A stretch of DNA of 64,000 bases from Escherichia phage vB_EcoP_PE007, in the sequence record OQ938542.1, one strand, 5' to 3'. The notes below the pieces were generated by a model. That model saw only the letters and a list, made by a program, of their open reading frames with translations, was not told the origin of the DNA and did not search any database. The translations under genes were made by a program, and so were the position numbers. This document shows, in pieces, positions 1-64,000 of this stretch (position 1 is the stretch's first letter; the number at the start of each line of letters is the position of its first letter).

Positions 1-1
1 T

Positions 2-559
2 ACCAAACTGCCACGTGTAGTCTCTGCTATTGAAGGTGAAGATATTAACTGGCACGTTGATGTAGCAGGTGGGAAAGCACCATTTACTTATAAATGGCAA
101 TTCAAAGCTGATACTGCTGGTGCAGCATTCGCTGATATTAGCTCCAGTACTAACCCATCTGCTGCTACTGCAACATTGACCCTTAATGATGTAACAGCTA
201 CTTCTGCTGGTACTTACAAAGTGATTGTTACTGATGCTAATGGAACCACGGTAGAGGATGGGTCACTATTAGCTGTAGGCTATTACGAAGCAAGCTCACT
301 GGTAGCTACTCCTGCTTCACTGGCTCTGTCTGTTGCTGCCGATGCTGTTGCTGGTAAGACTGTAACAATTGTTGCTATGCCCGTTGGTTCATCTGCTGGT
401 ACTTTGTCTATCAAGACTGCTCCAGATTCTGCTCGTGCTACGGCTACCATTGCTGGTAACGTACTGACAGTTAAACCAGTGGCTGCTGGTGATACTACTT
501 CTGTAGTAGTTACCAACGGTATAGTCGATGTAACCATCCCTGTTACTGTTGCAGAATAA
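2..559 (+). CDS. Ig-like domain protein, 5' partial (possible capsid decoration protein)
   Basis: Frame is open from window start to the stop at 557-559 (track start at 176 is TTG inside the frame); Thr/Val/Ala-rich beta-strand repeats such as TYKVIVTDANGTT and VVVTNGIVDVTIPVTV. Confidence 0.45.
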   Translation, partial: TKLPRVVSAIEGEDINWHVDVAGGKAPFTYKWQFKADTAGAAFADISSSTNPSAATATLTLNDVTATSAGTYKVIVTDANGTTVEDGSLLAVGYYEASSLVATPASLALSVAADAVAGKTVTIVAMPVGSSAGTLSIKTAPDSARATATIAGNVLTVKPVAAGDTTSVVVTNGIVDVTIPVTVAE

Positions 560-581
560 TAGTACTTCTTTTTGTGGTTAT

Positions 582-601
582 AGCCCTCCTTAGTGAGGGC
601 T
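582..601 (+). terminator. hairpin attenuator/terminator
   Basis: agccctc-cttagt-gagggct followed by ttcttgtat; near-identical copy at 27631-27649. Confidence 0.4.
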
Positions 602-626
602 TTCTTGTATCTATAGGAGAGTAAAA

Positions 627-935
627 ATGACACAGAAATTACGTGTATGGCACATTCCCCAAATGCCAATGAAGGCATTTCATGTAGAAACTGATAGTCT
701 TCAGGAAGCTGTTAAGATTAAGAATGCGTTAGCAGACTATGACCTATTCCAGTATGAGAACAATGTCAAAGGCGATTATGCTAATGCTAACGGTATTGAG
801 ATGTGGGATGAGTCCCTCACTGACCAAGACCTTATTGATAGGGAATTGGAGGACCGTTGGGTAGATTGGTATATTGAAACTGAAGACGATTTCTTTGATG
901 ACCCAGAAGAATATCTGAATTATCTAATCAAGTAA
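627..935 (+). CDS. small acidic hypothetical protein
   Basis: ATG at 627 preceded by aggaga RBS; strongly acidic C-terminus (ETEDDFFDDPEEY). Confidence 0.6.
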   Translation: MTQKLRVWHIPQMPMKAFHVETDSLQEAVKIKNALADYDLFQYENNVKGDYANANGIEMWDESLTDQDLIDRELEDRWVDWYIETEDDFFDDPEEYLNYLIK

Positions 936-987
936 GTATGATTGCTTTATTTGGGGTTATAAACCCTGAAATGAAACCCTCAAGTTT

Positions 988-1017
988 GACCTCCCTATTG
1001 AAGGGAGGTCTTTTTTT
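988..1017 (+). terminator. rho-independent terminator
   Basis: gacctccc-tattgaa-gggaggtc followed by T7. Confidence 0.75.
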
Positions 1018-1042
1018 GACTTAAACATCCTGGAGCCAGGAA

Positions 1043-1231
1043 ATGTACAAAGAGATTGCGTTTTTCTCATTCTTACTAGGTGGTTTGATAGGTGCAGGAT
1101 TTGTAGCTATTTCTAATACCTACTTTGGTTCTACTCCAAACTCTGTAACACAAACCCTCAAGCATGAATGTGAATTGAATATCCCTCGTAATCAAAACTG
1201 TGTAATGCAGTTCGTACCGGAGAAGAAATGA
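1043..1231 (+). CDS. small membrane protein
   Basis: ATG with ggagccagg RBS; hydrophobic N-terminal segment FFSFLLGGLIGAGFVAI. Confidence 0.5.
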   Translation: MYKEIAFFSFLLGGLIGAGFVAISNTYFGSTPNSVTQTLKHECELNIPRNQNCVMQFVPEKK

Positions 1232-1488
1232 ATATTCATAATCTACATTTGGTTGAAAAACTGTATGAAGAATACAACGACAACCGACAGCAATTAGCTA
1301 GTTTGAAGAAAGCTCCACATATGGTGAAAGTATCCTTTTACGATAAGGATTTAGGACCGCAAGCTCGTACAAGAATACTACCTGAGCTACTGTCATTTTA
1401 TCAAAATAAGGTAGATGACTTAGAGAAACGCCTGAAGCATTTAGGTGTAGATTTATCAACGCTACCGGATGAAGGAGAAGATGAGTGA
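1228..1488 (+). CDS. hypothetical protein
   Basis: ATG overlapping upstream stop (ATGA), operon-style coupling. Confidence 0.5.
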   Translation: MNIHNLHLVEKLYEEYNDNRQQLASLKKAPHMVKVSFYDKDLGPQARTRILPELLSFYQNKVDDLEKRLKHLGVDLSTLPDEGEDE

Positions 1489-1694
1489 AAGTAACAAATC
1501 GTTCTGAGAACAATGAGGTAACTTTCGGTGATGTGGAGCCTGCTAATGGTTTTATTTATAACCAGACAGTGTGTTTAAAGATTCACTTACCTGATGGTAA
1601 ACCTGCTGCTGTTGCTGTAGAAACTGGTAAATCATTCTGTCTATCTGCAAGTACATTCGTAACACCAATAAACCTGGAAGGATATTACCTTTGA
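1485..1694 (+). CDS. hypothetical protein (GTG start)
   Basis: GTG at 1485 with gaaggag RBS 5 nt upstream; no internal Met. Confidence 0.4.
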   Translation: MKVTNRSENNEVTFGDVEPANGFIYNQTVCLKIHLPDGKPAAVAVETGKSFCLSASTFVTPINLEGYYL

Positions 1695-1876
1695 AATTAA
1701 CACAGTCCCAAGCAATCTTCCTTCGTATGGTTCAAGGTGGCTCTGCCACCAGCAACCGTAATAACAAAACCGCACAGTCTCTTAAAAAGCTGGGCTTAGT
1801 TCAGTTCAATACTGGTCTTGGGTGGTCATTAACCCCTATCGGTGTACTTCAACTCAACGAAATGAAAGGTAACTAA
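1691..1876 (+). CDS. hypothetical protein (TTG start)
   Basis: TTG at 1691 with ggaagga RBS; alternative ATG at 1727. Confidence 0.35.
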   Translation: MKLTQSQAIFLRMVQGGSATSNRNNKTAQSLKKLGLVQFNTGLGWSLTPIGVLQLNEMKGN

Positions 1877-2206
1877 ATGAAAACTTTACTTAAAGGTATT
1901 GCAGTAGCTGCACTGATAGCTTTGGCCCCAAGTGCACAGGCAATTGAACCAGAACCAATTCTGGAAGGTGCTCAGGCTTACCTGGATGACACCCGTGATG
2001 TGTTCGGGCAAGGGTTCTTCATGGGCAGCATGGTTGCTTACATTGAGAACACAAATAACTGTGTTCCTGATGGTATTAAGTATTCAAGCATTCTGCCTAA
2101 GATTGCCAAAGTAGTTATTTATGACTCTGCGATCCTTAAGATGAAGAATACATCTCAAATTATTGCGTACTCAGTGCACAAGGCATATCCCTGCACCAAA
2201 TCTTAA
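1877..2206 (+). CDS. secreted/periplasmic small protein
   Basis: N-terminal signal peptide MKTLLKGIAVAALIALAPSAQA with AQA-I cleavage-type site; two Cys. Confidence 0.55.
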   Translation: MKTLLKGIAVAALIALAPSAQAIEPEPILEGAQAYLDDTRDVFGQGFFMGSMVAYIENTNNCVPDGIKYSSILPKIAKVVIYDSAILKMKNTSQIIAYSVHKAYPCTKS

Positions 2207-2240
2207 TTAGTAATTCCATTAGCTTTAGGAGAGTAAGTAA

Positions 2241-3293
2241 ATGGCAAGCATTGACTCCTTGACCGTATGTAATTCACGTCAAGCCCGTAACTTTATTATC
2301 CGTGCCTTGAAAGCAGGTAACGTACCGTTCCTGACTTCATCCCCGGGTATGGGTAAATCTGCAATCATTCGTTCTATTGCAGAAGAATTTGGTATGAAGC
2401 TGATAGATCATCGTCTGTCTACTTCTGCCCCAGAAGACCTGTCTGGCTTACCATTCCGTAATGGTGACCGTGCAGAGTTTATTCCATTCGCTGACTTATT
2501 CCCCATTGAAGGGGATGAAGTACCAGAAGGGTATAATGGCTGGCTCCTGTTCCTTGATGAGTTCAACTCAGCTAAGAAAGAGGTAGTGGCTGCTGCATAC
2601 AAACTAATTCTCGACCGTATGACTGGTCAGAAAAAACTTCATCCTAATGTGATGATTGTATGCGCTGGTAACAAAGCTACTGACCGTGCCATTGTTAACC
2701 CATTAGGTACTGCAATGCAGTCCCGTGTGGTTCACTTTGAAATGGAACTTAACTTCGACATCTTTGTTGAAGACGTAATGATTCCTCAGCAATGGGATGA
2801 ACGTCTGGTTGCATTCTTACATGCTAATCCAGGCTATCTGCATGACTTCGACCCAGCTCATAAGAACAAAACGTTCTGTTGTCCTCGTACTTGGGACTTT
2901 GTTAATAAAGACCTCAAGAACCTGCCAGAAGGTGCTCTTCCTGATGAAGATTCTATCTACTATGCAGGTCACGTTACTGCTGGTAAGGCTACAGAGTTTG
3001 TTCAGTTTACTCAGGTATATAATCGTATCATTACGATTGAGAAGGTAGTCAAAGACCCACTGGGCTGTGCACTACCGGAAGATAACAACCTGTGTTGGGC
3101 TACCGTTAACCATCTGGCTAACAAGACTACTGAAGAGAACTTTGTTGATGTTCTTCAGTACATTGAACGCTTTAAAACGTTCACCCATAAGATTCTGTAC
3201 TTCCGCACAGTAGGCAAGGCTTTACCAGAAATTCAGGCTACACCTGAATGGCGTAAGGCTGCTGCTAACGTCTCTCGTTACATTCACGGATAA
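2241..3293 (+). CDS. MoxR-like AAA+ ATPase
   Basis: Walker A SSPGMGKSAI, Walker B LFLDEFNS; aggagag RBS. Confidence 0.75.
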   Translation: MASIDSLTVCNSRQARNFIIRALKAGNVPFLTSSPGMGKSAIIRSIAEEFGMKLIDHRLSTSAPEDLSGLPFRNGDRAEFIPFADLFPIEGDEVPEGYNGWLLFLDEFNSAKKEVVAAAYKLILDRMTGQKKLHPNVMIVCAGNKATDRAIVNPLGTAMQSRVVHFEMELNFDIFVEDVMIPQQWDERLVAFLHANPGYLHDFDPAHKNKTFCCPRTWDFVNKDLKNLPEGALPDEDSIYYAGHVTAGKATEFVQFTQVYNRIITIEKVVKDPLGCALPEDNNLCWATVNHLANKTTEENFVDVLQYIERFKTFTHKILYFRTVGKALPEIQATPEWRKAAANVSRYIHG

Positions 3294-3300
3294 TCACAAC

Positions 3301-4476
3301 ATGAACCAATTTCCTCAGCACACACTTAGTGATGAACAACTCATGCGTGAGTATGACCGTATTCAGGCTCAAGCCTTCCTGGGTAAGTCTGCTGCGTTCT
3401 TTGGTTCATTGCTGTGTAGTCTTAAATTCTCATGGAAACGCGAGGATTGCCCCACTGCATGTACTGATGGGATAGAACTCCATTTCAACCCAGACTTCTT
3501 TATCTGGATGTGTCCAGATGCAAGAGAAACAGTATTAATGCACGAGTTATGGCATGTGGCATATCTACATGACATTCGTCGTGGAAGCCGTGACCCGGAA
3601 GTCTGGAACCAGGCTTGTGACCACTTCATTAACCTTCAGTTAGAAGAGGATGGTTACAAGTTCACTGGTATTGACAAAGGCATTTGCAAAGACCCTCAAT
3701 ATAAGGATTGGGTCGAAGAAGACATCTACGATGACCTGATGAAGAACCCTCAGAAAAGGCAGAAGCCGTCAGGGGGTGCTGGAGCAGGTCTTGCTGGCGA
3801 CATAAAATCCCCCACTTCGGGGCAGTCCCAGGGTGCTGTTGTCAACAACGTAGTTCGTGCAATGCAGAGCCAGAAAATGGCTGGTGGACAGATGCCTGGT
3901 AAGGGTGCTGGACGTATGGAAGAGGTTATTACCCAATTCCTTAAACCAGTGGTTCCTTGGCAGGAAGTTCTGATGAACTTCTTTACCGACATTGATGACA
4001 CTCACTATACGTGGGCCAGACCAAACCGTCGTTATACTGACACCTATCTACCTTCACTGGAAGATGATGAAGGACGCCTACGACACTTAGCTTATTTTGA
4101 GGATGTATCCGGTTCTATTAGTAGTGCTGACTCTCTGCGTTTTAACTCAGAGGTTGCCTACGTTAAGAGCCAGTTCAATCCTAAGAAGATGTCCCTAATT
4201 ACCTTCGACGATATTATCCAGGAAGAAATAGACATCACTGAAGAAGATACTTTCGAAGAAATTAAAATTACTGGTCGTGGTGGTACAAGCCTCGTGCCTG
4301 TACGAGATTGGATTATTAAGAATAAGCCAACCGCTGCAATCATATTCTCCGATATGTATGTTCGTCCAATGGAAGAATTGCCATTTGATATCCCTATCAT
4401 CTGGTGTGTTCTGAATAATCCCAATGCTACCGTACCTTTTGGGGAGGTAGTTCATATCCCTAAAGGAATGAAATAA
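3301..4476 (+). CDS. VWA-like domain protein with HExxH metallopeptidase-like N-domain (DUF2201-type)
   Basis: HELWH motif; C-terminal half resembles a VWA-like fold; immediately follows the MoxR ATPase as in bacterial MoxR-VWA pairs. Confidence 0.55.
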   Translation: MNQFPQHTLSDEQLMREYDRIQAQAFLGKSAAFFGSLLCSLKFSWKREDCPTACTDGIELHFNPDFFIWMCPDARETVLMHELWHVAYLHDIRRGSRDPEVWNQACDHFINLQLEEDGYKFTGIDKGICKDPQYKDWVEEDIYDDLMKNPQKRQKPSGGAGAGLAGDIKSPTSGQSQGAVVNNVVRAMQSQKMAGGQMPGKGAGRMEEVITQFLKPVVPWQEVLMNFFTDIDDTHYTWARPNRRYTDTYLPSLEDDEGRLRHLAYFEDVSGSISSADSLRFNSEVAYVKSQFNPKKMSLITFDDIIQEEIDITEEDTFEEIKITGRGGTSLVPVRDWIIKNKPTAAIIFSDMYVRPMEELPFDIPIIWCVLNNPNATVPFGEVVHIPKGMK

Positions 4477-4982
4477 TGGTTGTTAATGGTAATTCTCTAT
4501 ATCGTTCATCTCAGTTGCTGGATGTCCCAGACCGTAAGATATCCGAACATGGTGTAAGCTATGGATTGGGTGAAGCTGGTTACGATATTCGTATCAAACA
4601 AGATATTACCTTCTATCGCTTATTTGGGTTGATTCCAATGGTGAAAGTCGTTGATGGAAACAAAGTATCACGCCATCTCGGTAAATTCACATTGGCTTCA
4701 GCAATTGAGAAGTTCAACATGTCCCCATCCTGTGTAGCTATCGTTCACGATAAGTCTACGTGGGCAAGACGTGCATTATCAGTGTTCAATACCGTAATAG
4801 AACCAGGATGGAAAGGGTATCTCACCCTTGAACTGGTCTATCATGGTCGTAAGAAATTGCATATCCCAGCTGGTGCTGGGATAGCTCAAGTATTATTTCA
4901 TCTGGTTCAAGAACCTGCTAATTACAATGGCAAGTATATGAACCAGGAAAACAAACCAGTAGCTGCAAGAAGCAGTAAATAA
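4476..4982 (+). CDS. dCTP deaminase / dUTPase-family protein
   Basis: GYDIRI motif and C-terminal VIEPGWKGYLTLELV resembling the dCTP deaminase signature. Confidence 0.6.
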   Translation: MVVNGNSLYRSSQLLDVPDRKISEHGVSYGLGEAGYDIRIKQDITFYRLFGLIPMVKVVDGNKVSRHLGKFTLASAIEKFNMSPSCVAIVHDKSTWARRALSVFNTVIEPGWKGYLTLELVYHGRKKLHIPAGAGIAQVLFHLVQEPANYNGKYMNQENKPVAARSSK

Positions 4983-4991
4983 GGAAACAAC

Positions 4992-5201
4992 ATGTCAATA
5001 TTTCAAGTAACTCATGCAACCTCAGATGTACGTGTAACCATTAATGCTGCAAATGTAGTAGGAGTGGAACAAATTCCACTGTCTGATTGTGCACGTATCA
5101 CATTCGTAAATGATAGTACTATGGACACCAAAGAAACCTATCGTTCGGTACGTAATTACCTGAAGAAAGCTCTTGCTCCTACAAGCAAAGACGCTGAGTA
5201 A
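4992..5201 (+). CDS. hypothetical protein
   Basis: ATG with aaggaaa RBS. Confidence 0.45.
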   Translation: MSIFQVTHATSDVRVTINAANVVGVEQIPLSDCARITFVNDSTMDTKETYRSVRNYLKKALAPTSKDAE

Positions 5202-5274
5202 GTAACTGCCTAAATAGCCCAGCATAGTTGGGCTATTTGTGAAGAAACTAACTCAACCCCACATAGGAACCATC

Positions 5275-5517
5275 ATGGAATCTTTAGCAGCAATCCTTGT
5301 TATGTTGTTTGTATTAGCTGTATACCTTATCCCTACTATCATTGCTTTCTCACGAGGCCATGCCTCTAAGTGGGGTATTGGTGTGCTTAATATCGTATTA
5401 GGCTGGTCTTTAGTCTTCTGGGTAGTAGCACTGATTTGGTCGCTGTCCAACAAAGGACAGAACCAAGTTACAAATGTAACTGTTGTCCAAACCAATGGTG
5501 GCAGTAAAGCAGAGTAA
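5275..5517 (+). CDS. superinfection immunity (Imm-family) membrane protein
   Basis: YLIPTIIAFSRGHASKWGIGVLNIVLGWSLVFWVVALIWSL matches the Imm_superinfect pattern; ATG 5275 with aggaa RBS (track start 5239 is GTG). Confidence 0.55.
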   Translation: MESLAAILVMLFVLAVYLIPTIIAFSRGHASKWGIGVLNIVLGWSLVFWVVALIWSLSNKGQNQVTNVTVVQTNGGSKAE

Positions 5518-5591
5518 CTAATCGTAATAGTCTCATGAGGCTATTACTGGAAGTTACTTCCAGCTCATTGCTTATCCATCTCCTAATCCAA

Positions 5592-5616
5592 GCCCACCTA
5601 ACCCGTGGGCTTTTTT
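5592..5616 (+). terminator. rho-independent terminator
   Basis: gcccac-ctaaccc-gtgggc followed by T6. Confidence 0.7.
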
Positions 5617-5632
5617 AATTACAGGTACTCTT

Positions 5633-6013
5633 ATGTCAAACAGACGAAATGGTAAGTCTATCTTTCAAGGGATGGACTTCGGTAAGCTGGAACAAACTGC
5701 AATGCTTGCTTTGGGTAAAACTGTCCATGACCAAGTGGAGAGTAAAATTGAATTAGATCTTTATGCAACAATGCAGACTCTTATTCAGAAAAAATGGATT
5801 ACTAGCAGACCTTTTCCTTCATACATTCCCCCAGAACCACATCTGAAATCTAAGGTAGACCGTATCATAGATAAGTTCTGGCTTAGCCCGTGTTATGACG
5901 AAATGCATCTTTACTTGGCTCAAATACAAAAGAATCCTTATACCAAAGATGTATTTAAGGGCAAGAGCACTACCCATCACTACCCCTGGTATAGAAGAGG
6001 TAGTAAATACTAA
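5633..6013 (+). CDS. hypothetical protein
   Basis: ATG ORF following terminator 5592-5616. Confidence 0.45.
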   Translation: MSNRRNGKSIFQGMDFGKLEQTAMLALGKTVHDQVESKIELDLYATMQTLIQKKWITSRPFPSYIPPEPHLKSKVDRIIDKFWLSPCYDEMHLYLAQIQKNPYTKDVFKGKSTTHHYPWYRRGSKY

Positions 6014-6456
6014 TGCGTATCCCATTCCTAAGAAAAAGAGAACGAAATCCTGTTCTTTATAATAAAGGCATAGAGGATGAGTATGAACTCAACCGTAAAG
6101 CCCGTTCCTACATAACAAAATTATTCATGGGGACTAAAAACCCTGATAGATTATTAGACTTTGTTTTTGAACAAGTCTTTATCATATACAGCTTAGCTAT
6201 GTCTGCTGGTTCACAAGAAGTAAGTGATAAGGCAAGAAATGCTCTCTGTATGCTCCGTAAAGAGTATGAAGCTCTCATGTATGGAGACTTGTACTCATTT
6301 AAGGAAGAAACCGCTGTAGCGTGTTCTGTGGCTCTTACTGAAGGTGTAGCAGTATTACAGGAACTACCTCGTAGTGAGTTTAAACTGGTATATGTTCAGG
6401 TTAAGAGAATCACAGAAACGAGAAGTGGTATCACTAACTATCTAAGGTCATTCTAA
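6013..6456 (+). CDS. hypothetical protein
   Basis: ATG overlapping upstream stop. Confidence 0.45.
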   Translation: MRIPFLRKRERNPVLYNKGIEDEYELNRKARSYITKLFMGTKNPDRLLDFVFEQVFIIYSLAMSAGSQEVSDKARNALCMLRKEYEALMYGDLYSFKEETAVACSVALTEGVAVLQELPRSEFKLVYVQVKRITETRSGITNYLRSF

Positions 6457-7400
6457 TGATTAAGGCATCAGTAATTGCAGATTCCGTTCATCCAGAAACA
6501 GGAACCCGTATCACAACCTTTGAATTGGTTTATCCCCGATTCATTCACAGTGAGTTTATGACTCACCGTGTATTCAACCGCAATGCTTCAAGTAGCCGTG
6601 CTATTCCTACCTCTAAGTTAATCGAACAGGTTCGCAATGAACCAGTGATGCCAAGTCACTGGGGCAAGAACCAGAAAGGTATGCAAGCAGATGAAGAACT
6701 CACTCCTATGGAGATTGAGGATGCTAAGTTTATCTGGGATAACGCTGCATCTGCTGCTGCTGTGTATGCTGAACAGCTACGTCGTGGGCAAGTACATAAG
6801 CAGATTGTTAACCGCATTCTGGAACCATTCACTCATATCCGTGTAGTAGTAACTTCAACTAGCTGGGCTAATTTCTATGGACTGCGTGACCACAAAGATG
6901 CACAGCCAGAGATTCGTGAACTGGCTCAAGCAATGCGTATGGCACATGAAGAAAGTACACCAAGGGCATTACCATATGGACAATGGCATCTGCCATATGT
7001 TGCTCATATTGATCGTGTTGGGGCTTACAATTTCTGCAAACGCAATCGAATTACACGCGATGAACCAAGTGATGCAGAAGTGCATGGACTACTCCTCAAA
7101 GTAAGTGCTGCACGCTGTGCCCGTGCCTCATATAACAACTTTGAGGGACGCCCTTCTACTATCGAAGAAGATCTTGGCTTATTCGCTAAGTTAGTAGAAA
7201 ACCAACCTATTCATGCTTCTCCAACGGAACATCAGGCTACACCTATGAACCTTGGTGAGAAGTATGTGAATAACATGAACCCAGTTACCTGGGAACAAGG
7301 TGTTACATCCATGGATAAAGAAGGGAATCTGTACTCAGGTAACCTGCTCCACTTTATCCAATTCCGTAAATTAATTCCTGGTGAGACTATTACTGAATGA
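6456..7400 (+). CDS. ThyX-like FAD-dependent thymidylate synthase
   Basis: THRVFNRNASSSRAI resembles the ThyX RHRxxSxNxxSxR signature, with Thr in place of the first Arg. Confidence 0.5.
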   Translation: MIKASVIADSVHPETGTRITTFELVYPRFIHSEFMTHRVFNRNASSSRAIPTSKLIEQVRNEPVMPSHWGKNQKGMQADEELTPMEIEDAKFIWDNAASAAAVYAEQLRRGQVHKQIVNRILEPFTHIRVVVTSTSWANFYGLRDHKDAQPEIRELAQAMRMAHEESTPRALPYGQWHLPYVAHIDRVGAYNFCKRNRITRDEPSDAEVHGLLLKVSAARCARASYNNFEGRPSTIEEDLGLFAKLVENQPIHASPTEHQATPMNLGEKYVNNMNPVTWEQGVTSMDKEGNLYSGNLLHFIQFRKLIPGETITE

Positions 7401-7636
7401 AAAAACTAGCTCTATACGCAATGCTAATTAGTACCCTACTAACACTGACCTACGCATACAAAGTTGCCTTTGTCGTAGAAACAGATATGCAGTTCATTCG
7501 AGCTAGTATTCTGTTCTTTGTAAGCGAGATTGGTTTATGGTGTGTTTACTACTTTGCTCGTGACTACGAAGCAATTCGTGAGCAAGAAGAAGTGAAAAAA
7601 CAAATGATACGATTTGTAGAACAAAATCGTAAGTAA
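7397..7636 (+). CDS. small membrane protein
   Basis: Two hydrophobic segments; followed by terminator 7643-7667. Confidence 0.5.
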   Translation: MKKLALYAMLISTLLTLTYAYKVAFVVETDMQFIRASILFFVSEIGLWCVYYFARDYEAIREQEEVKKQMIRFVEQNRK

Positions 7637-7642
7637 ACCTAA

Positions 7643-7667
7643 GACCTCCTCCGGGAGGTCTTTTTTT
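7643..7667 (+). terminator. rho-independent terminator
   Basis: gacctcc-tccg-ggaggtc followed by T7. Confidence 0.75.
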
Positions 7668-7696
7668 GGTTTCAATTAACTCTTTTAGGAGGGCAT

Positions 7697-7909
7697 ATGC
7701 CTGCTAAATACCGTATCAAAGACACACCCGTAATGTGTGAGGGTGAGAAGGGCGACATTGTATATGCCTGTATCCAGGATGATTTCAATGCTGCTCAGAT
7801 GCTAACCCAAATGACAAATACACTGCATGTGTCAGTAACACTGGACCCTACCGGTGACTATCCATGCTTCCCTATTCCTGCCCATAACCTGGAGCAAATT
7901 CATGATTAA
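7697..7909 (+). CDS. hypothetical protein
   Basis: ATG with aggaggg RBS. Confidence 0.5.
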   Translation: MPAKYRIKDTPVMCEGEKGDIVYACIQDDFNAAQMLTQMTNTLHVSVTLDPTGDYPCFPIPAHNLEQIHD

Positions 7910-8216
7910 CCCTGAAGTAATTCATAGTAAAACCGGTAAGGCTGTCCCACTCAGTGAGATTGCAGTAACTGGTGATATTGCTGCTTGTCCAGCAAACATT
8001 GCCTCTCTATGTATGTGCATTGCTGCACTGGCAGAGGAACGTAAGTTATGGCTGGAGCCAAGCAAGGAAATGGTACTAGCTGGTATGGCTGAACTGAATG
8101 CACTTCTGAAAGAAATGTATGACGAGAATGGTCAATTAGTTGAACCTACTGATGACCAAATTTCAGACGCTGTAGTATTTGTCCTTCAAGCAATGGCAGG
8201 TAAACGCAATGGTTAA
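7902..8216 (+). CDS. hypothetical protein
   Basis: ATG at 7902 with ggag RBS, ATGA overlap with upstream stop; track start 7854 is further upstream in frame. Confidence 0.45.
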   Translation: MINPEVIHSKTGKAVPLSEIAVTGDIAACPANIASLCMCIAALAEERKLWLEPSKEMVLAGMAELNALLKEMYDENGQLVEPTDDQISDAVVFVLQAMAGKRNG

Positions 8217-8400
8217 TGTAAATATCGCCTCAGAGAAAACGTATAGCATTCAGATTAATGGCTTAACTGAGTATCAAGTCTTATTCCTAATGAATGCTTT
8301 TCAAAATAGTCCAGTGGGTCACCATCCTAATGATGAACCACGAGAAGAAGCTGAACTTCGTAAAGCTATTTTTGATAAGTGTAAACAAGTTCTAATGTAA
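8209..8400 (+). CDS. hypothetical protein
   Basis: ATG at 8209 in frame with the TTG track start at 8179. Confidence 0.35.
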   Translation: MVNVNIASEKTYSIQINGLTEYQVLFLMNAFQNSPVGHHPNDEPREEAELRKAIFDKCKQVLM

Positions 8401-8427
8401 GCAACATTTAATCTGGAGAGTAAATAA

Positions 8428-10995
8428 ATGTTAGTTGCAGATACCAACGAAATAGCTACCTCAGCGACACTGGGTAGCAAAGAAACAATTGCCTTTGGCA
8501 TCTCTGATGACCCGGCATTCTTTCATGTATTAAGTACTTCCCTGTATAACAATCCTACTCTGGCAGTAGTCCGTGAGACTATCTGTAACAGTTGGGATGC
8601 TCATATTGAAGCAGGTAAGACTGATACCCCTATTCGTATCACTATTGATACAGACAACTTTATTACCTTCCGAGACTACGGTAACGGCATTCCAGATGAA
8701 CTCATTGGTTCCATTTATGGTGTCTATGGTGCATCTACTAAGAAGGCCAACAGTAGCGTTACTGGTGGCTTTGGCCTGGGATGTAAATCTCCATTCGCTT
8801 ATACAGATAGCTTCCAGGTTACTTCATGGAACCAGGGAAAGATGTCGGTATATAACGTAGCTAAGGCTGCGATTGAGAATGATGGTAAGCCCGGTATTGT
8901 TCCTATTGTTACTGGTATTCCTACTGAGGAATCTGGCCTGGAAGTTAAATTCCAGTTAGGCAAACATGACGTAAATACCTTCGTGCATTACATCACATCA
9001 ATCGTATTTAACGGTGAGATTAAAGCTGAGCTTAGTATCCCTAAACTAGTTAAAACAGAAGCAGGCAATAGTATTCAACAGGGTGATTACACTTTATTGA
9101 ATACGCTGGGTATGTCATTTGAACCTGGTTCATATGATATGTCTGATAGATGGTATCAAGGCTATATGGGTAGCAGTAACATATACGTTCGCTACGGTAA
9201 TGTAATGTACCCAATTGTATCCAGCCCAGCTAGTGAAGAAGCTGTAGACCTTATCCTCAACTTCATGAATATTATTGGTGCTTCTAATCTAGTAGTTCAG
9301 GCTGCACCAGACACTTTAGCTATTGCTCCTAGTCGTGAAACGCTGTCTAACCAGAAGTTAACCGACGATGGTATTACTACTCTATGTGTAGATTTAGTAG
9401 ACCGTATGGAGAAAGAGATTAAGGCTAAGATTCCTGAAGCTATTAAGCAAGTTGAAGAATATGCCTCTAAATCCTCTACTCGCTTTTGGGAATATCCATC
9501 TTTCCTACTTGCTGTTACAGACAGAACCGTCCAACGTTATATGTCCTCTAGCTTATGGGCTAAGCAACGTAAGCATCACATCAAACACTGGCGTAATCTA
9601 TCCAATAAGGCTTTGTTAGCTCGCCCTGAGTATGCAGGTCTTAAGAAACTGTATGGCAAGGCTATGTGTGCTCTTAAGGATACTCGTGAAGAAAGTACAT
9701 ACTCTCCGTTCCAGGAATTAGTATATCGCCATCTACACTTACCACAGCTTGCTGCTTTGAAAACCTCTGGTATTAAGTGGTCTGGTTACATAATGAACCA
9801 AGGTAATCGTGTTGACCTGGTGAAGGGTAGACTTACTGACTACTTTAAGATGTATCATAACTCCCATCAGGGTATTGGCATATTTACTACCAAGAACGTT
9901 GTAGTTACTCGCCGTTTATCTGATTGTGCAGACTCTTTTTCATACTTCCCTGAGTACAATCGAGGTGATCTGGAGCGTACAGCTTTTGTTCACGTCGTTG
10001 GTCCTAAGAAGGGTGCAGCAGAAGAAGCTGTAACTAAGTTCACTGCTATGGGTTATCGGGTAATTGACCTTACTCAATATAATGAGTGGGACAAACCAAC
10101 TAACTTCCGCAGAGAACAAGCTAAGATAGCTGCCGAGAAACGGGCTAAGACAATAGCTGCCAATAAAACCAAAGCAACTAGTAAAACCAATGCTCTGATT
10201 TCATTGAATGCAGTTCTTGGTGCTACCCAGGTGCGGAATAAAAATGGAGATTGGGAACCCAAGCCGTATATTCAGAAAGAATTTGCTGACCCAAGTCGCC
10301 ATGAAAAGTACGGTTTCGTTGAAGTAGAACAGCCTAAGTACTACGTACTAGCCAATCAGGTTGGTTCAGGTAACCCAGTAACTGCCAGTATTGGAACCAT
10401 GTGGAAATGGTATGAGTTATCCGATGAGATGAAAGCAGAGACTGTTGTCTGTCGTAATCAAATTGAAGCTAACAAGGCCAAACGACGTGGTGCTATCCAC
10501 ATTGATGATGTTCGCTTTAGTGAACTGATGTCTGTTATTACCAGTAAAGGATTCAAGAAATATGTTACTGAACATCGTATAGGTATTCTGGAATACGTAG
10601 GACTGGATGACAGAGAGTATTGGGAAATCCTAGACATACTGGGTCTAACCTTCAAACCATTACAGAATCTGATTTTTAAACCAGAATATGAATGGGCATA
10701 TGACTTTCTACGGAATCGACCACACGACAACAAAGAAAAACTTGTTGAAATGGGTTGTATTAAGTCAGTGGATGACTTAGAGCCATATGCAATAATGACT
10801 AATCCGCGTAATCATAAGTACTTTAAAATACTTAATGATTACAAAGAATTATTCAGTTATAGCTGGAATAAAAATGACATCCTACAGACGCTGGACTTAG
10901 GTAGTTTGGTCAAACACCTTAAGAAGAATCCAGAGGATATTCCTGGGTTTAAGTCCCTCTACCGTAATCGTCTAAATAAACTGAAAGGTAACTAA
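8428..10995 (+). CDS. rIIA: rIIA-like protein (GHKL ATPase domain)
   Basis: N-terminal GHKL boxes: RETICNSWDAH, DYGNGIP, GGFGLGCKSPFAYTDS; paired with a downstream large partner as in rIIA/rIIB. Confidence 0.6.
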   Translation: MLVADTNEIATSATLGSKETIAFGISDDPAFFHVLSTSLYNNPTLAVVRETICNSWDAHIEAGKTDTPIRITIDTDNFITFRDYGNGIPDELIGSIYGVYGASTKKANSSVTGGFGLGCKSPFAYTDSFQVTSWNQGKMSVYNVAKAAIENDGKPGIVPIVTGIPTEESGLEVKFQLGKHDVNTFVHYITSIVFNGEIKAELSIPKLVKTEAGNSIQQGDYTLLNTLGMSFEPGSYDMSDRWYQGYMGSSNIYVRYGNVMYPIVSSPASEEAVDLILNFMNIIGASNLVVQAAPDTLAIAPSRETLSNQKLTDDGITTLCVDLVDRMEKEIKAKIPEAIKQVEEYASKSSTRFWEYPSFLLAVTDRTVQRYMSSSLWAKQRKHHIKHWRNLSNKALLARPEYAGLKKLYGKAMCALKDTREESTYSPFQELVYRHLHLPQLAALKTSGIKWSGYIMNQGNRVDLVKGRLTDYFKMYHNSHQGIGIFTTKNVVVTRRLSDCADSFSYFPEYNRGDLERTAFVHVVGPKKGAAEEAVTKFTAMGYRVIDLTQYNEWDKPTNFRREQAKIAAEKRAKTIAANKTKATSKTNALISLNAVLGATQVRNKNGDWEPKPYIQKEFADPSRHEKYGFVEVEQPKYYVLANQVGSGNPVTASIGTMWKWYELSDEMKAETVVCRNQIEANKAKRRGAIHIDDVRFSELMSVITSKGFKKYVTEHRIGILEYVGLDDREYWEILDILGLTFKPLQNLIFKPEYEWAYDFLRNRPHDNKEKLVEMGCIKSVDDLEPYAIMTNPRNHKYFKILNDYKELFSYSWNKNDILQTLDLGSLVKHLKKNPEDIPGFKSLYRNRLNKLKGN

Positions 10996-10999
10996 TCTG

Positions 11000-13048
11000 A
11001 TGAAAATCGAACTGATTTCTATCATCGCACTGGCAGTTGACAGTCGTAACCTTACATTGTGGAAGCCTGATGGCTCCACGATTGTATATCCTCAGAGCGA
11101 CCCACGGGTTGCTCGTATTGTATCTGAAGCACAAACCAAGGGTCTGGGAACTACCAAAGACCAAATAGAAGTAAACATTGCACCGGAAGTAAACCTGCGT
11201 ACTGAATATCTGGAAGCAGAGAAGAACACTAACGGATTCGTCCGTTTCTTCAAGGTAGCCAAAGCTAAGCTTAAAGATTTCTTCCAAGATGGTACGGGTA
11301 CTCAACCTGACCGTATCATTTCTGATATTAAGCTAGGCAATCCAACCAAAACATTAGTGTCTAAAGCTATGGATACATTCCTGGCTGTACAAGCTAATGA
11401 ACCAGAAGTAACAGTATCTGACGGTTTCTACGACAGACGTGACAACCTAATGTGGGTTACTGGCTGGGATAAGGACCATAACCATCCTGCATTGGTTCGT
11501 TTTATTAACGATGTATTGTGTTGGGGCTATGCTCATACCGACCGTACTCTTGCACAGGAATGGCCTATTGCAATTCGTGCAGTATCCGATGATGAAATGT
11601 GTGAGTTTGCTAAACAAGCTAAACACATCAAAGGGGTACACATTGTATTCACCAGTCGTGATGTAACACCATTTCCTTACGTAGAAGTAGCTAAAACTAC
11701 GAACCAGGACAAACTGGCTGCTGCTTCTGAAAAGTTAGCTGCATTGGGAGCTATCAGTACCGATGATGCTAACTTCCACACTGAAGTGAAGGAGGATGAA
11801 GTGGTTGTTGCTGTTACCAACAATGGGGTTATCCCTGGAGTTGAGAACCTGCATCGTCACTTACGTCAGTCTGCCAAGCTGAAAGACTACAAGGGCTTTA
11901 CTAAGTTCCTTGAACGCCTGGCTCCGGTTATTAAAGACCGTCTGCACTCAGTAGAAGACCTGATGAAGTTCATGGAAACTGCTGAATTACCTATTGCCGA
12001 TGATGGTTCAATCCTGTTCCTTAAACGCCTTAAGTCTAGTGGTATAGAAAATGGTAAACGTGTATTCGTTGACTGTCACTCAGGTAACATTCGTCAATGG
12101 GTAGGCTGTAAAGTGCAGGTACGTGAAGACCTGGTAGACCCTGACCGTCGTCAGGATTGTTCTAACGGTCTGCACGTAGCATCCATGAGCTATCTACGTG
12201 GCTTCGGTGGTAACGTAACTATCCTTGGTAAAGTAGCACCGGAAGATGTATTTGCTGTTCCTGAGTACAGCACTAATAAGATGCGTGTATCTGCGTATCA
12301 CATTATTGCTGAACTACCGGAAGAGGAACGTAATAACGTTAACAATGGTATCTACCTGTCTAAGACAGAAGTAGGTAAGAAGTTGCTTAATGATGCCATC
12401 GTTGGGAACCATAGCTCACCTACCACACTTATTATGGTTGGGGGTCATTATGGTACTAACCTCAAATACACTAATCTCACATCTGGTTCTGTAGAACAAT
12501 TCCGTACAGTTGCTAGCAAAGAAGCACTGAACATGGAAGAGTCACTGAATGAAGCTGTAGCTGCTGAACCAGTGAAGGCTACTGACCTTAAACCTGTTAT
12601 TAAGAAGGCTCCTACTGTGAAAGAACAAATCCAGGAACTGGTCAAAGAGTTCCTTACTGCAACAACCCCAGAAGATAAGTTAGCTGCTGCTGACCTTCTG
12701 GTAGAACTGCGTGGTAAAGCTCGTAAGCCTTGGGCTGCATTCGATGTGGGTAATGATGTAGTAGCTAAGATTGCTGATGTACGTGCTACCTATACAGCTA
12801 AGCCTATTGGTAAACCTAAAGCTGTTAAGCAGGATAAGACAGTTAAACCTACTAAATCTAAGCCTGCTATTAATAGTACTAATGCCAACATCATCAGAGG
12901 TTATCTAGCAGATAGTGGTATGTCTGATTATCAGAAAGCCCACTCCATTCATGACCTGAAACGTGCAGCTAAGAAGTCTTATGCTGCTATGGGTCTTACT
13001 GAAGAAGAGTGCAAAGCCATTGATAAGCTGAAGCACCACCTTAAGTAA
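11000..13048 (+). CDS. rIIB: rIIB-like protein
   Basis: Large ORF immediately downstream of the rIIA-like gene; call is by synteny only. Confidence 0.4.
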   Translation: MKIELISIIALAVDSRNLTLWKPDGSTIVYPQSDPRVARIVSEAQTKGLGTTKDQIEVNIAPEVNLRTEYLEAEKNTNGFVRFFKVAKAKLKDFFQDGTGTQPDRIISDIKLGNPTKTLVSKAMDTFLAVQANEPEVTVSDGFYDRRDNLMWVTGWDKDHNHPALVRFINDVLCWGYAHTDRTLAQEWPIAIRAVSDDEMCEFAKQAKHIKGVHIVFTSRDVTPFPYVEVAKTTNQDKLAAASEKLAALGAISTDDANFHTEVKEDEVVVAVTNNGVIPGVENLHRHLRQSAKLKDYKGFTKFLERLAPVIKDRLHSVEDLMKFMETAELPIADDGSILFLKRLKSSGIENGKRVFVDCHSGNIRQWVGCKVQVREDLVDPDRRQDCSNGLHVASMSYLRGFGGNVTILGKVAPEDVFAVPEYSTNKMRVSAYHIIAELPEEERNNVNNGIYLSKTEVGKKLLNDAIVGNHSSPTTLIMVGGHYGTNLKYTNLTSGSVEQFRTVASKEALNMEESLNEAVAAEPVKATDLKPVIKKAPTVKEQIQELVKEFLTATTPEDKLAAADLLVELRGKARKPWAAFDVGNDVVAKIADVRATYTAKPIGKPKAVKQDKTVKPTKSKPAINSTNANIIRGYLADSGMSDYQKAHSIHDLKRAAKKSYAAMGLTEEECKAIDKLKHHLK

Positions 13049-13110
13049 TAGCCTGTTCAAATAGCCTCACTTATAATAAAGTGAGGCTATCTTTGAAGAG
13101 GAAATAAGCT

Positions 13111-13506
13111 ATGTCTAAAATATTCAGAAGTAATCGCAAAGCAACTGATGAAGACATCATTCGTATGAATGCTGTTGGTCTGTCCCTCGCAACTATCGCT
13201 AAGACGTTGGGGGTTCACCCCACTACGGTTACTTTGCGATTGCGTTCTCTAAACATTGAACCAGCCGACACACGTCGGACGTTCATGGAAAACGTATTAC
13301 GACCTTTACCAACCCATGTGGCTGATTGGCTGTCAGAACAAGTTGGTCCTGCTTATGAGATTCGCTCATATGTAAGAGACTTGATTCTGGAAGCGTATAA
13401 TAATCGCCACCTTAACCAAGAGAGTGAGCATGACAAGTTCATCCGTTTGTACGCTGGCAAATACGGAAGCCTGGTTCCGGAAAGCAGTACCAAATCCGAC
13501 AAGTAA
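13111..13506 (+). CDS. HTH DNA-binding protein
   Basis: N-terminal helix-turn-helix GLSLATIAKTLGVHPTTVTLRL. Confidence 0.5.
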   Translation: MSKIFRSNRKATDEDIIRMNAVGLSLATIAKTLGVHPTTVTLRLRSLNIEPADTRRTFMENVLRPLPTHVADWLSEQVGPAYEIRSYVRDLILEAYNNRHLNQESEHDKFIRLYAGKYGSLVPESSTKSDK

Positions 13507-13522
13507 GAACATTAGTACCCAG

Positions 13523-13885
13523 ATGGGTTGCCATCTGGAAGAAGTAGAAGAAATGCTTCAGACCATTTATCCAAATGGTAGTTACGATGCAGAATTACTG
13601 CAACGTGCACAGGATGCTCTTACAAACCTGGCAAACCATATGAAACGTAATGACGATGCTTATCGCATTGATGCTAGTACCAACCTGCTGGATGCACTGG
13701 CAGACCAGATTGTTACAGCAACTGGCGTCGGTACTTTCCTTGGGATGAATGTCCCTGGAGCATTGGCTGAAGTCAATCGCTCAAACTATTCTAAGTTTGA
13801 AGATGGTGAACCTGTCTTCAATGAGAATAAGAAAGTTATGAAAGGGAAAGACTACACTCCCCCGGATTTAAGCCCTTACATCTAA
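13523..13885 (+). CDS. MazG-like nucleotide pyrophosphohydrolase (putative)
   Basis: ATG at 13523 (track start 13424 overlaps the upstream gene); all-alpha NTP-PPase-like pattern EEVEEML ... LDALADQIV ... EVNRSNYSKF. Confidence 0.4.
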   Translation: MGCHLEEVEEMLQTIYPNGSYDAELLQRAQDALTNLANHMKRNDDAYRIDASTNLLDALADQIVTATGVGTFLGMNVPGALAEVNRSNYSKFEDGEPVFNENKKVMKGKDYTPPDLSPYI

Positions 13886-13905
13886 CCCTCTACGGAGGGT
13901 TTTTT
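13884..13905 (+). terminator. rho-independent terminator
   Basis: aaccctc-tacg-gagggtt followed by T-run. Confidence 0.7.
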
Positions 13906-13918
13906 ACTGGAGATTTTA

Positions 13919-15229
13919 ATGTTTTCCAAACCTACCAAAGCCCCACTGAACAAGGGGCAAGAAGCGGTTGCGAAGGAGTTCTTCGACTTCCTGCTCAACC
14001 CTAATGCTACCGAATTCAATATTAGTGGCCCTGGGGGAACTGGCAAGACATTCCTGATGTCGCACCTCATTGATGACACTATGCCTGCATATATGGAAAC
14101 TTGCTCCCTTATGGGAACCAAGCCCCTGTATAACGAAGTTGTTATGACTGCGACCACGAACAAGGCTGCTGAAGTTCTGGCTCAGGCTACTGGACGTCCA
14201 ACATCTACCTATCATTCCTTCCAGGGACTGATTGTTAAGAATGACTTTAAGACCGGTGAGGCTAATGTCGTACCGTCTAAATCATTCAATATTAAGAAGA
14301 ACAAAATCATCTTCGTAGATGAAGCATCCATGATTGACCGTCAGTTACTTAAATATGCTCGTGAAGGTACTCACCAGTGCAAACTGGTATTCGTAGGCGA
14401 TGCTTCTCAGCTTCTGCCTGTTAAAGAGAATAAGTCTCCCGTGTATGCAGGTAATATCCCAACACACTATCTGACTGAACAGATGCGTACCGATGCACCG
14501 GAACTAAAAGCATTGCACCAGCAATTGCGTGATACGGTAGAAGGTAAGACAGGTTTCCTGCCTATTAAGTGTATTCCAGGCATTATTGACTGGGTACAGG
14601 GAGAAGAGATGGAGAAACTGGTTCTCAGTCACTTCACTCAACCCACCAACAGCCGTATTGTTGCTTACACAAATGACCAGGTTATTAATTACAATAACTA
14701 CATTCGTGAAGCCAATGGTTACGTGGGTGAGTACTCCATCGGTGAACAGTTAGTTTCTAACTCTGCTGTTCGCTTAGGTGTGGAAGACCGTCTGTCTATC
14801 GAGCAAGACGTAAAACTCATCGACCAGGATAGCAGTACTCGCATGATTCAGGTTACAGGTGACCTGGAACTGGAAGTCCGTGATAGTACTCTGGACCTTG
14901 GCTATGGTGGTATTGTAAGTGAAGTCCCAGTACCTACCGACCCAGAATACTTCAACCGTTTGGTTAAGTGGCTAGGTAAGGAGAAGAACTGGGAACCTTA
15001 CTTCCGTCTTAAAGAAACCATTCCAGACCTACGTGCTACTCATGCATGTACTGTCCATAAATCACAAGGCTCTACTTACGACACAATCTTCATTGATGCA
15101 GATGACCTCTCAAGCTGTCGCCAACCGGATATGGTTGCTCGTCTGCTTTACGTCGCTGTGTCTCGTGCCCGTAAGCGAGTAGTGTTTTATGGCAATCTTG
15201 CCAGTAAGTATGGTGGTCTAACTTTCTAA
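13919..15229 (+). CDS. Dda/RecD-like SF1 DNA helicase
   Basis: Walker A GPGGTGKT, Walker B FVDEASM, motif TVHKSQGSTYD. Confidence 0.85.
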   Translation: MFSKPTKAPLNKGQEAVAKEFFDFLLNPNATEFNISGPGGTGKTFLMSHLIDDTMPAYMETCSLMGTKPLYNEVVMTATTNKAAEVLAQATGRPTSTYHSFQGLIVKNDFKTGEANVVPSKSFNIKKNKIIFVDEASMIDRQLLKYAREGTHQCKLVFVGDASQLLPVKENKSPVYAGNIPTHYLTEQMRTDAPELKALHQQLRDTVEGKTGFLPIKCIPGIIDWVQGEEMEKLVLSHFTQPTNSRIVAYTNDQVINYNNYIREANGYVGEYSIGEQLVSNSAVRLGVEDRLSIEQDVKLIDQDSSTRMIQVTGDLELEVRDSTLDLGYGGIVSEVPVPTDPEYFNRLVKWLGKEKNWEPYFRLKETIPDLRATHACTVHKSQGSTYDTIFIDADDLSSCRQPDMVARLLYVAVSRARKRVVFYGNLASKYGGLTF

Positions 15230-15239
15230 GGGAGGATAT

Positions 15240-15770
15240 ATGCCTCAGATTGGTTCAGCGACTATTGGTCAGGTTGCCAATAGCAGTGAGATAGTCAAAC
15301 ACCTGTTCTTAGCAGAACTGGTTCGTCTTGATAATGTGTTAAACGGTATCATTGATAAGAACGACCGTATCAATGGTATTGATGTATCGGCTGGATTCCT
15401 TTATCAAGGGGAGTTCTATCAGCGTTCTAATGCTTCCAGACCTCCGACCTACGGTGAGCGATTAACGCTTAATCCAGAACTTTGGCCTGCAATGGACAAG
15501 TATCTGAAAGCCTCCAGTCGTCTGATTATGGAAGTACACCTAGTGAACCAGACTGTTTATCGCCTGGTTCGTGGTTGTATGTCTTATCAGGATGTACGTG
15601 ATGCTTTGCCTGAATGCCTGGTAGCCCAGGACCAGACTGGTAAGTACAAGGAACTACCACGTACTCGTGAAGCAGCCTGGACACTTGCTGGTGATCCTAT
15701 GGCAATAAAACAGTATGAGAAGATTCTTCCCTCTATTGAGTACTATGCAGCTTCTCATCTGATTTTCTAG
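15240..15770 (+). CDS. hypothetical protein
   Basis: ATG with gggagga RBS. Confidence 0.5.
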   Translation: MPQIGSATIGQVANSSEIVKHLFLAELVRLDNVLNGIIDKNDRINGIDVSAGFLYQGEFYQRSNASRPPTYGERLTLNPELWPAMDKYLKASSRLIMEVHLVNQTVYRLVRGCMSYQDVRDALPECLVAQDQTGKYKELPRTREAAWTLAGDPMAIKQYEKILPSIEYYAASHLIF

Positions 15771-15779
15771 GGTAAAGCT

Positions 15780-18359
15780 ATGCGTTACATCACCTCTCAA
15801 GATACGGGTAAGTATCCTATTGCTATCCTCGGTCATCAAATCCGAAGGGAGGAGATGATTAAAACCTACCTGCTGCCTAATGACCTAAGCATGGAAGATT
15901 TTATCTTCATTGAACTTCATTCTGCCCCTGGCAAGAAGAAGACTCCTGCAAGGGAAATTAAAGAGTTCATACAGCAGGAACTGCAACAGGTACTGGATGA
16001 TGCAGAAACTCAATACATTATCTGTACCGATTCTGATTACTTCAAAATACTGACTAAAGAAGCTAAAGCAGAGGCTAATCTCGGCTATGTTTGTGATTCA
16101 GTATGGGGTAAGCAGAAGGTTATCTATGCACCTAGCTACAGGCAGGTCTTTTACGATCCTCCTGTAGTGAAAGCCAAGATTGCTCAGGGTATGGATGCAT
16201 TACTTAACCACATACGTGGACAGTATGCTGAACCAGGACAAGGAATTATTGAATTTGAAGCCTATCCAGATACTCCAGAGAAGATTAAAGCCTGGCTAGA
16301 CCAGTTGCTTGAGATGAATAAGCCACTGGCTATAGACATCGAAGCATTCGGTTTAAAGCACTATAACGCCGGTATAGGGACAATTACATTCTGTTGGAGT
16401 AAGACACAAGGCATAGCCTTTAATGTGGACTACGAGCCAATTCCTGGGGCTACTGAAGCACCTTACGGGCGTATCAACAGAAATGGTGTTGTTCGAAATC
16501 TTCTGCGTGAGTTCTTCATTAAGTACACTCAACGGCAGATGTATCACAACATTAGCTATGACGTGTATGTGCTTATCTATCAGTTATTCATGGATAACCT
16601 GATTGATACAGAAGGCTTACTGCATGGCATGGAAATCATGCTACGTAACTGGGATTGCACTAAGTTAATCACCTACTTAGCTACTAACAGTTGTGCAGGT
16701 AATCACCTTAGTCTGAAAGACCAGGCTCAGGAATATGCTGGTAACTATGCTCAGGATGACATTAAAGACATTCGTCTTATTCCTAATGAGCAATTGTTAC
16801 GCTACAACCTCATTGATGGTTTGTGTACGTGGTACACCTACGAGAAGCACTGGGATACTCTTATTGCTGATGACCAACTGGATGTTTACAACAACATCTT
16901 TAAGCCAGCCTGTGAAGATATTATTCAGATGCAGTTAACCGGTATGCCCATAAATATGGAAACCGTTAACCAGGTAGCTAAGGAGATGGAAACTGACAGG
17001 AACCAGGCTCTGAAAACTATTCGTGAGTCCAAGCTCATGAAGAATTTCACCATGATGCTTCGTCAGGAATGGGTAGATGATAAGAATGCTAAGCTCAAGA
17101 AGAAACAAGTAACACTTGCTGATTGTGACATCGAGTTTAACCCTAACTCAGGTCCACAATTACAGAAGCTGTTATTTGATTATATTGGCTTACCGGTACT
17201 TGGTCTTACTAAGAGCAAGCAACCTGCTACTGATGGTGACACCATTAAAGCACTGCGTACGCATACGCAGAGTGAAGATGTTAAGGAACTGCTCAATGCA
17301 CTTATCGACTATAAGCTCGTGGATAAGATTATCACTTCATTCATCCCGGATTTCCGTAATGCACAACCTGGGCCAGATGGATGGCACTACCTATTCGGCA
17401 ACCTCAATCTGGGGGGAACGGTTTCTGGTAGATTATCTGCCTCTGAGCCAAACCTGCAAACCATTCCGTCTGGTTCCAAATACGCCAAGAAGATTAAGAA
17501 ATGCTTCGAAGCACCACCGGGTTGGATCTTTTGTGGACTGGACTTTGCAAGCCTTGAAGACCGTATCTCAGCTTTAACTACCAAAGACCCTCAGAAGCTT
17601 AAGGTATATACCGATGGCTATGATGGTCATAGTCTCCGTGCATATGCTTACTTCGGTGAGCAGATGCCAGACATAGAAGACACAGTAGAATCTATTAACT
17701 CCATTCAGCATAAGTACAAATCATTGCGTAGTGACTCGAAGGCTCCAACCTTCTTGCTTACCTATGGTGGTACGTATATGGGCTTAATGAAAAACTGTGG
17801 CTTCTCAGAAGAAAAGGCTAAGACTACAGAGAAACGTTATCACGACCTCTATGTAGTTAGCGATATGTGGGTTCAGGCTAAACTAGACGAAGCTGCCAAA
17901 ACTGGTTATGTTACTGCCGCATTCGGTTTGAGAGTGCGTACTCCTTTACTGGCTCAAGTATTACGTGGGACATGTAAGACTCCGTATGAAGCAGAAGCAG
18001 AAGGCAGAACTGCTGGTAATGCTTTAGGGCAAAGCTGGTGTCTACTGAATAACCGTGCTGGTTCAGAATTTATGCGTAAAGTCAGAGCCAGTGAGTTCAG
18101 GTTAGATATTCGTCCTAGTATTCATATTCATGATGCTCAGTACTTCATGATTCGTGACAACATGGATACCTTGCAATTCACGAACAAGCACTTGGTTGAA
18201 GCCGTTAACTGGCAAGACCATCCTGATATTGCTCATCCAGAAGTTGGTTTGGGTGGGGAACTATCCTTGTTTTACCCAACGTGGGCTAACGAGATTGAAA
18301 TTCCAAATCACGCTACCCCAGAAGAAGTTCATCAAATAATTCAAAAGGCATTCGCATGA
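15780..18359 (+). CDS. family A DNA polymerase with 3'-5' exonuclease domain
   Basis: Exo I LAIDIEAFG; motif A DFASLEDR; motif B RSDSKAPTFLLTYGG; motif C IHIHDAQ. Confidence 0.9.
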   Translation: MRYITSQDTGKYPIAILGHQIRREEMIKTYLLPNDLSMEDFIFIELHSAPGKKKTPAREIKEFIQQELQQVLDDAETQYIICTDSDYFKILTKEAKAEANLGYVCDSVWGKQKVIYAPSYRQVFYDPPVVKAKIAQGMDALLNHIRGQYAEPGQGIIEFEAYPDTPEKIKAWLDQLLEMNKPLAIDIEAFGLKHYNAGIGTITFCWSKTQGIAFNVDYEPIPGATEAPYGRINRNGVVRNLLREFFIKYTQRQMYHNISYDVYVLIYQLFMDNLIDTEGLLHGMEIMLRNWDCTKLITYLATNSCAGNHLSLKDQAQEYAGNYAQDDIKDIRLIPNEQLLRYNLIDGLCTWYTYEKHWDTLIADDQLDVYNNIFKPACEDIIQMQLTGMPINMETVNQVAKEMETDRNQALKTIRESKLMKNFTMMLRQEWVDDKNAKLKKKQVTLADCDIEFNPNSGPQLQKLLFDYIGLPVLGLTKSKQPATDGDTIKALRTHTQSEDVKELLNALIDYKLVDKIITSFIPDFRNAQPGPDGWHYLFGNLNLGGTVSGRLSASEPNLQTIPSGSKYAKKIKKCFEAPPGWIFCGLDFASLEDRISALTTKDPQKLKVYTDGYDGHSLRAYAYFGEQMPDIEDTVESINSIQHKYKSLRSDSKAPTFLLTYGGTYMGLMKNCGFSEEKAKTTEKRYHDLYVVSDMWVQAKLDEAAKTGYVTAAFGLRVRTPLLAQVLRGTCKTPYEAEAEGRTAGNALGQSWCLLNNRAGSEFMRKVRASEFRLDIRPSIHIHDAQYFMIRDNMDTLQFTNKHLVEAVNWQDHPDIAHPEVGLGGELSLFYPTWANEIEIPNHATPEEVHQIIQKAFA

Positions 18360-18661
18360 CAAAAAGTACTAAAGAAACCGTAGTCAGAAAATATCATTGG
18401 ATGGTAGCAGCACAGGTAGTCTTCCAGCTTCCTAAAGTGGATGATGGTTCCCTGCTTACCATGAACACAATGTTGCTCACTGATGAACCTTATGTGACCT
18501 ATAAAGATTTGGCTCGTGCCAATCATTCCCTGAAGATTAGTCTGGACCAGCGTTTCGACACTTCGGTTGACTTGAAGGACATTGTTTACCTGTCTCTTAG
18601 CAATCTGGGTCTGATGTCTGAACCAGAGTTCCAGGCAAACATGATTCCTAAGGAGAAATAA
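18356..18661 (+). CDS. hypothetical protein
   Basis: ATG overlapping polymerase stop. Confidence 0.45.
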   Translation: MTKSTKETVVRKYHWMVAAQVVFQLPKVDDGSLLTMNTMLLTDEPYVTYKDLARANHSLKISLDQRFDTSVDLKDIVYLSLSNLGLMSEPEFQANMIPKEK

Positions 18662-19137
18662 TGGCTAAGCTCTCCGGTGGATTGAATAACTGGTATGTAG
18701 TACCAGTTAAGAACCCTCAACGGAAAGAGCAAGAGCCATATCAAGCAGAGTGTGAGGATATTATCCAAGCACTGGGCATGACCTTCGATGAGGGTTGTGC
18801 CTTTAAAGCTCTGTGGCGAAATGCTGCTGCCCGTATGGGTAATGGTAAACCTGGAAACACTGCTGTTTACGATGCAGAGAAGCTGGTTCATTATGCTAAT
18901 CGTATTCTTGCTAAGGAGAAGTTAGCTAGTGAGTTATTTCCGGATCCTGCTACGAATGTAAATACCGTTGGTAGTTATTGGCACCATACAAACAATGGTA
19001 AACCTCACTTCACTAAAGAATTTTCATTCATTGAGATTGTTTATAAAGATGAACGAGATGAAATTTACTCGTATAACTTCAATCAGCTAAGTGAAATTAA
19101 GTGGAACTGGGTTCACAGATACAGGATTACTTACTAA
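18661..19137 (+). CDS. hypothetical protein
   Basis: ATG with aggag RBS. Confidence 0.45.
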   Translation: MAKLSGGLNNWYVVPVKNPQRKEQEPYQAECEDIIQALGMTFDEGCAFKALWRNAAARMGNGKPGNTAVYDAEKLVHYANRILAKEKLASELFPDPATNVNTVGSYWHHTNNGKPHFTKEFSFIEIVYKDERDEIYSYNFNQLSEIKWNWVHRYRITY

Positions 19138-20117
19138 TGAAGATAACCAACAACCATGATGTATCACTGGCCCTGGCTGTATGGCTATTACATGATGAGT
19201 ATGATTACGTAGACAATCCTAAGTATCTGTCTGTTACCACATTGCTTAAGCCCATTAAGCAAATCGTCATGAAGCATCGTGTAGATTTAAGTGACCAGTC
19301 AATTGATGTTATGGATTTCGTCTCTACATCAATGGGTACCGGTTTACATGATTCTATCGAGAAAGCCTGGAAGCTAGGTCATAAGACTGCATTGAAGAAG
19401 TTGGGTTATCCTCAACGAGTAATTGATGCAGTAGTCATTAACCCAACCAAAGCAGACTTTGATGCTAACCCTGACCTTATCCCAATCTACATTGAACAAC
19501 GTGGAACCAGGGTAGTTAAGGGTTGGACTATCGGTGGTAAGTTCGACATCGTAACAGAAGGTCTGTTGCAGGACTTTAAGTCTACCTCAACCTATTCCTG
19601 GGTTGCTGGTTCCCGTGATGATGAACACAAGATGCAAGGCAGCTTGTACCGTTGGATTCACAACGACATCATTACTGAGGATGTAATTCGCATTAACTAC
19701 ATCTTCACTGACTTCATGAAACACATGGCTAATAGCAATCCGAACTATCCTGCTAATCGTATTATGCATAAGGACATTCCGTTGCTATCTGTCGAGAAGA
19801 CTGAACGTTGGGTAGAAGAAAAGATTCACCTCATTGAGAAGTACTGGAATGCACCTGAAGAGGAAATTCCTGAATGTACTGACGAGGAGTTGTGGCGAAC
19901 AGAGCCACAGTTCAAGTACTTCTCTGATGCTTCTAAGGTAGATGTACCTGGAGCCAGAAGTACCAAAAACTTTGACGATATGGCATCTGCTCGTATCTTC
20001 ATGGCTGAAAAAGGTGGCAAAGGTGCTATCAAGGTCGTGGAGGGGCAGGTTAAGCGTTGTCTGTACTGCCCTGTCGCGTCCATTTGCAAACAAAGAGAGA
20101 GATATTTTCCATCATGA
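19138..20117 (+). CDS. PD-(D/E)xK Cas4/RecB-like nuclease
   Basis: GKFDIV ... QDFK nuclease-core pattern and C-terminal CLYCPVASIC (Cx2Cx5C); ATG 19138 abuts the upstream stop. Confidence 0.5.
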
Positions 20118-22267
20118 GTATTGACCTGACCGGAGTCACTCACCACCCTGCAATTGAAGAAATTGTAGATGTGCTGTGTAACAAGACACAAAACAACGAC
20201 AGAGGATTCTTCCGTGTCGAAGTAGCCTACTTCCTGGCTAAAATGGCATCCTGTATGGGTGCAACCATTGTCACTAAAGACCGTGGTGACTTACCAGTCA
20301 ACATTTACGCTATGGCATTAGCAACGTCTGGCTTCGGTAAAGGTCACTCGGTAAATATTATTGAAGACGGATTCATGACTGGCTTCCGTAAACGCTTTAT
20401 GGAAGACACCATGCCCGTCATTGCAAATGACCGTCTATGGAAGATTGCTAACGAACGTGCTGCTCGACAAGGTACAGACCAGAATGATGAGTTTGATAAA
20501 GTTGAAGCAGAATATAAACGTGCTGGAGCATATCCGTTTACGTTTGACTCTGGTACTCCACCAGCAGTTAAACAACTACGTCATAAACTGTTAATGGCTG
20601 GGTGTGGTTCAATCAACCTTCAGATTGATGAAATTGGTTCTAACCTGCTGGCTAACACAGATGTATTAACTCTGTTCCTGGAACTGTATGACCAGGGTAA
20701 GGTTAAGCAGAAGTTAACCAAGAATACTGCTGAAAGTGTTCGTGGTGAAGAACTGGATGGTAAGACTCCAGCTAACCTGTTGCTGTTTGGTACACCCAGT
20801 AAGCTACTGGATGGTGGTCAGACCGAAGATCAGTTCTATGACTTCCTTGATACAGGGTATGCACGTCGTTGTCTGTTTGCCATTGGGCATTTAGACAAAC
20901 GAGCACATGCAACGCTAACTCCAGAGGAAATCTACCGTAACCTGATTAAGCAGGATAACGTACAGTCCCTTGGTAAGTGGGCTAATCACTTCCATAGTCT
21001 GGCTGACCCAAACCTGTTTGGTTTTAAGATGGTTGTGGAAGATGCTGTGGGTATTGCTCTGATTACTTACAAGATTGATTGCGAGAAACAAGCAGAAGCT
21101 ATGGCTGACCACGAAGAAATTCGTAAAGCTGAAATTTCCCACCGTTACTTCAAAGCTCTTAAGCTGGCTGGAGCACTGGCGTTTGTTGACCAGAGTTCAT
21201 TCATTGAAATGTCTCACCTTAAACAAGCAATCCTGCTCGTAGAGGAATCTGGGGCAGCATTCCAGGGTATTCTCAATCGTGAGAAAGCTTATGTGAAGCT
21301 GGCTAAGTATATCGCTTCTGTAGGTAAAGAAGTGACTCATGCTGACTTACTGGAGTCATTGCCGTTCTATAAGAGTGGCAATGCAGCTCGTAATGAGATG
21401 ATGACTCTTGCTACAGCATGGGGCTACAAACAGCACATCATCATTAAGAAAACCTTCAATGAAGGTATTGAGTTCTTCCGTGGGGAAACTCTGAAAGAGA
21501 CTGACATCAATGAGATGATAGTGGCATATAGTGATAGCTTTGCTTATGACTACATTGGTGAACGTGTACCGTTCGACCAGTTGCATGTATTAACTCAAGC
21601 TCCCGGTATGCACTGGGTAAACCATCACATGAAGAATGGACATCGTTCCGAAGAGAACGTTATTCCAGGATTTAACATGATTGTTATTGACTGTGATGGT
21701 GGAGTACCACTGCATACGTGCCATGAACTGATGAAGGAATATAAGTTCATGACCTATACCACTAAGCGTCATTCTGATGAAGAGAACCGCTTCCGGCTGA
21801 TTATTCCAATGAACTATGAGTTACACCTCGATACTGAGGAGTACAAAGAGTTCATGAATAACGTTATGTCTTGGCTACCGTTCGAAACGGATGAATCTGC
21901 TAACCAACGAGCCAAGAAGTGGATGTCCTGCGAGACTGGTTCCTATCATTACAATCTTGAAGCAAATCTGTTGGACGTGCGTGACTTTATTCCTCGTACT
22001 AGTAAGAACGAGCAGTTCCAGAACCAGATGAAGGAAGTACAGTCGTTGGATAATCTGGAGCGTTGGTTCGCTAGTCGTATTGCTACCGGTAATCGTAATA
22101 ATCAAATGATTAAGTACGCACTGGCATTGGTTGACAGTGGTTGGGATTTTGCCCAAGTACAGCAAGCCGTCCACTCATTCAATAAGAAACTGGCTAATCC
22201 ATTACCAGATGATGAATTGAATGCAACCGTAATGGTCACCGTGGCTAAACGCTTCGCTGGCAAATAA
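20114..22267 (+). CDS. putative DNA primase (prim-pol-like C-terminal region)
   Basis: ATG 20114 (ATGA overlap); IVIDCDGG Asp motif; N-terminal P-loop-like GFGKGHS and QIDEIG; sits in the replication module. Confidence 0.45.
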   Translation: MSIDLTGVTHHPAIEEIVDVLCNKTQNNDRGFFRVEVAYFLAKMASCMGATIVTKDRGDLPVNIYAMALATSGFGKGHSVNIIEDGFMTGFRKRFMEDTMPVIANDRLWKIANERAARQGTDQNDEFDKVEAEYKRAGAYPFTFDSGTPPAVKQLRHKLLMAGCGSINLQIDEIGSNLLANTDVLTLFLELYDQGKVKQKLTKNTAESVRGEELDGKTPANLLLFGTPSKLLDGGQTEDQFYDFLDTGYARRCLFAIGHLDKRAHATLTPEEIYRNLIKQDNVQSLGKWANHFHSLADPNLFGFKMVVEDAVGIALITYKIDCEKQAEAMADHEEIRKAEISHRYFKALKLAGALAFVDQSSFIEMSHLKQAILLVEESGAAFQGILNREKAYVKLAKYIASVGKEVTHADLLESLPFYKSGNAARNEMMTLATAWGYKQHIIIKKTFNEGIEFFRGETLKETDINEMIVAYSDSFAYDYIGERVPFDQLHVLTQAPGMHWVNHHMKNGHRSEENVIPGFNMIVIDCDGGVPLHTCHELMKEYKFMTYTTKRHSDEENRFRLIIPMNYELHLDTEEYKEFMNNVMSWLPFETDESANQRAKKWMSCETGSYHYNLEANLLDVRDFIPRTSKNEQFQNQMKEVQSLDNLERWFASRIATGNRNNQMIKYALALVDSGWDFAQVQQAVHSFNKKLANPLPDDELNATVMVTVAKRFAGK

Positions 22268-22323
22268 GCAAACAGGAGTCTTTCTTTGGTTTGAAGGACT
22301 CCTAAATTAAATGAGGAAAAATA

Positions 22324-23076
22324 ATGTCCGAAGTAATTCCCAATGATATGAACACTCAGCTAATCCTGATTGCAGGATTCTCAGCGAGTGGTAAATCAGC
22401 ATCACTGCGTAACATCAGGAACCAGGAACGCTGGCTCTATCTGAATACTGAAGCAGGTAAACGTCTGCCTTTCCGTAACAAGTTCAATACTTACAACATC
22501 GAAGACCCGTACCAAATCTGGGAAGCATTTGATGTTGCATCTCCGGGTGGAGAAATGGCAGACGATGTTGATGGTATCATCATTGACTCAGCAACCTTTA
22601 TGATGGATATGCTGGAATCTCAGTACGTATTGCCTTCTGCAAATACGCAAAAGGCATGGGGAGATTTTGCACAGTTCTTTAAGATACTGCTGCAACAGAA
22701 AGTCGTTAAGTTTGGTAAGCCAGTAATTATTACTGCTCATGCTAAAGACGAACTTGATGAAGCTGCTGGTGTAATGAAAACATTCATCCCAGTGAAAGGC
22801 TCTCTGAAGAATAACGGGCTTGAAGCCTACTTCTCTACAGTGGTTTACGCAGAACGTGTAGACATTAAAGAACTGGAGAAGTATGGAAACAAGATGCTTG
22901 AAATTACGGAGGAAGAACGTGATTTAGGCTATAAACATGTATTCCAGACCCGTCCAACCAAGAAGTCTGTTGGTAAACGACTTCGTTCTCCTATGGGTAT
23001 GTTCGATAAGTCCGAGACTTACATTGATAACGATGCCCAGAAACTCTTAGACCACCTGGCTGAATACTACGCTTAA
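22324..23076 (+). CDS. P-loop NTPase (RecA-like/Sak4-like ATPase candidate)
   Basis: Walker A GFSASGKS; gaggaaa RBS. Confidence 0.5.
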   Translation: MSEVIPNDMNTQLILIAGFSASGKSASLRNIRNQERWLYLNTEAGKRLPFRNKFNTYNIEDPYQIWEAFDVASPGGEMADDVDGIIIDSATFMMDMLESQYVLPSANTQKAWGDFAQFFKILLQQKVVKFGKPVIITAHAKDELDEAAGVMKTFIPVKGSLKNNGLEAYFSTVVYAERVDIKELEKYGNKMLEITEEERDLGYKHVFQTRPTKKSVGKRLRSPMGMFDKSETYIDNDAQKLLDHLAEYYA

Positions 23077-23115
23077 GCGTTTGTCTGGTTGTTAATCACT
23101 TATTAGGAAAATCAT

Positions 23116-23919
23116 ATGTCATTGTTCAGTAATCTGAAAGAAAAAACCAAAAACGTTGAAGCTGCTAAAGACTCTCTGGGTGGTGGTGGCTTCGGTGCAA
23201 AAGAAACCGATATCTACACTGGTACTGTAAAAGTAGCTTACGTAGGCAAAGCTGATTCTGGTGCAGACTGGATGCAGTTAATTATTGAAGACCTGAAAAA
23301 CTCTGATGGCGTGCCTGCTGGCGAGTTCCGTGCTCAGGTGTACTTCACTTCTGGTAATGCTAAAGGCAACAAGCCGACTTACGAGAAAAATGGTAAAGAG
23401 TACTTCCTGCCTGGCTACACTGTCATTAACGACATGATGCTGATGGCTACTGGTACTGAACTGCCTGAAGCAGACTTCGAAGAGAAGATTGTTAAAGTCT
23501 ACGACTACGACGCTAAAGCAGAAGTTAATAAATCTGTCATGGTTCCAGTTGACCTGGTAGGCCAGACTGTTACCTTCGCTCTGGAAAAAGTTCTGGAAAA
23601 CAAGCAGGTTAAAGGCGACAACGGTTATGTAGACTCTGACGAAACTCGTGAAGTAAACGAGATTCAGAAAGTGTTTCACCCAGAACTGCTGGTCACAGTC
23701 GTCGAGGCTCAGGAAGCAGAGAAGGCTGAAAAAGAACTAACCCCAGAACTGGCTGTATTCTATGCAGCATGGCTGGAAAAGAACAAAGGCAAAACTCGTG
23801 ACAAGACTAAGAGTTCTGCTGGTGGTAATGGTAAAGGTGGCTTGCCTCCTAAACCAGGTGCGGGTGCTGGCACGGGTACTGCTCCTGCTGGTGGTAAATC
23901 ACTGTTTGGTAAACGTTAA
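23116..23919 (+). CDS. SSB-like protein (N4 gp45-like by size and position)
   Basis: 267 aa, Gly-rich termini, position between replication genes and resolvase; no motif-level proof. Confidence 0.45.
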   Translation: MSLFSNLKEKTKNVEAAKDSLGGGGFGAKETDIYTGTVKVAYVGKADSGADWMQLIIEDLKNSDGVPAGEFRAQVYFTSGNAKGNKPTYEKNGKEYFLPGYTVINDMMLMATGTELPEADFEEKIVKVYDYDAKAEVNKSVMVPVDLVGQTVTFALEKVLENKQVKGDNGYVDSDETREVNEIQKVFHPELLVTVVEAQEAEKAEKELTPELAVFYAAWLEKNKGKTRDKTKSSAGGNGKGGLPPKPGAGAGTGTAPAGGKSLFGKR

Positions 23920-24473
23920 TGAAAATCCCAATTGTCGGTGCAGACATTAGTCTCCGCAATTGGGGTTTAGCTCGTGGGATGCTGGACATTGAGTCCGGCG
24001 TCTTCGAGCAGGTCGAACTTAAACTGGTTCAAACTGAAGTTGACCACAACAAACAAGTTCGAACCAACTCCAAAGATATACAAGCCGCTCACGATTTGTT
24101 TCTTGGTTGTGAGGAATGGTTACGGTCTGCTAAAGCAGTATTCGTAGAAGTACCAGTAGGCTCTCAGTCTGCTAACGGTATGAAATCCTATGGCGTATGC
24201 GTAGGATTAATAGGTGCATTTCGTGCATTGGGTTGTCCAATCTTTGAAGTATCCCCAATTGAAAACAAACTTGCACTGGTCGGTGATAAAACTGCATCTA
24301 AGGACACGATGATTCGTGCTGCTCATGCCATCTATCCTGAAGCCAACTGGCTCACAGATAAGAAGGGCAAACTTATGAATAAGAATGAGCACTTAGCTGA
24401 TGCAATCGGTGCAATCCATGCTGGTGTAAATCTCCCAGCTTTCCAAAACCTCCTTAATTTAATAAAGGCGTAA
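23919..24473 (+). CDS. RuvC-like Holliday junction resolvase
   Basis: N-terminal IVGADISLRNWGLA, central FVEVPVGS, C-terminal DAIGAIHAG resembling RuvC catalytic regions. Confidence 0.5.
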   Translation: MKIPIVGADISLRNWGLARGMLDIESGVFEQVELKLVQTEVDHNKQVRTNSKDIQAAHDLFLGCEEWLRSAKAVFVEVPVGSQSANGMKSYGVCVGLIGAFRALGCPIFEVSPIENKLALVGDKTASKDTMIRAAHAIYPEANWLTDKKGKLMNKNEHLADAIGAIHAGVNLPAFQNLLNLIKA

Positions 24474-24474
24474 C

Positions 24475-24915
24475 ATGCAAATCATTTTGAACCAGTCCGA
24501 AGTAGAAGCTGCTGTACAGGCTTATGTCGATGATCAAATCAATCTTGCTGGTGACATCAATATTGTCATCAATGCAGACGGTACAGCTTCCGTTGGTATC
24601 AACGAAGAGGTTCATGAAGATACTCCACCCGTGGGAGTAGAGAAGAAAACTCGTCGTTCTCGTAAGAACCCACAGGAAGCTAAACATCGTCCGGTAGAAC
24701 CAGAGCCGGAAGAAGTAGTTGAAGAGGTAAAGGTAGAAGAAACCCAGACCTCTACTGGTGGTCAGAACGAGAGTTCTACGCCGGAACCTGAAGAAGAAGC
24801 AGTAGCTGAACCAGAAGCACAAGAAGAAGTTGTGCAGGAAGAAGTTAAGGCTGAAGAACCAGCAGAGAAACCTGCTACTAAGCCTTCACTGTTCGCTGGC
24901 CTTAAACGTAGTTAA
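24475..24915 (+). CDS. highly acidic hypothetical protein
   Basis: C-terminal half rich in Glu (EPEPEEVVEEVKVEE ... PEPEEEAVAEPEAQEEVVQEE). Confidence 0.5.
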   Translation: MQIILNQSEVEAAVQAYVDDQINLAGDINIVINADGTASVGINEEVHEDTPPVGVEKKTRRSRKNPQEAKHRPVEPEPEEVVEEVKVEETQTSTGGQNESSTPEPEEEAVAEPEAQEEVVQEEVKAEEPAEKPATKPSLFAGLKRS

Positions 24916-25149
24916 TCTGGTAGGTGGCTCAGAAGCTGCTGCTATTTGTGGTAGTGTTCGTAATTCTGATGCTATTGCTTATCAGGATTCTGGACGTGTC
25001 GGCTCCATACATAGCATTTATCATCACTGTGCTTATACTTTGGAAACTCAGTGATAAAAACGGTGGTGACAAGCCGCCAGAGTAACAACAACAACCGAAC
25101 CAGTGTGCAGGAATACTCTCCCCTGTGCATTGGTTCAACTGAGGCTAAT

Positions 25150-25320
25150 ATGAACAAATTTACTATTCACTGGCTCAATGGGAAGGTTAGTTCTTTCATG
25201 GGTGGAGAACCCGTTGAAGGAAAGAAAGCATTTCACATTGAATCGGAAGGCTGCAAAATCTTAGTACCATATGCTTGGTATAAAGAGGGTGAAGTAGAAG
25301 CATTAAAAAAGAGTAGTTAA
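25150..25320 (+). CDS. small hypothetical protein
   Basis: ATG 25150 with gagg RBS; last ORF before the ORF-poor locus. Confidence 0.4.
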   Translation: MNKFTIHWLNGKVSSFMGGEPVEGKKAFHIESEGCKILVPYAWYKEGEVEALKKSS

Positions 25321-26267
25321 TATCGTGAAGGGTTCTGTTAGAATCCTTTGAGATAGGAACTCCTATCATAACCTTTCTTATCTTAATCTTTGCCGTATGG
25401 CACTGACGCTAGGGTTGATGCCCATCCGTCAGGTAGACTATTTTAAGAATGGGTTATCACAGAAAATGTAAAGCAACATTCGGGTTAATCAATGGCCTCT
25501 CCCTATAGGGGCCATTTCTGAATCTTAGGCTATATCCCAAAGGTTAGTATCTTTAGGATAAGGCTTCAGATCCCTTATCAACTAACGCTCATGTTGAGCA
25601 CAACATTAACCAATAATGTCGGATAGTTCGTTATACTATTCATCCAGCATTGAGATGTTAGGTCTTACATGTAAACTAAATCATAGGGTAAAGAGGGACT
25701 CGTCATCCCTCCCCTATTATGACATCCTATCAATGAGTACATTAAGCTAACGTGCGGAGGTTTACACTGTAGCCGGTGTAGGTGGAGAAGACGGCAGGGT
25801 AGCTACCTGTGCTTAGTGTACTCTTTGATAGTTTTCGTAAGCGATTATGCGGTTTTTTAGAAATGAACCAATAACATAAATGCAAACGATGATGTTGTTC
25901 TGATGGCGGCGTAATAGCCTGTAAGTCAGCAAGGTCTTCCGACTCCTTGTAAGCAAATTCGGCGCAGTGGCCCGCTGTGATTAATAATGGGCACACAACA
26001 GGTAAGAGCATTTAGGCTACTGAGAAATCATCCGAGGCAATCAGACCTATCTTCTGTTAAGTGCTCTTTCCGTTGTGGTGAATGTGCAGGCTGATGCGCA
26101 GTGGGACGTGGCTGACTCACGAGGATGGCTCAAGCGAATAAGCAAGCTCGACGCCGCCGAATAAGCGCCTTATGCCGGAGATCAGTACCGGCCACCACAA
26201 CAAGTCCAGACGATATCTGAGTGACTATAAAAACAGATGGAGCCAGGTGGAATCCCTGGCAATTAAT

Positions 26268-26334
26268 TCCGGTGTAGGTACTAGCGTTGTGCACAAACGT
26301 GAGTGTTCTGGTTCGAGTCCAGACGCCGGAACCA
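26268..26334 (+). ncRNA. tRNA-like element (degenerate or D-arm-less tRNA with encoded CCA)
   Basis: 7-bp acceptor tccggtg/cgccgga (one GU), T-arm tctgg-TTCGAGT-ccaga, anticodon-like arm gcgtt-gtgcaca-aacgt, discriminator A plus CCA; no D-arm, so only about 64-67 nt. Confidence 0.3.
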
Positions 26335-26405
26335 ATTCAAAGTAGCATTGCACTAATCCATCCCGGAGTTCAAAGGCCAAACATGGAGCAGTGCTACTTT
26401 GAATT
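26334..26405. repeat. long inverted repeat (14 bp perfect, about 18 bp with one mismatch)
   Basis: aattcaaagtagca at 26334-26347 pairs with tgctactttgaatt at 26392-26405; left arm overlaps the CCA end of the tRNA-like element. Confidence 0.6.
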
Positions 26406-26779
26406 AGAAAGATTATGGGGGTAAGTCGTAACCATACGACGGCGTAAGTACCAGATGAGACTTCTGGACGCCCCTACCAGATTTGGGGTGTAACAGTTAA
26501 ATCCAGTTGCCGGAAGTGCTATTCTAGATACGCTGCCAATGTGTGAACGGTAAGGCTGTACAGGACTCGGACTCCCGCCTCAAACCAAAGTCGCCAGGTA
26601 CTTATGGCAAACGGGTAGTAACGAACTAGTCATTCGTCAAACGCCCACCCTATTATGAGTCAGCAAGAACGCCTTCACTTAAACTTAAACAATATAAGCT
26701 TAACGCAATAATTATGTAGGGGTATGTAAGGATTGCGAAGAAGGAGCCAGTTAAAGTCTGGCATGACTCACTCATTTAT

Positions 26780-26853
26780 GCCCACTTAGCTTAGACGGGG
26801 AAAGCAACCGACTAATAATCGGAAGGTCACTGGTTCAAATCCAGTAGTGGGTA
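26780..26853 (+). tRNA. tRNA (hand-folded anticodon AAU; identity uncertain)
   Basis: Acceptor gcccact/agtgggt (7 bp, one GU), D-arm gctt/aagc, anticodon arm accga-ctaataa-tcgga, 5-nt variable loop, T-arm actgg-TTCAAAT-ccagt, discriminator A; 74 nt. Confidence 0.65.
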
Positions 26854-27080
26854 CTTATTAATAGAGAACATAGTCCTGATTGCATTGCACTCTAAAGACA
26901 ATGCCGGTGAGACAGTCCGGCACTCTAATTATTGAAAACATACCTAACGGTGTGAGTATGAGCAGACTATAATGCTCAATTACAGTTAACTATTATCGGA
27001 CTATCAATCCTGTTTGCTGGTACAAGCACCGGTGGTAATAGTTAACTGGCCTAGCCTCGTTAGCTGCGTTAAAGCTACTA

Positions 27081-27105
27081 AGTCCCTCTTCGGAGGGACT
27101 TTTTT
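27081..27105 (+). terminator. rho-independent terminator closing the tRNA/structured-RNA locus
   Basis: agtccctc-ttcg-gagggact followed by T5. Confidence 0.75.
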
Positions 27106-27169
27106 ATTTGAGTATTGATGAACGCAATCATGCTTAAGTACAAATTCAAACCACTCTATGAGGCTAATA

Positions 27170-27550
27170 ATGGCAACAGTAAGTAAAGAAGCAATCGAAG
27201 CTAAGATTAAGAGCATTTACTTTTTCAATGGTGCAGATGCAGTGAAGTCTGCATTCGTTGACCCTTCTGCACTACCGGCAGATGATTTGGCTAACCTGGG
27301 TCTGACAACCCATTGTGTAATCATTCTGGAAAATGGATTTAAAGTTGAAGGTGTATCTGCTTGCGTAGACCCAACTATCTATGATGAGCAGTTAGGTCGC
27401 CAGTATGCATATGAAAATGCATTCAATAAGATTTGGGAATTAGAGGGCTACCTACTACGTCAGGCACTGCATGAGAAGGAAGAGACTGCTAAAGCTTTGG
27501 CTTCCTTTGCAGAAAACAATACCTGTGATGGTGGTGGTTGTACAATTTGA
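27170..27550 (+). CDS. hypothetical protein
   Basis: ATG 27170 with gagg RBS; first gene after terminator 27081-27105. Confidence 0.5.
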   Translation: MATVSKEAIEAKIKSIYFFNGADAVKSAFVDPSALPADDLANLGLTTHCVIILENGFKVEGVSACVDPTIYDEQLGRQYAYENAFNKIWELEGYLLRQALHEKEETAKALASFAENNTCDGGGCTI

Positions 27551-27630
27551 TTCAAAGGTGTATGGTAGTTTTTACCGAAAGGTACTGAACTACCCGACAT
27601 GTGGTAAGGCTCATGAAGCCAAAACAAAAC

Positions 27631-27655
27631 AAGCCCTCCTAGTGAGGGCTTTCTC
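27631..27655 (+). terminator. hairpin terminator/attenuator
   Basis: agccctc-ctagt-gagggct followed by ttctcattt. Confidence 0.45.
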
Positions 27656-27668
27656 ATTTGAGGTAGTT

Positions 27669-28184
27669 ATGTCAGAAGAAATTAAAGTCCATTTCACCAA
27701 CTACATTGGAACCAAGTGTGTAAATGGTTTCCGAATGAACAAAGAAACATACTGCAAACTTCGAGGCTGGGATGTACCAGCAGATGAAGATCCACTAGAA
27801 GAAGGTTACTTAGTCGAGTACCCAGACTCTAAGTCCAACCAACCTCAATTTCGTGGTTATCCTCAGTTCCGTGGCTATATTAGCTGGTCACCTAAAGCTG
27901 CATTTGAAGCTGCATACCATGACGTAGAAAAAGGTTGTACCTTTGGTCATGCAGTAGAGCTTCTCAAATCAGGCTTCAAACTAGCCCGTAAAGGCTGGAA
28001 TGGCAAAGAGATGTATATTTCCTATGTTGACCCAAAAGAGTGGAATAGTAGTGAACTGGAGCGTCCATGGGATGAAGACCTTAAGCCACGCCCGTGGATT
28101 GGTATCAAAACCGTCGATAATGAGTATATGCCTTGGGTTCCATCCCAATCGGATGTATTAGCAGAAGACTGGGTAATTCTATAG
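27669..28184 (+). CDS. protein with possible DUF2829/Tad2-like C-terminal domain
   Basis: ATG 27669 with gagg RBS; C-terminal FGHAVELLKSGFKLARKGWNGKEMYISYV ... PWVPSQSDVLAEDWVIL; assignment is from recalled family motif, not a search. Confidence 0.45.
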   Translation: MSEEIKVHFTNYIGTKCVNGFRMNKETYCKLRGWDVPADEDPLEEGYLVEYPDSKSNQPQFRGYPQFRGYISWSPKAAFEAAYHDVEKGCTFGHAVELLKSGFKLARKGWNGKEMYISYVDPKEWNSSELERPWDEDLKPRPWIGIKTVDNEYMPWVPSQSDVLAEDWVIL

Positions 28185-28192
28185 GAAACTAT

Positions 28193-28486
28193 ATGGAACT
28201 CTTTAAGAAAGGGCAGCTTATACCTAAGCGTATTGGTGGATTGCATGTTCATCGTAAAACAAGACACCGTTTAACCTTTGGTTGTGATGTACAAATTGAC
28301 GGTAACAATTGGATTGCTGTGCCAGATACTGGAAATTCAATGGTTCATTGTAAGAAGTTAGGTATTCGCAGAAACAACGGTACTTACCAAAAGGTACATG
28401 CTGATTTTGTAGATATTTACTTTAATGCCAACAAGATTGATTATGTAATCAAAACTGACCGAAAAGCTCTTGTAGTTAAGAAATAA
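28193..28486 (+). CDS. hypothetical basic protein
   Basis: ATG 28193 with aggaaa RBS; followed by hairpin terminator 28493-28517. Confidence 0.45.
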   Translation: MELFKKGQLIPKRIGGLHVHRKTRHRLTFGCDVQIDGNNWIAVPDTGNSMVHCKKLGIRRNNGTYQKVHADFVDIYFNANKIDYVIKTDRKALVVKK

Positions 28487-28492
28487 AATAGA

Positions 28493-28517
28493 AGCCCCTC
28501 ATTAGAGGGGCTTTTTC
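28493..28517. terminator. bidirectional terminator between convergent genes
   Basis: agcccctc-atta-gaggggct with T-rich flanks on both strands; lies between the + strand gene ending 28486 and the vRNAP stop at 28520. Confidence 0.65.
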
Positions 28518-28519
28518 AT

Positions 28520-31500
28520 TTAGTTAGTAAGATTGAGCCACGGGTTCAGGGTATGAGCACGTAAGCCTTGACCGAAACCGAAGGAGTAACCAAGATTGCC
28601 CTGTGCAGCAATACTAAAGATGTTGTCCTGAATAGGCAGACCAACGTTACCAAACATGGTAGGGGTTGGAGCCAACATAGCTATAGCAGCATGCACCGGG
28701 TTATTACGAATCATGGACACTGCAACTTTTGCAGAACGAATCTTAAAGTTATAGAACCACATTAAACCAACACTTTCCATATACCCACGGAAGCGACCCG
28801 GTAGACGGTCATAGTTAATAAACTCTTCCGTTACACGTCCTAGTGCTTCTTCACGGGTCTTACCTTTACGCTGAGTCAGTTCATCATAAATGATTGCTTT
28901 AGCGATAAAGTCAGAGTACTCAACCGTCTTCTGGATACCCTGGAACAGAGCAGTATCCTTAGTGATAAGTGCATAACGACCTGCGTTACGTACAGACTTA
29001 GGCAGCTTATCAGCCAGCTTATCCATGTATTCGTGAAGTTTGCCTTCAGTAATAAGGATATCATCACGACCAATACCAGCATCTGCAATTGAGGAGAACT
29101 CACCAGCTTCCAGCAGAGGCCAGATACTCAAACGTTTATGGCTATCAGAGATGGACTGAATCTCAGCCTTAAGTTTACGAATCTGGTTCGGGTTAGTAGC
29201 TGCACGTAATTCTGCTTCTGCATCTACCTGACGCAGACGAGATTTCAGGTACTGGTTAATCTCAGCAGTCTTCTGTGGAATGCTCTTAGCAATGTTCTTA
29301 ACCGGTACACCACGAGCAATCATCTGATAAAGGTTAGCCAGGAAGTTAACAGCAGGTACGACTACTGACTTAACCACAATCAGAGTCTTAGCTTCTTTAA
29401 CTAAGTTCTGAACCAGGTTCTCACCACCCATTACATACTTATAGGCACGGTTGCCAAAGACACCCAGCATAGCTTTCTTGAAGGTATCCAGTGTTTCTGG
29501 TGACCAACGGGAATTACCAGACCAGGCATCACCTACAGAAGCTGCACGATAACCCAGAGCATCGTTGAGCATGTCACGACGTACCCATAATTCACCCGGA
29601 CCAAACAAACTTTCTGCTTTCTGACGGGTTTCACTGTTCATCAGCTTAAGTGCATCGGCAGTTACTGGGTCCAGTTTAGAACCAAGAAGGTTAACGTACT
29701 GGGACTTATTAGAAGCAGACATCTTAATGTCGTTCTCATACATGCTATGCAGGTTCTCAATCAGCATATCATTGAAACGCTGAGCCTTAGCTTCTTCCAC
29801 CTGACGACCACGCCATACACCGATTGCACGAGCAAGATGGTTCTCACCTTCAATGTGCTTCAGCATATTAGGGTCAATGGATTGCTCATAAGCAACCACA
29901 TTACCATTGGCATCATATACAGGCAGCAGTGGTTCATTACCACGTTCACCACGAGCCAGTGCTTTAGTGATACGGTCTACGGAAGGCTTGTCAGTGATAC
30001 GACCAGCTACCATGGTTCCCATAGTAAAGCCCGTACCGAGATCTACACCACCAGCAGTATTACGAACGTTCTGTAAGATACCTTGCGAGAAAGGAGCCTG
30101 TGCCTGTACTGGTGCAAAGTAGTAGCTACGTGCTGGTCCACGATTAGCAGAGCTACCCTGATAAGTACCAAGACGTACATAGGATTTCTCAATCAAATCA
30201 GCAAACTGACTATCTTCAGCAACAATCAGGTTAACACCCTGTTTGTTCTCAGTTGGGATGTATCCTTTGTACTGATTCAGGGTTGCACGAGTATCAGACT
30301 TAGCTTTAGCCATTTCATCTTTACGCTGACCAACCAGGTAAGAAGTAGCAAAGTCCATGCCTTCAATTTCTGTCTGAGCCAGTGAAGATAACATCTCACG
30401 GTCAGTCTTATTCATTGCTTCCAGTGCATACAAAGTAATCAGTTTATCCAACTGAGCTACATCTACAACAGAACGTGTAGTCTTACGTTCACCCAGTAAA
30501 CGAGAAATTGCAGTAGCATTACGTAGCAGGTTGTTACCAACCGTACCATTAATCATGTATTGAGCCAGTTGCTTAGATTTACGATTAATCAGAGGCCAGT
30601 TACGTCCTGCTTGTTTCTGTAAATCTGCTTCCAGTTTATTAACCTCACGGTCAACAATCTTCTGGTCAGTCAGCAGGTCACGGATTTCAGCCAGAGACAT
30701 AGTGTCGCGAAGAACAGCTAAGTCAGTTTTACCCATACCAGTATGCATTGCTTTCCACTCATCGTTAGTCAGCTTACGGCTGAACTTAGATGCGATAGTA
30801 GTAGGCAAATGCTCACGGAACTGCTGACGGTCAGCCTGTACCTGTGCACGTACTGCTTTAATCAAATCATATACAGAAGCATTGCTCTTAGTACGACCAG
30901 TTAAGTCATTAACCAGGTCATGGAAAGGTTGCCATACTTTACCCTGGTTCATTGCAGCCATAACACCTTCAGCTACGATTGCACCATTCTTCTCTGTAGC
31001 AATAGCAGCTATCAATTGTGCAGCATGAGCAGCACCTTTAACCAGTGGGTTCTTGGTATTAGCTGCAACTTCACGAGCACCTTCCAAAGCACGGGTAGAC
31101 AGTACATCAATAGAGTCCACCAGATACTGGTTAGCACGGTCAATAGCATTACCGGTAGGAGTAGCAACGGAATCATAGAAGGACTCTGCATTAAGACTGG
31201 TCTGCATAATTGTCTGAGCCAGTGCATCCATACCTTCCTGTACGTTAGTGGCTTTAGTATCACCTGCTACACGAGCATTCAGGCTAGCCATTGCAGCAGT
31301 ACCGATGTTAGTCAGCATTGCATCAACGGTATTGCCTGATTTCTTATCTGCTTTCATAACAGGAATATCAGCCAGTACCTTACGTACCTCTTCGCTTACC
31401 ATTGCCAGACCAACAAAGGTAGGCAGTAAGGAAGAACGACCTTGTGCATCAAATTCAATGTTGTTAGCACCCATGATGGTATCGAACTTCTGCTGTGCAT

Positions 31501-34500
31501 AGTAACGGTCAGCAGGGTTAGTACTATCCGGGTCAGCCATGAATGATTCGACGGTCAGATTCTTAGTAACATGCGTGTAGTATTCCTGTGCACGAGCCAT
31601 AGCAGCAGGGTTAATAGCAGCCTCGGTAGCCAGTGCAGCAACAATGTTAGTAAAGAGACGCTGTTCCTGCATATTCATGGTGAAGCCATGTGCCTGAACA
31701 TCACGAGTTACTTTAGTTGCATTTACTACTGCATCAGAGAACTTACCTTTACGAATTACTTGCTGTACTGGTTCTGAACCAATGTAGTTAGTAATCAGCT
31801 TATCGAAGGTTTTCCCTAGCTCTTCCAGACGAGTATTGTCACCGTATGCTTTGTTATGGAACAAGGTAGTATCTTTAGCTACAGCAGTAGTAGGGGCCTG
31901 CCCACGCATTACTACAGCAGAGTTAAACAGTAAGCCAGAGAACATATCATCTGCATTAGCAGGAGCTTTCTTACGTCCGAATACCAGACGTTTGATTGCT
32001 TCATATACAGCCTGAACCATAGTTTTAAGTGCAGTGGTTTTCTTCTGCTTACTTATAAGTTCACGGTTGGTTAAACCCCAAGCCATGTACTCATTCAGTG
32101 CAGCAGCTTTAGCCATCGCTGGTTCAATAAAGCCATTAGACAAGTGACCATTAATGGTATTCAGTGCATTAGCATATGCTTCACGTACTGCCGGAGATTC
32201 ATCCTTAACATCCAGAGCACGGAACTGATTCATCAGGTCTTCAATATTCTGTACTGCTTCATTAGGAGTACCTTCATAGTGAGCCAGTACAGATTCAAAA
32301 GTAGAAGCATGTACTAATTCATGAACCAGAGTCTCTAAGGAAGGAGTAACTAAGTAGATGGTTTTATCTTCAAAGTTAGTCCAGCCATATGCATTACCAG
32401 CCTCAGCAGCTTCAATATCTTCTGGTGCTGGGCGAGTAATATTCTTCTCAATAGCGTAGGCATCCAGTTGAGAAGGCGTACCGTAAACAACCTTATAGTC
32501 TTTAGCAGCAAGAGATTTCTGTATTTCTTTCAGTACTGCTTGTTGTTCAGGGGACATCTCTTTAGCCAGTTTAGTAATGGCAGCATTAGACAGCAGACGT
32601 ACACCAGACTTCAGTACACGACCGACCTGTTCCATTGCTGGCACTTCTTTCACTGGTTCTGCTTTAGCAGCACGTACTGCATCACGACGCTTGTTTAATT
32701 CAGCATCAAACAGTTCGTTCAGCTTAGCTACTTGCTGGTCTACAGTCAGACCTTCCAGAGAGATTTTACCGTTGTTCACATAAGGAGCACCAACAGCAGC
32801 CATCTGGTCAACAGTGACTTGTACCTGGTCCATTACCTTGTGGCGAATATCTACACCCAGAGCAATATTACGCAGATTACGTTCAATCTGTTCAGCACCA
32901 ACACGTAACAGGTCATCAGTAGCACCCTCACGTTGGTCGTATTCCAGTGCAGATTTAGCGATAGCTTGTTTGGTTTCATCAGACAGTTTGCTGAAGTCTA
33001 CGTTCTTCATGAACTTAGCAAAGGAGTCATAAACATTCTTGATAGGGTTACCCTGCCAGGAAGTATATACAGCCTCATTAGCTTTACGGCTTGCATCAGT
33101 AATGTCATTAATACCAATGTTCATACCATCAAAGATTTTCAGGGTATTCTTCGGAGCACCTTTCATAGTAGAAAGGGTCTGCATCATCATGCCATCACCT
33201 GTACCGATGGTCATAAATGGAATACCTGCTACACCTGCCTGTGAAGGAGCATAGATGATCATTGGCACACGCATACGGTCATCTAAGTTGGTAGCCAATA
33301 CTTGGTTAGCAACATCAGTATTCTCACTACCAGCAATGTAGAAAGTCTGTGAACCAGTCTCAATCATTGGAGCCAGTGGAGACAATGAAGCCTGGATTTC
33401 ATTCAGTTCTTTCTGTGTTAAGAAATCACCTTTCTTCCATGTTGGGTCTTTTTCTTTTTCTGCCAGCTTAGCCTGTACAGCTTGTTGGAACATATCCTGC
33501 AATACCAGAGATTGAATCTGAGTAGCCTTCTGTAAGTTCTCAGTAGAATACATCAGACCCTCACCAACAGTATTTCGGATACCAGTACGCATTGGTTCAA
33601 CGAACAGATGAAGCATGTTCTCTTGTAAGTTCTTCAGAGCATTACCGGATACAGTAAACTTCTGAGGGTCTAACTTACCAGTCAGAGCACCATCTACCTG
33701 CTGAATAGACAACTCACCTTTACGCATAACCGGAACATTACCAGTTAGTGCTTCCATAGAAGTAAGGAAAGTATCCAGCATAGCCTGAGCATCAGCCTCA
33801 GACGCAGCCTCCTTACCAAACATAGCCATAGCTGGGGAAATGCTAGGGTCAGCAGCACGGGCTTGTAGAACGTCACTGAAGCGTTCGTAGATGGTATCAG
33901 TAATTGCACTAACCATCTTGCCAGCAATACCACGAGCACCAGAACCATAGATGGTAATGGTCAGTGGGTTTTTAGCGATACCACGTTTCAGGTCCAGAGT
34001 ACCATCTTCATTAAGATTGAAGTCTTTAATGAACAGGTCCATTAACTTCTGAAGATGCTTCATCTGGTTCGTAACAGGAACGTTGTTACGGTAAGTATTG
34101 CGTAATTCATTCAGTGCCTGTTGCAGACTATTAGTAGATGCTTCATACAGGTCAACACTGTCATCATGCGAATGATGCTCGTTCATAGTCTTGCCAGCTT
34201 TACCGAAGAACAAGCCACCCTTAGCAGTATTCTTAATCCAGTCTGAAGTGAACTTACCACCAGTCATTAATACCATTGCGTTGATTGGTCCGTTGGTTAC
34301 ACCATCGGCTTCAACGTACAGTGGGGTATTAAAGTTAGCACGGTCATCACTGTTAAGGTAACGGGCATATTCCATAAGAGCCATGAGAGCTACGAATGAT
34401 TTATCATTCCCCAAGGAAGTCTTCAGAATATCCACTGCATTAGCAGGTAAGTGACCAGACTTATCAAACTCAACCATCATATCAACAGCAGGTTTCAGTT

Positions 34501-37500
34501 TACCTTCCAGAGCTTTAGTCAGCTCATCTGACATAACTTCACGGGACATTTTATGAACTTTAATGCCTAATGCCTGAGCCAGTCCAAGCTGGAAGTCAGA
34601 GAACGTTTGACTGTTTTCATTACTTAAGTCGATGGTAGAGAAGGTTGGAAGGATTGCTTCACGAACCAGCTTACTGGATTGTGGGTTGTTCTTACCAAGC
34701 ATCTGCATACGACCTACACGGGTCATGTTGTAGCCGTAGTGAATAGGTGTATCCAGTCCATTCTCCTGTTCCTTAATTTGATTGATTACACCAAACAAAG
34801 AATCATATGCCATGGACACGGACAGGTTCTTACCTTCCAGTGATTTAGCAGTATTCACATTAAGCAACTCTGGGGTAAGAGCACCAGCACCCATTAATTC
34901 CAGAATGTTGTCACGACCCAATGCTTCATAGAAGTTAACCATAGGCATATGTACACGAAACTCAGTAGCTTGTTCTGCTTTGAGAGCAGCTTTCTGTTCC
35001 GGGGTATTATTAACAGCAGGGTTACGTAACTGAGTTTGAGCCACGGAAGGAATGTCATCACCCAGATACAATTTCTCTACTGGTTCTAAAAGGACAGTTT
35101 CCTCAATAGCAGTAGGGAATTTATTAATGGCATCGTTATCATCCAGCTTCTCAATGGTATACAGACCAACAGTCTTATTAGATTCTGGGTCAATCTCAGA
35201 CACATCTAACATGGACTCTTTAACTTCACCCATCTCAATAAGGGAAGACAGAATCTCTGTAGCCATTGCCATTGGGATACCCTTGGTATACCCCAAAGGT
35301 GCATTAGGATTACGATTCAAACCCCAATAGGATTCAATCTTTTGAGCTAGTGAGTTAGTAGCTTCAACCAGGGTCTGAGCATTCTCGAAGTCAGCCAGAA
35401 TACCTTCTGGTAGCAGAGATGCTTCCACACCAGTAATAGCAGCTACGTCTTTCATGTCTTTAACAGCAGCATTCTGTGTAGCAGTCAATCGCCATTGCAG
35501 ACCAGCAAGTACAGCAGTTTCTAATAGCTGGTCATTGAACTTAAAGGTGTCACCATCTTTCTCTACGATGTTAAGTAACTTACCACCTACCCAACGGTTA
35601 GCCTCAGTACCTTCCGCAAAACGTTTACCAACGTTCTTGTTAGCAAGGAACTTAGCCAGACGGTCAGACAGAGTAGTCTTCAGAGTTTCACCAAACTCAA
35701 ATAAGTCCTGGTAACGCTTAATCACATCACTTGTGAGAGCGTTATTTTCTTTTTGAGTAAATGCTTCAAAGCGAGCAGCAGAAGACAGTGCTTTCTTAAC
35801 ATCAGTCAAAGGAGACTCAGAGCCAATGGTACGAGACTTAGGTTCTTCTGGAAGACTAAATGCTTTAAGGAACTGGTTCGGTGTCTTGTCATTGTTGTAG
35901 ACAGGGAACACTGTTTCCATTTGAGATAAAGGTTTACCACCAACGGTATAGTCTGCTTTCAACTGAGCCAGTGATACTTCTTCCTTCTCTACATTATTGG
36001 TATTACGCCCAGACGTATCTACACCAATCTGAATCAGTGCATTGTTTGCTTCTACGAATGATTGAACAGTATTGAATTGTTCAGGAGTCAGCTTCTGATT
36101 ATCAAACAGTTGTAATGATACAAATGGTTGCTCACTTCCTTTGTAGAAAGTGGAGCGTACAGCACCAGTATCCAGAGACATATCACGGTAACCATCATGA
36201 CCAAATACATCAGACAGACTGATATGGTCACCATTGGAACCAACAACAGTACCATCATCAAAGAGCCAAGGACTCTCCTTACGGTCACCATACTTATTAA
36301 GAGTATCCTGTGAAATAGTATTCTCTTTCACATAAGAATCTCTTTCAGATTCAGTAGGCTGTTCAACGGTATCCTGTTTTTCAGATTGGTTCTCAGGTTC
36401 TTTTACAGTCTGTGGTTTAGACTCTTTAATAGTAGGTTCTGTTTTAACAGCTTCACTAACAGAGGGTTTAGTCTGTACAGTAGGGGTAACTGGTTCCTGT
36501 TTTGTAACAGGAGTTTCATCAACCTGATTCACTGGTTCATTGGTCTGTTGGGATTGAGCAGCATCAAGATTGCCCTGACGGAACTCTTTAACTACCTGGG
36601 CGGCAGGCTTGTCCAAACGTGAATCCAATGGGGTAACTTTCACATGAGAAACATTAAGCTCCGGGTAAGCCGTAGCAAGTGCGTTAGCAATATCAGCTAC
36701 GGTCTTGGCTTCCAGTCCTACTTGCTGGGCAAACTTAACAGACTTGGTATCATACGGATTGACACCGAGGCCAGTACGACTACGTACCCATTCACGCGAG
36801 GGAGTAAGAGCCTGATAATGGACAGACTTATTCTTATCCGCATTCCCAGAAATCAAATGCTCATTCAACGCTCCGACCTTATTCTGCATGTGCTGGGCGA
36901 ACTTCATAAAATCGCTCAGATAAGCGGAGGCCAAATCGAAGTTACCAGAGTTATACGCAGAACGAATGCGTTTCGCATGTTGCAACGCAGAGTACTGTCC
37001 TTCATTAGAACGAGACTCATCGGTTTTAATCTGTTTACTAACAATATCTTGAGGACGTAAGCCTAGTTCTTCTGCTTTAGCGTCGAACTCTCGTGCACCC
37101 TGTAATAAGGCAGCAGCAGATTGCAGGGCAGCACGTTGACGATTCCCCAGTGTAATCTTACCTTCACTTGCATGTTTCAGAACCATGTTCACTGAATCTG
37201 CATCCAGCACTTCTGGAGATACATCAGCAGCCATAGCAATGTTGTTTGCTTGGGCTTGGTTAGCTTCTTCAGTAGCTTTCAGTTTACCTGCTTCAGCCTG
37301 TTCCTGAATCATGGAATGGATGGCACGGAATGCACGAAGTACCTTCGGTGTATTCTGAACGTTAGCCATCAGGCCGGAGAATTGGTCTACGATTGCAGCA
37401 GCAGGGGAACCTTGTTCCAGATTAGCCAAAGCACCCGGGTCACGGTTAATGAAGCTATCCATAGACATGATATTGTCATACATCTGGATTGCAGCTTCCA

Positions 37501-39274
37501 TTTGAACGTTAGGGTCTTCGGCAGTATTAACCAAGTCAGCCATCTTCTGAATAGCTTCTACACGGTTAGTGGAACCAGAAACAGCTTCACGGATTGCTGG
37601 GTTAGTTTGTTCCAATTCTACCGGGTCAAACTTCATTGCCTGAGTTAAGTCAGCAGCATACTGGGTAGCAGCAGCTTTCTCTTCTGGAGAAATATCCATT
37701 GCATCCACTGCTTCCTGAACAGTTGCTTGAGCTTGTTCTGCCTGAGCAGTAGCTTCTTGTGCAGCAGCGTTAACCGTAGCATCAGATACGGGGGATGCTT
37801 GTTCATTACGCTTAGCAACTTCTTCCCCACGTTGAACCAGGATGTTAGTAATAGGTGAAGCTACTTTTGCTAGTGCCTTACCAGCCAAAGAAGCACCAGC
37901 CAGGGTAGTACGTACAGCAGGACCAACGGCAGCACCAGCAGCCTTAACAGTTGCACCAGGAGCTTGAGCAACTCCAGCAGAACCGAAGCCATACAATGCA
38001 CCCAGACCAGTTTGTTCACCCACACCTTTAAGCAAATCACGCTCAGCATCTACATTGCCATGAATTGCCTTGTTTTGTGCAAACTGACTTGTACCAGACT
38101 GGATACCTTCTTCTACAGTCTCACGCAGCATGTTAGAACCAGCACCAGCCAGTGAACCTACCTTAAGTGGGTTAAGTTCAAACTTGGATACCAGTGGAGC
38201 AGTAAGAGCAGCAACTGGAGCAGTTAAGCCAGCAGCAGTGATACCTGTTTCAGATGCAGTCTGGCGACGTGCTTCTTCAGGAGACAGACCGTCTTTAATA
38301 TGCTGTTGGTATACAGGAGATTTAGCAGCCAGTTCACTGAATGGCATTTCCATAATTTCATTAGCAGTCTGTTGGTATGCACCACCAGCTTCCATACCAC
38401 CAATTGCTATAGCAGGTGCAGCAACACGACCAGCAGTCTGTGCAATACGTGCAGGACGATAACCTAATTCAGCAGCTAGGGTAATACCCTTAACAGCTTT
38501 ATCACCACCTACCATTACTTTACCAAGTGCAGATACACCACGGATAAGTGGACCACCTGTAAAGAGGGAACCAACACCTTCACTCAGTCCGTCAGAAGCA
38601 GCCATACCATTATCAAGTGTGTTAGCAACAGAATCAAAAGCGTCACGACCAATACGAGACAAGGAGGCAACCAAATCGCTCCCCCCATTTTTGATATCTT
38701 GTTCATAGAGCTTCTGGTTCTTCCGTGCAGAAATCTGGTTCTGATTCTGAACAACTTTACGTGTAGCATTCAGTGCATCAGACTGTAGATTGTGTACACC
38801 CTCATTCAACCAATCCATCCCGGAAGCAATGGTTGCCCCGGCATTATTATTGACCAAACCTGCGCCAAGAGCAGCAATGCCCCCAAGGGTATTAGCAACA
38901 CCAAGACCAACACCAGAAAGAGTATCGCCAAATGCTTCTGCGTTAGTACGTTGTTTAGATAAGTCCTGACGTACAACATCAGCAGCATTAGCTCGGCTAT
39001 TAAGAATCTGTAAACCTTGCTCATTACCGTACTTATTAATGATTTCTAATGGGGAGGCTTGAGTGAAATCTGCCTGAAGTGAACCTGGTTCGAATGCACC
39101 GATTCCAAGATTACCTACTCGTCCAGTCTGGAGATTGTAAGCATTCTCTGGGGTTAATTGGAAAGGGCTTTGCCCTTGTGCAGCTTGCTTCTGAGAGGTT
39201 GCAGTAGAGACATCGACTTGCTTAGCATTAGTGATGCTGTCTGCGAAACCTGCCAGACGGTCAAATGTTGACAT
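28520..39274 (-). CDS. virion-encapsidated RNA polymerase (vRNAP, N4 gp50-like)
   Basis: Single uninterrupted ~3584-aa ORF, a size characteristic of N4-like vRNAP; ATG at 39274 with aggaaa RBS (track start 39292 is TTG). Confidence 0.85.
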   Translation of the reverse strand: MSTFDRLAGFADSITNAKQVDVSTATSQKQAAQGQSPFQLTPENAYNLQTGRVGNLGIGAFEPGSLQADFTQASPLEIINKYGNEQGLQILNSRANAADVVRQDLSKQRTNAEAFGDTLSGVGLGVANTLGGIAALGAGLVNNNAGATIASGMDWLNEGVHNLQSDALNATRKVVQNQNQISARKNQKLYEQDIKNGGSDLVASLSRIGRDAFDSVANTLDNGMAASDGLSEGVGSLFTGGPLIRGVSALGKVMVGGDKAVKGITLAAELGYRPARIAQTAGRVAAPAIAIGGMEAGGAYQQTANEIMEMPFSELAAKSPVYQQHIKDGLSPEEARRQTASETGITAAGLTAPVAALTAPLVSKFELNPLKVGSLAGAGSNMLRETVEEGIQSGTSQFAQNKAIHGNVDAERDLLKGVGEQTGLGALYGFGSAGVAQAPGATVKAAGAAVGPAVRTTLAGASLAGKALAKVASPITNILVQRGEEVAKRNEQASPVSDATVNAAAQEATAQAEQAQATVQEAVDAMDISPEEKAAATQYAADLTQAMKFDPVELEQTNPAIREAVSGSTNRVEAIQKMADLVNTAEDPNVQMEAAIQMYDNIMSMDSFINRDPGALANLEQGSPAAAIVDQFSGLMANVQNTPKVLRAFRAIHSMIQEQAEAGKLKATEEANQAQANNIAMAADVSPEVLDADSVNMVLKHASEGKITLGNRQRAALQSAAALLQGAREFDAKAEELGLRPQDIVSKQIKTDESRSNEGQYSALQHAKRIRSAYNSGNFDLASAYLSDFMKFAQHMQNKVGALNEHLISGNADKNKSVHYQALTPSREWVRSRTGLGVNPYDTKSVKFAQQVGLEAKTVADIANALATAYPELNVSHVKVTPLDSRLDKPAAQVVKEFRQGNLDAAQSQQTNEPVNQVDETPVTKQEPVTPTVQTKPSVSEAVKTEPTIKESKPQTVKEPENQSEKQDTVEQPTESERDSYVKENTISQDTLNKYGDRKESPWLFDDGTVVGSNGDHISLSDVFGHDGYRDMSLDTGAVRSTFYKGSEQPFVSLQLFDNQKLTPEQFNTVQSFVEANNALIQIGVDTSGRNTNNVEKEEVSLAQLKADYTVGGKPLSQMETVFPVYNNDKTPNQFLKAFSLPEEPKSRTIGSESPLTDVKKALSSAARFEAFTQKENNALTSDVIKRYQDLFEFGETLKTTLSDRLAKFLANKNVGKRFAEGTEANRWVGGKLLNIVEKDGDTFKFNDQLLETAVLAGLQWRLTATQNAAVKDMKDVAAITGVEASLLPEGILADFENAQTLVEATNSLAQKIESYWGLNRNPNAPLGYTKGIPMAMATEILSSLIEMGEVKESMLDVSEIDPESNKTVGLYTIEKLDDNDAINKFPTAIEETVLLEPVEKLYLGDDIPSVAQTQLRNPAVNNTPEQKAALKAEQATEFRVHMPMVNFYEALGRDNILELMGAGALTPELLNVNTAKSLEGKNLSVSMAYDSLFGVINQIKEQENGLDTPIHYGYNMTRVGRMQMLGKNNPQSSKLVREAILPTFSTIDLSNENSQTFSDFQLGLAQALGIKVHKMSREVMSDELTKALEGKLKPAVDMMVEFDKSGHLPANAVDILKTSLGNDKSFVALMALMEYARYLNSDDRANFNTPLYVEADGVTNGPINAMVLMTGGKFTSDWIKNTAKGGLFFGKAGKTMNEHHSHDDSVDLYEASTNSLQQALNELRNTYRNNVPVTNQMKHLQKLMDLFIKDFNLNEDGTLDLKRGIAKNPLTITIYGSGARGIAGKMVSAITDTIYERFSDVLQARAADPSISPAMAMFGKEAASEADAQAMLDTFLTSMEALTGNVPVMRKGELSIQQVDGALTGKLDPQKFTVSGNALKNLQENMLHLFVEPMRTGIRNTVGEGLMYSTENLQKATQIQSLVLQDMFQQAVQAKLAEKEKDPTWKKGDFLTQKELNEIQASLSPLAPMIETGSQTFYIAGSENTDVANQVLATNLDDRMRVPMIIYAPSQAGVAGIPFMTIGTGDGMMMQTLSTMKGAPKNTLKIFDGMNIGINDITDASRKANEAVYTSWQGNPIKNVYDSFAKFMKNVDFSKLSDETKQAIAKSALEYDQREGATDDLLRVGAEQIERNLRNIALGVDIRHKVMDQVQVTVDQMAAVGAPYVNNGKISLEGLTVDQQVAKLNELFDAELNKRRDAVRAAKAEPVKEVPAMEQVGRVLKSGVRLLSNAAITKLAKEMSPEQQAVLKEIQKSLAAKDYKVVYGTPSQLDAYAIEKNITRPAPEDIEAAEAGNAYGWTNFEDKTIYLVTPSLETLVHELVHASTFESVLAHYEGTPNEAVQNIEDLMNQFRALDVKDESPAVREAYANALNTINGHLSNGFIEPAMAKAAALNEYMAWGLTNRELISKQKKTTALKTMVQAVYEAIKRLVFGRKKAPANADDMFSGLLFNSAVVMRGQAPTTAVAKDTTLFHNKAYGDNTRLEELGKTFDKLITNYIGSEPVQQVIRKGKFSDAVVNATKVTRDVQAHGFTMNMQEQRLFTNIVAALATEAAINPAAMARAQEYYTHVTKNLTVESFMADPDSTNPADRYYAQQKFDTIMGANNIEFDAQGRSSLLPTFVGLAMVSEEVRKVLADIPVMKADKKSGNTVDAMLTNIGTAAMASLNARVAGDTKATNVQEGMDALAQTIMQTSLNAESFYDSVATPTGNAIDRANQYLVDSIDVLSTRALEGAREVAANTKNPLVKGAAHAAQLIAAIATEKNGAIVAEGVMAAMNQGKVWQPFHDLVNDLTGRTKSNASVYDLIKAVRAQVQADRQQFREHLPTTIASKFSRKLTNDEWKAMHTGMGKTDLAVLRDTMSLAEIRDLLTDQKIVDREVNKLEADLQKQAGRNWPLINRKSKQLAQYMINGTVGNNLLRNATAISRLLGERKTTRSVVDVAQLDKLITLYALEAMNKTDREMLSSLAQTEIEGMDFATSYLVGQRKDEMAKAKSDTRATLNQYKGYIPTENKQGVNLIVAEDSQFADLIEKSYVRLGTYQGSSANRGPARSYYFAPVQAQAPFSQGILQNVRNTAGGVDLGTGFTMGTMVAGRITDKPSVDRITKALARGERGNEPLLPVYDANGNVVAYEQSIDPNMLKHIEGENHLARAIGVWRGRQVEEAKAQRFNDMLIENLHSMYENDIKMSASNKSQYVNLLGSKLDPVTADALKLMNSETRQKAESLFGPGELWVRRDMLNDALGYRAASVGDAWSGNSRWSPETLDTFKKAMLGVFGNRAYKYVMGGENLVQNLVKEAKTLIVVKSVVVPAVNFLANLYQMIARGVPVKNIAKSIPQKTAEINQYLKSRLRQVDAEAELRAATNPNQIRKLKAEIQSISDSHKRLSIWPLLEAGEFSSIADAGIGRDDILITEGKLHEYMDKLADKLPKSVRNAGRYALITKDTALFQGIQKTVEYSDFIAKAIIYDELTQRKGKTREEALGRVTEEFINYDRLPGRFRGYMESVGLMWFYNFKIRSAKVAVSMIRNNPVHAAIAMLAPTPTMFGNVGLPIQDNIFSIAAQGNLGYSFGFGQGLRAHTLNPWLNLTN

Positions 39275-39344
39275 AGCATGTTTCCTGTTCAAACTTATAT
39301 CGTATATAGGTAACTTACTCTACAGTAAGCCAGTTAAAGAAAAA

Positions 39345-39358
39345 AGCCCCGTAGGGCT
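39345..39358 (-). terminator. terminator/attenuator upstream of vRNAP
   Basis: agccc-cgta-gggct; on the minus strand followed by a T-run (complement of aaagaaaaa). Confidence 0.5.
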
Positions 39359-39368
39359 TTTATTAGTA

Positions 39369-41333
39369 TTACCGATTTTGTCTGGGTTGCATATACTCAG
39401 GCAGTCCTTGTGCCTGACGTAAGTACCGTGCAGCACGTTCTTCATCTTCCTTGGCTCGTGCTCTATCCACACTAGCCTGTGACTGGAAACCTCTTGGAGC
39501 CAGGTTAGCTGGGTCAGCCTGTACTTGTGCCTGTGCAGCTTGGAGCATTGCAGCAGCTTTAGTAACAGCCTCCTGACGTGCAGGTAAAAGAGCAGTAAGA
39601 CCGCTTTGTCCGGTGTTAATCTTATTCTGGGTATTTGCCAGTGCAGCTACAGCAGCATCATATGCAGTCTGTGCCGCCTGAATATTCTGCATAGCTTGAG
39701 CACGACCAAGGTTACGAACACTACCTTCCAGTGGTTCACCCCGTTTCACACCCTCGATTAACTGTTCTACCTGACGGTCATTAAGACGCATACCATTACC
39801 TGCTTCATTGGTAATGAATGGGTTAACTGCATCAATAGCACGACTAATATAACCCTCTGGTACACCAGTCTGTGCACGTTGCATAACAGCAGCAGCCATA
39901 GCAGGTGACATATTCCCACGTTGAGAAATATCGTTCAGTCGATTCAGTACCCAGTTACGGTCAGCACCTTTAAAATCACCCTCCAGCAAACGATTAGCAA
40001 TCTCACCTACTGGGGTATTATCAGTGACAGTACCAAGGAAGTCTGTGTTAAGACTACCAGTGTTATCCTGCATAGAACGAGTACCAATCATACCCTGAGC
40101 CAGAGTAGATACTGCCTGATTACCTTGATTATTCTGAACCATAGCAAGTGGGTCAGCCCCTACTTCAGCTTGAGCAATAACAGGTTTAATCTGTTCCCAA
40201 GTCATATCCTTATAAGCACCTGGGGTAGAGTTAGGCAGAGCAGCCCAAGTATCTTTAAGGTTACCGTTCTTACGAGACTCGAAGATAGCCTTACCAATCT
40301 TATCCTGGTTCTCAGGAGAAAGAGGCTGGCTTTGCCAATCTGAACCAAGAACTTTGGGAGCGAAGTCTTTCAGAGTAGCTTGGTTAATCTGGAATGCACC
40401 AACAGGTGAAGCACCTTGATTCGACTTCATACCATCCTGGTGTTTAATTACATCACCAATACTCATTTGAGTAATAGGGGTAGATGTACCGGCAAACTGG
40501 TAAGTAACATCGTAAGGGGAACCCTGACGAGTACCAGCAGTGCCAGGAGCAGACGCAGCACCTACGCCATTGCCGTATACACCCGGGTAAGTACTAGCCA
40601 GTAAACTCTGTAAACGTGCCTGTGCAACTGGGGACAAGTTCTTACTGTATGCTTCTGCCAACAGACGGGCATCATTAGGGTTCTCAGCACCACGGGTAAT
40701 CTGTGACATTACACCCATAGCTGCCTGACTGTCAGCATCATTACGTTGAGCAACACCTAAATCAAAACGATTCTGTGCCTGATTAATAGCCTGACCACCC
40801 TGACCTTGTAGACGACCCATCATCTCCAGTTGTTGGTCAGCAGGGAGTGCAGACAGTGCATCACGGGTCTGACTTAATGCAGCATTAATACGGTTCTGGT
40901 CACCGGACTGATAAGCCTCAGACAGTAAACGAATAGCCGGGGAAGCATTATCTAATGCAGTGTTAGTATCCTGTAAACGACCAAAGCGATAAGCAATGTA
41001 GTCATTGGTTCCCTGCTGTCCTTGTTGTGTCAGTAATGTACCTGCTCGTTCATCCAGGTTTTGGAGGGTACGTTGATTTACCAGTGAAGGATCAACCCCC
41101 TGAAACAGTGCACCAGATGCCAAAGCATTACGGTACTCATTCGGGTCTTGGTACTGCATAGCATTCATCATGACGGCATTGCCAGCCTCCTGCTTGGCAG
41201 CGTTCTGGAAATTACCCAGTGCATCACTTAAGCCGGAGGTGGCGTTACCAATCATGCTACCAAATGTGCGAATGCTGTCACCAACTCCAGAGAAGTTAGG
41301 TGCATCAACATTTCTCCACGTTATCTGAGCCAT
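39369..41333 (-). CDS. virion protein (N4 gp51-like position)
   Basis: ATG 41333; Gln/Ala-rich; a weak SLT-like GAFQI motif. Confidence 0.5.
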   Translation of the reverse strand: MAQITWRNVDAPNFSGVGDSIRTFGSMIGNATSGLSDALGNFQNAAKQEAGNAVMMNAMQYQDPNEYRNALASGALFQGVDPSLVNQRTLQNLDERAGTLLTQQGQQGTNDYIAYRFGRLQDTNTALDNASPAIRLLSEAYQSGDQNRINAALSQTRDALSALPADQQLEMMGRLQGQGGQAINQAQNRFDLGVAQRNDADSQAAMGVMSQITRGAENPNDARLLAEAYSKNLSPVAQARLQSLLASTYPGVYGNGVGAASAPGTAGTRQGSPYDVTYQFAGTSTPITQMSIGDVIKHQDGMKSNQGASPVGAFQINQATLKDFAPKVLGSDWQSQPLSPENQDKIGKAIFESRKNGNLKDTWAALPNSTPGAYKDMTWEQIKPVIAQAEVGADPLAMVQNNQGNQAVSTLAQGMIGTRSMQDNTGSLNTDFLGTVTDNTPVGEIANRLLEGDFKGADRNWVLNRLNDISQRGNMSPAMAAAVMQRAQTGVPEGYISRAIDAVNPFITNEAGNGMRLNDRQVEQLIEGVKRGEPLEGSVRNLGRAQAMQNIQAAQTAYDAAVAALANTQNKINTGQSGLTALLPARQEAVTKAAAMLQAAQAQVQADPANLAPRGFQSQASVDRARAKEDEERAARYLRQAQGLPEYMQPRQNR

Positions 41334-41345
41334 GGTGGTTTCCTA

Positions 41346-41789
41346 TTAACGGGTTAGTTTATTGGCTGCAATATAAGCATCAGCCGAAGACTGGTCACGA
41401 TTTTCTGCTGTAGCACGGCTACGAGCACGGTCTTCCAGTGCAGTGTTATAAGACTTAATCTGGTTATTCAGGTTAGTGTTAGTAACACTCTTAGTAAAGT
41501 TCAGCTGGTCTTTGGCTAACTTGTTAGCCTGGAAACCACTATAGATACCAGCTAAGGAACCAAGTGCACCGAGTCCTAGTTGGAAGGTGGGTACATTCAT
41601 ACCCAACTGATTAGCTGAACCAGACAAGAAGGAAGTAGGGGAGGCTACTCCTGTACCTGCATTCATACCAATAGCTGCACCCGGATTGTAGTTCATAGCT
41701 GGGGTATTAAAATTCTGATTGTTATTAGACATCCAAGACATAGCAGCTGGCTGTGGGGTTTGGTTGCCTGTTAAGAATGACAAATCCAT
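41346..41789 (-). CDS. virion protein (gp52-like position)
   Basis: ATG 41789 with aggaga RBS (track start 41810 is TTG). Confidence 0.45.
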   Translation of the reverse strand: MDLSFLTGNQTPQPAAMSWMSNNNQNFNTPAMNYNPGAAIGMNAGTGVASPTSFLSGSANQLGMNVPTFQLGLGALGSLAGIYSGFQANKLAKDQLNFTKSVTNTNLNNQIKSYNTALEDRARSRATAENRDQSSADAYIAANKLTR

Positions 41790-41802
41790 AGGGATTCTCC
41801 TG

Positions 41803-44457
41803 TTAAACAAGGTCAGTATTAAGAGTCATATCAGAGTAGCTTCCAATCATGTTTAAAGACATGTCAGCTATATCCGAACCAGTCATGAGAGTACGTGAGA
41901 GGAAAGAATCCATCGACTCCATTGACACAAATTGCATAGGGTCAATTACACCCTGCCCAGCAGTACCAAACATCTCTTCATACTGCTTATTGATTGCCAT
42001 CATATCAGTATTGTACTGCTGCATTACTTTCTCTGCTTTCTGAATAGTAGCAGCCGTAGATGCATTAATATACTGGCTAATACCATTACCTACTGAACTG
42101 GTAAGCTGCATGATGTTCTGAGCATTCATCATTTCACTGGCTAAGGTAGATAAGGATGAACCAGTAGATAGAGCAGTACCAACATTCATAGCTACCATTG
42201 AAGCAACAGCAGCAATGATAAAACCTAGCTTATCACCAAAGAGTGAAGTGGATACTTTAGTGATAATAGATACCAGAATCATTGCAGCAATGGCGTTTGC
42301 TACAGCACCTACTATTACAGCAGCTAATCCAACAAAACCGAGTGACGCCCCAACTGCTCCATATGCCCCAAGTATACCTGCACCACCAGTACCCATAGTG
42401 AATACGGATACAACGACAGCAACCACAACAACCACAATCTTAAAGGCAGATGTTTGATACCACTTCTGCTTAACCTTCTTATATGAGTTCATCACCAAGT
42501 AAGAACAGGCAGTAGATAACTGAGTACTACGAACCAGTGACATTGAACGGTAGATGTTAGTATGTAGTGGAATAATGAACCCACTCTCCTCTGCATCACC
42601 CATTGCTTCGGCAACATCAATATGCACTGACTTATTCTTATATACCCTGTTATTGTGATTTAGACCCAGTACTCTAAGTTTACGATAAGTGTTATTACCA
42701 TCCTGCCAAAGCAGTTCATACTCCTGCATAGAATAGAATGTAGTGGTAACCTCTAACTTCTTAGCTGAACCGGAGTTACTAGCAGTTCGTATGTTCTTGC
42801 GAGTAAGAGTTATATCCCCTGCATACCTGGCTCGAAGTTGTCCTTGCTTAGCACCAGACCATGCTTGCCCTGAGTGGGTAGTTTCAGATACGTAATTCCA
42901 ACCAATGGTCATGTCATACTTGTAATGCTTATTACTATGTACCCTAAATTCTCTCTTAGGTATGACTGGGTATTCTGGCAGTGGTGGAGGAGTTCCAATA
43001 GTGTGCCCTTCAGTCCTATTCCACCATTCTACATATGCATCAACTGCATCATTAGCTGCCTGATAACCTGCAATCACTGCCTCCAAGGTTGGATAGGTTG
43101 GGTCAGGTGGGAATGCTTCAGTAGCCATCTGAAAGAAACGGTAGATGTATTCCTTAGCAGTATCTTCAGGAGTATTAAGAGATACGCCAAATGTGCCATA
43201 AATGTACTGAATATCACCTATATCATCATTCTTCTTAAGCTCTGTTACTACCTTATCAATTTTTCCACCGGTAGCTTTATAAAGAGCTTTCTTACAGTAT
43301 GGATAGATTGGGTCATTCTCTACCCATTGTTTATCGTTCCTGATTGGAATAAATGGATAGAATCGATTATCGGTAGCCTCAGTATCGAACAGTGAGTCTA
43401 GTGCAACGTTACCAGAGTTCTGCTTATAGATAAGCATCTTAGGTGTACCAACAGCAGTCATCTCTGTATCTGTACGAGTAGTCTGGGAGGAATACTTACG
43501 AACCAGTGTCTCTGTGGTTGTAGTGATTGTATCGGTACGAGTAACACCACCACCTATATCAACTACATTGGTAGTTACAGAAGTACTGGATTGAATCTCA
43601 CCAAACTTTTTATGAGTCATTACCCTGTCAGATACAACTACAGTTACGTCATCAGGTTTTTCAGTGAATCCTCTACGGTAAACCTTAATGTAAGAGTTCC
43701 AGTTATCTACACTTGGTTCGGTGACAGTACTGTCTTCATCTGGTCTACCATCAGAATAAACAGAATGAGTCTGTATAGTCTTAGTGAGATTAGTTGTATT
43801 AGCTGTTGTATCACTTGAAACAGTAGTCCATAACAAAGTAGAAGGTAAGTCATCCTCATCATCATAGACAGTAGTCGGTCCCTCTACCGGTGGATTGATA
43901 GACGGGGACTTATAGAATGAGTAATCAGCATAGAGATACAAAGCACCTGGTTCAAAGTTAGTAGGTGTGAATTTAATAGTAGAACCACCATCCAGGGAGA
44001 TCATAGTAATTTCATTAGTATCTTCATTGATGTCTATGTCGAATCGTTCCATGATTCGACTAGGAGCATTTTCATAAAGATATTGGTCACACCATTGCTC
44101 AAAGTCAGCAAAGCCAATTTCTGCTGCCTGAACATAGACAGACTCTCCAGCAGGTGGTGTAATTTGACCCTCTATAACAGTAGGGTCAATCTTAGCCAAT
44201 ACACCCAACGAAGAACCAGCCATACCAACTTCTGAATCATAGTGGTTCTTACTCCAGCTGGAGAACAATCGCATACGAATACCAGGTCCATTCAGATAAC
44301 TATCAGAGATAGTGTCTGCCATAGTGAATCCTGTATTGGAAACAATGTTACCGATGACTACAGTCTTCATATAGTTAGGACGTTTGTGTATATCCCCTGC
44401 CATGTTATAGACAGAGGATGCTACGTATACTTTAGTCTTCCCACTGAATAAGCCCAT
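41803..44457 (-). CDS. large virion protein with hydrophobic Gly/Ala/Val-rich C-terminal region
   Basis: ATG 44457; C-terminal VVVVVAVVVSVFTMGTGGAGILGAYGAVGASLGFVGLAAVIVGAVANAIAAMILVSII. Confidence 0.55.
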   Translation of the reverse strand: MGLFSGKTKVYVASSVYNMAGDIHKRPNYMKTVVIGNIVSNTGFTMADTISDSYLNGPGIRMRLFSSWSKNHYDSEVGMAGSSLGVLAKIDPTVIEGQITPPAGESVYVQAAEIGFADFEQWCDQYLYENAPSRIMERFDIDINEDTNEITMISLDGGSTIKFTPTNFEPGALYLYADYSFYKSPSINPPVEGPTTVYDDEDDLPSTLLWTTVSSDTTANTTNLTKTIQTHSVYSDGRPDEDSTVTEPSVDNWNSYIKVYRRGFTEKPDDVTVVVSDRVMTHKKFGEIQSSTSVTTNVVDIGGGVTRTDTITTTTETLVRKYSSQTTRTDTEMTAVGTPKMLIYKQNSGNVALDSLFDTEATDNRFYPFIPIRNDKQWVENDPIYPYCKKALYKATGGKIDKVVTELKKNDDIGDIQYIYGTFGVSLNTPEDTAKEYIYRFFQMATEAFPPDPTYPTLEAVIAGYQAANDAVDAYVEWWNRTEGHTIGTPPPLPEYPVIPKREFRVHSNKHYKYDMTIGWNYVSETTHSGQAWSGAKQGQLRARYAGDITLTRKNIRTASNSGSAKKLEVTTTFYSMQEYELLWQDGNNTYRKLRVLGLNHNNRVYKNKSVHIDVAEAMGDAEESGFIIPLHTNIYRSMSLVRSTQLSTACSYLVMNSYKKVKQKWYQTSAFKIVVVVVAVVVSVFTMGTGGAGILGAYGAVGASLGFVGLAAVIVGAVANAIAAMILVSIITKVSTSLFGDKLGFIIAAVASMVAMNVGTALSTGSSLSTLASEMMNAQNIMQLTSSVGNGISQYINASTAATIQKAEKVMQQYNTDMMAINKQYEEMFGTAGQGVIDPMQFVSMESMDSFLSRTLMTGSDIADMSLNMIGSYSDMTLNTDLV

Positions 44458-44458
44458 A

Positions 44459-45301
44459 TTAGTTCAGCCCGTTGTTAGTCTTCAGCTTGGTCAAAATGGT
44501 ATCAATACTTGCGTTAGTGAAACCATTAGGAGGATTCAAGCCTTCATCAATAGTCTTCTGTGTAATCCATGCATCAGTAAACAACTTAGATGCTTTGACT
44601 TCTGCATCACGTTGGTAAGAAGTAATCTGTTGAGAGTACAACTCTTTCTGTTTACCTACAGAACCAGTAACAGTAGCACCATCACTACGAGTATCCAGTG
44701 TCTGTGCACGTTGTGCTTCTGTCTGCTCAGTAAGCAATTTAAGCTGTTGAGGTAGCATCTGATTAGCATTAAACAATGCAGCACAATACGTCTCAGACTC
44801 AGTAGCAATCTTCATCTTAGTAAGAGCGTATTCACTCTTAGCAGACAATGCCTGAATCTTAGCCAGTACAAACTGAGCCTTAGAAGTAGCCAGTTGAACA
44901 CGAGCAGTAACTGCCTGAATCTGTGCCATAGCAGCAGCCCAGTATGCCTGGTCACGTCCAAGTAAGAACTGAACAGCATTACTCATGCATGATTCCATCA
45001 TAGCAATGTATGCTTTGGTATATTCACCACCAGTAATACGGTTAGCTTTAAACTCAGCTTTAAGGTGATTGTGAGCAGATTCCATTAATGCATCAAACGT
45101 ACCACTGCCTCCTACTTCACGGGTAGTAAGAGATTCATTGGTTATTTTAGTAATAGCCCCAAAGATTGTAGAATCATCTCCACCAGGGATATCCCATTCA
45201 GGACCAGACATATCAATATCAGGAAGGGTAAAGTCATCACCCTTAGTTAACTCTTCTAGGAGTCGGTTAGCTTCTACCTCAGCAGAACAAGACATAATCA
45301 T
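44459..45301 (-). CDS. virion protein (gp54-like position)
   Basis: ATG 45301; synteny within the structural module. Confidence 0.45.
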
Positions 45302-45371
45302 TCCTCTTGGTTCAAAAAGAAACGGCCCACGGAGTTACCCCAGTGAGCCGTGTTGAACTGTAGCTTATACG

Positions 45372-46013
45372 TTAATCGTTAAGGCTACCAGCAGCAATCT
45401 GTGCTTGAGCCAGTTGAGCTAATTCAGCTTCAGTCAACGGAGGCAGTACTTCAATGGAGAACTCACGTGCTTCTGTTGCACGGATGTCCGGTAAGCCATT
45501 CTTACCTTTACGAGTCGTAATGTTGATGAACTTGCGTTCTTTAAGGAACTCGTAGATACAGTACGGAATATGATAACCATTGTCGGTTACTTCACCGAAT
45601 GGAACAAACTTACGTACAGTACCCATATATTCGTTAGCTACGGTGATAATTTCACCCGGCAGGTCTTTCTTCTTAGGGTCAAGGTTCTGGATACGTACAC
45701 GAATCAGTCGAGTCTGTTCTGCACGAATCTTCTGACCCAGGGTCATCTTCTTAACGCCAGCTTCTTGTTTTTCGCCAAGTGGGTTAACAGCAGCTTCTTC
45801 AACTACTGGTTCATCTTTTACTTGTGCAGCTTCAATCTTCTCACGAAGCTTCTCAACGGAAATGTTGTTAGAGAACTTGATATTCATCAACGTTGCACGT
45901 TGCTTAAGAACTTCAAGTTCGCTAGGCATTGCAATATCGTTAACGGTATCTTCGTTGCCCTGTACGTTCACTTCTACGTCAGTGGTCGGTTTATCGTTAA
46001 TGCTCATGTTCAT
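45372..46013 (-). CDS. structural-module protein (gp55-like position)
   Basis: ATG 46013; immediately upstream of the capsid gene. Confidence 0.45.
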   Translation of the reverse strand: MNMSINDKPTTDVEVNVQGNEDTVNDIAMPSELEVLKQRATLMNIKFSNNISVEKLREKIEAAQVKDEPVVEEAAVNPLGEKQEAGVKKMTLGQKIRAEQTRLIRVRIQNLDPKKKDLPGEIITVANEYMGTVRKFVPFGEVTDNGYHIPYCIYEFLKERKFINITTRKGKNGLPDIRATEAREFSIEVLPPLTEAELAQLAQAQIAAGSLND

Positions 46014-46080
46014 ATTTCCTGTGGTTCATTTAGTTTTATTAAGAGGGGGACTTATGTCCCCCTTGTTTTATTTCGGACTA

Positions 46081-47283
46081 TTACAGAGGAGCAACAGTCT
46101 TAATCAGAGCCAGACGTTCTGGGCGTTTAACCAGGATACCATAGTACCACTTGATAGAACTGAAGCCAGTTTCACCATACGGGTCGTTACGGTCAGCAGT
46201 TTCTTTACCAGGCATCTTAGTCATGATGGTGAACTTAACAGACTTACCATCAGTCTGGAAGCCAATGGTAGAGAAGGAGTCGTCACCAACTACCAGCATC
46301 GGGAATACGTCGTAGTGTTCCTGACCAGATACCATAGAAGTACGATAACCCGGGTTAGTAGTAACCTGAGCACCAGCACCTGCCCAATGAAGCATCTCAG
46401 GAACCTGGATAATACGGAACTTATCAATACAACCGATTTCACCATTCATCAGAGTACCAGCATCAGCATAGTGCTGAACTTCGATGAATGCTTTATTACC
46501 AAACAGGTCTTTCATCGCTTTCAGTTCTGGAACCAGTTCAGAACCAACGTACATTACACGAGTACCACCAAGTACTTTGGTATCTGTCAGTTTAGAACCA
46601 GTGATGATAGTAGTCTGGGTCGGAGTACGGTTCTCAGTAAGAATCTGGTCAAGACGCATCAGGTTCTTATAAGAAACTACAGACGGGGTAGAACCTTCAC
46701 CAGTGATGGTTGCATCAGAGACAGCAGCACCTGCATACAGTACAGTACCAGCAGCAGCCAGCAAGTCTTTCTGGAGAACAGCTTCAGTCAACTGTACAGC
46801 ACCGTTCATCAGTTCACGAGACAGGTGTTCTTTCAGCTGGTCATCGGAATCAAAGTCCAGAGACTCTTGGGTAAATTCGTAGAAGAAGCCGAACTTATGA
46901 ATGGAACCTTCACGAGCCAGACGAGTGAAGCCTACACGGTTAACACGACCACCATTCTCTGACAGCAGAGGCAGTTTAGAGGTGATGTTACCAACGTCTT
47001 TGGAAGAACCGTACAGGTTACCGTTAACGATGGTAGCACCATTAGCATCAATACCCTGGTCGTTAATGTTCTTATCATCGAGCAGAGGAACGTACTCGTA
47101 CACCTTAACAGTCTTGCCGTAGTTCTTCGGCATGTTAACGGTGTTAGCCAGAGGCATAAAATACTGGTCTTTACGAGACTGAATAATAGCCTTCTTCAGC
47201 CAGTAATAGGTATTCATCTGGTCGGAACCAGCACCATCAATGCTAGATTTCTGACCGTCAATTGGAGCGTTATAGTTTAACAT
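46081..47283 (-). CDS. major capsid protein (N4 gp56-like)
   Basis: 400 aa, between scaffold-like and gp55-like genes and near portal; by size and synteny. Confidence 0.6.
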
Positions 47284-47299
47284 ATCATCTCATTCCTGT

Positions 47300-48520
47300 T
47301 TAAAGACTACCCGGTACTGGGAGTTTAGCGAAATCTTCATCACTCATAGCGAGTGGGTTTACAATAGGTGTTGCTTTACGTGTAGCAGCCCGATTAAGGG
47401 AAGCTGCTTTAGCTTGCTCATTGTTAGCCAGAGTCTGCTTAGGTTGTGCTACACGCACTACCGGCTGAACTGCTGGTTTAACTGCTTGTACTGGTTCAGG
47501 CTTAGCTACTTGGTTAAATGCTCCTTGTTGTGCAAGAAGGTTACCAACGTAGTTATAAGCCTGAATAAACGGAGTACCTACCGGAATCTGACCTAACACC
47601 TGAAGACGATTCACTTCATTAGCAATGGTGTCATAAATACCATTCTCACGCTGTTCGTGAATGGTGTGGAGTAAGCCACGATTCTGATAAAGAGCATCTT
47701 TACTGGCAGCATCCCATGTCGAGCTAATAACACCTAATGTAGCTTGTCCTTCTTGAGTAGACTTTAAGTCGTCAATTTCGGTTGCAAAATCTGCTTCGGT
47801 GTCTGTAACACGGTGTTTGCCACCCTGGTAGTTAATTTCCTCTTCTGGATTAAAGTCCAGAGGATCTGTACCAGAGTCTTTCAACAACTTTTTAATGGCT
47901 TCAGGATTCTTCTTATCCAGGTCAATCAGGAAAGAAAGTTTTTCCTCATCCATTAAACCGTTGTTCTGTAGCATCAGCATTACCTTACGGTACGGCTGAA
48001 GTTCTTGCATCTTACGAGTATAGTTAGCACCCATCTGCATCAGGCTAATGGCCTCCTCCGGAGAACGGGGAGTAATCATTTTGCCGTTAGCTTTAAAAGG
48101 AGCCATCAACTTCTCATAACCTTCCTTATAGTTGAAGTCAGCAGGCAGACCTTCAGACTGTTTGCCTTCTTCTTTCTGTTCCTGGCCTGGTTCAGCAGTA
48201 GAAGGTTCAGCTTCAGTAATCGGCTTACCGTTACTATCAACTTCTGTGTCAACAACTTTATCATCAACTTTATCAGAAGTTAAAGAATTTGCTGAATCAT
48301 CTTCATCTGCGTCAGTTTCGGGGGAGGTTTCTTCGGTTGGTAGTTCTTCAACAGCAGGGGTGTCAACTTCTTCATCAGGAGTCTGTACGCCGTTGGTTTC
48401 TGGGTTGTTCTGAGTGGAAGTATCTTCCTCAGCAATAATAGCTGGGGCTTCCATATTCAGAATCTCATCATCCGACATTGCGAGAATGTCGGAAGCTGTG
48501 GTTGCAGCTTCCGTAGTCAT
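47300..48520 (-). CDS. acidic scaffolding-like protein
   Basis: Acidic low-complexity N-terminus, placed between portal and capsid genes. Confidence 0.4.
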   Translation of the reverse strand: MTTEAATTASDILAMSDDEILNMEAPAIIAEEDTSTQNNPETNGVQTPDEEVDTPAVEELPTEETSPETDADEDDSANSLTSDKVDDKVVDTEVDSNGKPITEAEPSTAEPGQEQKEEGKQSEGLPADFNYKEGYEKLMAPFKANGKMITPRSPEEAISLMQMGANYTRKMQELQPYRKVMLMLQNNGLMDEEKLSFLIDLDKKNPEAIKKLLKDSGTDPLDFNPEEEINYQGGKHRVTDTEADFATEIDDLKSTQEGQATLGVISSTWDAASKDALYQNRGLLHTIHEQRENGIYDTIANEVNRLQVLGQIPVGTPFIQAYNYVGNLLAQQGAFNQVAKPEPVQAVKPAVQPVVRVAQPKQTLANNEQAKAASLNRAATRKATPIVNPLAMSDEDFAKLPVPGSL

Positions 48521-48539
48521 AGGAAATATCTCCGGTTAA

Positions 48540-48884
48540 TTATTCGTCTTCAGGTTCAGCACGAACTACATCGAGTTCTTCTTCTACCTGTAGAATAACG
48601 TCAGCTTCACGTTCGCCCATACGAATGGCGAGGTCGAGCCAACGACGTAAGTGACCAGCAGCTTGAGCCATGTTGAGTGCATCTGCACGATTGTTAGCTT
48701 CAAGCAGTGGGTCACCAGACTCTTGCACGTAACGTGCACAATCTTCTACACAGAACTGGCGAAGGATTACTTTACGGAACAGTGGATTCTCCAGAAGTTT
48801 ACGTACATCCTCTGCGTGTGCAACTGCACCTTTAGCAGCTTCCAGTCGATGTTCCAGTCCTGCGATTGTTGATTCTTTACTCAT
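48540..48884 (-). CDS. hypothetical structural-module protein
   Basis: ATG 48884; between portal and scaffold-like genes. Confidence 0.45.
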   Translation of the reverse strand: MSKESTIAGLEHRLEAAKGAVAHAEDVRKLLENPLFRKVILRQFCVEDCARYVQESGDPLLEANNRADALNMAQAAGHLRRWLDLAIRMGEREADVILQVEEELDVVRAEPEDE

Positions 48885-48897
48885 GTGAAGGTCTGCC

Positions 48898-51168
48898 TTA
48901 TAAGTTCATACCAAGAGCCGATGCTGGGTCTTGGCTAGGGTCATAATGTTGGGAACTAAGTGAATAAGTCGGGTCTTGCTGTGCAGCTAAGTCACGTTCC
49001 TGTAAAGAGTTCCCGTTAGTCAAAGCGTTATATCCGACAGCAGCAGATATGTTGGGGGTAGTTTCACCTTCTTTAGTAGGTGTTGTCAACGCCTTAGTTA
49101 TTTGAAGGTTCTGGTTTCCTTGAGATTGTGCTTTTTGTTTTTCCATATCACGAGCATGTTTAGTACCAGATTCCTGTTCCAGATAATCCAGGTCTTTAAG
49201 GTCACCACTAGAAATAGCTTCTTTAGCCTTAGCATTATTGAGTGCAATCTTACTTTTCAACTCTTCATTCTCAAGCTGTGCTTTTTGAATTGCCAATTGC
49301 TTAAGCTGTTCTTCCATAGGGTCTGGTTGTGGTCGCCAGGTACGTAATTCATGAGCAAGGTCTGGCATACGCTTAAGTTCTGCAATTTTAGCTACGAGAG
49401 ATAATGTAATAGTCTGGTCAACTGTATTACCTAACGTTTGAACCATGAAGCTCAAGTCCTGAGATTTCTGGTTATCAATTTCAGCAGTATTAATATCAAC
49501 CTCAATATCGAAATTACCTTTAAGGTCTTCACGGTTAATTTCTACGTACTGTTCATTGGTAATACGTACTACTTCCTTCTCAGATAAGAATACGGCATTC
49601 ATTGCACAAATCTTAGTACCAATGTCTGCCATACCCTTAGCTAATCGACGAAGGATTGCCATCTCACGTTTGGATGCTGCATCGAGTGCACCACGAATAC
49701 CAGCAGCCACATCTCCATAAGCTGCACCAGTTACACCTCCAGAGAATGCTTTAACACCAGTTAGTGCTTCTGCTTCCTGGTTCTGCATCTGAGTCATAAC
49801 TATTGCCGACTGAGGTAACTCAGGGAACTTATGTTCCATAATGGCCTGACTAGGGTTGCCCTGCATTGGGTTATACTCATAGTCTTGTCCGTCATCATAT
49901 CGACGTCGGTTCAGAGTATCTAACATCCCTTTAGGATAACCACGTTGCCCGTTTGCACTTCGACCTAACAGGTCAATCATCCCACGCATAGTTGCACCAA
50001 GAATTGCTTGGTTATCCCCCAACAGTTCAGCATCAGCTTCACCAAAGAGTTCACGTTTACGGGGCATGTAAGGAACAACTACCAGAGGTAACTTACCATC
50101 TGGGAACGGGTTCTTCTCCATACGAATAAGAGTAGAACCAATCCAGGTAGCAACAATTGGTTCCAGTGAACCGTCATCATTAATGTCGTAAAATCCCCAG
50201 TATTCATAAGCAATGACTTTCTTACGAAGTGCATCCTTAAACTGGAAATCACCAGGAGTTTTACTTTCATGGTCTGGGTCTGTCATAGGACTAGAACTTT
50301 CCCAGTCAATCTTATCCAGGTTGTGGTAACGGTCCTTGTTCTTCATGAGGTCTGCTTTGCAAGTCTCAAATGAGATAACTGCATAAAGAGCCTTATCCAA
50401 ATCACCATTACAGCTTGGGTCAATAACTACGTTGTTTGGGTTAAGCATTTCAACAGTAGGTCTGTTAACCAGTGCTTTCTCTACTTCAACTTCAGTAACA
50501 CCTGTCTGGATTGCATAAGTAGCTTCCCCAGTTTCATTGAAGTAATTAACAGCTTCCTTAATATCTTCTGGCATTGTTTCGTCGTACTCACGGGGATTCT
50601 CTGCCTGAAGCTGTAGTGCCTGCTGAAGAATATCTGCTTGTTCTTGGTTCTCAATTGGATACAACTGAAAGACTGGTGTTTCTGTTTTAATCTTAACAGT
50701 CTTACGTTCCCAACCAATACGAGCAATACCAGTACCGTCATCTACGACACTATGTACGTAATCATCCACCAGTTTTACTTTATTAAGCTGGGTACGGAAT
50801 TGGTAGTTAAGAACTAATTCATTCTGACGTGCAGCTAACTCATCTTCAAAAGTAACGGGAGTTACCTTAAAGAGTTTATTAGATGAGAGGAATGGTTCAG
50901 ACAATGGTGCATAACGCCATTCTGCCTGACGGCGAACCAGTCTAGGTTGGACTTGGGAACGCCCCTTCACCTTTGGAGGTTTAGCCTTACCCTTAACTTC
51001 CATCAAGTCATTCCACTCACGAATCTGGGCCATGATTGCATCGTGAGCAGGTTTAGCTGATTCCAAATCACCTTTCAGTAATTGGATACTTGGTTCCTTC
51101 TTCCAGTCCGTTAACTTCTCTGATTGAGCCGGGTCTGGTAAAGGCTTAAAAGTGTCTTGGTGTTCCAT
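48898..51168 (-). CDS. portal protein (N4 gp59-like)
   Basis: 756 aa, position upstream of capsid assembly genes; by size and synteny. Confidence 0.6.
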
Positions 51169-51170
51169 AG

Positions 51171-51698
51171 TTATTCCTGTTCAAAAAGTTTACGGTCAGC
51201 CTGGATCTGTTTACCCAACTCAATTAGTTGGCTGTCACGGAGTCTAACAGTTGCCCTGAGTTCTTCAACCAAACGTCTGCCTTCTTCAAGATTGTTGTCG
51301 AGTCTGGCTGCATGGCTTGCAAGACTTCTGCACTCAAAGGTTCCGGTTTCGGCTTGACGTTTATATACCGATGCTCGTCTTTCAGACTGTTGCATCCGGC
51401 TGTCATAATCACTGCTAACGCGAGCAAGCTCGCTTGCGTAATTACTCTCAGCCGTCTGCAACCGGGAAGTGAGTAACCCGACTTCATAACTATGGTTTCT
51501 TTGGAGAGCATTGTATTTGTCCTGTAATTTTTGTGTTGCCTTTTGGTCTTCAACCTTTTGGGCATCCCACTTCTTTTGAACAGTAGACTGTCCGTTGGAA
51601 TTACCCCAAAAGTAAATGGTGGCCCCGAGGACCACCACTAGAAGATAAGGCCAACCTTTAGAGATTAGCATCTTCATTACATGCCTCCAGTGGCACAT
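51171..51698 (-). CDS. i-spanin (Rz-like)
   Basis: N-terminal TM segment [22 protein letters not shown] followed by a charged coiled-coil-like region; contains an embedded lipoprotein ORF in another frame. Confidence 0.6.
51224..51565 (-). CDS. o-spanin (Rz1-like), embedded within the i-spanin gene
   Basis: Alternative frame wholly inside 51171-51698; signal peptide plus lipobox-like [12 protein letters not shown]; Pro-rich mature region; likely start at an internal ATG (51511 or 51487). Confidence 0.55.
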   Translation of the reverse strand: MPKRLKTKRQHKNYRTNTMLSKETIVMKSGYSLPGCRRLRVITQASLLALAVIMTAGCNSLKDEHRYINVKPKPEPLSAEVLQAMQPDSTTILKKADVWLKNSGQLLDSVTAN

Positions 51699-52293
51699 TG
51701 CCTATTCGGTTAGCTATCCAACCATACGTAAAGTCTGGCATGTTTAATGAGGTGTAGTGGTTCAGTTGTTTAGCATCTAGTAACTTAATCATTACCCGAC
51801 ATGCTGCAACTTTGCCTCGTTTTTTCTGTAATGCTTTATATGCATTAACAGTACTTACACCGACTTTACCATCAACCTGTATTTTAGGGTAGTCTTTGCC
51901 ATCACGGGACATTTCATTAAGAGATTGCTGTAACCACTTAGCCGGACGAGTTACACCAGTGTTAACACCGGCATCTACCAGCTTGTGTGTTACAGCAGGA
52001 GATATATCAGCGAAGGCTACGAAGTTAGGCTTAAGTACGTAGTCATCGATGTATATCTCAGCAGCCATCTCTTTAGATAAACCCTTCATAGAACCATCCC
52101 AGCCGTACTCAGTAGCCAGAACTTCTTTATGGGATTTAGCTACAGATTGGGTAATTCCATGATTAGTTTCCCCACCTGGGTCACGAGGATTATTTACATA
52201 ACCCCCTTCCATATAAAACACTGCCCCCAGGATAGCAGCGACAACTCCTCCCACTGCACCACCTTTCGCAGCAAGTTTCTGTTTAGCTTTCAT
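51658..52293 (-). CDS. N-acetylmuramidase endolysin (GH108-like) with N-terminal signal-anchor
   Basis: EGGYVNNPRDPGGETNHGIT signature; N-terminal hydrophobic Gly/Ala-rich segment GGAVGGVVAAILGAVFY suggests SAR-type export. Confidence 0.75.
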   Translation of the reverse strand: MKAKQKLAAKGGAVGGVVAAILGAVFYMEGGYVNNPRDPGGETNHGITQSVAKSHKEVLATEYGWDGSMKGLSKEMAAEIYIDDYVLKPNFVAFADISPAVTHKLVDAGVNTGVTRPAKWLQQSLNEMSRDGKDYPKIQVDGKVGVSTVNAYKALQKKRGKVAACRVMIKLLDAKQLNHYTSLNMPDFTYGWIANRIGNVPLEACNEDANL

Positions 52294-52543
52294 GTGAATC
52301 TTCCTTTGGTCGGAATCGTATTAATCTGCCTATGATGTTTAAGGCAAACAGTGCGATTACAATATTGGAGCCATGGGGAATATCTTCCAGGATGTGACGA
52401 GGTAATCCTGTCAGCATTGGTTGAATGATATCTATGGCAGAAAACATAATTAACCCGAGCGTACTAATCTGGATGGATGCCCACTTCCAGCATCTTTTCC
52501 AGTTAGGTACTAGCTCTACCTTTCTTTTTAGCCTGCGAACCAT
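52283..52543 (-). CDS. holin candidate (two TM segments)
   Basis: ATG 52543 with gggaga RBS (track start 52609 is GTG); two hydrophobic segments; adjacent to endolysin. Confidence 0.5.
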   Translation of the reverse strand: MVRRLKRKVELVPNWKRCWKWASIQISTLGLIMFSAIDIIQPMLTGLPRHILEDIPHGSNIVIALFALNIIGRLIRFRPKEDSHES

Positions 52544-52857
52544 GCGAATATCTCCCGTCTTGCAGCAGCCAATACACCAATAATTGCACCTGCCCCAGCC
52601 CACACCCACTTACCAAAAATTCCAGCACCAACAACTTTATGCTTAATGGTGATGAACTCTTCAATAGTAGGTTCATTCTTAGCTAAGCTATCCTCCACAT
52701 TCTTTAGTCTATTGCCTATGTCATTTATTGAATCCCGTAGTTCTACCAGAGTTTCCTCCAGTTTCTCACGGTCCTGCCTGTCCCTTGTCTGGTTCTCAAA
52801 CAGAGTCTTCAATCGTTCCTCCAGTCTGACTAGAAGCAGTTCGCCTGATTCGTTCAT
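52528..52857 (-). CDS. lysis-cassette membrane protein (holin/antiholin candidate)
   Basis: Charged coiled-coil-like N-terminus and C-terminal TM GAGIFGKWVWAGAGAIIGVLAAA; first gene of the lysis cluster. Confidence 0.45.
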   Translation of the reverse strand: MNESGELLLVRLEERLKTLFENQTRDRQDREKLEETLVELRDSINDIGNRLKNVEDSLAKNEPTIEEFITIKHKVVGAGIFGKWVWAGAGAIIGVLAAARREIFAWFAG

Positions 52858-53077
52858 AGTATTACCGTAGTTGTGTAGTTAGAATCCCCAATAGGGTCGT
52901 ATCATAAGATGACTCTTAGATAATACTTAGTATGATGGGGTACATCCAGACATAGTGTCTGGTAGCAACCCATGGTGGATGGTATTTAGTTAGGTATGTT
53001 TAACATATCCGGGCAAGTAATTACCCTAACAGCAGTATCGGTTAGGGTAATGCAAACAGTAAACTCTATATGAGAAA

Positions 53078-53094
53078 AGGCCCAAACTGGGCCT
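53078..53094 (-). terminator. terminator after tail fibre gene
   Basis: aggccc-aaact-gggcct directly after the stop at 53104; T-rich on the minus strand. Confidence 0.5.
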
Positions 53095-53103
53095 TAGTTT
53101 TAA

Positions 53104-55218
53104 TTAAATCAATCCATAAACTGCATTGTGTATTACGACACCCCCAACAACTGAAGAAACATTAAAATTAATTTCAGCTTTGTAGGCTCCTTGTGGAACG
53201 CAATCCACCAAAGCATAAAAGTTGAACGTGTTTACCACTGGGATGATATATCCTATGGAATCCGCAACAGTATTTCCTTGCTGGTCCAGGAATCTAATTG
53301 ACGCCAGGGTGGTTGTTGTATTTTTAGCCCAAAAACCAAGCTGAAAATAACGACCCGGTTCACAATCAATGATTGTTTGGGTGAAGTTAGCTGCTGCATC
53401 TGCTGATGGTACAGATAAAACAAAAGAAGTTGTAAACATTAAATTGTTAGGAACATCGTTTGCTGTAGTAGCAGTGACAACGCCTGTTCCAGTTTGCGAG
53501 AGTGTCCAGTTAGATGTGTTTTCAAACTGTCCTGAGCCATTGCTAATGCTATTAATATAAGGGCTTACAATGCTTCCTAGATTCCAGTTAGTTGTAATAA
53601 ACCCTGCACGAGGGAAGCACCCTCTGGACATTACTTTTTTGCTAGCGCCACCTATCAACTGTCTTGTAGCAAATCCAGTAGCAATCGTTGTGTTACCGTA
53701 GAGGGGCAATGAGCAGTTATTTAAACTAACTACCCCGTCACCATTACTAACAATAGGCACTGTACTGTAGCCTTCCGGAAGCAGAATAGTAGAATCTTTA
53801 ATACTGAGGCGTGAGCTTCCACTCACAGTAAAGCCTACAAAACTCTGCCCAGGTTGATACTCAATATTACCGTTAGCAAATACTAAGGTAGCATTACCAC
53901 TTAATGCCACTACTGGATCGAAGTAGCCTGCCTTTTTACCTGCTGGTAATGAGCATGAATCAAAGATGAACTGCCCATTCTCAAATGTAAATGGACCCCC
54001 ATTATCAACCATCCAGCAGTGGTTGAATTTTATAACCTCACCAGCATTAGCCGGGGAATTAAAGATTACAGAGTTAGTAAAACTGCGAGAAATGGTGCAC
54101 TTATCAAACAGGATACGGTATGCATTATCTTTAAACTCAATACCTGCGGTAGATATAAACCCGCAGTTAGATATACGTAATTCTGCTATCTCCCCTCCAG
54201 TACTACTGCCCAAGCACATCTTTCGAGTACCTTTACCTACAAAGGAAATACCTGTTAATAGGGCAGTAGCATTAATGGCATCACGGGCTGTGTAATCTGT
54301 ATTAGAATTGATTACGGTTAAGTAATACTCTCCTGTTACACCTTCCACTTCCGTAAGGGTACACTTATTGGCTCCTACTAAAGCCCCCTTAGATACATCC
54401 AGTACGATAGGTGTACTAATAGTCCCTGATGTAGGTACAAGACAATCGTAACCGGCAGAGTTTACCTTGTTAATGAACGGAGCAATGTCCCCAGTACCAG
54501 TATAGCCTGCATCGTATACCGTAGCAGTACCTTCAAAGAACTTACGCTTCCAGACCACACCTGCACCGGTGAAAGTTACAACTTCATCTACAGGAGTAGT
54601 ATTAGGAACCGCAATCATAATACCCCCACCAACGGAAGAACCTGAGTATGAATCTAGCATTACACTAGACCCTACTGTTGCTCCGACAGAGGCCAGGGCA
54701 GTTACGTCGGGTACACTACCAATTAAAGTCATACCATCCTGAGATGCCAACTGAGCACGCAAATTAGGATCCGTTTGGGACTTCCAATCCGTGTTGCCAA
54801 CAGGGTTGGCCCCTTCAACAATAGTTACGGGTAGAGAACCTAAGTAGGTATAACCAATACCATTATGCATCAAAAGCTCATTTCGAGTATTTACTACTAA
54901 GCCCGTAGTAAATGAATCAGATAAGCATACAAACTCTCTACGTGCAGCAGCCAGTTCGCCTAAATCAATAGTACCAGCTGAATGAACCAGGACTGCGTGT
55001 TCGTTAAGACTAACAGCAGTAGTTCCTACCGGAAGTACAGGTAATGAGTAAGCACGTTGGGTAGCCTTATCATAAATTACTTTGTATCCACCCAAGTCCA
55101 CACCTACAGAAAAATAAACCACCTCATTCTGCTTAACACCAAACTTACGGGCAATGGCTTGCTTATTGGTAAGAATACCAGTGGAGCCTTTACCACCTTG
55201 GGAGAACATCTCGTTCAT
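53104..55218 (-). CDS. tail fibre / tailspike protein
   Basis: 704 aa, Gly/Thr/Ser/Asn-rich beta-rich composition, adjacent to the second spike gene, followed by terminator. Confidence 0.5.
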   Translation of the reverse strand: MNEMFSQGGKGSTGILTNKQAIARKFGVKQNEVVYFSVGVDLGGYKVIYDKATQRAYSLPVLPVGTTAVSLNEHAVLVHSAGTIDLGELAAARREFVCLSDSFTTGLVVNTRNELLMHNGIGYTYLGSLPVTIVEGANPVGNTDWKSQTDPNLRAQLASQDGMTLIGSVPDVTALASVGATVGSSVMLDSYSGSSVGGGIMIAVPNTTPVDEVVTFTGAGVVWKRKFFEGTATVYDAGYTGTGDIAPFINKVNSAGYDCLVPTSGTISTPIVLDVSKGALVGANKCTLTEVEGVTGEYYLTVINSNTDYTARDAINATALLTGISFVGKGTRKMCLGSSTGGEIAELRISNCGFISTAGIEFKDNAYRILFDKCTISRSFTNSVIFNSPANAGEVIKFNHCWMVDNGGPFTFENGQFIFDSCSLPAGKKAGYFDPVVALSGNATLVFANGNIEYQPGQSFVGFTVSGSSRLSIKDSTILLPEGYSTVPIVSNGDGVVSLNNCSLPLYGNTTIATGFATRQLIGGASKKVMSRGCFPRAGFITTNWNLGSIVSPYINSISNGSGQFENTSNWTLSQTGTGVVTATTANDVPNNLMFTTSFVLSVPSADAAANFTQTIIDCEPGRYFQLGFWAKNTTTTLASIRFLDQQGNTVADSIGYIIPVVNTFNFYALVDCVPQGAYKAEINFNVSSVVGGVVIHNAVYGLI

Positions 55219-55269
55219 AACGACCTCTTTGTTTTTCTAGTAAACCCCTCCGAAGAGAGGGGTATAGAT

Positions 55270-58125
55270 TTAACTAATTTGGTACATAGTTGCTGTACCA
55301 TCATCAATGCATCGCCACAGGGTATGATGATACTGCGGTATAGTGAAGTCCACAGAACCCTTAGGAATAATATTGTTTGCTGCATATTTAACAACACCGT
55401 CTGTGGTATTAGATGCAATCATCAAATCTCTTCCGTAAGGTGCTCCATAGATATGGAATATATTAACAGCAGCACCGGTAATGCGTAGGTTAGCAGCCGG
55501 ATGTATTTTAGTAAGGTCAATATCACCAGAATCAGTAACATCAACAAAGAATGGTTTACCCCCATCATACCCATTCATAGTAAGACCTGAATCGGCATAG
55601 ATGTTAATACGAGCATCAATAGGCAACTCATTGCCAGAGCAGTGTGCACCACCAACAAGTAAACCACCTTCAGTACGACGTCCATTAGAGTCTGATTCGT
55701 AGAAACCAAATTTAGTATTGTTAATGTTGCCACTAACTACCTTAATTCCACACAGGCTTACTGAGTCAGCAGTGGCATCAATGCCGTAACTACAGTTGAC
55801 TACCTTACCATTTCCAACAAACAATCCATAATCTGATGGGTCACATCTAATGAACTTAACCCCATTAAAGTCAATATCTGTACCTGACAGATAAGCTGGT
55901 TTAATAGTACCCTCTGGAGCCATAAAGGTATCGCCAGTAAAGCTAATTACACTACCAGAACCAGTAATGAAATAGGGCACATTCTTACGAGGTACAGATA
56001 ACTTCGTAGCAAGATATCCAACATCTGTTGGAATAAATACGTTATTACAGAAAAAGACTCTGTAACTAGTACCTAAATCAATAGGAGCTTTAACATATGC
56101 AAAACGGTCATCAAGAGTAGAACCTGTACTAACTGGTTGAGCTACCTCAAAGTGGCAATGATTAAAGAACACAAACCATGGGTTACCGAATTTAATCATG
56201 TAAGGGGTAAGCTCAAAATGACAACCAGTGAAGTATACGTAGTTACTTTCCTGAATCATGGTCACAGCAGGTTTATCAACGCTACCACTTTGCAAGAATG
56301 AGCAATTGGTAAAGTATGTATCCTGAATATACCCAATTTCCAATGCTTGGTTCGGGAAGAACTGGATATTAATACCTTCAACTATACCCATCCAACCTAT
56401 GGCATTAAGATACAATCCTACATCACACTGACCATCTACACCCCAGATAGCAAAGTCACGTAAAGTCATACCAAAGCAATAAGCACTACCCGAATCTACG
56501 GATAGCATACGACCAGTAGCAACATGCGAATTAAATACAGTACCTCGCACAGGTGATGGTGAATGCATATTAGTATCTACAGTACGTAGACCTTGAGCGC
56601 CTTCCCCATACATACAGAGTGCATAATCAGCCACCAACGGACTATTGATAGCGTATTTACCGGATGGAGCAAATACAGCATACCCGACCTTGGCTGCATT
56701 AATTGCTGCTTGCGTACCTGCATAGTCCTGGCTTTGTGACAGGCTAGTCACAAAAGGATAAACCATCTGAGCAGCGGTGAGTGTACTAAACTTCTCACTC
56801 AGTGGATGTAGCTGTCCATCCCCAATTGCACCAAAATCTTTGATATTGATAGTGTCAGCTAACTTCAACTGAAGACTACGTTCAATAGAAGCTGCCATTG
56901 GGGACTTGTGCCCAATTCTGGAAGTACCTTGCTCAGATGCAAGAGAATCCTGGTACTGTTTGAGTGCAGTAAGTGCAGGATATGGTGCAGCAAGTAAATC
57001 CACTTCAATGTTACCTGGTGCGTAAACAAGTTTACCAGCAGCAACACTCACGATGTAAACGTTAGATGGTAATGCAGGTAATCCGTAGGAAGTCTGCTCT
57101 GCTACCGAATAAACAACCTTCTTGCCATTCAGAGTCTGAGTAGTATCAGTACTCAGGATTACATCTGAGTCTTTTACATTAAGGGTACGAGCAACTTCCT
57201 GAAGAGTATGGTCTGATGTTTCCAGTACCTGCGTCTCTCCACCAATCTGTACAATCAGACGGTCATTGGTTGTCAGTGGTTCAGTAAGAAGTATACGTTG
57301 GTTATCCGGGTCAGCAGTATAGGACTCAGTAGTTAATCCTTTATACAAACGAAGTCCATTCTTATACACGGCAGGAATAGACTGGAAGGTATAAGGAATA
57401 GCAATAACCTGCTCACCACCTACAGCAGCACCATTGTTGTATAACCAGTTAATCTGAACCCAGTCATTAACATTGGGGTTGTCCGGTACAGCAGGAACCC
57501 CAGTCAGAAGGAATACTACTTCATCACCCTCTTCCAGAGGCTGAGCCAGAGTTACGGACAGGTTATCTGCGTTAAACTCAAAGCCTCGCCCTACATACTG
57601 CATGTCACCATTAATAATGATAAAAGGTACACCCACAGTACCGTCAGGTACGTTAATTGTGGTTTCACCACCAGTAGCGGAACCATTGCTGTATACCCAA
57701 GGAATATAAGCACCTTCACTGGAAGAAGTACCACCACCACCAGTAGAGCCAGAAGTAGCAACAGTAATCCATGAACCGGTTGCAGTAGTGTCATCGGGTA
57801 AAATACCTGTACGGTCACCCTCTACGTATAAGTAGTCAGTTACCTGATGGTCACCTGTACGAGAGAAGCCGTAGATACGTGCATACTTAGCTTTAGTAGT
57901 TAATGCTTTAAGTTCTGCTTCAGACTGTACACCAAGTACCATTCCATACTGGTTAAGGAAGTCATAAATGAGTTTAAGATTACCCAAGTTACAGTAGACA
58001 GTTCGAACCACATGGTAAGCATTACCAAGTAATGCATCTACCATTGGGTCATTGGAACTGTTTTGGCAGTAAGGATTGGTCCAATCCTGCTTTGCATCAA
58101 AGGGGGTATGTGCGTTCATCGCCAT
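55270..58125 (-). CDS. tailspike with pectate-lyase-like beta-helix domain
   Basis: DFGAIGDGQ motif typical of the pectate lyase superfamily; N-terminal tandem duplicated ~85-aa domains. Confidence 0.6.
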   Translation of the reverse strand: MAMNAHTPFDAKQDWTNPYCQNSSNDPMVDALLGNAYHVVRTVYCNLGNLKLIYDFLNQYGMVLGVQSEAELKALTTKAKYARIYGFSRTGDHQVTDYLYVEGDRTGILPDDTTATGSWITVATSGSTGGGGTSSSEGAYIPWVYSNGSATGGETTINVPDGTVGVPFIIINGDMQYVGRGFEFNADNLSVTLAQPLEEGDEVVFLLTGVPAVPDNPNVNDWVQINWLYNNGAAVGGEQVIAIPYTFQSIPAVYKNGLRLYKGLTTESYTADPDNQRILLTEPLTTNDRLIVQIGGETQVLETSDHTLQEVARTLNVKDSDVILSTDTTQTLNGKKVVYSVAEQTSYGLPALPSNVYIVSVAAGKLVYAPGNIEVDLLAAPYPALTALKQYQDSLASEQGTSRIGHKSPMAASIERSLQLKLADTINIKDFGAIGDGQLHPLSEKFSTLTAAQMVYPFVTSLSQSQDYAGTQAAINAAKVGYAVFAPSGKYAINSPLVADYALCMYGEGAQGLRTVDTNMHSPSPVRGTVFNSHVATGRMLSVDSGSAYCFGMTLRDFAIWGVDGQCDVGLYLNAIGWMGIVEGINIQFFPNQALEIGYIQDTYFTNCSFLQSGSVDKPAVTMIQESNYVYFTGCHFELTPYMIKFGNPWFVFFNHCHFEVAQPVSTGSTLDDRFAYVKAPIDLGTSYRVFFCNNVFIPTDVGYLATKLSVPRKNVPYFITGSGSVISFTGDTFMAPEGTIKPAYLSGTDIDFNGVKFIRCDPSDYGLFVGNGKVVNCSYGIDATADSVSLCGIKVVSGNINNTKFGFYESDSNGRRTEGGLLVGGAHCSGNELPIDARINIYADSGLTMNGYDGGKPFFVDVTDSGDIDLTKIHPAANLRITGAAVNIFHIYGAPYGRDLMIASNTTDGVVKYAANNIIPKGSVDFTIPQYHHTLWRCIDDGTATMYQIS

Positions 58126-58826
58126 CCTCGTTGTTCAAATTTAGTTTCGGTAATTGAAATACTTCCATTAGCCAGGTCGTAATCAACAACCTCACCACAG
58201 ATGCTTTCATACGTTTGCAGATACTCTGCTGCCTTAGCGTTAGCTTCCGGAGTATTCAAACCAGTGTGGTAACGATAACCCACCCAGTTATGAAGTGCTG
58301 TCATTAGTGTGTCTGCTAAGTCAACTTCCTGTTCTTCATCACCCGTGAGTACTGGGTGCTTAGCTTGATAAGTTACGTTAAGTGCCTCGAAGTGTCGAGG
58401 TCGCATACACTGAATAGTATCAGGCCGAGGAGTGAAGATTGCATGGGGGTCTGAATCGTCGTTAAGTCTACGTCGATTCCCTGAGTTATCAAACACATTT
58501 AAAATTTTAATAACATCATCCTGGAAAGGTTTCATGAACCCATCCATGATGTATGGATATTGAATCTCAAGCGTAGGCTTAGTAAATCTGGAGTAAGCAT
58601 ATCTGGATTGAAGAGGATAATCAGTACGACCTTCCTTCATCTCCACAATGCAGCTATTAGTCCTCAAAGGAAAACGACTATGTAATCGTACCAGCCCCTC
58701 ATTAATAGCAGCCAGTATCTCAGGCTTACTATCTGGTTCAATACCCAATCTGTCATCCGTGACTGCACCAGTACCCTTCAAGGTACTTAATGCCAAGCCA
58801 CGGTATACTTCCGATAATTTCTGCAT
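58116..58826 (-). CDS. hypothetical virion/packaging-module protein (gp67-like position)
   Basis: ATG 58826; between terminase large subunit and tailspike. Confidence 0.45.
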   Translation of the reverse strand: MQKLSEVYRGLALSTLKGTGAVTDDRLGIEPDSKPEILAAINEGLVRLHSRFPLRTNSCIVEMKEGRTDYPLQSRYAYSRFTKPTLEIQYPYIMDGFMKPFQDDVIKILNVFDNSGNRRRLNDDSDPHAIFTPRPDTIQCMRPRHFEALNVTYQAKHPVLTGDEEQEVDLADTLMTALHNWVGYRYHTGLNTPEANAKAAEYLQTYESICGEVVDYDLANGSISITETKFEQRGWR

Positions 58827-58832
58827 GGTTCC

Positions 58833-60422
58833 TCACACAATGTATGAACGTAGTGGGTTAACACTATCTTCTTCTTCATCATCCCACATAGGGTCACCCT
58901 TGTTATCCACCATAGTCATACCTGCCTGTGGTTTCCAAGGATTGAGATAACCCAGCATGGAGATAGTATCAATACAGTCATCCTTACCTTTGATTCCATT
59001 AATGGTAGCTAGTTTAATCTGGCCCATGAACAGACCCATAATAGTTGAATCTCTCAACTCTTCCGGGAAGTACATCTTACCAGCTTTGAACCATGGAACT
59101 ACCAGGTTAAATCGTGACAGCTTAGAGGTTACAGGACGTATACCCGGCTTACCACCTTCAGAAGATGCAAAGTTAAAGAAGACATTACGGTTAATCATTT
59201 CTTTCTGAAGGAGCGAAATGAATCCACCTTGCTGCCCTGTGATTTCGACACCAACGTTTTGTGGTTGGTATTCTTGAACCAGACGGAACAGGTCATCAAA
59301 GTTTTTATCCATAAGCTGACGATTAGCCACACCATCAACCCAGAACCAATCTCCATTAGAACTATAAGCCCAAACTGATATGACACTATAGTCACTGGTC
59401 TGTTTCTCCGATGTAGCAAAGTCAGTTGTAATATAATAGTTGTAGCAGGACTTCATCCTTAATAGTTGCTGTCTGCTATACCATCTAATTTCACTATCCT
59501 GAACCAGTCTCTCATCTTCAGAGCTAATACGGAGCATAAGTTCCTGATAGAAGCCTGCCAGCTTACCCGTCTTAACTGCCATGTCATATTGGGCTTTGAT
59601 GTAGTCGTAGGAGAAACGGTCATCCCATGCACCTTGAAATTCTTCCCTACTACAAGGGAACTTCTCACACACAGGCCATACGTTGACATCCCATGCACCA
59701 GACTCTACTGCTTCAATGATAATATCTTCCTTATTAAAGGGAGTACCATTGAAGATTACTTTACGACGTGTAGGGTCAAGAGCATGGTTCACACCTTTAT
59801 AAACGGTGTCTTTAATAGCTTCCATGCTAGTCTTGGAGTTAGCATCACCATCACTAATCAAGTCATCTAGTACACAGAGTGTTGGACGCTTACCATATAT
59901 CTTCGTACCACGAAGACCTGTCTTAGCACCAAACAGCTTAACACCAAGACGATGCCCTTCTACATTACGGAACTCCAGAAGGTTATCCGTAAAGGTAGCT
60001 TCTGGTATCCATTGCTGGAGGAACTCACTATTTTTGTAACGGAACTCAATATTCTTACGTGCAGACTTAGCACCGTTATCCATTGAGTCAGATACGTAAA
60101 TCATTCCTTCTACTTTACCCAGACTAGGTAAGTGACCAAACACTGCCAGGAACAAAGTAAAGTATTCCATGAACACAGCAGTCTTACCTGCACCACGGAA
60201 GCACAGGTTAACTACATACTGGTTCGGGCTAATCATCTTATCCAGCATCTTCAAGTGAACTGGGGGTGTTTTGTTGGATTCACCTTCTTTGCCATTAACC
60301 AACTTAATAAAGTTGGCAAAGGTAAGAGCAAACTGACTGGGAACATAGTTGGAAGAGTTTAGGTGGGAGTAATCCACCTGGTCTAGCCATTCATCCAGTT
60401 CCTGTTTAATTAACTCAGACAT
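58833..60422 (-). CDS. terminase large subunit
   Basis: Walker A-like CFRGAGKT, Asp-rich nuclease region CVLDDLISDGD; ATG 60422 with gagga RBS (track start 60443 is GTG). Confidence 0.75.
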   Translation of the reverse strand: MSELIKQELDEWLDQVDYSHLNSSNYVPSQFALTFANFIKLVNGKEGESNKTPPVHLKMLDKMISPNQYVVNLCFRGAGKTAVFMEYFTLFLAVFGHLPSLGKVEGMIYVSDSMDNGAKSARKNIEFRYKNSEFLQQWIPEATFTDNLLEFRNVEGHRLGVKLFGAKTGLRGTKIYGKRPTLCVLDDLISDGDANSKTSMEAIKDTVYKGVNHALDPTRRKVIFNGTPFNKEDIIIEAVESGAWDVNVWPVCEKFPCSREEFQGAWDDRFSYDYIKAQYDMAVKTGKLAGFYQELMLRISSEDERLVQDSEIRWYSRQQLLRMKSCYNYYITTDFATSEKQTSDYSVISVWAYSSNGDWFWVDGVANRQLMDKNFDDLFRLVQEYQPQNVGVEITGQQGGFISLLQKEMINRNVFFNFASSEGGKPGIRPVTSKLSRFNLVVPWFKAGKMYFPEELRDSTIMGLFMGQIKLATINGIKGKDDCIDTISMLGYLNPWKPQAGMTMVDNKGDPMWDDEEEDSVNPLRSYIV

Positions 60423-61104
60423 CTGTAATGTCCTCATCTGCACGTACTAGTTTAGAACCAGCAACCTCTTTGGTGGGTACACCACTATTGATTGCATTAA
60501 TTTGCTGCTCAGCCAATGCAGCAAGTGTTGCCTTGAGGTCAGTTAATCCGGAGTTCTCTCTCAAGTCCAGATTGATATTCGTTACCTGATCTTTCGGTTT
60601 AGCTAAGTGAGTAAGGATAGAGTTAGCTGCATCACATCTTACCTTCTCACTTGCTGCTGTAGTCATCAGTTCGACCTGAACGTTGATTGCCTTCTGATAG
60701 TTGTCCTGGTTCACAATCCACACTGGAACCAAACTTTGTTCCATGATGAGGTTAACTAACTTACCTCTGTGATATGCAGATACATAAGCACTAATATCTT
60801 TCTCGCTGGTTCCTCGTGCAACAAGTTCTGCTTGTCGGTTAGGGAATGTCTTGAAGTAGGCTTCCTTATTGGAATAACCCATGTGTTTATAAGTCACATA
60901 CTGAACTGCATTCATGTAGTCCTGTGTCTTAAACTTACCTTCCTTCATTACACCAGAGTAGGAGATAAAGTTTTCACGGAAGGACTCAGCAACCAGTTGG
61001 TCTTGGGTTATGTTGTTGATCGTGTCTACCAACTCCTGGGTCACACTGTTTTTGAAGTTAGCAGGTAAGGCATTAACAATCTGCTGCTTAGTTAGTTCAC
61101 TCAT
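60415..61104 (-). CDS. putative terminase small subunit (gp69-like position)
   Basis: First gene of the leftward late operon, directly upstream of the large terminase; by position only. Confidence 0.35.
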   Translation of the reverse strand: MSELTKQQIVNALPANFKNSVTQELVDTINNITQDQLVAESFRENFISYSGVMKEGKFKTQDYMNAVQYVTYKHMGYSNKEAYFKTFPNRQAELVARGTSEKDISAYVSAYHRGKLVNLIMEQSLVPVWIVNQDNYQKAINVQVELMTTAASEKVRCDAANSILTHLAKPKDQVTNINLDLRENSGLTDLKATLAALAEQQINAINSGVPTKEVAGSKLVRADEDITDV

Positions 61105-61166
61105 ACTTATCTCGCTACAAAGTTATGTCTATTAAAGAAGATTCTTTTCTTGGGGTGAGTTACCCC

Positions 61167-61195
61167 TTGAAGAAACGATACCATACAGTTACACT
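61167..61195 (+). promoter_or_regulatory. candidate sigma70-like promoter for the right-end array
   Basis: TTGAAG, 17-bp spacer, TACACT in the divergent intergenic region; weak match. Confidence 0.2.
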
Positions 61196-61275
61196 TTAGT
61201 CATGATATAGAAAAAGTTCATGATACTAAATAGTATGTAATGTTCCGATGACCCTATTCCCAAAAGGAGTAACCT

Positions 61276-61566
61276 TTGAGAATCTATATGAGAGTCCAAG
61301 ACTCTAAAGATGAATACAAAGAGCTAGACCACACCAAGGCTGGTATTCTTTCAGATGATATCATCATTACACATGATGAAGACACCTACCATGAATTAGC
61401 TGGGATGATGTTGTTAGAGAATCGTCCGGGCATTAAGATCTTAGAACCAAGAGAAACTTACTCTTTAGAAAAGAGACTTTCAGCTCTTGTGTTCTTCACA
61501 AAATTACCTCATAGTGTCTCCGTCAGGCGAAGCAAAGACAGTGTTCGGATGACGGTGACGATGTGA
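61276..61566 (+). CDS. paralog-family small protein 1
   Basis: TTG start with aaggag RBS 6 nt upstream; motif IIITHDEDTYHELAGMMLLEN shared with downstream genes. Confidence 0.5.
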   Translation: MRIYMRVQDSKDEYKELDHTKAGILSDDIIITHDEDTYHELAGMMLLENRPGIKILEPRETYSLEKRLSALVFFTKLPHSVSVRRSKDSVRMTVTM

Positions 61567-61714
61567 TTAGTCATGCCGCCTAGTAGACAGTGGCGGTACT
61601 CGTAAAGAGTTAATAACTTCTACAGTCAGGGTTGCCCGGCTCCTTTCCTACCTAGTAGGCTAACGATACACATGTATCTAGGGTGATGAACTGACCCGTG
61701 ATAGAAAACGGTAA

Positions 61715-61750
61715 GGGGTAGAGTCGAGAGGCTCTACCCCATTTCTTTTT
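61715..61750 (+). terminator. rho-independent terminator
   Basis: ggggtagag-tcgagagg-ctctacccc followed by atttcttttt. Confidence 0.65.
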
Positions 61751-61766
61751 CAGGAGGTATGCAAAT

Positions 61767-62156
61767 ATGAGCATCTACTGTTTTGATATTGATATTACCG
61801 GAGTACTACTTAAACAGGAACCTTATTACCTTGGGGAACCAGAAGTAGTAAGTAAGTTCATTACCCCGTGGCAAACAGTATTCTTACCTGACTGCGAAGA
61901 GTCCCATGAGGTTATTGGTTCTCTTTTCCTATCCAACCTGCAACTCAATACTAAGATACTTACTGAACCAAAGGTGTATGATCTTTCCTTTTACAGCGAC
62001 TTTCAAATGATCTTCCCTGGTGTACGTTTCTATAAGATAGATGGTTGGGAATTGATAGCTGACCATAATGTTTTTAATAAAACACTTTCCATTTACTTCA
62101 GACCTATTCCTAAAGGAAGGAAAATCAATCATGAAATTCATAATGACCATCCCTAG
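61767..62156 (+). CDS. paralog-family small protein 2
   Basis: ATG with aggagg RBS; motif VFLPDCEESHEVIGSLFLSN. Confidence 0.5.
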   Translation: MSIYCFDIDITGVLLKQEPYYLGEPEVVSKFITPWQTVFLPDCEESHEVIGSLFLSNLQLNTKILTEPKVYDLSFYSDFQMIFPGVRFYKIDGWELIADHNVFNKTLSIYFRPIPKGRKINHEIHNDHP

Positions 62157-62445
62157 TTTTACTGGAAGGGGGGCTATGTATGCAGGAGACTTCACTTTAG
62201 AAGAAGTCATGGACAGCAACCCCCAGCAAGTAATCCTGGTTCCTACTTTAGAGGACTACCATGAGGTAAGGGGTCAACTCTTCTTAGCAGGTAATGACCG
62301 TAAGGTTGTATGTATTGTTCCTCCATCTGTCTATACCAACTTTAACTCCGGGGAACCTATCCCATACATGATGGTGTCTGATGATTACCAATGGGATTGT
62401 CGCTATGAGGATGGTGAATCCCGTTACTACTATGTAAGGAAGTAA
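62131..62445 (+). CDS. paralog-family small protein 3
   Basis: ATG 62131 with aaggaagg RBS; motif ILVPTLEDYHEVRGQLFLAGN. Confidence 0.5.
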   Translation: MKFIMTIPSFTGRGAMYAGDFTLEEVMDSNPQQVILVPTLEDYHEVRGQLFLAGNDRKVVCIVPPSVYTNFNSGEPIPYMMVSDDYQWDCRYEDGESRYYYVRK

Positions 62446-62448
62446 GGT

Positions 62449-62766
62449 ATGCGCTTCTATGGTTTGAGTTATCGTAGTACCAGTCCCCTTAATCTGGGGG
62501 TAGGTAAATCTCACTGGATTAGAATAAGCACGCCTATGACCATGTACTACGAACAATGCGAAAAAGCAGATGAGTTCATCGGAACCTGCCTCATGTTGGG
62601 TGTACCTATTACCTTTATTAAAATAGATACCTCCATTGAAGTTCCAGAGAATGTAGTTGTGTATATCTATTCCTCCAGTGAACCTATGGTAGTTACTACC
62701 CTTACAGGTAGACTTATTACCCTCTATCCTTCTACCTCATATTTATCTAGCGACGAGAGCTGCTAA
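62449..62766 (+). CDS. small protein (possible divergent family member)
   Basis: ATG with aggaag RBS; weak similarity ADEFIGTCLMLG. Confidence 0.4.
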   Translation: MRFYGLSYRSTSPLNLGVGKSHWIRISTPMTMYYEQCEKADEFIGTCLMLGVPITFIKIDTSIEVPENVVVYIYSSSEPMVVTTLTGRLITLYPSTSYLSSDESC

Positions 62767-63050
62767 TGGTTATCAGTAAAATTTATTCAGAAATACCTTG
62801 GGATGAATACATCCACCATAAAAAAGTAGCTAACCTAGATGCTGATATACTTATCCTGGTTCCAGACGAACAGTCCTTGCATGAACTACAAGGATTGCTT
62901 TTCTTACACAATAAGAAAGCAGAAGTACATCTACTTGAACCAGGTACACCAATGTCCTGGCAGGGTAGATTCAGTCCATGGCATCTCAATACAGACAAGT
63001 ACATCCTATCCTTCGAGGATAACACCCCAATCTATAAGGAAAGACAATGA
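62766..63050 (+). CDS. paralog-family small protein 5
   Basis: ATG overlapping upstream stop; motif ILILVPDEQSLHELQGLLFLHN. Confidence 0.5.
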   Translation: MVISKIYSEIPWDEYIHHKKVANLDADILILVPDEQSLHELQGLLFLHNKKAEVHLLEPGTPMSWQGRFSPWHLNTDKYILSFEDNTPIYKERQ

Positions 63051-63089
63051 AACTAAACATCTCCTTCTATCTGGTACAGGTACTGAAGT

Positions 63090-63428
63090 ATGAACGTTAA
63101 GCTATTGGGTATGAGTGGTACAGACTTGCTGTACTACTCCTCTGAACCAGAGAAAGCAATCATTCACACTATGACCTATGGAACCTCAACACTAATAATG
63201 GAACCGGGAGAGTTAGCAGACTTTGCACAAGGGCATAAACTCCTTACTAACAGTAATGCGGAGATAGTTATCCTGCAAAATGGTGAGTCAGTATTCATAC
63301 CATTGGGGGATTATGCTCATGTGTTTATCAAAGATGCTACCGTAAGGAATAGTAGTGGTAATCCTAACCATCCGGACTATTACTCAGGTATAGCTCGTAT
63401 CATCACCAGAGAACTTTCTCCTATTTAA
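63090..63428 (+). CDS. small hypothetical protein
   Basis: ATG ORF at the end of the array; family membership unclear. Confidence 0.4.
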   Translation: MNVKLLGMSGTDLLYYSSEPEKAIIHTMTYGTSTLIMEPGELADFAQGHKLLTNSNAEIVILQNGESVFIPLGDYAHVFIKDATVRNSSGNPNHPDYYSGIARIITRELSPI

Positions 63429-63608
63429 CTGCTTATAAGGATTAACATGTGGTATGTAACAGTCAAGGGCTTACCTGAACCAGTGATAATGCACAGCCTT
63501 GCTTTCGTAGAAGTAGGTGGACCATTACTTGTAAATGGTAAGCTCTATGAGGTTTTAAGTATCAAACGCTATGATGAATAGGGGATAGATAGTTATCCCC
63601 CATAGTAT

Positions 63609-63734
63609 TTACAGATAAGGTAGAACCAGTGACAAGAGTACAATACCTATGAATCCTACAGCACAGGCACAGGCAATAAAGTGTAACCAGTTCTCAGGGT
63701 CTGTAGGATTGTATTTACCCCAACCATCTTTCAT
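63609..63734 (-). CDS. possible 41-aa membrane protein (not in the ORF track)
   Basis: ATG with gaggt RBS; hydrophobic FIACACAVGFIGIVLLSLVL; stop abuts hairpin 63583-63602. Confidence 0.25.
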   Translation of the reverse strand: MKDGWGKYNPTDPENWLHFIACACAVGFIGIVLLSLVLPYL

Positions 63735-63833
63735 GTTAGTACCTCAAAGTTATCTGCTTATAGAGATAGTGCCTATAATATTTTTGCATGTCAAAATTGT
63801 GATAGCTATGTATGACTGTAGTGGTGTGGCTGG

Positions 63834-63889
63834 GGCTACACCCTTACACTCAACTAGCCCCCCCCCCCCGGTATGTTGACGGTGTAGCC
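63834..63889. repeat. C12 homopolymer flanked by a 9-bp inverted repeat
   Basis: ggctacacc at 63834-63842 and ggtgtagcc at 63881-63889 flank a run of 12 C at 63858-63869. Confidence 0.5.
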
Positions 63890-64000
63890 ACTACCCTACC
63901 CCACCTTACACGTTACACATGCTTGACTCACTTCGTTCGTCAGCGATGCTCCGCATGTTATGGACATGTCGTCCTATCATCAACTATTGGAGCTATCATC

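Follow-up and report, generated by a model that had tools for sequence, protein, structure and literature searches.

At its right-hand end, the window (the whole 64,000-nt stretch of Escherichia phage vB_EcoP_PE007, OQ938542.1, that we analysed) carries two small reading frames followed by a non-coding leader. The first, at 63447-63581 on the plus strand, is a 44-aa gene whose product is 71% identical to N4 gp72 by BLASTP (E 3e-21); the record of VTCCBPA_322 carries it as a CDS, and it closes the series of genes in the unique right end. The second, at 63609-63734 on the minus strand, was taken from the open reading frame list, is also annotated in VTCCBPA_322 and would encode 41 aa with a hydrophobic C-terminal half. 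This second frame is optional, an accessory that is absent from 24-32N, Mimir124 and G7C and deleted in L001, L002 and L004. Between these convergent frames lies a terminator-like hairpin, GGGGATAG-ATAG-TTATCCCC (63581-63600, plus strand), named from a consensus match only. The initial annotation had described 63430-64000 as low-coding; this holds for 63735-64000, which is non-coding, and not for the part occupied by the gene and the frame. At the far edge, a GGAG ribosome-binding site for gene 1 at 63989-63992 (plus strand) was assigned from the continuation of the relatives. The gene 1 ATG would fall at position 64001, just past the window, where relatives continue with GGAGCTATCATC-ATGACTACT and have gp1 annotated. 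A search for sigma-70 promoters across 63300-64000 returned one weak minus-strand site, no more than chance, and an Rfam scan of the same interval returned one chance snoRNA match only (E 0.96).

The last kilobase of the window matched 58 records, nearly all of them Escherichia or Shigella phages of Gamaleyavirus, with best identities of 90-95%; over the searches made with this region, 58-63 Gamaleyavirus records matched. Judged by these matches, the window is a Gamaleyavirus genome (G7C-like and N4-related; Schitoviridae, Enquatrovirinae). Its first base aligns to St11Ph5 nt 8843, within gp17, so the window covers roughly genome positions 8.8-72.8 kb, and its last base is an accident of window size and not the end of the genome.

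Genome ends reported for relatives place a terminus inside this region. In IME11, reads begin most often with GTGGCTGGGGCTACACC (240 reads), and next with this sequence lengthened (180 reads) or shortened (102 reads) by one base; the other boundary of the direct terminal repeat (DTR) is 401 bp away (PMC3896407). The pile-up at GTGGCTGGGGCTACACC corresponds to window position 63826, and we set the terminus equivalent at 63826 (range 63825-63829), where the sequence reads GTGGCTGGGG. DTRs of 401 bp were obtained by PhageTerm in four UE phages (PMC11927229), and annotated terminal repeats begin at the same point in Mimir124 (a DTR of 403 bp) and G7C (1160 bp). Record starts agree: those of 24-32N and Jgk1 begin GTGGC(T/A)GGGGCTAC, and GGGCTAC lies 4-7 nt after the record start in at least six records (24-32N, Jgk1, St11Ph5, G7C, KP8 and N4). 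On the IME11 read starts, the record starts of relatives and their DTR features, positions 63826-64000 (plus strand) would be the first 175 nt of the right-hand DTR. By this correspondence, position 63826 is the physical terminus sequence, standing here as the inner boundary of the right-hand DTR and not as the end of the molecule. By the same comparison, the start of this DTR is the sequence of the genome's left end, which exits the capsid first. The left copy of the DTR falls outside the window; 24-32N, G7C and Jgk1 have both copies, and these agree.

The suggestion in the initial annotation that the region is a genome terminus or packaging-related was thus borne out in part. A terminus does map here from the ends of relatives, at ~63826 and 32 nt upstream of the C-run, but the genome does not close at this point as had been pictured, since the site is the inner boundary of the right DTR and the molecule should extend roughly 260 nt past the window end. 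The terminal-repeat context of the C-run had been missed. The inferred arrangement resembles the T7-type short DTR, and its N4-type variant with one unique end and several alternative ends, in being a non-permuted linear genome with a repeat of ~400 bp, and it shares with N4-type ends one sequence-defined end, which maps to this site; unlike a T7-type DTR, the repeat here spans the first early promoter and reaches into the 5' part of gene 1. DTR lengths are 401-404 bp in IME11, the UE phages, Mimir124 and KP8, 390-440 bp in N4 and 1160 bp as annotated in G7C, and distance, rather than sequence, appears to fix the far boundary. N4-like phages have one unique and one variable end, which implies a sequence-specific cut at the unique end (PMC3896407). 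Adjoining the DTR, the unique right end at 63774-63825 (no strand assigned) is itself conserved, with TATAAT-ATTTTTGCATG, GATAGCTATGTATG and AGTGGTGT in that order; its columns are conserved in a 29-sequence alignment spanning three genera, and the N4 junction sequence agrees. This stretch is a candidate for the outer half of the site at which terminase cuts.

Within the leader lies a run of 12 C at 63858-63869 (plus strand), confirmed both by direct reading and by script, which is the homologue of the C9 at nt 32-40 of N4. It is the only homopolymer of at least 8 in the 64-kb window, where the next C-run is 6 and the maximum for the other bases is T7. At the window's composition, runs of at least 12 are expected 0.027 times in 64 kb for any base and 0.0006 times for C, so the tract is not a product of chance. 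The run starts ~32 nt from the left terminus in all Enquatrovirinae examined and lies between two conserved blocks, 60-90 nt upstream of P1, the first hairpin promoter from which the injected virion RNA polymerase (vRNAP) would transcribe gene 1.

We surveyed run length in 35 non-redundant elements from GenBank phages, IMG/VR and metagenomes. Lengths ranged from C6 to C12, with a mode of C7: one element had C6, 21 had C7, one had C8, seven had C9, three had C10 and two had C12. The two C12 alleles belong to this window and to the N4-group phage SPSP, making that of the window the longest in Gamaleyavirus, five C above the genus mode. Closely related genomes often differ in this tract. Over 150 nt, five genomes of the N4 group are nearly identical apart from the run, which is C8, C9, C10, C10 and C12, and near-identically flanked Gamaleyavirus contigs have C7 and C9, or C7, C9 and C10; within the sets L035/L018 and L047/L060/L080, flanks are near-identical and the difference is essentially in the C-run. 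The run is present at a conserved position and its length is hypervariable. Of the readings first offered for the tract, slippage-proneness is supported, as run length separates relatives with near-identical flanks and N4 laboratory lines also differ (PMC12642591), while an assembly artefact is not supported for the tract itself, which is conserved in three genera.

The count of 12 could still be a homopolymer-length error of sequencing or assembly, with the true allele being the usual C7-C9 and the genome unremarkable. The predominance of C7 (21/35) and the position of the window as the longest Gamaleyavirus allele are what such an error would give, and homopolymer miscalls are documented in 454-sequenced N4-like genomes (PMC3670811). 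However, an error of +5 would be large for current platforms, C12 is also found in SPSP, and C9-C10 are found in independent metagenome contigs. In addition, Illumina-sequenced, plaque-purified N4 lines differ by 1-4 C, and mutants have 9-14 C. We consider a miscount unlikely. In an earlier survey, the longest homopolymers among the phages compared were those of N4-like phages, at up to 12 nt (Fouts et al., PMC3670811).

The surroundings of the run are conserved well beyond the genus. A query with N4 nt 1-150 matched 80 records in Enquatrovirus, Gamaleyavirus and Kaypoctavirus, and we aligned the leader across 29 non-redundant elements from these three genera. From N4 to Gamaleyavirus and Kaypoctavirus the order is the same: terminus, GGGGCTACACCCTTACAC, 8 nt, C-run, ~25 nt, CCCTACCCCACCTTACAC, P1 and gene 1. 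In N4, nt 1-110 read TGGTG-GGGGCTACACCCCTTACAC-CATAAGCA-C9-TGTCTTTACTAGTGTAGCCTTAG-CCTACCCCACCTTGTACACGTTACAC-GTTGC-TTC-GCAAC-TTATGG, with the gp1 ATG at 154. Block 1, GGGGCTACACCCTTACAC, lies at 63832-63849 (plus strand) and aligns with N4 nt 5-23; it is nearly invariant in the three genera and includes the left arm of an inverted repeat (63834-63842). Block 3, CCCTACCCCACCTTACAC-G-TTACAC, lies at 63894-63918 (plus strand), is invariant across the three genera in the alignment, and is an imperfect direct repeat of block 1 (CTAC..CCTTACAC). The (near-)invariant columns of the 29 elements comprise GGGCTACA(C)CCCTTACAC in block 1, the core of the C-run, CCTACCCCACCT-TACAC-N-TACAC in block 3, the hairpin core TGCT(C/T)CGCA and TATGGACATGT. 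Sequence is unconstrained in the 8 nt that precede the run and in the ~25 nt that follow it.

These freely varying segments nonetheless keep their length. The gap between block 1 and block 3 has a mode of 40 nt in all three genera, with the window at the largest value, 45 nt. In N4 the 40 nt are made up of 8+C9+23, and in Gamaleyavirus and Kaypoctavirus of 8+C7+25. All variation in the length of the gap falls within the C-run; the non-C parts are of fixed length, although their sequence differs at most positions. This is the pattern expected of a spacer whose length matters, and we read it as suggestive, bearing in mind that a scarcity of indels, rather than selection, could partly account for the conserved spacing.

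The initial annotation had also drawn attention to GT-rich flanking sequence, which is present as gtagtggtgtggctgggg, and to a 9-bp inverted repeat around the run. The repeat is there and is perfect, with GGCTACACC at 63834-63842 and, by repeat search, a right arm GGTGTAGCC at 63881-63889 (plus strand), and it reaches 20 nt at 75% complementarity. Such a repeat is contained in 1.2% of random 110-nt stretches of the window, a modest significance when taken alone. What had escaped notice is that no other part of the element is as poorly conserved as the inverted repeat, and the right arm in particular is the least conserved stretch of all, taking the forms GGTGTAGCC, CGTGTAGCC, CCTGTAGCC, GGGTGTAC, CGGTGTAC and CGGTGCAC in Gamaleyavirus. 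We found no covariation of the two arms in the aligned elements: the left arm never varies and the right arm drifts uncompensated.

One reading of the element would make this inverted repeat its functional core, forming a hairpin (on a 3' single-stranded end) or a cruciform with the C-run in the loop, and either priming replication of the end or being recognised by terminase. The repeat is a perfect 9 bp in the window and 8 bp in N4 (GGCTACAC/GTGTAGCC), and a second copy of GGTGTGGC at 63823-63830, seen by direct reading, gives rise to a short, imperfect palindrome spanning the cut site. In the part of the literature consulted, N4 is described as having 3' ends with inverted repeats, and DNA synthesis as being able to start at the ends (PMC3896407, citing Ohmori et al. 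1988). Against this, the uncompensated changes of the right arm leave 9, 8, 7 and 6 bp in different Gamaleyavirus genomes, and the repeat is absent from three Kaypoctavirus genomes that retain the blocks and the C-run. We also predicted single-strand DNA folding for the terminal 70-75 nt, for both strands and for N4, and found it no better than that of shuffled sequence (z -0.4 to -1.3), so that a stable terminal hairpin is not supported. A core role for the inverted repeat therefore seems to us very improbable; it is probably a lineage-level feature of low importance, secondary to the blocks and the run. It may still have some part in end-priming, but on the comparative evidence we do not favour it as a constrained feature.

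Downstream of block 3 lies a hairpin, ATGC-TCC-GCAT-GTTATGG (63946-63963, plus strand), which we identified by motif match, homologous hairpins and fold prediction as a copy of the early promoter P1. It is the only match in the window to GCTCCGC-N3-6-WWKGG. The known determinants of N4 vRNAP promoters are -11A/G, -10G, -8G, +1C and a loop-closing G:C pair (PMC4496689). The predicted positions in the window are 63951 for -11 (the loop centre), 63952 for -10, 63954 for -8 and 63962 for +1; the template strand reads 5'-CCATAACATGC-GGA-GCAT-3', with GGA in the loop, and -11G, -10G, -8G and +1C all fit. The N4 early promoters likewise have GC-GGA-GC on the template, +1C 11 nt from the loop centre and a place upstream of gene 1. 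Among homologous hairpins the core GC-TCC-GC is invariant, appearing in the 29-element alignment in the form given above, and changes in the stem are compensated, with ACATGC/GCATGT in most and GTTGC/GCAAC in G7C, CU10EC, L032, the KP8 group and N4. The authors of the KP8 genome annotated the homologue as "early promoter" P1, and three or four hairpins of this type occur in the early region of each of St11Ph5, PD205, G7C and KP8. By its motif and its homologues, then, the window hairpin is a copy of P1, a putative vRNAP promoter upstream of gene 1. Entry of the first 500 bp of the genome is passive, gyrase supercoils this DNA, and transcription by vRNAP then pulls in the rest (PMC4496689); P1 would therefore be the first promoter available.

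In the window, the upstream arm of P1 is split by a 27-nt insertion, TTGACTCACTTCGTTCGTCAGCGATGC (63923-63949, plus strand), with a 4-nt ATGC repeat at its bounds. Neither this insertion nor the vRNAP hairpin promoter at 63946-63962 had been noted in the initial annotation. The insertion is found in the window and PD205 alone among 36 elements, and its presence in two independent genomes shows that it is not an artefact of assembly. It leaves a contiguous P1 stem of 4 bp (ATGC/GCAT) as against 5-6 bp in relatives, which is shorter than the 5-7 bp stems, with 3-nt loops, of the N4 vRNAP promoters P1-P3. An alternative fold with a 6-bp outer stem (63917-22 / 63953-58) and a 30-nt loop is the predicted minimum-energy fold. 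We found no second copy of the insertion in the window at up to 3 mismatches, and no relative of it within 6 mismatches in the retrieved loci other than PD205. The other early hairpins of PD205 have normal 6-bp stems and do not explain the insertion as a promoter-promoter recombinant, an origin that we discarded.

The homologous tract of N4 has recently been connected with lysis. A 2025 preprint on N4 lysis compared the RefSeq N4 with laboratory stocks and lists in its Table S1 "9 cytosines" at nt 32-40 of NC_008720, noncoding, in the DTR and before gp1 (PMC12642591). Relative to the RefSeq run, the laboratory wild type had one additional C and two rapid-lysis r lines had two or four additional C (PMC12642591). 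Selection for rapid lysis yielded four classes of mutant, one of which consisted of expansions and contractions of the run (9-14 C), and a DTR representative lysed as fast as a classical r mutant (PMC12642591). In N4, then, the tract was already recognised as hypermutable and as relevant to phenotype, the phenotype being shown for N4 alone. The N4 run has the same distance from the terminus, the same P1 hairpin and gene 1 and the same length instability as that of the window, and it is flanked by the same blocks, GGGGCTACACCC(C)TTACAC upstream and CCTACCCCACCTT..ACAC downstream. It differs in belonging to another genus and in being C9-C10, where Gamaleyavirus usually has C7; this difference is offset by a downstream segment 2 nt longer in Gamaleyavirus. 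By this homology, the tract of the window is a further case of a known element, recently noticed in N4, with an extreme allele.

Taking these observations together, we consider it likely, at a probability of about 0.7, that the window ends in the start of the right-hand DTR and carries there a local allele of a conserved, slippage-prone C-run in the leading-end leader. What the run does within that leader is a more tentative matter, and we put it at somewhat below even odds that it acts in cis, as an adjustable spacer or as an element of local structure, with its length modulating an early step of infection. Under such a mechanism, the run would sit within the first ~500 bp, which enter the cell passively, and resizing it would change how the terminal block is placed relative to the unit formed by block 3 and P1. 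The altered geometry may in turn shift the efficiency of leading-end handling or of P1 firing, and this shift would move the tempo of infection. The link from the run to P1, or from the run to leading-end handling, is our own inference.

Strict helical phasing between block 1 and P1 is not what the distances suggest. From block 1 to the P1 loop we measured 69-72 nt in different genera, 96 nt in PD205 and 101 nt in the window, and these values argue against rigid phasing with P1, leaving it a low-probability idea only. A doubtful further idea is that the five extra C of this lineage act as a second-site adjustment that accommodates the 27-nt insertion in P1. The two together add 32 nt, or about three helical turns, while the insertion alone in PD205 adds 27 nt, or ~2.6 turns. 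A G-quadruplex on the template strand or an i-motif on the C-rich strand would be speculation, as tracts are there by eye and the loops are long.

Homopolymer spacers underlie phase variation in some bacterial promoters, as in the poly-C tracts of Bordetella fim promoters and the poly-G or poly-C tracts of Neisseria porA and opc promoters. As a working analogy only, these systems likewise place a slippage-prone homopolymer between two fixed elements, where a change of length could tune activity; unlike them, the C-run here has no sigma-70 promoter, and an effect on transcription would be hypothetical. A broader proposal, that the run is a contingency-type tract throughout Enquatrovirinae, with replication slippage constantly supplying length variants that reset the geometry between the terminal block and the block 3 and P1 unit in the first DNA to enter, and so tune polymerase firing and genome pull-in and hence infection tempo and lysis timing in populations, is one that we would hold as doubtful at present.

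The position of the run also invites the reading that it is part of a terminase recognition or cutting signal, pac- or cos-like, that fixes the left end. The precisely cut end is just 32 nt away, conservation across genera extends to both sides of the cut, and the unique and variable ends of N4-like phages imply a sequence-specific cut here (PMC3896407). On the other hand, viable phages tolerate runs of 6 to 14, and a packaging defect offers no obvious route to rapid lysis. The record of PhAPEC5 bears further on this question. The junction sequence is retained there, as is block 1 as far as CTTACACTCAACCA, beyond which stand another vRNAP-type hairpin and another first gene; the C-run, block 3, P1 and gene 1 are all missing, and block 1 is the sole part of the element kept. 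If the record is correct, the run is not essential for a viable genome end, the signal for the cut site is more likely block 1 with the upstream junction, which are the better candidates, than the run, and the run would go functionally with block 3, P1 and gene 1. We therefore think it improbable that the run belongs to the terminase signal, and we prefer to see it as a length-variable part of the leading-end leader.

For N4-like phages, many of which are candidates for therapy, the tract is a marker of the true genome start that can be used in annotating and orienting genomes, and it is a spot where assemblies deserve a manual check. The comparative data (three genera, fixed non-C spacing, a 40-nt modal gap and run lengths of C6-C12) give a testable frame for the N4 genetics. 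In these phages, the leading few hundred bases must become an active template for the injected polymerase before all else, and a C-run of variable length in this leader is a plausible built-in dial for the tempo of infection.

In P1, the hairpin predicted to be the first promoter for the virion RNA polymerase (63946-63963), the upstream arm is interrupted by a 27-nt insertion, TTGACTCACTTCGTTCGTCAGCGATGC, which occupies positions 63923-63949 and is flanked by a 4-nt ATGC repeat. Across the 36 homologous leader copies compared, this insertion was common to the window and phage PD205 only, and the P1 stem that carries it retains 4 contiguous base pairs. P1 also differs from the other early promoters in its surroundings. 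In St11Ph5 (locus L010, 880-1180), PD205 (L114), KP8 (L031), and G7C (L017), the P2/P3-type early hairpin promoters that lie farther downstream have in common a TTAAAA(A)CC motif on their upstream side; P1 lacks this motif and has CCTTACAC-N-TTACAC there instead, and its upstream context is therefore unlike that of the other early promoters.

One contig, IMGVR_UViG_3300006879_000003 / Ga0079226_10000045 (L019 / L111), retains block 1, the C-run (as C9), and block 3; about 90-150 nt after block 1, GGCTTG-CAAG-CAAGCC-CATGG substitutes for the standard P1, and the sequence downstream of it differs too. This sequence may represent a variant first promoter. PhAPEC5 (KF192075.1, 60-200) keeps the junction and block 1 and diverges beyond them: its record is without the C-run, block 3, P1, and gene 1, and has AGACGC-TCC-GCGTCT-AAAGG in place of the missing leader parts, together with an unrelated first gene of 77 aa. 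As the gene 1 product, gp1, has been described as an N4 RNAPII cofactor, its absence from PhAPEC5 is surprising, provided that the record is correct.

Adjoining the terminal repeat on its outer side is a unique stretch (63774-63825) containing TATAAT-ATTTTTGCATG, GATAGCTATGTATG, and AGTGGTGTG, which is kept from N4 to Kaypoctavirus despite being non-coding. This stretch could be the outer half of a terminase site, or a promoter directed into the repeat; a sigma-70 scan of 63300-64000 found no promoter above chance level. Before the repeat lies a 41-aa ORF on the minus strand (63609-63734), annotated in VTCCBPA_322, whose product is hydrophobic in its C-terminal half (MKDGWGKYNPTDPENWLHFIACACAVGFIGIVLLSLVLPYL). 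24-32N has lost this ORF by a deletion with endpoints at short TACCCCA-like sequences, and Mimir124 and G7C are without it too; it is probably a small accessory gene.

The far end of the direct terminal repeat, seen at the ends of the related loci L001 and L002 and lying beyond the window, falls within gene 1 at ...TTCTGCAA(A/G)GATT. The repeat measures 401-404 bp in IME11, the UE phages, Mimir124, and KP8, whereas the G7C annotation gives it 1160 bp. Because it ends within gene 1, the right copy would encode a truncated gp1 behind a second P1.
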